The notes beneath the pieces are model-generated. The model saw only the letters and a list, made by a program, of their open reading frames with translations, ran no database searches and was not told the DNA's origin. From assembly GCA_038496445.1 (NCBI GenBank), contig JALMLS010000304.1, positions 434,001 through 498,000 of the forward strand: DNA of 64,000 nt, read 5' to 3'. Below are positions 1 to 64,000 of this stretch, piece by piece (positions within the stretch are counted from its first letter, which is position 1; every line of letters begins with the position of its first letter). The translations under genes and the position numbers were made by a program. Source of the stretch: Trichosphaerium sp. ATCC 40318. Taxonomy: Eukaryota; Protista; Tubulinea.

Positions 1-203
1 ACCGCGACCAAGGGTTACGCTATGTTGAACTCCTTGACATGGACACGTACGATGTACCTGACAGCGTTCATAATGGCGAAGAGCCTAGCCACGTGAATTT
101 GGTAGTAGCTTGGGTAATCCTTAGCGCCGCTCTTGCAACGACCATAATCACTTTTACTCTATTGTATGTTATTGGTTCTAAACCAGCTACGTACACTAGA
201 TGA
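1..203 (+). CDS. 3' end of a gene encoding a protein with a C-terminal transmembrane helix (partial)
   Basis: Frame 3 is open from the window start: ...HVNLVVAWVILSAALATTIITFTLLYVIGSKPATYTR, TGA at 201-203. Hydrophobic segment near the C-terminus. Confidence 0.5.
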   Translation, partial: RDQGLRYVELLDMDTYDVPDSVHNGEEPSHVNLVVAWVILSAALATTIITFTLLYVIGSKPATYTR

Positions 204-691
204 ATTTGAATCCATTGGTAAACACGAAAAACAAAATTGTACTCTAGTTTGAATTAAAAATAAATTGCAGCCATAAAAAGAGCACTGTGGTGGAACCGTT
301 ATTGCTTTTGGTAACGCGACCCGTTTTTATTTGTAAAAACACGTGAACGACGTCAACAAAGTTGAACACGTGTTTTTGTTATCTTGTAGGCACTGTTTTG
401 GGATGTTTTAACAACAGTTGCGTATTTTGGGTAACGGTTGGTTCAGGAAAGAAAAGCCTCTATTTGACCACTGTTCAAAAATACCATTTAATTAAAAACC
501 GCAATAGCGAGCTAACGTTCACTCAAAGCTGTTGGTGTCAACTGTTTTTAACTACTGCGCGTCAAAAAAAAAGCAACCGTCTTCAAAAAAACGAAAACAA
601 ACGCCACCACAGCACACGCTTGGGTTTTTCTACATCATTTAATTGAGCGCCTTTATGAACGAAAAACAGCAAACTCGCTCTTAGCGGCTAA

Positions 692-8273
<7,582 letters not shown>

Positions 8274-8881
8274 TGGAAGACAGGATTTATTTAATTCGAA
8301 AAATTTTTTTTGAAGAAGATTTTTTTTTTTTTGTTATTTTGGGAAAGTGTAAATAATATTGTAAAATTGTAAAGTGCGTAATACCTCAAAAAACAGTCTT
8401 CTTGTCTTTTGTTCGCGTGGCCCTTTTGGATAACGTTGATTTTTTGTTGGTTGATGCTTTTTTACTTCGTGCTATCATGGCGTGGTACATCGAACACTGG
8501 GATATATCAAAGGCTCATTACAATATTACATGTAACACGGTGCTTGTTGATATCAAGTAAATACGTTTCTAGAGAACTTCGTGAACTTGTTCTGTTAAAT
8601 ACTCTAATAAGATGCATGTGCATATGCATTAAGACCACTGTACGCGCGTGGGCATGCATTATTGTTGGCCCGCATTTAGATATTAATACTAATTTGGAAA
8701 GGTTCACCTAATTTGTAGATTTTTCAAAGGAGAAGCCATAAAACCTCCTTTCAGCTATTTCCCTTAGTACATTACTACGTTAGAAGTGAATAAGGCCCGC
8801 ACTAGCAAAAGACAAGCTACTGGTGGAATAGAAATACTCAATTTCATACGCTTCTCTCAATAACACAATCTCACGTAAAAA

Positions 8882-10873
8882 ATGCGCCAAGCAACGCTTC
8901 TTATCGTTATATGCGTTTTTACGTATGTTCTATGCTTAAAAGCAAGTAACCAATTGCAAACAAAAGGTAACATTCCAGTGTTTACCTCTGTACAAGGGCT
9001 ACTACAAAACAAAGGAGCAAAATATGTAGGCGCTTGTACACCCGTTGTAAGGGAGCTTACTCAATGGCACCAAAGATCAGTCAGCGTACCATCTTGGAGT
9101 AGTAAAGGTGGCGACCCTAGGCAGAAGAAAGTACAAGCCAGGTTAAAACATGGCATTAAACTTTATGAAGACAGCGGTAGAGGAAAGTATATGGGTCGTC
9201 AAATAGGGACTCTTGGAGCTAGTATCCACGTACTAGTATTGTCAGAGTACGCCATACTTTTTTTTTTTGGCTAATACAAAACGGGCCTATTTTCATAAAA
9301 ATTCCGGTTTTTTCCGCTTTTTTTGAATGAAAACTAGTTCACATTCTCCGACTTTCACCGCATCTATGAATCCATTATTTTTTGTAAAATAAGAAAAACT
9401 GTTGTTTTAACATGACACAGGGAATCTATTCGGTCGCGTTCTGGCACTGTTAAAATGGCGAGAGTTTACGTACAAAATGGTCAGTATTCTAGAAAACACG
9501 GGTGGGTCCAATACTCCCTTTTGGAGTCACGTGGTTCAAAAGTGCTTGTTATGAGGATTGTACTTAGAGGTGGTAGTCTACAACAGCAAATCGGTAATCA
9601 ACGAGTGTATACACTAGCATCAAACTTAATTCCCCGTAATCAATGGTGTGCATCAAGACCAAGTTCAACAAACACAGCAGGTTCAAGGAGGCCAGCAAGT
9701 TCAAGAGGTAGATCACAACGCCAGCAACTGCTAGACAATGTGGGGAATGACAATGGTTTCTTTGCGCGTGTTACTACGCCCGTTGTCATGTGCGCTGTTG
9801 GTTTGGGAGAAGGTGCTCTTGGTACCTTTAAAAGCACTTTGGGTATGATAAAAGGGGTTGCCACAAGAAATCGTGATGCAATAATGTCGCCGTGGAGCCG
9901 GAACGCACGCAACAGGTTAATTCAAGCTGGTCAAAGAGACGAACAAGCTATTATTGCAATGCTCAGTCTATCAAAAGATGCTGTACCTAAAATCCATGCC
10001 TTTATGGAAATGAAGTATGCCGAATACAAGCGTCTGAATCCCTCACAACAGACAAGACGACTGTGTAATGTTCTTGGTTTTATATCAAGTCAACTATTAA
10101 CAGCCATCGCATCATTGGGAGGTCCCGTTCTACAAAACAACTTGGGCGCGTCACGATATGCTGCCTTGATGACTGCTACAAAATCAGCACAGCTAACAGC
10201 AACAAGGTTTGCTGCATTAACATCTTTAGTGGGGAAACATGCTGTAAACGAACTCACACGTGCTCTTGACACATTAGGAAACGTTGCTAGTTCTGTGTCA
10301 AAGTATCTAGCATACTCAGTTAAACACGCTGACAAGTTGCTTTCAACACGCAAGTATTATAAAGCAGCGGAATTGGTGAGGATTGGTTCTAGTGCAGTAA
10401 AGATATCAGCCGGTTTGGGAAGAAGGCTTGGAAAACGATTGACTGTCACCGTCTACCGTGGTTCTTTCAAACAATTCGCTGCAACTCCAAAAGATGTTTG
10501 GAATGTGGGTCCATGGAGTTTGAATGCTAACGGAAGGTACTCTCCTCCTGGTGTTCAAGCTCTATACACAACCACAGCAAAGTCTAAAGCTGTGGCAACT
10601 AGGACAATTGTTGCTGAGTTTAAAGGGTCTGCTAAAGCTGCGGATTTGATATTTGATTCAAAAGTGGTTAGGATAAATGCTCTTTTGGATCTAACAGATC
10701 CAAAAATACTAAGACATTTGGGTATTACTCGATCACAGATTATGAATCTTAATTCGTATGAATTGACCCATCAACTCGGTTATTTAGCTAAACAATATGG
10801 CTATGATGCTATCAGATTTCCATCTGCCCAAATACGAGAGGCAGCAAACATTGTTCTATTGTCCGGATTCTAA
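8882..10873 (+). CDS. Secreted protein with C-terminal RES-domain toxin (2 exons: 8882-9246, 9421-10873; about 605 aa)
   Basis: Signal peptide MRQATLLIVICVFTYVLC. A GTACGC donor at 9247 and CAG acceptor at 9420 join the two ORFs in frame (phase 2). The last ~140 aa carry RES motifs: VYRG, NGRYS, ALYT, VAE, LLDLTD, YELTHQLG, GYDAIRFPSA, ANIVL. Confidence 0.85.
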
Positions 10874-10960
10874 ATGTTGAACAATAAAAAAATCACGTGT
10901 TTTAGCACGTGTTAACATAAGAACGATAAATTTCGCTGCTTTTGATTTTTATTCTGTTTT

Positions 10961-13900
10961 TCAAACCAAACCAAATCCCTTACAATTGTTTATGGCTGTC
11001 AACACCCTTTCTTTCATTCTTGCCTTAAACGCATACTCTGGTAGTAGTAATAAAGAAAAACAAGTATGTGATGTTGGCAACCTAAATAAGTTGTTATAAC
11101 GCACGAGGAGAAAGGAAGAAAATCAGTTTGATTGGTTTTTCTTGGTTTTTTGTACCTGTCTGAATCACCTCCATTCTTTTGAATTCTAAACTGTAAACTT
11201 GCTAGACCTTTAACAGGTGCTCTATCAGATCCAGTAACAAAGAACAATAGTTTTTTCTTTTCTTCTTCACTCATCTCGTGAACAATCTAGAATTCAAAAA
11301 TAAGCTCTGAAAACAAAACGGTCTAAACATCTCTTGGTTTGTATGTTTTACCTCCCAAAACTGTTTGATGATATCATCAAATTTACCATATCCAATATAC
11401 TCTGTTACTTTTTCAAGTTCGTGAAAGTCAAGATCTAGAAAACACATGTCAAAAACTGTTTCGAAAAAAAACAACAAAAATATAATTACCTGTTTCTCCG
11501 CAAATCAGAGTTTCAAGTTCTTCTGGGCTGCAAAGCTAAACAATAATGTCACATAACAAAAAAAAAACGGGAACAACATACATTCAAAGCATCGCCTCCA
11601 CATAAGAAATGAAAGCCCTTACAACAGTACATAAGCAAACGTTGGATTTCGCTGAAAATGAAAAACTTATACCTTTGCAAACGCGTCGAATTGCTTCTCA
11701 ATAGACTTCTCCAATAAGTATTCCACATATAAATCTACAAACTCTACAAATTAACATTAAAACCAGCCACTCTTTGAAATCAAAGCAAACCTTTAACATT
11801 CTCCTTGGTGACATCTTTTGTGCTACCTACAAATAATTGATGAAAAAAACTAGCAAAAAAAAAGATTCTCAAACCTCCTTCAACAAGTTCAACTACTGTT
11901 GGTGTTCGGTCAATACCAGATTCTACTGTAATCTCAAAAGCAAACATAGAGGCCTCTAAATGGGCTTTTGGTAAGTCTAGCATCTTTTGAAGAGAGTTGC
12001 CAATAGCCTAACACGTGCAAATGTTAGAAAAAAAATTATAAACGTCTGAACAAAAAAAAAAGCGTACTGGATTCTGTTCCTTTAAATCCTCTAAAGTAGG
12101 TTTCATACCTAAGAGCCTCTTATAAATAACCAACGGGAAATGTATGTCGAGTATAACACCATTATAGATTGCTAAACCTAGAATCTTGCACCAGAGTTAA
12201 ACGAAGATAGAATGCTAATTCATGAAAAAAAGGAAAAAAAAAGGAATAAAAAGGGTAAGTCATTGAGTGGATACAATTCCAATAAACTTATAAAGTTGGT
12301 CTGCGTCTAAAGCGTAGTCACTAAACCAATAGGATCTATTCTTCTCATTATGAATCCATAGTCCAAAATCAACATTAAATATTTCTTCAACAAGTAATTG
12401 AAATAATTCTTTTTGAACGCCACCAAGATCTGCTCCTTCTTCACCTGAAAACTTTACTTTAAGTGGCTTCTTTAAATGTTCTGATTTTGCTCTTATTTGT
12501 TCAATCATATCAACAACAACATGAGTCCTCCTTACTTCAACAAGAAGAGAAGGAACAGTGGCTTTTTCAATCTGCTCAAAAGCAGCATTGGAAGAAGGAG
12601 TGTCATTCATGATGTACCCACCGTATGCTCTTAAAGTCATTGCATCTTGTATCTCTGACGCCATTTGTATAAAAGAGTCCAAGTGCATTAACTTTGCTTT
12701 CGCAAAAGGTCCAAAAAGGAAAGGATATTTAAAGAAAGAAAAATCTTTTGATGAAGATTGCTTGTCTTCTGACTTTGAATCTTTCCAATGCTTGTAATGT
12801 GTCTTAAAATTAAGCTTATTACATAAAGGCATATTATAAAAGTATGTATAAGGAACAATATCCTCAACAGCATTGATATTATCTAAGTAAACAAAGTGAG
12901 CACAAAAAAAACTACAAACAAAAAAATTCTTACATAATCTCTTCAGCAAAGTACAACAATTTTGTATCAACGTCGGTACTTTCTGTGGTGGAGTCCCTGA
13001 CTTGAATCCTGTATTTAATACGTATGTAATAACACTCAAAAGATATTCTAACTCATCACCAGTTGAATCAAGTTCTTTAAGTACCCTACAAAATGATACT
13101 AGCATAGGCTCTGAAAGTGCAAGTAAAACGAGAACAAAGAAATCAGAAATATTATTATACTTGAATGTCATTAACCCAGGCACCTTCAAAAAATTAGTTT
13201 CCTTATTTTGGTACCCACGTGTTTAAACAAAGGTATTTAGGATACAGAAAAGGTACCTTAAGTATAATCAGCAATGCACGTAGTTCACTTGGAACACTAA
13301 ATTTGCTTGCGTGTTTGATTAGAGTAGGCATAAGTAATTCAAGTGCATTCACCAAGGCGCTCTCTAGTATATCTTGCTTTGTTATTCTTGCATACGCCTT
13401 TGGTATTGATAGGATATCTAGGGGTATATATACAGTTGATAAACTATCAGTAGGGACATCTACCAATAACGTTTTATAGTCTCGCTTCAAGAATGAATTA
13501 TTCAACGCGATTACAGATGAAAAGACGCTTTTGATACGCTTCGCTAGTACACCCTGTTGATTATTGCTTAACGTTTTAACAACGTAAACATAGTTGATAC
13601 AATGTTGCACATTCTGTGAAGTAACAACATCTGCGGAAAGAGCTAAAAAGAAAGAGTTTATTAGCTAAAGAAACAGGTAATAAAAATCTTGCCCAGTGTC
13701 GTTTCGTCCTTAGAATGACCTCCACTGTAGAACACATACTTGTTTTCAGGTTCACTACTACTTTGTTCTGTGTTTTGTGTGCCTAAATATTTCTTTCTAA
13801 TTAAAAACTACAAAACGTGACAATCACGTGTTGAGAACCACATACCAAAGACCAAAAATCCAGGGTTGGTGTCTTCATATTCTTTTTTGGCAAACATTGA

Positions 13901-14427
13901 CTGCATGAGAGGACTGTGATCAACAAGTGAAGCCATATACTTTATGGCGGGCATCAATGGTTTCACACTGTCTAAAACTTTGTGAAAAATTTGAATATTA
14001 TAACGTAGAATTCGTCTCTTCGCCTTACACGCAGTGGCAGTGGTCTTCCTTGTGAAATTTTCACAAAAGTAAGTCTTTTTGTGCCCAGCTAATACGCAAC
14101 ATAGCGCTTTCGCGTCTCTGCGGTCTAAGTGAATCCCATCTAAAACCATATGAATTAAAACGCGCGTTGAAAGCATTTTGCTTACTATCACAGGATTTAC
14201 AAAATACGTTGTAACAACGATCTGAACAACACCCATACGTTAATTGAAAGAAGTATCTAGGTAAGTTAAGTAAAATTAGGGTAAAATAATTATTATTCAT
14301 GAATATACCGTTGCACACGCTTGGAGAATACATTATGAGCATTCTCAAGGTCTACAAATGTTAATGTCGTTTAACACGCATAACTTGTACCAAGCGATTC
14401 ATTGATGGTCACATTAGTGACCTGCAT
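10961..14427 (-). CDS. HECT E3 ubiquitin ligase, UBE3A/HECTD2-like, with N-terminal AZUL-type zinc-binding motif
   Basis: N-terminal [26 protein letters not shown] motifs [60 protein letters not shown] (catalytic Cys), ending GFGLV-stop. Start codon approximate. Confidence 0.92.
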
Positions 14428-14803
14428 GTCACTATCAACACCAATAAACCGTTATTAGTGTCAAAAATTCGTTGTAACTTAGTGAACCAGACTTATCACG
14501 TTGTTTGCTTCGGATTCGTTACAACTGCCGTAGAGATGGTAATACACTTACAAAAACTTGTCGTATTGCCTAATAGAGCAAACGGAGAAACGTTAAAACG
14601 TACACTTTCATTTTTTATTTTTCCAAAATGTCGATTTCGGTTCTTCATCAAGGCCGCTTATGCGCACGTAAACGCACTCTTACAAAAATAGCGCGTCAAA
14701 GTTAGTCATTTACATCAAGTTACAAAATACATTTCACACGAACTTTCAACGACAACATAGCGAATATTCTGGCTTGCCAGAGCCGTATGGCACCTTTTAT
14801 ACA

Positions 14804-16709
14804 ATGAGCGCAATACGTTGGCCAGATCGTGCTGTTGATACATCAAATAGCAGTTCATTTGGTGAAGCCACTACGCTGAATAGATCAGAGCTAAGGAGAG
14901 AATATGGCACCTCTGCAGAATATTTGGGTGATTTTCAAATACCAAACAACGCCAATATACACTCGATCGAAGACCTAGAGCGTAAGGAAGGTCAAGAATA
15001 CAAAAAGTTAGATGTTGTAAAAACTATTACCCACATGCTTGGTTTGATATTTGTTAGCGTTGTATCAATAATAGGTGCGCGAAATAGCTGCTTTAAAGCT
15101 CTTAAATCGTAAGTACATTCTAACGACTTTAAAAGCGTGGTGGTTTACAGGTAGAAGGTTTCCATGGTTCATATTCGTCATTGCTACTTATCTTATTGGC
15201 TGGGAATCGCATTTCTGGCTGTCGAAGATTTGCCAAGTGTCAAAACGAGGAAAGGGCTGCAAATCATCAAAAAAACTACGTCACTACGCATTTTATATGC
15301 ACTTGACCATGTCAATTACAGTAAATGCTGTATTGGTGCTGACCTGGTATTTATTACTCGACAAACTAAAGATACACTTCCCTTGGTTCATTTACTCTGC
15401 CGGTACGTAAAATGAAAGTAGTGAAAATATTATAACGCAAGTTCTTTCCTCGTCGCTTCTCCACTTCTCGAAGTCTTTAAAAAACACTTGCTGCGCGTAT
15501 ACGTTTTATTTACACGTTTTCAGGAGCAAGTGGCATCTTACTCATTTTTCACTTTTACGTGGCGTTCTACGGATACAAAAGACTATGGATGCTACCTCAA
15601 CTAGCTATGTTCGTCATAGTTAACCTAGTAAATGTCTGTACTTGGTATTTTAACACTAAGATGGGTTATTCACCATATCCTTGGTTCTTATGGCCTTGTG
15701 GTGTATGGACTGTGCTGTTGCTATTGCAATTTTTAGTATTTGCGATCTACACTATTTGTTCAAGAAAGAAAAGACGCTCCAAATCAAAACAAACCGTTCC
15801 TATCCTACCAGAAAGTATATCTACACAATCTTATACTTCTGCTGAAGATGGTAGAGCTATCGTTATACCGACATCTCGATACCAGACTCTTACGTACGCC
15901 ATTCTTTCGAAGACTTGAATTCACAAAAAAATTGTTACGATAATTTTGGACATTTTCGTTTCTTTTGTACAACAAAACGTACTTCAAGAAAACCTCACTA
16001 ATGCCACTGTCTTACCCATCCTTTTTTTTTAGAGAACATCAATGGAAGCAACTACGACTTACTCTAGCTGATGTAGAGGATTACAACTCACAGACAAAAC
16101 AAATCGGACGAAAATATCCACGAAGTACATTCACTCAAACTGTTCTTCTCTATCTAATCTCTACCTAGGATCACAATCACCACCAGTGTACGAAGTTGAG
16201 CAAGTAGGGAGTCCTTCTTGTCCAACATTTCCGACTCTTCATCATGGTAACGAACCCGTTACTATTCCCAATAATATACCTGCTGGTACATATTTTTTTT
16301 AATTTGTTGGTTGAGAAATTTACAACGCCTTTTTTTTTGTTCTATTTTTTAACATCGAATGCACTTGTATTGTTATTAGTAAAACCTACTGTGAATCCCA
16401 ATTACTGGGATTTCAGTAATTTGTACAAAAAAAAGTTCAACGAAAAATTTTTCAAAAGCCGACCGTTTTTTTATGTATAGTCGCCACATATTGACACTCT
16501 TTTGCTTAGATCCAAGTGGATATGACTCTCCTGAAGTTTACAATATTTCAACATCAAATTTTTCACCCGTCAATCTCGCTGTACATACTCCAAACGATTG
16601 GCAAAATTCCGGGCATAAAACGGACCATGATGATGAAAATAACCGTGATATACCAGTTGATCGGTTTTGTGAGCGTGGAGAGCTTGATGAGGATAGTTTT
16701 CTTCCGTGA
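14804..16709 (+). CDS. Multi-pass membrane protein with tandem 2TM-like repeats and a low-complexity cytosolic tail
   Basis: Repeated unit H..(hydrophobic)..VN....W....(F/Y)PWF: FPWFIFV, FYMHLTMSITVNAVLVLTW...FPWFIYS, FVIVNLVNVCTWY...YPWFLWPCGVW. 3' end uncertain. Confidence 0.6.
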
Positions 16710-17014
16710 CAACACGCCCCAACCAGAAAAAAAAAAACAAAACAAAAAACTTCAAAAAGGAAAATCAATGAAGTCTCAAAGGAAAGACAAGTGATTTTTT
16801 AAATACAGATTGTACAATACCGGCAATGTAAATAACTAGTGCCATTCGAGAAAGTCTTTGCAGCCTCCCATTGTTTTTTTTCTTTTTTTTGTTTTTCATG
16901 TTTGTTTTGTTTGTAAAGGCGTCTTTCGGTTCTGCACGGCGCTTTTAAGAGAATATTACAGTTTGGAGAGATATAGAGCGGCTCCAAAGGTTATTTGGTT
17001 GATGAGTTAATTGC

Positions 17015-17447
17015 TTATCCACGTTGTAGGTTGATTTGTTTACCACGCTTCTTTCTTCGTTTCTTTTCTGCTCTACGCTTCTTTTTGTTTTTTCTTCCTT
17101 CCTTGCACTCAATTATTTGTATTTGCGCATCAATAGGGCTCAACGATGCGGTAGGTATGGATGAGTAAGGTACAACAGCTGAAAATTCAACCTGATAATG
17201 AAATCAATACTAAATAACGCCTAATTTTATGTCTAACCTCTGTTCGTTCAATCTTAATAAGTTCTAATGCTGATTTGTCTCTTGGGATCCAAGAACCAAC
17301 GCGAGTTTGATTTACGCTATTGGGACGTACAGAAGGAGTATGGACACTACGAGCCTGTACCCTCGTGGTAACTTTGTGTGTAGGCCTTACCATCATCCTC
17401 GATGCGATAGAACGCATTGACACTCGCGCGAGCTTTGCTGCAAGCAT
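17015..17447 (-). CDS. Small probable mitochondrial protein with a highly basic C-terminus (possible mitoribosomal mS38/COX24-like)
   Basis: Arg/Ser-rich acid-free N-terminus MLAAKLARVSMRSIASRMMVRP. After one intron the frame ends ...IECKEGRKNKKKRRAEKKRRKKRGKQINLQRG-stop. Family assignment is weak. Confidence 0.5.
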
Positions 17448-17534
17448 AGCGGCGGATACTGATATAAAACTTAACTCAACTAAGCAACAGAGGTGACAAC
17501 GCTTACACCTAGAGCTTACGCTGTTTTCTAAAGC

Positions 17535-18488
17535 ATGTTACGGTACGGTGTTACTTTAACACGCTCACGCAGTGTTTGTATGTCACAACGGCGTGCCATT
17601 ACGCGTGTTAGTTGTAAACGGTTCTGTACAGGGTACGATAATGGCTTTGAAGGGCGTTTTTAATTTTAATTGGCTAAATACGCGTGTACAGAAGGCGAAA
17701 GACACCAAGCGAGAAGCTAATTGAAGAAATGCCCGATTTACCTCCGTTGCCTAATCTACAAGATAAAACATGGCTAAAACTACCAAAGGAAGAGGAAATA
17801 GAGAAGCTAGAAGCTCAAGCACAAGAAATGCAGAAAAAAACATCTGCAGTTGAAGATATACAACAAAAATCATTGCTTAAACCTGGACGATACAGCGTTT
17901 CTGGCACGTGATTTAGAAGACATTGTCAATCAAAATATTGACACTATTAACAATAGGATACAATGACATCGCATTTGTTATTGACAAGAAGCCAATAGAA
18001 GGATCTCTTGTTGTATTTAGAGATGGGTATTTTTTTTGACACTTTTAGTTTTTTTTTGTTGGAGACAGCAAGCTAACAAATAACTGTATTAGGTATCTAA
18101 GTTGGAAACCTAAAAACTTTGCAAGGCTTACAATTGATGACTTTGCAATGTTATGGTTACATAATCCTTTACCAAGTACGTTTGTTAAATTGCAAATCAG
18201 ATTCTTACTTTCCTTTTTTTTATTGCCTTACAATGAGCGTTTAGCAACGGTTCTATTTGGTACTGGAAGCACACATCACATGTTGTCTTCTGAATTAGAA
18301 GATCAATTACTGGCAAAAGGCATTGGGGTTTCCACAATGCAGACTGTAAGTTTGTTTTTATTCAAGTGTCAAAACTTTAGAGCTGACATTACACCTTGTA
18401 GAGGTTTGCTGTTGGAGACTGGAACTACCTCTTAATGGATGGCCGAAAAGATATTGCGTGCCTGTTATTGCCCCATGGTTCTCCATAA
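17535..18488 (+). CDS. NDUFAF3: Mth938/DUF498-domain protein, complex I assembly factor 3-like
   Basis: Presequence-like MLRYGVTLTRSRS. Motifs VLFGTG, LLAKGIGVSTMQT, WNYLLMDGRKDIACLLLP. Confidence 0.75.
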
Positions 18489-18850
18489 TTTAATGACTAA
18501 TAAATACCACTACCCCTTTGTATATTTATGTGGAAGTATCAAAACAGGATTGACAATTTTTGGAACGTAAAAAAGGAAATTCTCGTTTACTGAAAGATCT
18601 TCTCAGTTCATCTTTTTGTGAACCTGTTTTTTACCTTAGTGCGCTGAAAGCTCATCAGAGGAGTTAGGTATTTATCACGTCACGTTTCTTGAGTTTACTA
18701 AGTTCGGTTACAGAACGAATTCGTACAATTATGCGCCACCACAGCCTAGTAGTAGTAAAGAAGTGCGTACTACAACGTTACAAAAGTGGATACAACTACT
18801 TGGCTTAACACACAAAGCGCACTTAGGGTCATTCTTCCTGATTCTCTCCC

Positions 18851-19477
18851 ATGTCAAGTACGTCTAGAAGCGGAAAAATTATTTGGTGGTCTGACGTGTT
18901 TGTTAGCACAAATTAAAGTAGGTGATACATTCCCAGACGTAACTGTTACACTATGGAAGGATAAACCAACCCCTGCTCAAACCAACGATTTGTTCAAGGG
19001 CAAAAAAGGTATTTAACTCATCCTAGCGTATGTACGTACTAATTTGGATGCCCTAGTTGTACTTTTCAGCATTCCTGGAGCTTTTACCCCAACATGCTCA
19101 AACGATCACTGCCCATCCTTCAGACTTGGCGCAAAAGATCTAAAGGCTAAAGTACGACAAAAAATTACACCGAAAAGTTTTCTAACCAATTTTGAAAGGG
19201 TGTTGATCTTGTGTGCTGCACAGCTGTAAACGATGCTTTCGTTTTGGAGGCTTTCCGTGAGTCTCAGAAAATCACTGATGAAGTAACGTTCCTTGCTGAC
19301 GGTTCTGCTGTTTTGGCAAAGAAACTCGGATTAGAGTTAGACCTCGTAGCTATGGGCTTGGGTGTCCGTGGTAAACGTTTCGCCATTATCATCGATGACT
19401 TGAAGGTCACTCACGTTGCGGTCTCTGCTAAGGGCATGGAAGGCACAAGCTGTGACGATATTCTCAAGGTCTTGTGA
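18851..19477 (+). CDS. PRDX5: Type II peroxiredoxin (Prx5 family)
   Basis: IKVGDTFPD, VVLFSIPGAFTPTCS, AVNDAFV, FLADGSA, GLGVRGKRFAIII. Confidence 0.95.
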
Positions 19478-19674
19478 ACTGCTAAATTGTAGAACGAAAA
19501 TAAAACCGCCTAAAACACGCAGTCACACTTGATTTCGCGTACCATACCATACTCTCTTTTTTTACTGTGATTTAGAGCAACCTTATGCAAACGTTATAAT
19601 ACTGTTTTATTAACGATCCTTTGGAGGAGTAGCAGGAGCCCTTGATAAGTATATCAATTGTTATGAGATTTAAC

Positions 19675-21077
19675 TCATTTTCTTGGAGTTACGATGCCAC
19701 CTTTCTTTTGTGGCATGTAACGCTTGGCTTCTTCGAGTTGCTTTTCAACCCACTAAACAAGAGTAAGACTGGAGTATAACCTGAAAGATTAAAATCAAAA
19801 AATTCAATAATGCTTACCCAGATGTTTCCTTGTCCAGCTGGTACCTTCTTTGCGTTTGCAAGAGCAGCCTGTAATTTACATGAATAAAAGAAATAGGCGT
19901 TTCAATAGCGCACCTCTGCTTCTTTGAATTTATCGTTCAAGTTGTCAACAGCAGCATCAGCCTCAGCGGCAGCTGCAGCGGCTTTTTCAGCTGCTTCTTC
20001 TGCGCTCTTTCTAGATTCTTGAGCAACAGCAAGAGCAGCACTAGCTGCTTTACTGGTCTTCTCAGCCTTCTTTGCAGCGGCTGCAACAGTGATTTTTGCT
20101 TTACGTAGAGGTAAAGGATCCTCAGCGAGATGCTACAGAAAACGAAATCAGTTTACATTTTCTAACAAATGCGTCTGATGCTTTTGTAAGTACCTGTGCG
20201 AGCTCATTCTTTGCTCTGTTACGTGAAACAACACCACCTTGTTCGCTCTTGGCTTTAAGGTCTTCAGTTTTGTTATTGTAAGCATCTTCTTGGGCCTAAA
20301 TTGACTGTTAAAGATACGGAAAATAAAGATGTTTTTTTACCTTTAGGTTGGCAAGAGCGGCCTTTTGTTCTTCTTCAGCAGCCTTAGCTACCTTAGCACT
20401 AGCCTCAGAATCGGCCTCCTTTTGTCTGGCTTCTCCGGCTGCTTTGTTAGAAGTAATTTGTTCCTCACGAGCTGTTTCGGCCTTTGCTTGGGCTCCTGAA
20501 AGCGCTTCAAGAACATCTTTCATTTTTTGTTGTGCAATCCTGACTTCGTCTCCTTCGCCCTAACACCGTTTAGCACCAGTTTTTTCAGCTAGCCGGATGT
20601 CTTTGTAAAGTATTACCTGTGGACGTTCTACGAACACAGTGATTTCTTGTTTGAAGTGGTATAAACAGTACTCTATCAAAGCAAGGCGCTTGTTTTTATC
20701 CATATCGGCTGCAATGATTCTTTTCCTCATTTCCTTTACGGTTTGGGTTTCACCTATGCGCAAAGGAGTCAGTTGACGCGTCGACGGACAAATAATGGTC
20801 GAAACATACCTAATTTTTCCAAAAACCTGTGGGCGTTGAACCTGTAGTTGTTTAGCATCGCCACGGAGTATACAAAAAACGATTAAAGTTCGTACTCATC
20901 AAGATCTTTTCCTTCAGCGCCTTCCTCCTCATCGAGCTTGACGAACATCTCACACCACTCCCACACTTTATCAGCGTCATCTTTGTTTTCTAACCAGAAA
21001 GCGTTCAAAAACGCCTTTCCTTGGTCTGCGTAGCAAAGTTCGGTAAATGGTTTGAATTGTGCTGCAAGTGATGCCAT
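19675..21077 (-). CDS. ABP34-family (calcium-regulated actin-bundling, 'TolA-like') EF-hand protein
   Basis: QGKAFLNAFW, EF-hand DMDKNKRLALIEY, Ala/Glu/Lys coiled coil, C-terminal GNIWWVEKQLEEAKRYMPQKK. Matches the amoebozoan 34 kDa actin bundler pattern as I recall it (FLNAYW ... WWM.R.LEE.KKRY.PQKK). Confidence 0.85.
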
Positions 21078-21905
21078 GTTCGAGAGATTACTAGATTTGT
21101 GTTACTTAATCTGGATTTGCCATTCGATGTTAGAGACCATTTATTCGATGGGCGACCAGAAAAGGAGTCCCTTACAAGCAGGCAAAGAGAAAGCTGGCTT
21201 GAGATGCTAAAATGCAAACGTAAAACTGATTTGAGAGTTTGGCTTCGACTTTGCCCATAATACGCTACTAGCTCCGAACAAGGAGCGAATTACCTTTCCA
21301 AGTTTACGCAAACACCTTTTTATTTGTTGAGTAGTTGCAAGAAGCTCAAAAAAAAGCAGAAAAAAAAACTACAAAAAAGTTCTTCGTAGAGTGTTGCTAT
21401 GGGCACTCAGATCAGACATGTCAAGTCTCACCCTCATGCTAGGAGTATGTCTAGCAAGAGTCAGAATATACGACCCCTTGCGGTTTCGACATTGTTGTGT
21501 TGCTGAAGATGCCCGTTGACGCGTCTAGCACCAATTCCATTTGCCCTTTGCAACAATTCTTCAAGGATAGTGGCGATGCGGTCTTCCGTCCGGGGCCGTA
21601 CTCTGTATCGGTTGTGATTGTTGAATAATTTCTTGCGCTTTTAAACACGACTAATTGCAGAGAAAATAAAAAGTGGTTTGTGCATTATCCAACAAAATCA
21701 TCAGAAAAGCACTAGAACCTGCTACACATCAATGCGTTGCCCTCGAAAAAAGGTGGGAAGTTGCATATAACGTTCACGTAAAAATCTTCCAAGCATGTGT
21801 AAATAGTGAATCGCCAAGATGCAAAAAAAAAAAAATAGATATCGGAAGCTCTTGAAAACCTCTTCAATAACCTTCATCAAACGATTCTACGCCGTGTCAG
21901 TCGTC

Positions 21906-22173
21906 AATAATTATTTCAGCCGTGACAACTTTCTTCAGCAAGTCGTCTTTAAGATCACGTTTCTAGAACCGAAACACCTAAAATTGCTACTTCCTTGCCT
22001 TGTTATTTACGTGGCGGTTTGAGCGGAGGGTTATAATGTCTTACAAACCTAAATATATCACTAGCGTTTTGACGGCAGCCGTACATACACCAGAGTGCAC
22101 TGCGAACAATTTTTGTGCCGTTACGCCTCCTTTTAGCAAATCACGTTTAAGATCACGTTTGTAGATCCAAAAC
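21906..22173 (-). repeat. Diverged direct repeat pair (about 70 bp; 21906-21975 and 22105-22173), probable coding relic
   Basis: Shared core TTTAAGATCACGTTT. Minus-strand translations KRDLKRDLLKGGVTAQ vs KRDLKDDLLKKVVTAE. Confidence 0.6.
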
Positions 22174-22482
22174 GACGTAAATCTGGTGTAAGTCGTTGTT
22201 TTCACGCGCTGCCCTTTATCACGAGGACTATCCGGCCATACGAACCGAAAACTGAACCAGGACAATGCTAAAGGACCTTACGTAGCTTACGTAGTTACAT
22301 TGACCGAGCTGAACATTCATTGCGCAACAAGAAAGCCGGTATAAAACTCAATATGACTTGAGGTTGACTTTTTTTGAAAGAATTCAGAGGAAATAGAAAA
22401 AATCCGAAATCCTGAATAGCAATAAAGGCTTTTCGATTTGGTACATCTTTTTCGTTTGAACGCACTGGTCTTGAACTATGCC

Positions 22483-24928
22483 TTACTCTTGTTGTGGCAT
22501 ATATACTGATACAGAATCATCCATAAAACTTGTGGCATAGTAATAGCTATTCTTTTCAGAGGCTTTTGTAGTTGCTAGAAAAGAGAAGGTGAGTTATGGG
22601 TAAAACAATAAATATTGGTTAATTCACGTACTTTGACGCACTGGATTACATTCAAGAGTGAAGTCTACTGACCACGCTGGGCCACGGCGCGCATACCATG
22701 TATCAAAAATAGTGATGACCCAATTACCATCATTTTGAAGTTTAAGAGTGTGCTTTTTTTGATTCGATGTTGACCTGTCAAAAAAATATCCCATTGAGCA
22801 AAAACCAACACCCTATTATTATATGACGTACTTAGCTTTGTATGCTTTTATGTGAGCATAATCGCTTCCTTGGTTAGCATATATATGTAACCTCTTCGTT
22901 GTGCTTGAAATTGTTATTTTTGAAGGGCCTGAAGTTGAGCAAATGAAAGTCTTATACGGTTGCTAAACAAGATGATATTAGAACTATTTTGAAACTACTA
23001 AATAGACTTTGTACAATATATTTCATCGTTGCGTGAGCTAGGGTATTCTGATATATAACCATAGTATCTTCTAGATTAATATTCGGCGTTATCACTACGA
23101 GGTGTTAATACCATTCAAATAAAGTTAGTAAGAATATTTTTACTTTTCCAGCTGACTGAAACTGTTGCTTGTTCTCTTCGTGTTTGCCAGTATTTATCGT
23201 ATACCAACACGTAGTGTTTACCTTGGATACGGGTTTAAGTAAATATAGCAATCATATTCGCCAGTACTCACCTGAGACACTACTGCGGGCGAATTTAACG
23301 CCATCTTGGACTTTAGTCATATCTCGGATTGTGTTAACTTTTTTCTTGCAATGATATCGTTCAATGCCTTCATATTCTTTGACAACAATGCGTCAGATAC
23401 ACATAGAAAAAAAAAGTTGTTGCGGAATACCTTGGATATTCAGTAGTATCATTTGATGTAACCCGACATCGGTGAGCATTTGTGGTTCGTTAGGAATTAC
23501 TATTTCAATTAATGTAGCAGCAGCTTTGCCTAATACAATGTTGTTATGTACGATTGCAGGGAGAAAAACCAATTACCATCAAAGACAATTTTGCAAGGAG
23601 CATCACATGTTTTAGTATCAACTTTAGGTTTAAGCACTATTACATTTTAGACAACACCGATAAACCACATTGAATAGTGGCTAATAATTAGCAGGAGTTT
23701 GTTGTTCGTACATTCTGTTTCTATTTCGAAAGGCTCTTCTTTAGTTAATGTATACTTGCTTTGTACTGTCATTGTATATAAACCACTCAACCACAACGCC
23801 TGGCAAGCACTGGATTCATCTAGGTGAGTATATTAGAGATTGAGACTATAGAACAGTTGTACCAGCTGTTTTTTGTCCTGATGCAGTGTTATGTGTTAGA
23901 GTACCTATTACATCTCCCCGTACACGCGCAATAAGTCTAATATTGTTACACACGCATTTGCTAAATCTCGTACCCATAATCCAGACCAAAGCATTCCTAA
24001 AGATTTTATCAATAAAAGAAAAAAATAAAAAAAATGAACGTACGTCGCTATAGTCAGTTACAGGTATACTGAAATTTATTTTGTCGTGGTAAGGTGATAG
24101 TGTATCCTTGACAACGGAACCAAAGTTGGCTTGTTTTGATCGTTGTGTGGGTGTTGGAAGAGTAACCTGAGTGCGTTAACAAACTTGAGTAAATTTCTTG
24201 ATTTCTCTTACTTCAGCGATAAGTTGTGCTTTTATCATTGCATTCAATGCTCCCTTCTGCTTCGGATATGCTAGCTGTCAATGTATTTAACAAGAATCAC
24301 ATGTGCATAAAAGCAAGGAAGGACATACTTTTACATTGTAGGTGCCAATGGCGTGCTCTATCTTTAAAATCTTGAACTTCGATGCCGTTGTATTATTTTT
24401 TTCATAAGTTGGTTTGTCACCAACACGCTTCCCTACTGACACGTGCAAGTCGCAATTATCACCAGAGCAACCAACCTTGATTAAAGAGGGTCAGCTGGTA
24501 CAATCTTAATACAATCTGGAGCACCTGAACCAGCAATCGACACAATGTTGGGCAATCTACCTATATTTGTTTTAGTGTTGTCGTACTACAAGTTTCGCTG
24601 GTGTCAGTACCGTAAAACAACGCTCAGAATCGTGTGGTACTGTGACATCTATTTTTTTATTCAATTCTAGCTTTGTTGGCTCTAATAATTAAGAATGTCA
24701 GTATCTTACCTTTTAATTATCATAGTAATATGTTTTCTACGCACTCTTAGCTATTGCGAGGGTTTTAGCGTCTGGTTGAACAAAAGCTGAGCCTTTCACG
24801 TTTGTATAGTATTCGTTGTATGAATCTGTCGGTTTTGATGCGGTTTTAGGCGATTTCACCGGTTCCTGTGCTTGAGGAGAATACAAAGATGTCGAAGATA
24901 GTGGCGTTTCGCCCCAAAAGTATTGCAT
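22483..24928 (-). CDS. Multi-exon protein of unknown function, beta-rich (possibly tandem PPC-like beta-sandwich domains)
   Basis: Regular minus-strand GT..AG introns separate open exons (GCSGDNCDLHVSVG, ITISSTTKRLHIYANQG, HTLKLQNDGNWVITIFD). No family recognised with confidence. Confidence 0.55.
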
Positions 24929-25155
24929 TCGCTATTGATCTTACTATACTCCGTTGTGTGTCTACGAAATGAACGTCAACAAAAACACGTTGACAAAACT
25001 ATTGAATAACGCTTATAATTTGATATACGTACCTTTACTGTGCTACTCCTTCGCTCCGTAATTCAAATCTGAGATTAATGTTGATCGTACTTTACAAATG
25101 TTAAGTTGCATGTTTTACCTTTGTTTACCACTGTATTTACGTTAGTTAACGCGCT

Positions 25156-28100
25156 ATGGCAGACAATTACGGTATTACCGTAACGGCAAGTTCCATAGCA
25201 GCGAAGCATCCTCCCCAAACAACGAATGGTAATTCAAGTGGACCTCCTCCAGTGGACAGTTATGGTATTGCTGTAACGCCCAGTTCTATTGCGGTACCAA
25301 ATAGACCCAAGAAGCATCGATCCAGAAAAAAGCTTTTAGACACAGTAGCTCCACCAACTGACAGGTACGCTAAGAAAATACCATATTCTTGTATCACGTG
25401 ATCAAATCTTAATGAATAAAAAAAGTTATGGAGCTACTCTTGTAGCAAGCAATGCGCAACATGCGAGCAACCCACTAGGTGCTATGAGTGATTCTGATAC
25501 CTCTGGCTCTTCGGATTCAGAAAGGTCTTATTCAAGTGAATCAGATACACGTGCGTATCTTTTTTGTGCTTTCGAGACTAAAGTGATGAGTTTCGCGCAG
25601 TTTTTGTTATGAGGCTGAAATTATAATAACGCTTTTTCGTTTCAGAGATAGGAAACCATGCTGGGCCAGGACTGATCGATACTGTTCGTAGGGACAGCAC
25701 GATATCGTTATCCACTGATGATAGAAGCGTAACAAGTTCTTCTGGTTCAGACGTTCCTCCAGCAACTCCAAGAGCTGGTAGAAGGTTACTAGCCACTACA
25801 CGTGCTCGAAGCACTTCTCAAGTTGTTAACAGTAGGTCGTCAACACCTAAACAGATGAGGCCTCCCCAACAGACTGCTAGTATGCTCAAATGGATTATCC
25901 TTCAATAATTTACGTTTAGGGTTCGACGCTGAGAGAGATTGGAATGCTGTGCGATTTTGCTTTATGTTTTTTAATGATGTCAAACTCATTTCGTTGAAAA
26001 GGAGTACCAAGCCATTCTTCAAAAAAAGGACGAAGATCAAGAAAAATATAGTGAACTTCATTGTCTCGCAAAGGATTTTATTTATGCAGCAAAGACATAC
26101 GGAAAAGTAAGCAAAAAAAAGAACGAAAGAGTTTTGATGTGGTTTTCACTCTCTTGTAGATTATTATTAGTGAAAAATACTTACCATGTGAGCGTAAAAC
26201 TATCAAACCATTAGACATTGGCGGTATTGCTGGTGGTGTTAAGGTAATTTTCATACACGTTTTCTAATATTCTTAACACGTGTTCTTGCTTTGTAGTATC
26301 TTGCTCAAGGCATTTTATTTAAATTTGCAGTTGATACACAAAGAGGTGAATACTGGGTGTATGGTGTAAGTATTGATAAAAAAACAATCACAAGATTTGA
26401 TTATGTCCTAGAACGAAGAGCGTGCTGATGATATGGCAGCAAAGGCAGCAGGTCATGAGGTACATATTTCTATGTTTTTGTATAGTCACTAATACGTTGT
26501 AAAAAAGTTGAAAGGGTTGATCAGTTACCTCAATAGTACGCTTTATTTTATTCTACTCGTTTAATAAGGTTTCAGCACGTGATGCTGCGCCTTTATTACA
26601 CTACCCTCTTATGGCTCTTATCGATTACAGGTAATGTATTTAGTGTATTTTTTGGCTTATTCTTTCTTAGAGGATTTCGGTTAGAAGCTCAAACGTTCCT
26701 ACCAATCAGTTCCAAGACTTTGATGTACGGTTCAGCTGATGGAGGTAACAAAATTGACTTGGTTACAATTGTTTAATACTATTGTAAGGCCATTCTGCTC
26801 ATGCAGAGATCACACAACTAAATAAACAAATGAGAAAGGCTGGCAAGCATCTAAATCTTCGTGGACACTGGGTAGGCCATACGGGAAAGAAGAAAATATA
26901 CACCTGTGGTGATATTGAAGGACACAAATCTACCAAAGATGGAAGGTATTATGTTGTGGGTACGTATGTACTTTTAACACCACTAATTGACAATGTCATT
27001 GTAGATACCGCACGTGTATTTCCACCAGAGAGTCCGCCACCCAATGGAGCACCAAGATCAAAAGCAATTTATTTAGTAAGATTGCTACGTCCAGGTAAAT
27101 TATTTGTTCTAGTATCGACTTGTCTAACTAACTTCCAAAGAATTCGTGAAATCGTATTCAAAGCCACTGAATAGTGATGCTGGTAAGCTTACTGTATGGT
27201 TTTTTGGTATTGATTGTTTTTTATAGGTCTTGGATTCTGTTGCGATTCAGAAGAGCGTGACAGTTCAAGAAAACGCGTTTTGACAGCTGCTCAGATTCTT
27301 CTAACTAAGATTATACCTGAGTTTGCGCACGTGATTTTGTTTTTCTATTCACTCTTTCTGAACTAACTTTTTCATGTAGTAAGAACTTGACAGCTCTCCA
27401 ACCAAGAGAGTTATATAGTTTAATGTGAGTGTAGCACGCATGAAAGTCTAACAAGAATGAACTAAGCTTTTTTATTTAGAAACACGTTGCCTTACGAACT
27501 TCACCGACAAGGAGTAAGTTGTTTGTCCTTATTTCACAACTATTACTAACTGCAATGTTTCCAAGATAAACCTCAGACACCTCGGGCGTATTAGAAAATC
27601 AGTAAAGGGAGCTAATGCTGATAAAGCGAAGAAAATTCTTCTTGGGGAGGTATGTCTCCTACTTGGGCGCTTACTGAACTGTTGTCCGTTTTAATTTTTT
27701 AAAAGATGATTGCACGTGTTATAAAGAATGAAACAAGGCGTATAATCCGTGAAAAGATGGAAGAAATTAAAATACCTTCCTCGAGACCATACTTGGAGAC
27801 TGTTTCTCAATATTTTAACGATTTACTATCTAATGACGAGAACTGGGTTTCTGGGATTAAAAAAGTGCGAATTTCGTAAAGATGATATGTTAATTTTTTG
27901 TATTATAGTTGCTCGAAGACGCTTTCCCTGGAGCGCTTACGAATAAAGAAAAATCAGAAGATTTTGATTTACGTGATTCTTTCGAGTTGAGTCGGACAAT
28001 GAAAAAGGTGCGTGTGGGGTTGTTTAAAGCTTGCTCTTACCGCACTTAAATACATATCTACTTTTGCTTTTATGCTCACTGACCTTTTTTTTTCAGGTTG

Positions 28101-31100
28101 GGCACTTATCGGGTATTGCTGTATGTAACTTTTTCATTGTTTTTTAAACACGTGATTATTAATTTTTTGATTTTGCGCAGCTTTCCCAAGATGTACATAA
28201 ACAAATCAAGCAAAATGCAACAAGTGTAAGAGTTCTTCCAAATGATGTATTAAAGATGAAGGCTATGGTTAAACATATCGATATTATTGATTTTGCAGAG
28301 GTAAAAAAACAAACGCTTTTGTCTTCTTTTTAATGCCCTCACTTATTAACAATGTTGCAGGCTATGCATCGATTAGAACAGGCACATAGGATAAGTATAT
28401 TAGTTCTTAATAAATCAAGTAGGCGTTAGAGTACCTTGACGAAACAAGACCAGGTCATGCTGAAAGAATGTTTGGTGTACTGAGAACTTGCAAACTTATG
28501 TGATGTTTACTTCCTCTTAGGCTGCGTCTGAGAAATTTTACCGTGCTTTAGCTCTCAACACCACAAATCCAGATACATTGCATGTGCTTATTTTCCAGAT
28601 TAAAGAGCTAACAGATATACAGGTTCTATTTGGGATTCACCTTACTTCGCCACAGCGAGTTATTAGAAGGGCAGGAAATGACAAGAAAGTTACTGAGCGC
28701 AGAACGAGAGATGAGTAGATGTCGTGAAGTAAGTAGTTTCCCAATGCTAAATAGTTGAAGTAACATTGTTGCAGCTTGGTCATGATGACGCACCTCTATT
28801 CTTGGGTATAATATTAATTGAACTTGCAGTTCTACATAGATCTGCACCAAACAAACAAGATTCTTACTATGCTCGTGCTGGTACGCTTTTTTATCAACTT
28901 CTAAAAAACCCCCTACTCTAACAACAGAGAAGTCAGTACAATCGAACAATGGGCTACCACTCCTGAGAATGTTGCTGAGATTGGCGACGAAGCTGCAAAA
29001 GCAATAGATGATCTACCGCCGCCTTTCCATGGTGATATTGACGACACTGAACTTCAATTCATGGTATGACCTTTAGATCTTTACCTGTATTTACTTGAGG
29101 CGTAGGAATCTTCTCCCGATTTGTTCTTTAAAGAAAATCCATCAAGGCATACAATAGAGCATTATATTATGAAGTTTGAAAGAGCGTAAGATCTTAGTCA
29201 TATTTTTACACGTGTTTTAAAGTCTATTTTTAGCTTCTTTTGGCAAAAGCTGTACCTCCGTATCAAACAAACATCAGACACTGTAGAAGGGTACTAGAGA
29301 TTCGTGGTTTTTTTTTTAATTTACCACTACACAGGTTAGCAGAAGTACTTAGATATTGGGGTTTCTTTATTGAACGTAACTGTGACTACATTAAGAATGT
29401 GCCACACGTCCCAGATTACAATTATTTATATGCACGGTGAGTCTTAAATATAAATGACTCGTTCAATACCAAAGCGCCTCTAACCAATTACAAATTAGTG
29501 CAGGATCAGTACTTGAGTTTGCTATTCAAACAGGCAGTACTGTTTCAGATATGAATCAAGTCTACGCTGTTTTTCGTGCTAGAGAGCTAGCTATGAAGGT
29601 TAGAGGACCTCCACCACCTAATAGTAGAGCAGCAAATATAGTCAACACTGCAATGACTGCAGGCGTAAGAGCTGCTCATAGTATGGAGCAATCAGATAGG
29701 TACAAACGAGAAAATAAATCAGTCGGTTTTTCTTCTTTCGCAATCTCGCAAAAAACTTGATGGTTTATTGCCTTTTCTAGCAAGAAGTATAACCCAAGAA
29801 GACTCAGTAAACATGTACCCAACATGTGGAGTAAGTCACGCGACACGCTCACTCGTGGTTCACGAGAAAATTTGTAAGTTTGACTCTGTATTAAGGCGAT
29901 TCTACTTCTAAACAATATGGTAGAAGAGATACCTTGGAACATAACAAACACAATGACCCAATGTTACAAGGTAAGTGACATAGTTAACTAAAGCTCTAGA
30001 GAAATTTAACTTAACTTTTTATTTGATAAAGAACCTGAAGAGGTAAACAGTAACCAAGAAAAGTTCACTGTAAAAATGCTTGCACACTCGAGCTTGAATA
30101 AGGCTTACACGGTTTGGTCCCCTCAAGGTATGAAACCTTCGCAAAACCCAGATGTATATTTTGAGGTTTTATTAACTGTGTTTCCCCATCACAGAACGTC
30201 AGCTTCTACCAACAATCAGATCAACTTTTGTTGATTCCAATTTAAGAAGTTCAAATGCAAAACCAGAAGTCATGTTTCACGGTTCGTGTCTGCTCTATTT
30301 TTATTAAATCCAACTCTTTACCGTTTTTAACGATATGTGTTGATTTATTTTCCGCATAGATGACGAAAAAGTATTTGAATCAATAGGATGGGTTAACATA
30401 AGTCTCGATTTCGATTTTAGTAATTTTTACTTGGATAGAATTGCTATTGAACTACCAAATTTACACTTTGAAAAGTAATTTCTTTTCCTCTTGCCCCTAA
30501 ACACACTTATGTATAACTTTCAAAATATAGGCATGCAGATCGTAAAATAACTACGATGGGACGTATGTATGTGGTTCTGTGTGAAAGTACGTTTTTCTGT
30601 TATATGTAATCTCTTTTTTAAGCACAAAATATTCTCCACTTGTAGCCACTTTAACCAGTGGTACCTTGGGTTGTTTTATTTTACCTCTGTAAATTTGACA
30701 ATACGACTTTTTTTGTGAGACCTTTTATGTTGCGAAGAAAATACAATACAAGATTATTAGAGGTTGTTTTTTACCATTTTGTGTAGCCCGTAAACACGAA
30801 ATGGAATATCGTAGAATGACTCAAGATGATTATGAAAAAGCTCAAGGAGATGCAAAGAGTAAATACAGACTAAGTGGTGATTATATTACACCTGATGCGA
30901 AGTATTTTGGAATTTCAAATAACCTTCCAAAGCAAAAGTTTAAGATTATGAGAAATGGATGCTATATCTTCTTGAGTACGCTTTATTTAAAATCATGTCT
31001 AGTGCAAATATTTATACTTATTTAACCTTTTAGAGATTTTCCCAAATAATAATTCTGAGGACTCACAGGAAAAGATTCTTATAAAGAACATCAGTGCGCT

Positions 31101-33951
31101 TCGGTTTTTTCTATTCTCATTTTTTTCTTACCTTGTTACGCCCTATTATTAACTTATTATTAACAATAGAGTTCTATGGTCACTTTTGCGGTACAACACC
31201 TAAACTATTTAGTGAACCAGCCTTTTGAACTGATTGTTTGTTAGAAAAAATAAAAGCAAGATCAAACACATTCGGACAAAGACCAATGGTACCAAAAAAC
31301 GCCTTTGATAACATTTTTGCACCTACTCAAATAATAATTTCTTCTCTAAAAGGATGCACTTCTTCAGGCTCTACCTAAAGGTACTTTAATACATATACAC
31401 AACCATCATGAACCATTTGAGTTCTGTAAAACTCACTTTTGTAGTGTCCACAATCCACAAGGCGTTTTCGAACTCCAAAGAGATGGCGCTTCTATTCAGG
31501 TTATGCAAGACATCAGATTTTCTACGCGATGTCATTCAGTAAGATATTAGCATGTTCTTGCATATACTAACTCTTCGTTAGTCAAATTATGTTCAACCAC
31601 AATGGTGCATTAAAACAGTTAACATTTAGAAGATTCTTATTTGAACGAGAAAGAAAGTAAGCTAATATTTCTATCTTAACATAACCACAGTTCATTTTCT
31701 TACTTTCATTACCTTAGCAATGCATACGATGATACATCATGCTCGGATATAAGGCACGTGTTTTTTTTGTTTTTGATATCTCGTTCTAGGCATTTGTTGA
31801 GTTATGCTTACTGAAGCTGTTGTCTACTGTCAATGTTTTTATCTTAACTCTCTTTTAGTTTCAAAGGCTTGCCTTTCCGAGATAACTTCCCAATGACATG
31901 TTTCAATGATCTTTGTTCCCATATAATAACTACAGTGGATTTTGGAGATCTAAAAGGTGTTGATGATGGTCTAGTTTCTAAACTTGCCCATACATGTAAT
32001 AACCTCATTTCCCTTAACCTGAAAGGATGTAAGAACCTTACTAAATACTCTCTTGTCGCGCTACGAACTGCATGCACAACTCTACGGTACAACGTTCAAG
32101 CCCTTTCTTGTTTTCATACAAAAATCAATTAAAAAAAATAACAATGTTTAGACACTTGTGTTTGTGGGAAACTATTACAGATAAAGGCAAGTGTCAATCC
32201 TGTGTAATTTACTTACATATGTTAGCAACATCTGCATTGTTAAAATTCTCCACTCAACTTCGTTATCTCGACTTTTCTCGCTGCATTACCTTTTCAGGAG
32301 CAAAGATATTTGCTACAAAACAAAGCCATCAAATGTCACCTATAAAATGGCTTGATGTATCGGGATGTCCTAGACTGAGCTTGTACGCGTTGTCAAAATA
32401 TCTAAAGACGTCAGGGGCGAGACTAAAAGGTCTCATACTTTCGCAGGTAATTGGTTTTGACAGTTTTCCTTAAATTTTTTCAAGTAACACTATAAATAGT
32501 ATGCTATCAGATTCCGTGCCAAGGACGACGAACTTCGTAATCTTCCAGATGTTGGCGATAAATTTATTAAAGAGATAGCAAAGTCTTGTACAAGGTTAAC
32601 AGTCCTCAACTTGGACTTCTGTGGACTAACCGACGTGTACTGCAAAAAAACCAAAAAAACCTAATATTTACTGTTCTGTTAGTGGTGTGGCCGAGATTGC
32701 ACAAAACTGCCCTGAACTATGTGAAATATCATTCTTTGGATGTAATAGCGTATCAGACGCAGGACTAGTACGTCAACTTATTGATATAGACCTAGTACAC
32801 TAATAAAAATACTAGTGCATGTTGGCAAAGAACTGTACTAAGTTGATAAGCTTCAACGTTAAAGCAAAGGGTCGTAGGTCCAATGCACTCAAACACACGG
32901 ATAGGGTACGCATAGTTAATAAGTAACTTAGCCCGTTACAACCATTTGTGTACCACTTAATGCTGTCGACTAAAACCTTTACAACCTTCATTTTTTTAGT
33001 GCCTTGTTAATTTTGTTCTAACGCCATTGTGCAGGTTGGAGAAGGTTTTGTCAATCAGCTAGTACAATCCCCAAGACGTATAACATGCTTAAATCTCAGC
33101 GAATGTTTTGGCATTTCTGATAAAAGTACGCTAGCACTTTCTTTTATCTAGTATCTAAATATCCGTTTAGCGTTTGGTCCTTTGTTGCAACTGGTTTCTT
33201 CGACTCTGAGGGTTTTGAATATATCCACTTGCAGTCAATTAACAGACAGTTCCGTTAAGTATATTGCTGGTTGCGAACGCCTTGTAGAACTACAGCTCGC
33301 AGGTAGGGATAGATCCAAGATATACTCCAATTCTATTTGACGTTCTGTTCTTCAACCACTTGTTTAACTGCATTTGTTTTAGGTTGTATCAATATTTCTA
33401 GAAGCACTATAAGATCCATACTCTCGGGATGTGACGTACTCACTAGAGTTGGGTTGGCCGGGTGCAAGGTATGGTCTACAAGAGCTAAAAAATCGTTACC
33501 TGACAGGTGTTTAACATTTGTTTATAGGTTGGAGATGCTGATGTACGCGGTTTCCTTGAATCGCCAACAAAGCAAATACACACTGTGCTACTCGGAGGAT
33601 GTACTGAGATTACTGATGTTACAATCAACAGGTACACCGAATAAGCCACGTGTTTACTTTTTTCGACTTTTTTCTTACTTTTTTCTACAGTTTGGCCAGG
33701 CACTCCGAGTTGAGAATACTAGATATCAACCAATGTGACTCTGGTAAGTCTAACATGCGCTATTGTGATACTACACAAATGAAAAGACTAAAACCTTACT
33801 AGTTACTGGACAAACGCTTATTGAATTTGGAAAGATGGTGCCAAACTTACAAGTTTTGTATATTGGTCCTTCTTCATTTATAACAGCACAGAACATCCTT
33901 GATCTTAAGAAAATCCTGTATCAGACAAGGTTCTTTGATGCAGGAAAATAA
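25156..33951 (+). CDS. Large CLU-domain protein with helical/TPR-like middle and C-terminal Cys-containing (AMN1/FBXL-type) LRRs; possibly two genes
   Basis: CLU motifs DFIYAAKTYGKIIISE, GGIAGGVKY, ILFKFAVD, AAKAAGHELKG, MALIDYRGFRL, TLMYGSADGG, CGDIEGH, GRYYVVDTARVFPPE. LRRs LISLNLKGCKNLT, LRYLDFSRC, IKWLDVSGCPRLS. Stop at 33949-33951. I saw no clear intergenic gap but did not verify continuity across all exons. Confidence 0.75.
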
Positions 33952-34263
33952 AAATAGCCTCATGTAAGGTTTATGTTTCTCTCTGGTCTAATTTTAATAA
34001 AACCAACAAACATGTTGCTTAAAGTAGTTATTCAAGGACTTATCGGATCACGAACCAATGATGTTGAACGACATGGCATCTCACTCACCGACAAAAAGAC
34101 AATAAACAACAAGCTGTTGAGAATATGCTTTGTTTTCCTTTGGTGAGTTATTTTGCTTCCCAGTCAGAGCTGAATTAGTCATCAACTTTTCGGTTGTTTG
34201 TGAGGGTAACTTAACCCATACGAATTCGCAAGGTCTCACCACGCGCTCAGTAACAGTTTAGCA

Positions 34264-35329
34264 ATGAACGCCTTATGTTTTGACAAGTTTGGAAGCCCTG
34301 ATGTGCTGTACTACGGCAACGTGCCTAAGCCATCTCTTAGTTCGGTTACTACACCACACGTAGTACTCAAAATGACGCATATCGGCCTGAATTTCGCTGA
34401 TTGCTACAGAAGAAAAGGAAATTACCATCTTGTAGGCAAACCGCCCTTCATAGCAGGCTACGAAGGCGCAGGTACTAAATTACGCGTACTGACACAGTTT
34501 AACGGTTCTTGCAGGCTCTGTTGTTGAATCCAATGACCCATCGGTAAAACTAGGCACACGTGCAGCCTTTGCTGATGTACCTTTGGCAAACGCTGAATAC
34601 GTACTTGTACCTGTCGAAAAAGTACGTTAAGACTCTTTCAACAAATTCTCACTTCTTCACTAGCTCATCCCGCTTCCAGAATTTATACCCTCCGAGCAAG
34701 CCACAGCGCTCTTGCTTCAAGGCCTCACAGCGCAATACCTTACATCTGATTCTTATGCAGTCAGAGAGGGTGATACAGTGTTGATTCATGCTTGTGCAGG
34801 TGGTGTAGGCCAACTACTAGTTCAAATATGCAAAAATGTCAGAAAAGCAAAGAAGATTATTGGTTTGACAAGCTCCGCTGAGAAGGCTCAAGAAGCCAAG
34901 AGAGTAGGCTGTGACGAAGTATTCATATACGGTGATGATAATGAATGGGTTCAAAAGGTAAAAGATGCGTCTTCTGGTGGGGTAGACTGCGTTTTCGAGT
35001 GCGTTGGTATAACTTTAGCAAAATCATTCGAGTGCACAAAGGATTGTGGCACTGTTGTCTTCTTTGGAATGGCAGGAGGTGATCCTGCACCTGTAGATCC
35101 TAGAATGCTTATGGATACATCCAAAACGCTAGTTGGTGGTGATTTATGGAGTTATTTAGTATCATCAGAAGAAAGAAAAAAAAGAAGTGAAGAGCTGTTT
35201 TCTTGGGTTAAACAAGGATTGATAAAACCAAACATTTGCGCTCGGTTCCCATTATCTCAAGGTAAAGAAGCCCACGAACTTATTGAGAGTAGAAAGTCTA
35301 AAGGCAAAATTATCTTGACACTACCATAA
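34264..35329 (+). CDS. NADPH:quinone oxidoreductase (MDR / zeta-crystallin family)
   Basis: FGSPDVL, IGLNFAD.YRRKGNY, GYEGAG, LQGLTAQYL, VLIHACAGGVGQLLVQ, AHELIESRKSKGKIIL. Introns 34472-34514 and 34622-34663. Confidence 0.95.
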
Positions 35330-35548
35330 ATACAGTGCTTAACAGTCTGCCTTGATCACAGGTTGTTAACTGTTTTGTGAAGGCGTGTTGTTAGCGCTTA
35401 TGGTATGGACATTTATGTAAATCTTAGTAAAGGAAAGAAGGGCATTAATTTTTAAACTGTGACACGTGACAGCAGATTTTCTAGTTTTCGAGGTTTTTGA
35501 GGTTTTTATTTTCTTTTTATTTTTGTACATCTTCTCTTATACTACTAT

Positions 35549-38421
35549 CTATTTGCCATTACGCCTACTTGATTCGGTGACATAATATTTTTGTTTCTGC
35601 TACCTAACATACTTGTTTAATATAAAAAGAAAAGAGTGTGCTTGGCGACAGTACTTTCGATTGCTAAATACTTCGAAGTTCTTGGCATCTCGAGCAAAGG
35701 TTTCACATTCCTTCCAGCTTCAATGTCTATGTCTTTGTGAAAATGCATAATTGTAGCAGCTAGATGAGGTAAATCACCTTCCCACCAATAAGGGATTGGT
35801 ACTAAAGTAACACCTACAGCACATTAAAAGACAGCTTTCAGCCAAAAAAAACAAAAATACCCATCTGTTTCAGTACTTCCTCCTTTTCCACGTCCCTTGC
35901 TTTGAAGGTCATACTTGTGAATGTATTAGCGTAAACTTCGTGGTAATGATGCTCCCCTAAACAAAGAAACAAGTTATTAAAAAACAAACTATCTTAGGGT
36001 CAAATAAACAAAGAGGAATTACCTTGATACTCAAGAGCAAGACTATAAAGTGGTACAAACACATCAACTGTGAGCATGCTACCGTTCGATACTCTATTAC
36101 CTACACTATGCTCCTCAAGCACTTCAGAAGAAGGAAATATACACTGGCAAAGCATGAAGAGTCTTCGCTGTGTAGACATCTTTGTCATTGTTGTAGAGAA
36201 GTTGTTTACTCCCCAAGAAAGTTTAGGGTACATTGTTTGAAGTCCAGCAATTATATTCTTTTGTTCCGTCCCACTTCCAGCTTGTATCATCTGTTTTCTA
36301 GATATACGATACCTTATAAAATCACATCAGCTTAATGATTGTCTTTTAATTCTTTGAAGTACCATAGGGTGGGATCTCTGATTGAAAGCGTATTTTCTGC
36401 TTCTTGAAGAAAAGAAACTTGATTAGCTTCAATCGTCCAATATGATGTGGTGCGCTTCATTATGTTCTTAAAGCTATATACATCCCAAGGGAAGTCTGGG
36501 AACGTTGTTCTAAGAGCAAGAAAGACACTATCATATTGTTTTTGTGTTACAACACCATTGTGGGTCTTCATAGCATGTGCATTCTCCAAAGTCATATCAT
36601 ACCAATCATCCAGTGTTTTAAAACCAAAACTCTTTGCTAGCCTGTTATGTACGTTCCTTTGTAAGTCTACACTGTGCGTTTTGAATCTTTTCCTATATAA
36701 CGCACAGTTAGACAGAAATAGAGATACCTCGTTTCTCGTTTGATTTGAGCGGTTTAACTAGTAAAAGGAAAAAGACATACACAAAAAAATTCTCTTCTGG
36801 CCAAGCATGATTCTTGTATACGCCCTTTAATGCTCCATTAATAGTACCGCCATACCTTTGAAAGTCTTATTATAAAGATTATATTAAAATAATATACGGT
36901 AGGCTCTTATTAAAAGAAGAAAAAACGAAGAATAAAGTCACATACTTATTCATCATAGTCGCTCCACCAAGTTGCACTGCTTCTGCATTTGTAATACCTG
37001 ACCATTGATCCAAATGTTTAATACCAAGTGCCTTACTAGTATCCTCAAGCCACTTGACTTGATTTTTTTTCATATCCCAATAGCCTGTTGACGTTACATC
37101 GTGTTTGTAAATGAACTTATGTGAAATCCATCTTTTTTCAGGATAGATAGATAAAAGCGCTGCTTCTAAACTAAAATTGAACCTAGCAAATGATATTAAA
37201 CAACATAGAAAGATGATGACTAAAAAACAAGCCGCGTACTTTGCCATGACACCTCTGCCTCCGGCCAAGTATATGCTCTTCAGAGACACTCTATACCAAT
37301 CATCCAAAACCTTGATATTTAGCTTTGCACTAATTTCTATGTCAAAAAAAGCTCTTTTGTTTTCCTCTACACTCCAATGACCAGTTGGTGCTCGTCTAAA
37401 AGAAATTACCCACCACGTGTTAGTAAAAGTATTAGGATTACGTAAAATTCCAATCTTTCCATTTATACTCGGGGTAAATGCGTTGCAACACCAAGTGTAA
37501 TGCTTCTCTAACAAGAATAAAAGTTAGCTTTTAAAGAAGTAGGCAGAAATATCACGTGCTGACTTGGAGGTACTGTCATTGCCTTGTCAGCGTTTTGGTA
37601 TATCGCAGTTGTTGTGGTGGTATACCAATCATCAAGAGTTTTGATACCTAACCTGACTGCAACTCTAGAAAACCATCTCCTTTGTTCAGAAATATCCAAA
37701 ATAAATCTTGATTCCTCCCATGCATAGTTGGGATACACGCTCTGGAGAAGCCTGAATACATTTCCTGTATGTCTACAATATCACGTTAAATATATATATT
37801 GCATGTAGAGAACATACTTGAATGCCATCCGACCTACACCATCATAGACTTGTTTGTAAGTAATCGAATACCAGTCAGACAGAACTTTGACACTATGTTT
37901 TTCTCCAAGATCGTCTAGAAGCTCTCCCAAGTTTTCCATATTCTGCCAATACTTTTTAGGCGTTGATCTTAACAACTCAATAAGTATATAAAAGCAACGT
38001 TGGTGGAGACACTTTTTTTGACACTTGCCGAAATTTATCATTTTCCCACTTAAATTCGGGGTAAACGGATTCTAACGCCTTGTAAATAGATCCTTGGTAT
38101 CTAGTGCTCATCAGGTACTGTGTAAACAAATAATTAAGTACCTGTACATCAAAAATCGGCTGTTGTATTGCCAAACGTCCTTCCATGTGAAGTTGTACCA
38201 GTCTTTGAAGCTTCGTATACCCAGTCGCTCACCAACGCTGTTAAAAATTTCTCTGTGGTCATTTACATTGTCAGTTGCTGTTCCAACCTGTAGAGATCTT
38301 CGTGCAGCTATTACATCAGTCAAATTATGCCGTTAAATGTAAAAACACGAAAAAGCCCACCAATCGGCTTTATAGGTCTAAATAATGCTGTTCTACGCGT
38401 AGAGGAGCGCGTTACTATCAT
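35549..38421 (-). CDS. Trp-rich helical-repeat protein with C-terminal RAP/Vsr-like PD-(D/E)xK-fold domain
   Basis: About seven repeats of W....N...F......LGIK.LDDWY.IT......GG.....Y.GS...AL..VYPE..W...F. C-terminal LTVDVFVPLYSLALEYQGEHHY...RDVEK...GVTLVPIPYWW. 3' end approximate. Confidence 0.8.
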
Positions 38422-38665
38422 TTACAGAGCAAAAGCTACGACTTTGACTCATTTCCCCATGCTCTGACCTTTAACACATGGCTGCGCGCACTGATTATAT
38501 TGCACACTCAGTTATTAACTTAAAACTAACATTAAGCCGCTAACACTTTGACAAAATTATAGTTAATTTACATTAAACGTTTTGTTTGGTACAAAATCAA
38601 CAATCGAGCTCTCTTTCTAATTGCTCGAATGCTTGATCTCTTGTGGCAGGATTAGCAGCAGCTCG

Positions 38666-39976
38666 CCTAGCACAAAGATTAGAGTCTCAAATATACTACA
38701 AAGAGAACGAACCTGTAATAACACCAAACTTTATACGCGACAAAAACGATGCTACCAACGAGTATACATGTTGTGACTATTCCTGCCCACATCATCTCCT
38801 GACTTCTTGGTGCAACCATTATGGGACTATTAACCTCTGTTGGAGGCTCATCTATTAAGATGTAAGCAACAACCAAAAAGTTACAAGATAAATACCATGA
38901 CAATGACAAACACAGAGACCTGACATTCTAAACGCGAAATAAGTGCCATCACATATCGTATCTCGAGATAATTTTGACATGTGCTCTTCGTCTATTACCC
39001 AGTCTACTAAAGATAAACCTTTGGCTGAACATTTTCTATACACATAGATAAGCAATGAGTTCGCAACAACAAAATCATACATACACGTGACATTTTTGTT
39101 TAAAATCGGCTTTCGTCTTTTCTTTCGCCTCTTCTTCAGTACATCCTATATCAGCGACATTACCCAAAAAATGAGGTTTTCTACACTGTGATGTGTTGTT
39201 TTTATTGCAGTCACATGATGTCCAATCTATAAATAACTCTACAAAACAATTAACCGCATTTTTCAAATTTCCGATAATTTTTTTATGTTTTTGCAACTTA
39301 CCATTTTCTCGCTCTGGGTTGGCGAAAATAAATAATAGAGTGTTGAGACCAGCATGTAGTTGGGTCATATCAAAGAATACATCATCTTTCAAGCGAACCG
39401 ATTCGTTAGCGGCGTTTATATTTAAAAGTACATCAACATCGTTCTTTTGGAACCTTATAATAGGCACGTCGCACTCCTTTGCGTCGAATTCAAACTTGAA
39501 GTAAGTATGACCCTCGTGGAGTTTTAATTGTCCCTATGATTATACTTTGTAAGCTTCGGTATAATTTTACATGCATTCGCTTACGGATTGGGAACCTTTT
39601 TGTGCCGGTTTACAAAGTGGTCCTTTTGACTTTTTTGAATTGGGCTGTCCCTCTTGAGATTCTTCAACACAACTAAGCCATTGGCTAACGGCCAGTTCAT
39701 CAGCTAAATTAGTTAATGTATTTTATTCTAGAGAGCGTAATAATGTTCTACAACAAGCAAGAGTACGTGTAAAATTAAGAGTACAATTCTGTTTGGCGTA
39801 CCAGTATCAACTAAACCGAAATTATCACACTGTACCACCGGTTCGTTGGCATTAGAATAAGAATAGCTCGTTATATCCTCTGTTGGCGCGCTGGTAGTCG
39901 ATTCTACAGAAACTCCACCGCTTTGAGCACAAACTAACGCGATGCAAAAACACAGCACTATGATGCGCGAACGCAT
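38666..39976 (-). CDS. Type I membrane / cell-surface protein of unknown function
   Basis: Signal peptide MRSRIIVLCFCIALVCA, Cys-containing ectodomain, TM segment MMWAGIVTTCILVGSIVFVAYK. End approximate. Confidence 0.6.
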
Positions 39977-40177
39977 TGCTGGTCCTCGAGTACTGAAATG
40001 CGAAGTTTTTTGACAGAATAAGTTGCGTAATACTTGTTTGCAAAATGTCAACTGTTAGTGTCATGTATTAAAGCCGCATACGACCACGTTCAACATAGAC
40101 GAGGCGCAACGACAACAGATGGTAGCGATCTTTGTTAAGTTGTGTTTAATGAAAAACTTTGGTACAAACGGGTTATC

Positions 40178-41114
40178 ATGCAGAGCGACGAGGGTGAAAT
40201 AATGCTTATTAAGCCGACTAATGCTGTACACAGTGACACCTAATTAACCGTTAATGAAGTATAGGGACCAAATCAGCGTAGAAACCCTCCTAGGCGCAGA
40301 AGTACGCAATCAAATGATGTAGTGAGTGCATCCCAGAAATATTACCGCTAATTGGCTCATTCTAGGACATACCGCGCAAAAAACGCCGTAGGCTCATCAA
40401 AGAAACTGAAAAACGATTGGTGCGTATAATACCACAATAAAAAAAATCAATATCTATCCAAATATTTAAACACGATTTGTTCGTTACGTCGCTTTCTGAG
40501 GTCTCCACTTATCTGGTTGCTGAATAAGCAAAGAAAGGCTAAGCAGTCACCGCATGCAGACGAGGGAAAGTACCATCCTGAGGTGTAGCTGAAGAAGCTA
40601 TGGATAGCCAAAGGGCCAAATGCCGATTACCTTGGGCGTGTGAGACGGTTCTTTTTTGTTTCTACTGTTTTATTTTCTTCTCCATTAACAGCACTTTTCT
40701 AACATTGATAAGGAAAGTGACTATCTATCAAACGTATTGAAAGAGTTGAATACACTTCAGGATACACTGGAGCAGAATAAAAAATTAACGGCTAGAAACT
40801 CGACACTAGCGAAGGACAAAAAGGTGTTAGAGTCAGACAAGGCGACACTTACAGAAGAGGTAAGAAGACTGAAAGCAGAAGTCGAAAAACTACGAGTAGA
40901 AAACGACAAAGTGACCACAACTGCCGCAGCATTTGAAGCCTTGAAAAAAGAAAACAAGAAACTAAAAGAAGATAGCGCATTACTTCAACAACAGGCAACA
41001 AACTTTGCAACTTCTGTTAGCACCAAAGCTTCAGACAACGCAAGTTCAGTTCAAGAAATAAGCAAGAGGTTCATTGCTGATATAAGCGCCAATACGCGAA
41101 TTGTCAGCAATTAA
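40178..41114 (+). CDS. Coiled-coil protein of unknown function
   Basis: Last exon 40737-41114 has heptad-like LTEEVRRLKAEVEKLRVEN. Upstream exons inferred only. Confidence 0.45.
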
Positions 41115-41148
41115 CAATAAAACAGTAAACAAAGAGCTAGTAATGAAG

Positions 41149-42677
41149 TTATTTATCAGACGAAACTACTAATTGTTCAAATCTGAAATCTCTCCACCAC
41201 GTGAATTTATCGGCAAGGTTCATAAGTATTAACAATAAAAAGAAAGTAATGATGTAAGTCATAGAGGGGTCATCTTGCTTTCCCAGCTTTTCTTTAAGCA
41301 CTGTAATATTTTTTTCTGCTCTTGATAATTTCCTATTTTTTTCCTAGTTAACGCAATGTGTCAAAATGACTTATGTACCTATTTACAATTTTTGCGCGGT
41401 GTTCCACGTCAAGATGGCGCGTGAGTTCATTAAACAATTTTTGAGAGCTTGCCATATCGGCAAGGTACTCTAGAGTTATCTATTAGATGAAACTAATGAA
41501 GATGGAAAAATTTACCAGGTGGCTCTAAAGCCGCTAATTTCCAATTGACTAACTCTCGCAACCTGATTATCTCTGCTGATTTGAAGTAAATCATACCAGC
41601 TGTTATATCAGGACCTTGTAGGGTCTCCATAAAATTAGTGGTAAAAGGCGTGATTATCTCTTCTACTTGTTTACTAATAGAACGTAATTTAAGCGACCTA
41701 CAAAGTGTAAGCGTCCACTTATCGCCATGTGGTAATGCTATTTTAGGTTACCTCGCAAATGCGTGGGCACAAGCCAATTTATCTACTACGTTATCTGGAT
41801 TGGTTATCGTTATTATATCTTTACATGGATCAACTTTATATTGTTGCCCTATTAACAGTAAAAAATCAGGAGTAGTGGCAGACATACCAACTTGGAATGA
41901 CATGCTATCGTCTAAGGCAGAGTCAAGTGTATCAAATTCTGCTTTTCTTAGTGTCTGTTGCACTCCATTTATATCATCTGTAGCTCTACATTAGGAAATG
42001 TGTTTGCAAAGCAACAAGAGTACCTGCTGAGAATTCTCCCCATCCAACAACTACGCCTTCTTCAAAGAAAAATAGATCCTTAACGTCTTCTTGGGACCTC
42101 TTAGCAGGATGAGACCAAGTACCCACAACAAAATCTTACCAGTCGTGCCCAATCCGGTGCGTTTGTTAAACTTTTGGATAAGTCAAACGCTTCGGAGTCG
42201 ATACGCATGTGAAGAACTGCTGTATCACCAGACTTGCTTTTTAATACTCTACCAGGTGGTTTTATGCCAAATAAATCGCCCCATGCCTTTACAAAGTGTC
42301 AATTAAACATTGTGGAGGTCATCATTTTACTTGAATTTTATCTTGGTTGTAGCTCTCAGCAGTTGCGATGGCAAATACTTGGTTTTTTGCCTATTTAACG
42401 TTTAACATTCTATCATACTCTATTTCTATACCTCAAACTCTTTTTTGGTTGTTGTACGCAGCAATTTTTGTATTTCTTCCTTCCGTTTGTCGTTGGACCA
42501 TTTTTTTTCAATAGCTTCAGCCGCTGAGCTAGTTTTCGCTAAAGCGGTGTCTAGAGAACTGTACAAACGTAATCTACGCGTAACAGGCAAAGTACTGCTA
42601 ACATTACGTTTTTCTCTGTGTGTGTTACAAACCGCTACTTTTTGAGCTCGGGCGCTACACTTGGACCATAAGTACAT
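41149..42677 (-). CDS. RMD1/RMND1 (DUF155) family protein, probably mitochondrial
   Basis: LFFFEEGVVVGWG, DKLACAHAFARSLKL, LFNELTRHLDVEHRAKIVN.KL, C-terminal TM YIITFFLLLILM; Arg-rich N-terminus. Confidence 0.75.
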
Positions 42678-42746
42678 CACAGAAGCATTCTTTCGGTTTT
42701 TTGCTAGTGATGAAAAAGTCTGCTATAGTCGCATTGTTTATCTCCA

Positions 42747-45192
42747 ATGGCGTCTCTACTCACACGAGGTGCTAGATTTGCACGTTGCGCGCAATATAAG
42801 CGTACTAATGCTAAAACACTCACAAGCGTACCAAAGAGATCCCTGACAATTGGTAAAATACTCCAGGCATCACTTTACTAAGCTTTGTACAGACAAAAAA
42901 ATTCCAGAGGTTATTGTAAACCAAGACATCGCTGAAAGTGAAGCACCATTCGTAGTAGAGCTCCTTACAGAAGAAGCCGCAGAAAACTACCCAGAGCGTG
43001 ATGTAGACTATCCTGCTGAGGATTTTAGTGGAGCAATCGATGAATCGCTTCTATTGTACACCACGGCCAAGTACGAATGATAAAATAGCGTTTTAATCAG
43101 ATTCTCAAATGAAAACTTTGCTTTTTTTTCAACTCTGCCTGACACGCTGCAGACACCGAAAACTCTTGGTTGGAATGGGTAAAGGTGATCAAACAACTAC
43201 AAGGATTGTAAAGAAAGCAATAAAGAAAGCAATGGAGGTTGCAACAAAGCACAAACAAAGAGACATTTTATTTAAACCTTCGACTGATAGTACGCTGCTT
43301 TCCTTCTATATGGCAAACCTAATATACTGTTAGCTTTTAACGATTCTCTATTGGCCAACTATGATTTTTACAAGCTTGCTACAAACGTAGCCACACAAGA
43401 ATCATACAAATTTGATAGATACATCACAGACAAGACCAAACAAGTACACTTTTTTTACGTTTTTTTCAGAAAAAAATCATTACTACGCTTGTTTTCTCAA
43501 TTGTAAGCTATAGCATACACCACTCAACTCTGTTTCATTTATTCCACCATCTGATATTGACGGTAAACAATCTGCTGTGTACGTTACTGTATTATTCTTT
43601 AACTTCGCTTGTGCAAGCGCTAATTCCTATCAAAGGTACGAGAAAATGGCTAAGAATGGTGCTATCTATGGTGCTGCTACAAACTACGCCAAAGAACTTC
43701 AAAACATTCGATCAGATGTTGCTACACCGGAATTTTATGAGAAGGAATGTGAGAAATTGTGCGCTGAAATGCCAAATTTGAAAATGAGAGTTTTGGACTA
43801 CGATCACTTGAAGGACGAGGTGCGTTGTACTAACAGTTTGAAAAGTTCTCAATACGAATACGTATATCTGACCTTATTCCACTAAAGGGATTCAACCTCA
43901 TCTGTGCTGTTGGTCAAGCTGCAAAATCTAAACCACGTGTACGAAATCAACTCTATTCTTGTTAATTAATAATGATGTTAAAACTAGATTGTTATATTGG
44001 AACATAACGTATCAAAAGCCAATGAAGAAAACGTTGTATTAGTAGGAAAAGGTGTAACTTACGATACTGGTGGTTTGAACCTCAAACCAACCAAGGTACA
44101 CGCCTTTTAGTCCTTTTTTCCAAAGCTTGTTTACTCATACTATTCCAGTTTATTGAGGAGATGTACATGGACATGAGTGGCGCTGCTCTCGTAATGTCTA
44201 CCATGTATGGTATCGCCAAACTCGGTACTACTTTTTTTAATGCTATACTTCTCCTGTGTTAACTTTATTTACTTAGAAGCACCAATGTCTGTTGTTGGTG
44301 TCCTTTGCCTAGCAGAAAACGCTATTTCTGCTGAAGCTTACCCACCTTCTGCTATTCTTAAATCCTACCAAGGAACCACAGTAGAGGTTGGTAACACAGA
44401 TGCCGAAGGCCGTTTGGTCCTTGCTGACGGTTTAACATACGCTCAAGAAATGTACAAGTACGTCAAATACCTTAGTTATGCTATAAGTCACTAAAAAATC
44501 AATAGACCTAGCGCTATTATCGATGCTGCTACACTCACTGGAGCTTGTGTTCATGCCCTAGGCGAAGACATGGCAGGTATGTAGCTGGGTTGTATTTCAA
44601 CTTGTTTGCTAAAAGTTTCCTTAGGTTACATCACAAACGATCAATTATTGGGTGGATTTGTAGCTGCAGCTGCAAAAGTCAGTGGTGAAGCAATTTGGGA
44701 GGTAATGTCGACTTTTCATTTAATTCGATGCTAAAACCCTTTATTAAACAGTTACCACTTACACACGCTCACTTGGATGCTATTAAATCGAAACACGCCG
44801 ATATCAACAACATTGCCAAGGACTACAAAGGTGCTGGCGCAAGTATTGGAGCAGCCTTTTTGAGTGTACGTCCTTGCTCTACAAGAAACTATCTTTTACC
44901 CTAATCACTTGTATAGAAATTCATCAGGCCTGAGACTTCATGGTGTCACTTGGATATTGCTGGACCTGCAATGGGCAAAGAAGTACGAACCAAGACGATT
45001 TGCTTGTTTTACTTTGTAACTATGTACTAATACGCGTTTTTATAGGGCGGTACTGGATTCGGTACTTCACTTACGATGGAGTACTTGCTACATGGACAAA
45101 CACGTAACGTTGGAGGAGCTGTACCAGAACCAGAAGATCCTGGTGTACAAGGATTGTTCTCAGGATTCAAAGGAAACATCAAAGCGGATTAA
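42747..45192 (+). CDS. Leucyl aminopeptidase, peptidase family M17
   Basis: [64 protein letters not shown]. Confidence 0.96.
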
Positions 45193-45371
45193 TTTGTTTG
45201 ACATGTTTTTTTGTCTCCGGACTTTGTCTGGTTAATAAACAAAGTGGTAGTATCCAAGGAAACAAGTTACAGTCGAATTTCTCGTTTTTTTGAAAACAAA
45301 AAAGGTGGATGAAAACGTGTTAGTTTTCTTATCTTCTCGTTAGATTCTAAACTCAAGCACAACTCTAGAGG

Positions 45372-45926
45372 ATGAAAATAACATTGTTTATATCATATGT
45401 ACTTATATTCGCGTTTGCGACAGCCGTCATTAGGGATGCTGCTGATAATATGTTAAATCCACCAAACACACCTCCACTATCATTATTTGGCTGTAATACC
45501 ACTATTGCTACCGGTTGCGGTATGGGTACTTCATGCGAGAGCATGGACGACGCATGTAATGTAGCGAGCGCTACGTCTCTTAAAACAATATTCAAGTACG
45601 CAATTAATCATAAACGATTATTTTATAAAACGCCTTTCACGTGCTCCTTTTTTACTTGTTTGTTAGTGTTTGTTCAAAGCTAGGTACACACAACAGCACT
45701 ATATGTCTTCCCGAGTCCGGTGAAGTCCCAGGGACCGCAATGCCTATATGTCAGAAATTCCCTCAAAAGAAAGAATGTATGTACACAACACTTCCGAGAT
45801 AACGCCTTGTGGGTTTCTCTAATATTTTTAGTTATCCGTGAGTGTACTGATCACATTGGCTATGAGTGCAGCGTATTCTGCCAAGGGAGTTGCTACGAAC
45901 TTGAAGCCACGATGATTTTCGCATAG
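45372..45926 (+). CDS. Small secreted cysteine-rich protein
   Basis: Signal peptide MKITLFISYVLIFAFATA. About 9 Cys over three exons (GCNTTIATGCGMGTSCESMDDAC; ECTDHIGYECSVFCQGSCY). Confidence 0.6.
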
Positions 45927-46047
45927 ATACAGCTTAGTCCACGCGGGGAACGAAGTGACGGTTCACACAAAAAGTTGCAAAAATAAATTTAGTCATAAAT
46001 CGTCTCCAAAGTTAAATTAGCTGGATATCTATTCACATATAAGGTGT

Positions 46048-47042
46048 ATGGGCGTACTTCAGTATATTACGTGGGTGTTTTTCGTTTTAGGCCTCCTTAC
46101 ATTATTCATCGAGCTTATTTTGAAGCCTATTCATAAGTGGTATACAAGCAAGCCTCTCAGCAAGGAAAATGGGACGTTAACGTTTACAACGTGACTTTAC
46201 GCGATAATCCTTTTTTAACAGCCCCTATAGACCCTTCGACGCGCCCACAACAAAGAAAATCACTCGTTGAGTCATTACAAAAGAATTTAGACAAGAACGC
46301 AGCAAACCATGTGGTAGTCAAAAAGGAGACCTACAGAAGCAAGCGAGCAAAGAGTATGTACAATTTGCAAACAATAACTGACACGTAAGCAAGAACTTGA
46401 AAAATGGAAAGCGGATATGCCATACGTTAAATTTGACGAAGGAGGGGAACGTTTAGGTGGTACTGCATCACAAGAGAGTGCTACAAGGTTAGTTTTTTAT
46501 AAAAAGCGTCATGTACTTACGGACTGATAGTATACGGAGGCGTAAGCTCGTTGCTGACCAAGATAAAGCGTACAAGCAATCTTTGGAGGTAGATAAGGCT
46601 AAATCACTTGAAGAAGAGCAAAAACGCGCAAAGATTGCGTCGTTTAAGGTCTGTCACGTGTTTTAAAAGAATTTTTTTTGTTGACACTACACAGGCTCGT
46701 TGTGAAGAGAAGCGTGCTCGACTTGGTCCTGAACTATCCGTTGAGGATGAATCCGCTTGTCCTTTGATCCTCAGGTATCCTAGTGGAGAACGTGCCATGA
46801 GGACTTTCAACAAAGATGATACTATTCAGGCAGGAATTCTTTTGAGTTTTTTTGTTTGACATAATTTAATTTAGGTTGTAAAAGATTTTGTTGAAGCCAC
46901 TCAAGGTTATGACATGGAGGAAAAATATGAACTCATGATGCATTACCCAAAGAGAGTTTTCAATGACCCTACAAAGTCCTTAGAGGACGAAGAGCTATTC
47001 ACGCGCACACGACACATTGTCTTTGTGCAGGAAAAAATGTAA
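46048..47042 (+). CDS. UBX-domain protein (p97/Cdc48 adaptor)
   Basis: Coiled coil LVADQDKAYKQSLEVDKAK followed by UBX LILRYPSGERAMRTF...ELMMHYPKRVF...SLEDEEL. Confidence 0.85.
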
Positions 47043-47188
47043 AGACATGTACAGTATATAAACCTTTTCTTATTGTAATACGAGCACATAAGAATTTCTC
47101 TTTTGTCCAAAAGGACCATACAAAGTATAGCGTCAGCCAACTTAAGAAACCTGTTAAGTTCAAACAATAACATTATTACGCAACAAGG

Positions 47189-48751
47189 ATGAAATCTTCG
47201 GGCTTATTCACAAGGCCTGAGTGGATGTTACTGTTTGTCCTTGGGACGCAAGTTCCCATGTATGTTCTTTTAAGATGGTATATGATTTTCGCTTGGTATG
47301 GTTGCTTTTCGATAGCTGCTATACTATCAGGCTACTCTACTCCGTATCTTTGTACACGTGTTTTTCGTTTTTCCCGTTGATAACGCAATTTTCTCTTTAA
47401 CTCCTCAGATTGTCTTGGATAGTAGGTAGTGGCTGTTTAATACTACCTTGGTACTTTCAAAGTATAGGTACGCTATTTTTTTGTTTAAAAGGCTGATATG
47501 CATAGTTCTACGCGCTGTGTATGGTTTGGCTGGCGTAGTTCACTTTTGTAGGATTGTAAACCTCAATCGGCACAGGTACGTTTGCCCGGTTCAAACAACC
47601 CACCATATCCTTTCATCAAGCGTTTGATGGCGATAAAACATGCTTTACTCGCTTTTCCCCGATATTTTTAAAACAAAGTGTTTATAAGCTCCGCAAGTTA
47701 TTTTCGCGGCGTAGACACTTAGGTTATAAACGGTGAATTCCACTTGAACCCATTTATGAAATTTTGAGTTTTAATTGAAAAACTGAATTTCTGTAGGGAG
47801 GAGTTCGCATTAAAGCCGTATTGGTGGAAAATGACATACACCACATTTTATCATGACTTGCGAAACACAATTACTGTACCCAAGCAATTCCATACGCCTT
47901 TCCTTAGACATCTCATTGAGGAGGTAAGCCACGTGAACACCAAAATGTGGAAATATCACAAAATTTACTTTTTGGATTAAGCTCGTTCGAAATGTATTGA
48001 TTATTGCAATTTTTGGTATTGTAATTGAGAACTGGAGTCGAGGATTTGGGCAACACTTTCCCTTACCTATATATTTCTTGGTTAGGTGGAGTTGTTGTGC
48101 TATTTGCGCCTACCACGGGCTATATGTTGTTGACTATTTGTACCGAGTGACACTCATGTTCTTTTGGCAGTGTGATGTTCGTTCTGCTCAAGCCTCGTAC
48201 GTGGATACCTCAAAACTTGTTTTCTAACACCAATGCAGACCTATATCATCTCTGACGCTAAGAGAATTTTGGGGAAAGTACGTACAAATCGTAGAAAATT
48301 TTGACACTTTTTGACATTTTTTTAAAGGCGTTGGAATAATGTCATACAGCGAATACTTGCTGATCACTGCTTCAAACCATTGATTTCTCTCGGATTTAGA
48401 GAATCAGCTATCTTCCTGACATTTATGATAAGGTACGGTACCAACTTCTTTGTTTAGTTGCGGGTTGTAGACATTTGAGTTAACTTGTTTATACCAACTT
48501 CTTTTTCTAGTGGTCTTTTTCACATGTATCCATTGATAATGGTTGGACTTGATTTTTGGTCGTCTGTTTGCATGCTCACTTTTTTTGTCGTTCAGTACGC
48601 ACTCATGGCTTTAGAAAAGACTTGGCGCATAAAGAGCCTCATTTGGACGTGGGTGTGCCTTGGTTTAACACTACCTTTATGCTTTGAGCCGTTAATACGG
48701 TTTTTTGAAGGCGCAAATGGTCATGTATTTTTGGATAATTCTTTGACGTAA
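47189..48751 (+). CDS. MBOAT acyltransferase, wax-synthase-like (MBOAT_2)
   Basis: Multiple TM segments; PISSLTLREFWG.RWNNVIQ; TFMISGLFH with catalytic His. Confidence 0.85.
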
Positions 48752-49022
48752 CACATAATAAAACGATGTTTCAAGCGAGTTTTGCAGTTTTTTCTTTTTT
48801 CAAACTCTGAATCTTCCACGCTTGTTGTAAAAAAGATCGTTTACGCTTTAATGCCGTACAGTGGGTTTACGCGCCTTGTACCGCCAGGACATTTGCGTTT
48901 TTTGCACCCTTCACTAGGCATTCAAGCTTGTACAACGTGTATACTAGCCTGCGCTGTTCTCTTCAACTCGTCCTTTTTTGGTTTGTCAATTGTTTTCTCC
49001 TCTGTTGTCAAAAAAACCACCA

Positions 49023-51204
49023 ATGGCGACCGACAACACATACACAGAAGAGGCGATACTGTGGGCAATGACAGAATACAATATTATAAAGGGCTACGAC
49101 GATTTAGCATCGGGTAAGGCCATTTTTTACAAAAAATTAGGGTTTAGGGTTAAATTGTCATAATTTCATTTATTAGGTGGCTTACATCAAGACGGTGTAT
49201 ACGAATACGCAATTAACAAAGACGACGATGCTAAATATCTCGCGCAACTATTCGTCTTCAAGACAATGCTGCAACCTAGTAAAATAGGGGAGTATGCCAC
49301 ACGCATTTTAAAGGACTTTAGCGAAATTATACCGGAAACTTGGAGTAGAGCTGAAGGCTCCAACTTCTTGGCTATTCTGGAGGAACTTGTTTTCCAGGTG
49401 CGTCAGGACTAAAAAGAAGTGCACTCATTAGCAAGTATAGGCTATTTTATCGCCGTTCGAAAAAGATACTCTTCAATTGGCTGAAGTAGAAAAATATGCT
49501 CTACAACTCCTTCCTCTTTATGGTACTATCCGCTATAACAAAGTTTTTTCTGTCGGTTGTTGGCGGTAATCTAACTTTTTGTTAAAAGAATCGGCGGATG
49601 GGCTAACAGAAGACGATGTACTCAGTGTTTTGCCTACAGAAACACTGGACAGTATGGTTCAAGAAACTAAAGCACTTCTTGAGTGCTTAGACGGCGATCC
49701 AGAACTAGAAAAAGAAGAAACCAGAACATTCCTTGTGGTACGACCGCCCAGCCTTTTTCATCATAGGCCACGTACTTATCTCATATAAATTAGGCTATGA
49801 AAAACAAGCACCGACAAGACCAGTTCAACGTACAAATTACAAGATATCTGCAACCACTTTTTGACTCACATCCAACTACTTTGTTAGAAAAGGTACAAAA
49901 GAAAAATTAATGCCTCCTGACTGTTGTTGACTATTTCTTTAATTAGAAGCTATGTAATAAACGTAATACACACCGTGTAGAACCAAGAGAGCCTATGAGG
50001 ATCTCAGCTCAAGAGCTTAGGGTAAGATAGTTTTCCGAATTCGTCAAAATTTCCTTATTATGCTAATGTATTTGTTCTGTTTTAGGAGTTCAATGCAGAC
50101 ATGGCAGGATATGCTAAAAAACCTACAGATGATATTCTAGCTTTTAAAGCAACAGGCGCTAAAATAGATGAACAAGTACGCTTTTTTTTTGGCGTTTTTT
50201 CCGCTGTTGTTGCAAAAGGTCTGTCTCTTGATAACACCTATTTAACCAACTCTTGGTTCTTTGCTTTTATTGCTATTCATTTCACTTACTCTTTCTAGCG
50301 TTCACAAAGAAAGAGACGAACTACAGATACAGCTATAGTAGAGCTGGAAAATGCATCACAAAATTATTCTAATGCGTAAGTGGTCTTTTAATTAGTAACT
50401 GTAACAATCACATTGCTGATTTGGTTTTTTAGCGTAAACAGGCATGCACCTAGTGCGCTTGAGTATGTACGATCCTCAAAAGAGCAGAGAGGGACTAAAC
50501 GAAGTACTGATAGAAATCAGACAAACCCTACTAATCACGGTTCAAAAGAGCGATCACGTGAAGTACTAGTAGACGAAGACAGGTATTTAGTTTTACTTTC
50601 TTGCTTGTATTAACCTACTTTTGTTTAGAGGCTCACGTGATTCAGATGTTGGTGACTTTTCATCAATAGCAAGTGACACTGAAAGAGGAGTAAAAAGAAA
50701 GAGAAGACGTGTAGACTTAATCGGCGAAACATCTAGTGCGCTAGGCAAGTGTTAAGAAAAAACCAACCTTCGCTGATTTATTGTTTGTAGACTCGCCTAT
50801 GGAACTTGAACCTGTAGCTGATATACAATCAACGAGACGTCGTAAACGAAGATGGCGCCCAGAAGAGACTAGAGATTTACTAAGAGGTATGCCTTGTTTA
50901 AACAAATTGTTCGCGTTTTGCGTGTAAATTATGTACTTACCTTGTAATTTCTAGGAGTGGAAAAGCACGGTATAGGTTGTTGGAAAGAAATACTAAATGA
51001 TGATGAGTTTACCTTTAATGTAAGTCCCAGACATACAACTGTTTTCAAAACAACAAGCTTGCTTTCCTTTTTTTTTCCCTTCGAGAGTTTTGCTTATGTT
51101 TCTTTTTAAAGGGACGAACCAATGTTAACCTTAAAGACAAATGGAGAACAGAAGAGAAACGAAGGGTTAGAAACCAGGTTGAACAAAATTTTAGCGATAC
51201 TTAG
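49023..51204 (+). CDS. Telomere repeat-binding factor-like protein with a single C-terminal telobox Myb domain
   Basis: RRKRRWRPEETRDLLRGVEKHGIGCWKEIL...GRTNVNLKDKWR at the C-terminus; helical acidic N-terminal half and charged linker. Confidence 0.8.
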
Positions 51205-51590
51205 ACAATAACCCACACTTTTGTATGTAAATTAATAATCACATGTTGTTACCTTTATCACCCTTGTATATTTCTCTGCTAGTTGCACTCTAAGTTTATA
51301 AGTATTAATACAAATGCTTATTTGTTACTGTAATTGTCAGTTGTTAGTGTGGTAAGGAAGATGAGAGTTGACTTTCTGAACAAGGTGTTTTTTTTTTTTG
51401 AAGTAGGTATTTGACAAGTCAAAATTCCTCAGAGTCCTTAATCGGATCGCACATAAGTCACGGCTGTTTAAGTTGTTGATTGCTAGCGACTGAGCACACC
51501 GCATACTTATACAACAAAAGGCAAACAAGTGCAATTTTGCCAAAATCCAACCGAAATAATAAAAAAATTGTTTAGTGATTCTGATCCATA

Positions 51591-53473
51591 ATGGACATAT
51601 TGAAGAAACTACCTAATGAGATTAAAGTCGTTTTAGTGACTCACTATGATCAGGATTCTATAAAAAGCCTAAGACTAGTTAATACGTTTTGGAATACAAT
51701 ATGTGGACTATCAAAGCGTTTATGGGTACGCTATAAATAAATAAATACACAATTTGTTTCAAAGCCATCAAAACGATTTTCATAGCGATAATGCTTATCA
51801 CCACGCGTATTAGATACCAGATTTATTACCTTTGTACTACAAAAACTGTATGACGTTTGTCGTTAAGTACACGTACCAAGGAACTGATAAATGTACCTAT
51901 CATTACCTCTTAGTGGTCTTAACAATACCTTTTAAGCCTTCACAAGACGATTCCCACATGGTAGATTTACGTCGTTCCAAGAGTTTTATGAATTCATTCC
52001 CAAAGACAATATCGAAAGCGGCTATTATATCTCTAGAGACTACTCTGTCGACAACTTGGCTAGGGCTCCAATGAACATGTCATACACAGAAGGGTGGAAT
52101 AGGGGTAAGCCACTACTAGCAGGTGTTAGTTTAATGATGATGAAAATAGAATTCCGTGATGTTCAAGCGCAGCACATTTTAGAGCCATTGTATGTGAACC
52201 TAAAGCTACAGCGGCTCTACAAACCTCTATCCACTTTCTTCACGAAGAATACTGGTCTTAAATATGTCCCATCACATGATCATAGCCTTGGTGGTACAGT
52301 AGACCTACCTAAAAAAGGAATATGGAAAGTAAACAATGAATCTGTTCAAGTTGCAATTAAAAACTGTGTATGTCAAAGAAAACATGAACTCTACCTAGCG
52401 AATAGATTTATGGTTGCAAAGTATGTCATCAGTATTCTAATTTCTCAAGTATTTTCAACTCTTTTCTTACTCCTTCCAAAGCACGTTAGACCATCCTAAC
52501 ATCCTGAAATTAAAAGCAGTATCAGTACAACAACTCTTTGATGGTAACACTTATTTTTCGCTGTTAATGGATTGGTTACCATTGGGCAGTATGAATGACG
52601 TCGAGCTATCAATGAAACAAAATATAATTGTCATGAAGCAAGTTATAGACGCACTGATATACATGCATGGTCTTGACGTCATCCACACTGACTTGCACCC
52701 TGGTAAACAATAACAAGACATCCAATCTTTGTGTTACTAAGTACTATCTAGGCAACGTGATGATTTCTTGTTTTCTTCCTCTTCAGATTAAGCTAATAGA
52801 TATTGGAAGTAACAAGCATATCCAAAAAAATTCTTATGTGCATCCGTACGAGGCGTTTTAGTTACCATGGTGTTTTTAACATGTACTTTCTATAGAAGTA
52901 CAAAAATTGGAGAAGAAGAGCTAATATTCGAAGCATTACCACCAATTCTTGCTCCCGAACTATTCCGTGCTACAATTGAGAGAAAACAAGTAGATTTCAA
53001 TAAGACTACGGACGTCTATGCATTTGGAACTCTAATGTAATAGTGCTACTAATCTTATTGTCACGTGTTCTATTTTGTTGACTTGTTTAGGTTTTATCTG
53101 CGGACTGGTTCTAATGATATTGGCGGCCGTTCTTTCTATTACATGGAATATAATGAGTGGCTTCAGGTACTCGAGTTCATTTGAATTTCAAACACTAACT
53201 ATGTTTCATTGTTAGATGCTTATCTCTGGTATCTATAATGATACACTCCTTGAACAGTACAATTTTGGAGAGAGTTGGAAATCGTTGATGCAACAGTGTT
53301 GCAGCCCTCAACAAAAGCGTATGTTCACAATATTATCTTTCTTGCCTTTTTCTGTGTCCAGAATACTAAATATACTTGTCACTAGTTCGCCCTTCTTTTC
53401 AAAGTATCAAGGAAGTTGTAGAACAAGAATCATTTTACACAGAATCGATACAAAATGCGCAATGAGTCAATAA
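51591..53473 (+). CDS. F-box + divergent protein kinase fusion
   Basis: N-terminal LKKLPNEIKVVLVTHYDQDSIKSLRLVNTFWNTIC..KRLW (F-box). Kinase VAIK, LDHPNILKL, IHTDLHPGNVMI, IKLIDIG, LAPE, DVYAFG. Confidence 0.75.
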
Positions 53474-53772
53474 ATATGTTCTTCATTCAATCTTTTATTT
53501 TTAATATTTGGTTAAAACAACCATGCGGAATAAAAAGATTTGAATAAAAATTATAAAATTAATGATAAAAATCCACAAGCTCTTTATCACATTTTAATTT
53601 TTTATTAGTCGGTGTTGGTTTCTAGTACTTTTTTATACACAAAGAAAAAACCCGCGTTCCAACACAACCAAGCACTGACAACCCACCACCAACTAGTTCA
53701 TATTTCTACAGCCAAGAACGACCCAATTACTTTCAATCTTTTTTTTTTGCAACACAATAAAAACCGAGTATT

Positions 53773-56700
53773 CTAAGTCATGTGTGCAGCAAGCTGCAAT
53801 AGTCGAGAATTGATATCACCAGGTAATCTATACTGAATAGTACTTGAGAAGGTAATAATAAGATTACCAGCAGATTGAAGCTCATAGAGTTGCTAAAAAA
53901 GAGTAACAAGTCAGTAAGTTAAAGTTATGAATCTCAAACACATTTTGGAACTCTAAGATGTATATTTTCAAGACGTACATTTTGATCGTTTACAGGCGAA
54001 GCAACACTTGCACGATACAGGGAATATAAACTAGTCATTGTTGCATTTAGAATCTCAGCAAAGTTTCTTTTGATTGGTTCTGATAAAGACTTGAAACTTC
54101 GTTGTCTTGATTCCAATTGCTCTTGTTTGAAAGGAATCAATTGTAGGCTCTTCATTACCTAATTTTTACGCAATCCAGTGAGTACACGTGAATAAAAAGA
54201 CAACACAACAAAGAAAAACATCTTTAACAAATGTATCCAAACAGTACCTCAATAGCTTGAGCATAGTGTTTCTGATAGTAAAAAGCAAAGAACTGAGATA
54301 ACGCCTTCAATTGTGCGAAAACATCCATTACAGATTGCTTTACTTTGCTCAACTCTTCATATGGAGCCTAATAAATAATACAATTAGATCCCAACACCAA
54401 CAGCAGATGTAATACAACAAAGCGACAACGTACCCCAGCAGGACCATTTCGGTACGAATTGTACAACTTGTCTGCGAGTTGGAAGACATAGTCTCTAGAG
54501 GACGATTTTTCAGTCAATGTCATGCCCATACGTGCATTTAATAGTTCAAAGACTTTTTGAAGATTCTGTAGTAAGGTTAGATTCTGTTTGTGTAGAGCAA
54601 CAAAGGATTTCGTGCCTTTGCAAGGTTGTACAAGTGAACTGCGTCTTCAAATTTACCATTCTCTTCGGCACCCATTGCTGTTACTTCAATGATATTGGAA
54701 GCCTCCTCACGACTCACAAAGTTGTGCAAGTGACCGCTCTACACTCCAATGAGTACCACAACAAAACCAACAGAACGAAAAGAAGAACACGTGAAACCAT
54801 AGAACGTACAGTTAGTTTACCATCTGAAAGCACACTTCCAAAGATAATATCATAAGCACTAGTATCAAGTACAATATTCTTAATAAGCTCACGCCTATCT
54901 TTAGCGTCTTTTATTAGGAGAGCATACTCCAATGCCTTAACAAAGTAATTAGCCAATGTATTTGATAGAAGTGAAACCAAAACACGTGTTTTAGACATGG
55001 AAAAAGGGAAAAAAATAAAAGAGTTGCTTGGTAAATAAGCCGAGTACCTTATCAGGTTCTGCCACTGAGAATCGTTGGATATAACGTCGTAACAAGAGTG
55101 GAACACTTAGCGCACTTGGCTGAGTATCATTTAAAAAACCCTCGTGATACAGCGTGATAATAAAATGTAGTGTCTCAACGGGATGGACGCCAGAGTTCGA
55201 TAAGAATTTACAGGCCTACAAAAGTGAACATTAATTAAAGAAGACAAGAGAAACAACTTGAACAACCATAAATTGCCATCTAACTTGTCTTTCTTTTTCT
55301 ACGCAAGCACAAAATAAAATACCATCTTTCGTTGCTTACCTCGTCATATTTTTGAACCATAAGAAGCAATTGGAAGAAGAGTAACTTGTTAATGTTATCA
55401 ACAATACCAATAAACTTAGCTTCAATAGCTCTCAAAGCATTAATATATGGTTCTTCTTCAGTTGATACTATTTTTTGGGTCATGCGCAGCTACAAAAAAC
55501 ATTTAACAAAAAAAATTGTCTCTTTGAACTTAATACAAAGTATGAGCACTTAAAAACAATGGTACATACCAACAACCACATGTGATCTTGAATAAACCAA
55601 CCAAACCAACTAGGTCCACCTTGATAAGACGCTTCAGGATTATATGCACCAAGTATATTATATACAAGTCTCTTGAATGGATCCTGTTGAGTAAGTGCAC
55701 CATTATACTCACTATACATAGCCTCTCTGATACGATCATCAATACTAAGCAACTAATCAGTATTTCATGTCACATTATGCTAAGATGAAAAGGGTTATAC
55801 CGTCCTTTATTCACTCCGTATTGTGTAAGCGCATCCTTGATGAGAGTCAGATTGTTTGCCGTAGCAGCTAAAAAAACGGTTAAATCTAAACACTTTACAA
55901 AAAGAAGATACTGACCTTGTATAGCTCCATCTATAGCACCAGCACGCAAACAAAAGTATATATGTGCCCACTGCGGCTGCTTGGTAACGCCAATCTAATG
56001 GTATATTGAGTACACACCACACAAAGGGCGATAAACGTACTTCAAGTTCAGGAGGGTAATTATGATTGTACAAAACATTGATATACGCAATGGTAATTGC
56101 ATAAACAGAAGGATTACCTCCAAGCTGTGCTTGGCGTTTATTTCTCTCAATCCTATCCTGCATTTGTACAAAGAACCTAAAGAACTAAATCAACCAAAAA
56201 ACCCACCAGCAGGTGAACGAAAAACGAAGCAACAAACTCAAAAAAAAACCCAAAAAAACCGTACTGATACTCCAAAGCTGTAATACACTTTTCGACTCTC
56301 GTTACTATAGGCAATTGGTCGGCAGGTGAAACAGTTCTAAAGGTTACTATTTAATATTGAAAACACTTATTACTCTATATTCGTACTGTGCCTCACAAAT
56401 GAATCGGAGCAACACCCATGTATCATAAATAAGACGAAAGTTCTGGAAAAAAATAATAAGTCAAAAACAAATAAAAAGAAAAAGCTTCTTTTTGAGTAAT
56501 ATCTAGACAAGTACAAGGCAATATTTAGTAAACGTACAGTTTGTTGTTCAGTGCTGGACTGAGAAAACACAGCCATAAAATTATGAGCCAACGGGTTGGT
56601 ACTGCGGTTCTCACTGTGCTCCACCAGTGTATGACGGACAATGCTATGGTATGCCAACATTTTTCGTGACATTGAACTACGTCCAATACCTAAGTAAACA

Positions 56701-57609
56701 TTTTATTATCAAAAGTCAATAGTGTCAAACAATAATTTAATGTGACTTTTCAATTTCAGTGAAACCAATGGAAAAAATCCTTTGAGCGTACCACCAACAT
56801 TACCACCGTAACCGTATCTGTCATGGTCGTTTCCACGTGCACGTGCTATGATAAAAATAAATACAAGTTATAGGCTGTCTTTAATACATACCAGGCGTTC
56901 CATCGATACCAACACGCACTGTACCAGGGGTTCCTGGAGTATCATTTCCCCAGTGATTTCTTTTTGGTGCATCCAAAAACATCTCGTCTGTGTGGTCCAG
57001 CATTTGTAAGAGACGTCTCTTTGTTTGGTCCCATTCTTCTTGTGTCTTTGTGTAGTAATCCAATTGGAAAGAGTCGAGAGTCTTGAAAGTGTCAGCAATG
57101 AAGCGGGAAAAACATTCTCATTTTGATTTTTTTTTTTTGAATAATTCAATAAAGTTATGATTTCTCACGTCTTTTTTTGCTTCATCGATTACTGTCAATA
57201 TGGCGAGTTCGTGTTGATGTTTAAGGTATCCAGGTAAGTCTGTTTTGGGGAGTGGCGCTGGTTCAAGTGTCGCCTTCGAAAAGTTAGTTTTAAGCGTATA
57301 TACGCGTACGTACCTTTAAATCCAAGCTGTTTATCTGATTTCGTAGCTTGTCTGGGTTCCAACCAACTTTAGCGTAAAAGTATTGCCTAACGCGTCGAAT
57401 TAATGACAGCTACGCCAACGCGCGTACGCTTTATTCTCTGTGCGACCCATATCAACTAATTTCTTCTGAGCACGACCGGCCAAGTCCCTAGATATAGCAG
57501 CAATCTGTTCAGGGTTCCTATGAATTTGCAAAGCTTCATCGATGGTATTAGCATTCAAACTAAGCGCCTCTTGGAGGAGATTGTCCAGAGTACTCGCAGG
57601 CTGCTCCAT
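53773..57609 (-). CDS. NUP93: Nucleoporin Nup93/Nic96
   Basis: LQIHRNPEQI, TDLPGYLKHQHELAILTVIDE, WDQTKRRLL, WAHIYFCLRAG, DPFKRLVYNILG, IQDHMWL, C-terminal ITFSSTIQYRLPGDINSRL. Confidence 0.92.
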
Positions 57610-57698
57610 GTATGTTTAATATGTCAAACAATAATTTCAGCGGGAAATGAAAAAAAAGTCGCATTTCGTCTGCAGAGAAAAACTTTCGATTCACTGCA

Positions 57699-58915
57699 AT
57701 GGCAACAAATAAACGGTTTTTATCAAAGGTTGTTCTTGTAGTGGGAGGGTCAACTGGTACGTTTTAAAAAGAACATTTAATGGTTCTGACACCGTGACAG
57801 GTATTGGTTTTGCGTCAGCACAACGCGCATGCACAGATGGCGCGTCAGTTGTAATTTGTTCAAACGATAAAGCGAGTTTGGACCAGGCGCTTCAAACGCT
57901 ACAAAAAATAGGCACAGCAGAAGGCATGTATTCTAAATACCTCTAAACGCGAGTTAAAAAACAATTAACAGACCTTAGCTTATCTTGGTGATGTCACAAA
58001 AATCAAGGACATGGAAGACTTGGTAACTAAATAGAATAAACCTGACTCATTTGACACTTACAATTTGCAATTATCAGGTTAAATTTACTGTTAAGACATA
58101 TGGTAAACTTGACATGATGGTGTACTCTGCTGGCATTCAAACGTTAGTATAAGAGTTTTATGACAAGCTTGTATTTCTAACCGACAGCTTTATAGCTATG
58201 GGACTGTTGTTAACACAAGCGAAGAAACATGGGTAACACATCTTTTTGCATGTCTTCAGTTTCTTATTTTAAATGGGTTGTAGGACGCAACACTACAGAT
58301 TGGATTGAAAGGTGCATTCTTAGTGTCAAAATACGCCGTTCCAGAAGCATGCGCTCGTAAATAATAGCTTTCTATGTTAATTGGTGTTATCTAGATCGCC
58401 AAACAAGGAGGTGGCTCTATAGTACTTGTATCTAGTGTGCAAGGTATTGCATGTCAACCAAATGTCGCAGCGTACGTAATATCAGGCTCTCATAAGCACC
58501 TTCTGATTGAGGCTAAATTGGCTCAATAGCTATGCAGCGTGTAAAGGAGGTGTAATTGCATTATGCCGCGCTATGGCTCTAGATCACGTGCGTGTGGTAA
58601 AGTAGTTCAAATTCTAATGGGTTTTTGATACAGGCGAAGCAAAATATTAGAGTTAATTGTATTTGTCCTGGTGCAGTAGATACACCAATGCTTAGAGGAT
58701 CTGCAGAATTATCGAGAGGGGAAAAAACAGTCGATGAGACATTGGATGAATGGGGATCGAAGCACCCATTAGGTCGCCTAGGACAAGCTGAAGATATTGC
58801 GAATCTTGTTACTTTCCTGCTCTCGGAGGAAGCAAGAAATATTACAGGATCTGAGATGAAGATTGATGGTGGTTTATTAGCTGCTTTGAGTATTGGCGGG
58901 TTTGATACCAAGTGA
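57699..58915 (+). CDS. Classical short-chain dehydrogenase/reductase (SDR)
   Basis: VVLVVGGSTGIG, SIVLVSSVQG, YAACKGG (YxxxK), IRVNCICPGAVDTPM, NITGSEMKIDGG. Confidence 0.95.
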
Positions 58916-59139
58916 ATAAATACTGTTTTCATTTGCTAATCACAAGAATTATTTAAGAATTAGTACATTTGTTGTTGGAGTACCAATCATTTCCTAATCA
59001 AAACAAAAGTGGAATTTCTAGAGAGGTGATTATACTTCTTATTTGATACCATTAAGAAGAAAGTGACAACGATTGTGAACTATTAAAAAAACTATATTTA
59101 CATTTCTTGTTTTTGCGGTTACAGCAATTATTATTAGTG

Positions 59140-62093
59140 TTACAAAATTTCTACATCTATTCCATAACACAAAGCTAGAGCAAATCTAATTCTTTTGTAG
59201 TATATCCTCGGAATTTTAAAATTGTGGATTGCATGGAATCAACCCTAACATACAGTTAAATAAGAGAAGGAAACTGGTTGATGTTGCTACCTTTCGAAAG
59301 TGTATTTACATGTTTGTTTAAACCTTTGCACTGTCGCCATTAGCTCACCCAAACGAACTAATTTGCCCATATTAATGCTTCCATCCTTTTCGTTAAAGGC
59401 TGTAAGACCTTCTTCAAGCATTGTCAAGTCTCGTAAAAACAGACCTAAGAAAAAAGTAAGAAATAAAACCAACTATTTAGAAAAAAACCCATTGCTCGAA
59501 CTTACCCAAATACGGAATAGTAGGTCCATCTGCACCACGTAGTACACTACGGTATCTTGAAAAATTGTTACTGGCTTCCATTGTCTTGTTCAAGTTATCA
59601 AACTTGGAACGTAATTTGGAGTTTAATGCCTAAATCAATATTTAGCTATTTGTTTACTAGAACTCATATTAAGTTTTTTTCGTACCTTCCACACTGGTAA
59701 ACGGCTAACTACATGCATATTAAGCCCTGCAATAATTTGCATAGCACCATCGAAGTTGTTCAATTGAAGCAGTTTATCTAAGCGCTTGTTAGTTAAGGTA
59801 AAAAGAAAATACGAATTTAACAAGAAAACGAACAAACGTTCGTGTCATACAACATACCTGCAACATTAATAAAAAATTTGAGCGTCTTCTTTTGTGCTTT
59901 AGAATCACGGGTTTCTTTTACTACTTTACACACCCACAGGCTCATCTAAAAAACCCTTTTTAGCATTAAAAAACAGACTCAAATCTGCGAGCCAAAAAAA
60001 AAGACGAACCCTGTTAAAATTCTCAATGACGCGGTTTAATACAGGTAGTTGCTCTTTAGAGCAATCTTTACTCCAACGGCATTTTAATAGACCATCAAGC
60101 TCTATATTCTTGAAAAGTTCCATGCCAAAAATAGTCAACTAATACACAAAACAGTCAGTATTGATTCTCGCACTTTTCTTTCAATTTTAACGAACCTGTT
60201 GAGCAAACTCAACCTCATCTAGATCCAATACACTCCTTAATTGGTGTTGTCTTCGTATTAATGGGAAGCGTGGAGAAGAAGGGACATAAGAACGTATTTG
60301 TTCTTCCCACTGACGTAGTAATTGAGCTTCTGAAGTATAACCATCTTTCAGTATTCTTTCGGCCTAATGTTTCTATGAGCAATCAAACAGCTGATAGGCC
60401 CTTCTTCTCCGGAGTTGTACGTACAAAGATAGATATAGAACGCCTACAACTTGTTTCACTCTTACGTTGCCACTCAGCCACAGGCATAGAGAGGATAAAA
60501 GAGCACAAGAAGTTGATAATCTTTACACGTTGATCGCCAGTATGGTTTTTGTATAAAGTAATACAATGCTTAACAAGCATTTGTGACGTTGTATCGAATG
60601 CTCTTTAAAAGAATAGTGTGAGATTGACTATCTCGGTTGAATTCTTATGTACTTACTGGTAGGTGAGAAAAAATTTGTTCAGTTCAAGACGTGAATAAGG
60701 TAGAAGTGCAAGCGAAGTGACCAAATCTAAAAACAGGGACAAAGTTACAAAACAAACCACTTTAATTTGTTTTCTAAAAGTACCTCTCATTGACATTGGC
60801 GGAAGATCTGCGATACTCATAGATAGTGGCATAGTTGAAGGAACTCTATTTAATAACCCAAATCAGCTAAAATAGCAACAGAGTACGAGAAATTGAACAA
60901 AAAATCAAAAATCAGAAAATACGGTGTTTAAAAAAACTACACAGGAGAATCTAACTCCTATTTACCTTGGTGTTGCACCCGCTGGATTATTAAGTGATAC
61001 AAGCCTTCTATGTGACTTTTTAGAATCTACACGTTCATGTAAGCGTTGTGACAAAAATACTACAAAGAAATCGGTAATTACACTTACTATGTTTCGCTTT
61101 TGCTACTTTTTTCTTCGCCCCGAAACTTGCACGTCTTTGTGATCTCTAAATAGCAAAAAAGGTTAACGATCAAATTTTTTTTTCAATTTCGTTTAGATTT
61201 GGTATTTTGAGGATAAAAACAAAGCGTACAGGTGTAGTCGTGCGATAAGGCGATGTTACGCTTGGTCTAGAGGTATTTGGTGGTTGAGGTAACTGTTGAG
61301 CAGTAGCTGCTAAATTTAAACATCAATACCAAAATAAAACAAAGGAATAGGTTAACAAAGGCTAACGGGTTGGTGACGACACTTTTTTGTGAAGTTTTCT
61401 TTTTTTGGTTGTTCAGAATATTGATCAAAAATAGAAAACCGTTTGTACCTCTTCGAAAACGTTGAGTTTTACTTCTAGAAACGCTATTACGTGACCGACG
61501 TTTTCTACTCATGGTAGTCACTGACGATTTCTTTTTAGACGATTTACGGCGTTGAGTTTGACGACGAGAAGGTGATGTGTTAGGAGAGTCGTTTGTCTTT
61601 GGTGGTGATAATTGGTGTCGTCGAGTCGGAGAAAGCTATTGAGAAAGGTTAATCACATATTTTACCGAAATGCTTTAGGCGTTTTGAAATAAAAAGTCTT
61701 ACATGATGCTTTCTTTTTTTATGAGGTGTAACGTTCATCGTCAGCGATTCAATATTGGTATGAGTTCTGAATAACCGCATATCGATCGGTTTCTTCTTTG
61801 CTGGTTTGTATGGAGATAAAGTCATGCTGCTAAAGGTGGCAGAGATCATTTTCTGCGTTGGGGTGTATTTTGAAGAGTTATGAGGAGATACAATCGGTGC
61901 GGAAGCACGTTTGTTTGGAATTGTTATAGAACGCCTTCTAGGACTACTGTATATGTGTTAGGCAACTCTACTACTGCACAAACACCAAACTAATCGTTAC
62001 AACTTACTCTCTTCTTGTAGATCGTGTAGCACGAGCGCTATTAGTAACTAACTGTTCGGTCATTGGATCATACTTGAACTTGTGCCTTCTCAT
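59140..62093 (-). CDS. RasGEF (REM + CDC25 domain) with basic low-complexity N-terminus
   Basis: FFLTYRAFDTT, RVKIINFLCSF, EFAQQLTIFGMELFKNI, IENFNR, LNNFDGAMQIIAGL, IPYLGLFLRDLTMLEEG, INMGKL. Ends approximate. Confidence 0.9.
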
Positions 62094-62204
62094 GAGGAAT
62101 TTACAGAATGTGATGGCGGTAAAAGAATTTCACTTTATCAAATTTATTTTGATCAAAAAAAGTTGGTTGAGAATTAATCAAAAAAAGAACGAAATTTCGT
62201 TTTT

Positions 62205-64000
62205 TTAGTCATAGTCTTGGTCTTTTATAACTGTTCTCTTTTGCTTTTATTCTTTGTGTTTTTTACTCTTCTTCTACGAAGTAATCGCTAAAGACATCTT
62301 TTGCTCGTTTATCAACGGTATTTGATATAGCTTGAACATATTGTGAAAGAAATGGTGATGATGGGTAGTCTTGTTGTGGTTTAACTGTATAAAATTTTGT
62401 TGGTACTTTCTTGCCTTTTTTCTGTTTCTAAAAAATGTCGTTAGTGTTATTGCAACCTAAATTGAAACTTTTGTTCTTTTTTTTTTTTGCTTGATGTTGT
62501 CAACAATGTACTAACCTTTAACTCGTTCTTTTTCATCATTGATTCAAGAGGGTGTACTTTAGGTTCAAGAGCAGGAGGGTCAAGCTCTCTTCGGCCATTC
62601 TCCATGTCATATTTTTTCCATAGTGCTAAAGGTTCCATAACTTTATCAGTTGGTAGTAAATTCGGTAAATCCATAGCATCAACTATCAGAAAATCATTAG
62701 AACACGAAACGAAAAAGCAAAAAAAAAAAAAACCCAAAAAAATCGTACGCATGGCGCCTAATTCGGCAACAATCGGGTGATAATGTGTGTGTAATAATGT
62801 AAACTCCCATGTAGTAGATGCCATAGGATTACAATGTTCGGGCTCTAAAAAAAGCCGTAAATAAAATAAAAAACCAAGTGTACCAAAAAGAATGTGCTTA
62901 AACTTGTTTTTTAAGTGAAAGAAATTGCGAATCATCATGATCGCGCTAAATGATCAAATGTAACTACGCTGTATCATACCATTAGACTCGAATATATACA
63001 CACCAGCATTATTTGTCTCTATTTCGTGCAACTGTTCCAAGGTATTAAAACGCTACAGAGGAATTGTTAATAAAGCGTTTAATCAACCTTAATACTATGT
63101 ACGTACCATTAATAATCGTCTAACAACAGCGAGAAGTCCAATGCAAGCATGAGGAGGGAAATAAAAACATAGCATAATAACACGTTTCAAAAACGCAGCA
63201 GCGCGTACAATCGATAACTAGAGTACACATAAGACCTCTTTCGTTTTCCCAATTGAAATAACAAAAAATTCACGTACGTGTTTTACTTCTGTGAACATGA
63301 GTTTCAAGCACTGTAGTATCAAAGGTGCTGCTACTTGATGCATATCTGTTTTAGGAACAATATCAAAAAGCAAGCTGTAAAATCGCCTGTAGAACTCCCT
63401 CAAGTCGATGTTTAATGCACCGCCTGTTTACAATGTATGGTTAAAATGTACTACTGGATATTATAACTAAAAGGATACATACCTTGTAGCCTTATTACTT
63501 GAAATGCAGCCACCATACAATGCAAGCAACTGATTAGATTGAGTGAGTTTTCTTGTACTAGTCTACGTAGGACATCCATGAGGTTAATAAGCAAGGACAA
63601 GTTGATTAAATGAGAGAATCTACAGCGTGTTAGTGAATGAATGTGGAGTATCACCAATTAAAAAAATAGTACCTTGCTACACCAGCAAGTACAACTGGAA
63701 CAAGCTCTGAACTAGGTTTCTTCTTAAGAATGGAAAAATAAATGAGGAACACCTCTTTAAGTGTCTCAATTTCCTTAAATACAATGTAAGAAGACAACCA
63801 ACAAACCAATGTATTTGAAGATTTGTACGTACACGAACACGTGCTTCTTGTAAGCTTCTTTCAGCTTCCACTTTTTTTAAACCTTTTTGTAACTCCATCT
63901 CTTCTTTGGCAAACTAACATGGTTTTAATTTCAATGTCTCATAGCAAGCAAAACAAAAGAGTCGTACCAGTTTCTTCTTAGATGTCAAATGTCTTATTTT
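62205..64000 (-). CDS. NOC3: Nucleolar complex protein 3 (CBF/Mak21 domain), 3' part; continues beyond the window
   Basis: RFSHLINL, ALNIDLGEFYRRFY, RAAAFLKR, EPEHCNPMASTTWEFTLLHTHYHP. Confidence 0.88.

Follow-up and report, generated by a model that had tools for sequence, protein, structure and literature searches.

RES-Xre toxins of solved structure (MbcT, 6FKG; NatT, 8QNL; ParT, 6D0H; P. putida RES, 6GW6; VPA0770, 8GUG) are cytoplasmic, single-domain proteins of about 150-250 aa, each accompanied by an Xre/MbcA/ParS antitoxin. These toxins, and diphtheria toxin, consume or use NAD+ (PMC12457610, PMC6436930); the pocket residues of MbcT are R27, R47, Y58, E69 and S126 (PMC6436930). Bacterial polymorphic toxins with RES ends have already been described (Zhang et al. 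2012, PMC3482391), and one preprint includes the statement that RES proteins in bacterial anti-phage defence act by NAD+ depletion (bioRxiv 10.64898/2026.01.28.702374). Of 67 publications in the searched library that mention the RES domain, none was judged by its title to concern a eukaryote. Tick and mite 'dae' amidases are eukaryotic genes derived from bacterial toxin/effector domains. Recruitment of such domains by eukaryotes, ART families among them, has been reviewed (PMC3417536).

The gene described here lies in the window, by which is meant the whole 64-kb stretch of amoeba DNA that was analysed. It shares with the RES-Xre toxins the Pfam family, the modelled fold and the order R...R...Y...E...S, and by virtue of this shared family, fold and pocket order probably also their chemistry (NAD+ phosphorolysis, hydrolysis or ADP-ribosyl transfer). 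Sequence identity to the solved RES-Xre toxins is only 12-19%, however, and the RES domain is here the end of a 605-aa multidomain protein with a predicted signal and three further regions, in contrast to a small cytoplasmic single-domain toxin. The flanks consist of WD40 and HECT exons, with no adjacent Xre/MbcA/ParS antitoxin of the kind that defines a RES-Xre system. A conserved front with interchangeable ends places the gene among polymorphic toxins, although no immunity gene lies directly downstream. In the bacterial RES-ended polymorphic toxins (P0003, P0004, P0007 and the G066 locus), RES and a helical lead-in of ~90 aa are likewise C-terminal in a long secreted protein (30-41% identity); those genes have a downstream immunity-like gene and other front parts (one with PT-TG), whereas the window gene is interrupted by a proposed intron and lies among eukaryotic genes. 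A bacterial lipoprotein-signal family (P0002, from MAG JAYTOT010000142; P0017, P0024, P0031, P0143 and P0145; loci L009 and L010) shares the Cys-ended signal, Cys-ended beta units, linker and two-Cys helical module (28-39% identity in the module), but its members lack RES ends, bearing DnaJ-like ends or ends of unrecognised type, and lack an adjacent same-strand small gene.

As in the eukaryotic toxin-derived genes (PMC3417536), a bacterial conflict-system enzyme appears to have been acquired horizontally, to have gained eukaryotic features and to have kept an export signal; unlike in those genes, RES is retained here together with the whole bacterial scaffold, in two versions with different ends. 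The locus is thus of a kind already known, eukaryotic co-option of bacterial polymorphic-toxin parts, and is not a new system. A reading made earlier from the sequence alone had called it a top candidate novel system, which was too strong given the earlier descriptions of RES polymorphic ends (PMC3482391) and eukaryotic recruitment (PMC3417536). What is new is that every detected relative that could be placed is bacterial, and that the scaffold is retained with a second, differently ended member.

Gene structure and reading frame

ORFs were located at 8882-9274 and 9455-10873 on the + strand, as previously described from the sequence; the second, of 472 aa, is the longest of the window. The features of the proposed gene were as follows.

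8882..9246, + strand: exon 1; 121 codons plus 2 nt, the ATG preceded by an in-frame TAA (ORF list and sequence)
8882..8935, + strand: predicted signal peptide, MRQATLLIVICVFTYVLC (from hydropathy)
9247..9420, + strand: proposed phase 2 intron; 174 nt, GTACGC...CACAG, containing in-frame stops
9421..10873, + strand: exon 2, including the TAA stop at 10871-10873
9421..9649, + strand: remaining beta-rich units, ending at a conserved Cys (spliced aa 198)
9650..9751, + strand: Ser/Arg-rich linker, predicted disordered (sequence; pLDDT <50 at ORF aa 64-106)
9752..10165, + strand: helical middle module with two conserved Cys (alignments A1 and A5; AlphaFold helices)
10184..10444, + strand: helical N-terminal extension of the RES cassette (...ELVRIGSS...; helices in model m4519c1bd33a6)
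10445..10870, + strand: RES catalytic domain (Pfam, alignment A3, MbcT profile match, AlphaFold/Foldseek)
10883..10888, + strand: AATAAA, probable polyadenylation signal, 10 nt 3' of the stop

Conceptual splicing of 8882-9246 to 9421-10873 gave 1818 nt, equal to 605 codons plus stop, with zero internal stops, and so bore out the claim that the two ORFs join in frame to 605 aa through 9247-9420. The product of exon 1 begins with the predicted signal peptide (aa 1-~18, last residues YVLC), after which the beta-rich units start. At the proposed boundaries, the donor GTACGC follows AGA and the acceptor ACACAG precedes G; GC content is 0.32 in the intron versus 0.42-0.43 in the exons. Among 41 frame-preserving GT-AG pairs this 174-nt intron is the shortest and retains the most coding sequence; it is longer than neighbouring introns (50-80 nt). 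As its sequence occurs only once in the genome, insertion of a genomic repeat was ruled out. GTACGC occurs 42 times in the window against 14.2 ± 4.0 expected (three times over-represented; 0/100 shuffles reached 42), in agreement with the earlier remark that GTACG-type donors are common there, and the adjacent HECT gene uses it as well, as the donor of an intron recognised by eye. AATAAA likewise stands shortly 3' of the stop in the convergent HECT gene and in the paralogue described below.

Bacterial P0002 carries an N-terminal repeat to which exon-1 residues 41-88 align at 24.6 bits, compared with 16.3 ± 2.2 for shuffled sequences; 2/200 shuffles reached this score, which suggests a modest homology (about p = 0.01 by shuffling). 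The bacterial beta-unit homology starts upstream of the ATG at 9455, scoring 11.4 bits with 11 extra residues and 5.7 without them.

Protein regions and bacterial relatives

Hydropathy (Kyte-Doolittle, 19-residue windows) peaked N-terminally at 2.15 (aa 4-22); the only other strongly hydrophobic 19-residue stretch was a borderline helix (1.61) ending the middle module. The Cys that follows the hydrophobic core of the predicted signal corresponds in position to the lipobox Cys of bacterial relatives, whose N-termini end LLQFSC, SLVQC, LAPGC and GASAC, and that of the paralogue ends LLAHTAC. Hydropathy and Cys position together point to an N-terminal signal peptide. The beta units close with the motif LIPRNQWC, resembling LEPRDC in P0002, and the AlphaFold model places beta strands, at low confidence, in the 9421..9649 region. 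SH3-like units had been suspected here from motifs; Pfam gave no SH3 match and none is claimed.

The helical module carries the motif C..GLG.GA ... AVP.IH.Y ... L.P.QQ.R.LC..LG, common to the bacterial lipoprotein-signal proteins and the paralogue, and was found with at least six unrelated C-terminal ends. AlphaFold modelled ORF aa 1-283 with low overall confidence (pLDDT 59), the module reaching 74-90. Comparison of the module with Pfam, PDB and Foldseek (none at E <= 0.001) gave no relative, and pattern scans for it in genome contigs and metagenomes gave no match. The suggestion that this helical middle serves membrane insertion or translocation found no support; it is a conserved, Cys-bearing module without a recognisable fold relative. 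That it might be a PT-TG pre-toxin domain was considered and, on comparison of profiles, rejected, although P0007 itself does carry PT-TG.

The Pfam RES profile (PF08808) matched ORF aa 353-469 at 28.5 bits (cut-off 23.2), and in a six-frame scan of the genome it gave 31.5 bits and the sole RES match. The motifs VYR, GRY, ALY, VAE and PSA occupy near-invariant columns of alignment A3 (57 sequences). Within them, the key residues R335, R361, Y371, E388 and S457 in ORF numbering (spliced aa 468, 494, 504, 521 and 590; codons at 10457, 10535, 10565, 10616 and 10823) stand in columns conserved in at least 90% of the 57 sequences, and the RES domain with R, Y, E and S motifs that the sequence-only reading had recognised is thereby upheld. 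Their order and spacing resemble those of MbcT, from which we infer, by order rather than by superposition, a one-to-one correspondence. A profile comparison matched the domain to MbcT (E 3.8e-5); NCBIfam and PADLOC searches and a single-sequence PDB search gave no match. The AlphaFold model of the RES cassette (m4519c1bd33a6) had a pLDDT of 94.9. When it was compared by Foldseek, a check against MbcT and ParT that had been proposed beforehand, ranks 1-12 were all RES toxins (MbcT, NatT, VPA0770, ParT and P. putida RES; E 2e-7 to 9e-4, TM 0.40-0.61), followed by diphtheria toxin; the modelled domain thus has an ART-like RES fold.

Relatives were obtained by exhaustive HMMER search; word-index protein searches, whether queried with the ORF, the paralogue or alignment A6, found none. 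The search yielded 258 homologues, and every one whose contig was inspected was bacterial, with flagellar, FUR, efflux-pump and transposase genes as neighbours and one homologue in a bacterial MAG record. P0002, from an uncultured bacterium, has a lipoprotein signal and a different C-terminal end; it matches ORF aa 18-244, and RES-tipped P0004 matches aa 244-468. Matches to P0004, P0006, P0007 and P0012 start at 237-259, and residues 244-472 match RES termini borne by unrelated bacterial proteins that are long and secreted. A module boundary is therefore placed at about ORF aa 244. The window RES falls within a clade of 29 RES ends (95% SH-aLRT support), and the closest bacterial identity is only 35-42%. 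No bacterial protein combining exactly this front with a RES end was found. Inspected bacterial RES-tipped genes have a 116-160-aa immunity-like gene directly downstream. Bacterial genes bearing the module have no immunity gene beside them, and the ends of some are DnaJ-like, a combination that fits effectors aimed at eukaryotic rather than bacterial cells. Pattern scans of metagenomes and viral contigs with the ORF and an exact-protein look-up gave no match, and no orthologue was found in another eukaryote.

A search for paralogues with a shared front and a different end, also proposed beforehand, returned one in the same genome, on a separate contig (C61). This very divergent 405-aa protein has the same front half and a different end, for which Pfam, Atlas and comparison with other module ends gave no lead. 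Its gene is intact, contains its own 53-nt intron (GTACTC...TTCAG; junction 43279|43225 of C61) and adjoins F-box/LRR and C2H2 genes on this 286-kb contig. Together with the complementary matches to P0002 and P0004, it bears out the polymorphic architecture claimed earlier.

Host context, proposed function and alternatives

Upstream of the gene lie WD40 exons; downstream, the end of a convergent HECT gene, whose introns measure 50-80 nt, is 87 bp away from the stop. GC3 (0.31-0.32) is inside the range of host ORFs, and the RSCU correlation is 0.71 with host ORFs versus 0.46 with the bacterial homologue's gene. These eukaryotic features and the bacterial identity of all placeable relatives indicate a gene acquired horizontally from bacteria and embedded in eukaryotic DNA, as had been supposed. 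Xre_MbcA_ParS_C (PF09722) was absent genome-wide, with control genomes positive, which extends to the entire genome the earlier observation that no Xre-type antitoxin is adjacent. A genome search with a weak profile of the bacterial downstream immunity-like genes returned no homologue, and there were no stand-alone spare toxin cassettes: genome-wide, RES was matched once and the module only twice.

The gene probably encodes a functional secreted NAD+-targeting toxin of horizontal origin, with activity and secretion predicted. We lean towards the full account in which a bacterial-derived nuclear gene gives rise to an exported 605-aa RES precursor that consumes the NAD+ of target cells. The precursor would consist of a cleavable signal, possibly a relic of a bacterial lipoprotein signal, followed by beta-rich repeats, a disordered Ser/Arg linker, the Cys-bearing helical module and a C-terminal RES cassette in which all NAD+-pocket residues appear intact. 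The signal would route the nascent protein into the ER and keep the enzyme from cytosolic NAD+; since an enzyme entering the ER during synthesis would never meet cytosolic NAD+, an antitoxin or immunity gene would be unneeded. Having reached phagosomes or the medium, the enzyme would deplete the NAD+ of ingested or competing bacteria, or of another eukaryote. Phosphorolysis or hydrolysis in the style of MbcT and NatT is more likely than a ParT-style transfer of ADP-ribose to a target protein. Splicing, expression, secretion, enzymatic activity, target and target-cell entry of the RES domain are what we infer in this account. A more ambitious version, which we regard as doubtful, is an amoeba polymorphic effector family in which the bacterial lipoprotein-type scaffold delivers its cargo unaided, with two genes of different ends and the first secreted eukaryotic RES NAD+-toxin weapon.

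The gene might instead be a silent or decaying relic of transfer, bacterial DNA that is unexpressed or useless, with an intron that is a chance GT/AG stretch. The atypical 174-nt length, the 41 frame-preserving GT-AG pairs, the single RES copy and the lack of orthologues among the matches fit such a relic, as does the search of RNA runs, none of which contained the stretch (one marine metagenome matched 6% of sampled words). Yet the two exons stay open across 605 codons in DNA of 38% GC, with every catalytic residue kept; codon use and GC3 are host-like, implying a residence long enough for a neutral ORF to have been disrupted. GTACGC is the favoured donor hexamer, AATAAA stands 3' of the stop, and the second, very divergent member is intact too and has an intron of typical length (53 nt). 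We therefore consider a relic unlikely. Quite unlikely, too, is an intracellular NAD+-depleting death or defence effector, translated from the internal ATG at 9455 or held inactive, that would kill its own cell on infection in the manner of bacterial RES/TIR/SIR2 NADases. The 472-aa ORF does start with its own ATG, and the preprint's statement on NAD+ depletion by anti-phage RES proteins (bioRxiv 10.64898/2026.01.28.702374) offers a precedent, but beta-unit homology extends upstream of that ATG into exon 1, the predicted signal peptide and conserved Cys are typical of extracytoplasmic proteins, neither a sensor or regulatory domain nor an antidote was found, and an unrestrained cytosolic NADase would be lethal.

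An assembly chimera, or bacterial contaminant DNA fused to eukaryotic sequence, would explain why every placeable relative is bacterial. It is nevertheless highly improbable: the gene stands <100 bp from the intron-bearing HECT gene, flanked by eukaryotic genes on one contig; its GC and codon use match the host; its reading frame requires a spliceosomal-type intron; the nearest bacterial identity is only 35-42%; and the paralogue, on a separate 286-kb contig, is also intron-bearing with eukaryotic flanks.

If the secreted toxin that we favour is expressed and active, RES NAD+-toxins would serve not only in self-poisoning and warfare among bacteria but also as secreted weapons of a predatory eukaryote, and an entire bacterial toxin scaffold, beyond the enzyme alone, would have been taken over. 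The helical module, conserved from bacteria to amoeba with its several ends, is opened to study. The analysis also delineates a family of bacterial modular effectors with lipoprotein signals that had no name before. In the bacterial lineage of P0002, the module was found in 4 of 131 genomes.

The RES domain and its predicted activity

The C-terminal RES domain claimed in the sequence-only reading was recovered with Pfam (RES, 28.5 bits; cut-off 23.2), and a six-frame scan of the genome (G000; 70 Mb, 642 contigs) gave it as the single RES match (31.5 bits). An exhaustive HMMER search returned 258 relatives, and for 34 the E value was 1e-10 or better. The VYR, GRY, ALY, VAE and PSA motifs picked out in that reading correspond to R335, R361, Y371, E388 and S457 (numbered in the 472-aa ORF, 9455-10873) and lie in columns at least 90% conserved in a 57-sequence alignment; the RES alignment profile matched MbcT (E 3.8e-5). 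RES toxins bind NAD+ in an R-E-S pocket, MbcT and NatT acting as NAD+ phosphorylases and ParT as an ADP-ribosyltransferase (PMC12457610), and R27, R47 and Y58 are essential in MbcT (PMC6436930). ORF residues 284-472 were modelled with AlphaFold2 (pLDDT 94.9, pTM 0.90). The fold check by Foldseek, as had been proposed, bore out the assignment: ranks 1-12 were occupied by solved RES toxins only (MbcT, NatT, VPA0770, ParT and P. putida RES), with diphtheria toxin next. Because the closest structural matches were MbcT and NatT, NAD+ degradation is favoured as the predicted activity.

Bacterial scaffold and a second gene

Matches to the ORF were complementary: the bacterial homologue P0002 (601 aa) covered residues 18-244 at 41% identity, and P0004, P0006, P0007 and P0012 covered it from residues 237-259 through to the end. 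P0002 occurs in the MAG Pseudomonadota bacterium GFS_4193, on contigs carrying flagellar, FUR, HEPN and transposase genes, and is ordered as a lipoprotein-type signal (LLQFSC), beta-rich units, an S-rich linker, a helical module shared with the RES gene and a C-terminal domain unrelated to that of the RES gene. Two Cys are conserved in the module, along with the motifs C..GLG.GA, RL..AG..DE, AVP.IH.Y and L.P.QQ.R.LC..LG; the module is also present in P0017, P0024, P0031, P0143 and P0145, in 4 of 131 genomes of the small bacterial lineage of P0002, and carries at least six unrelated classes of C-terminal ends, one DnaJ-like. Its moderately confident structural model had no fold relative, and identity with PT-TG was rejected by profile comparison. 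RES ends were also found on many other secreted scaffolds and RHS-type fragments; in the tree, the RES-gene domain fell inside a 29-member clade (SH-aLRT 95%) whose members all terminate long secreted proteins, and it had no close sister.

Loci of the bacterial module-bearing family with lipoprotein-type signals, and the second Trichosphaerium gene:
L002 8001-9806: bacterial family member
L008: bacterial family member
L009 1360-2580: bacterial family member
L010 652-3126: bacterial family member
G000:C61:42327-43597 (L015 1033-2303), minus strand: paralogue, from the module profile search

A genome search for paralogues sharing the front with a swapped end had been suggested, and the module profile found one on another contig. 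This 405-aa protein opens with a signal whose last residues are LLAHTAC, followed by a single beta unit closing in Cys and a module that keeps both conserved Cys; its C-terminal ~150 aa resemble nothing known. Removing a 53-nt GTACTC...TTCAG intron joins its two ORFs exactly in frame, AATAAA follows the stop, and its neighbours on the 286-kb contig are F-box/LRR-like and C2H2-like, judged from translations alone. The paralogue is very divergent (module identity 22%, branch length 5.7). It groups with the RES gene at 89/62 support, a placement that neither establishes nor rejects a single acquisition with later duplication.

The polymorphic-toxin architecture first read from the sequence thus stands on complementary front and end matches and on a paralogue with another end in the same genome. 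New here are the bacterial module family, previously unnamed, and an entire bacterial scaffold that a eukaryote has retained in two versions whose ends differ. In the literature searched, 67 papers mention the RES domain, and by title not one is about a eukaryote; some fungal RES proteins may be listed in public databases. The RES gene and its relatives have the architecture defined for polymorphic toxins, among whose ends RES is already listed and described (PMC3482391), and eukaryotes have also been described to recruit bacterial toxin domains (PMC3417536).

Gene model, host setting and alternative readings

The window, G000:C15:434001-498000, has a GC content of ~38% along its whole length and is intron-rich, with just seven ORFs of at least 150 aa within 64 kb, the RES-bearing 9455-10873 being the longest. 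Domains found in ORFs neighbouring the RES gene are LRR, HECT, zinc-dependent dehydrogenase and CBF/Mak21. Both ORFs named in the earlier reading (8882-9274 and 9455-10873) were found, and joining 8882-9246 to 9421-10873 gave 606 codons with zero internal stops; an in-frame TAA immediately precedes the ATG at 8882.

Features at the locus:
9247-9420, plus strand: proposed intron, 174 nt, AGA/GTACGC...ACACAG/G, in-frame stops inside
10961-13189, minus strand: HECT ubiquitin-ligase gene, convergent with the RES gene

The proposed intron (GC 0.32; exons 0.42-0.43) is unique DNA in the genome and, among 41 frame-preserving GT-AG pairs, is the shortest and keeps the most sequence. GTACGC occurs 42 times in the window (sites include 1365, 2260, 9247 and 12062) against 14.2 ± 4.0 expected, a threefold excess that 0 of 100 shuffles reached and that would fit a 5' splice-site motif favoured in the Trichosphaerium genome. 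HECT-gene introns measure 50-80 nt, with donors GTACGC (one intron, read by eye), GTACAA, GTTTG. and GTAA... As GTACGC is both over-represented and used as a HECT-gene donor, the predicted RES-gene junction is plausible, 174 nt being long for such a locus.

The RES gene is read as horizontally acquired and probably functional; its product would be an ER-directed precursor of a RES toxin that targets NAD+. That the gene is a silent relic is unlikely; its frame is unbroken, and an AATAAA lies 10 nt past its stop (8 nt past that of the HECT gene). Somewhat less probable still is an intracellular death or defence NADase translated from the internal ATG. Bacterial beta-unit homology extends 5' of that ATG (11.4 bits with the 11 acceptor-to-ATG residues, 5.7 without), and exon-1 residues 41-88 aligned with a P0002 repeat (...GYVGAGIPVIRMETV vs ...KYVGACTPVVRELTQ) at 24.6 bits, shuffles giving 16.3 ± 2.2 bits and 2 of 200 scoring as high. 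The predicted signal ends in Cys at the place of the bacterial lipobox Cys, and the N-terminus is the sole strongly hydrophobic segment of the protein. The case for exon 1 belonging to the RES gene is moderate, not decisive. An assembly artefact is very improbable: the stop codons of the RES and HECT genes lie 87 bp apart, GC3 is 0.31-0.32 (host ORFs 0.26-0.50), and the RSCU correlation is 0.71 for pooled host ORFs against 0.46 for the P0002 gene.

Antidotes and immunity genes

As the sequence-only reading had held of its surroundings, antitoxin was lacking: Xre/MbcA/ParS domains were absent from the whole genome, as were homologues of the bacterial immunity-like genes (searched with a weak immunity profile). 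Export of the RES toxin would take the place of an antidote. No same-strand small gene was adjacent to the bacterial module-bearing genes at L002, L008, L009 or L010; this family, without immunity genes and with DnaJ-like ends, points by the logic of PMC3482391 to putative effectors directed at eukaryotic cells.

Directly behind each bacterial RES end inspected lies a gene of 116-160 aa that belongs to no known family and presumably confers immunity. Such adjoining immunity genes show that the bacterial RES-end enzyme endangers its producer, the victim not being thereby identified.

Small genes downstream of bacterial RES-tipped toxins:
L005 734-1144
L011 6424-6846
L012 5995-6477
L022 1131-1481

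Where scanned, they had no Pfam matches. Three are weakly alike (22-24% identity) with a W.EMG C-terminus in common, and these small genes may represent a new family of RES immunity genes.
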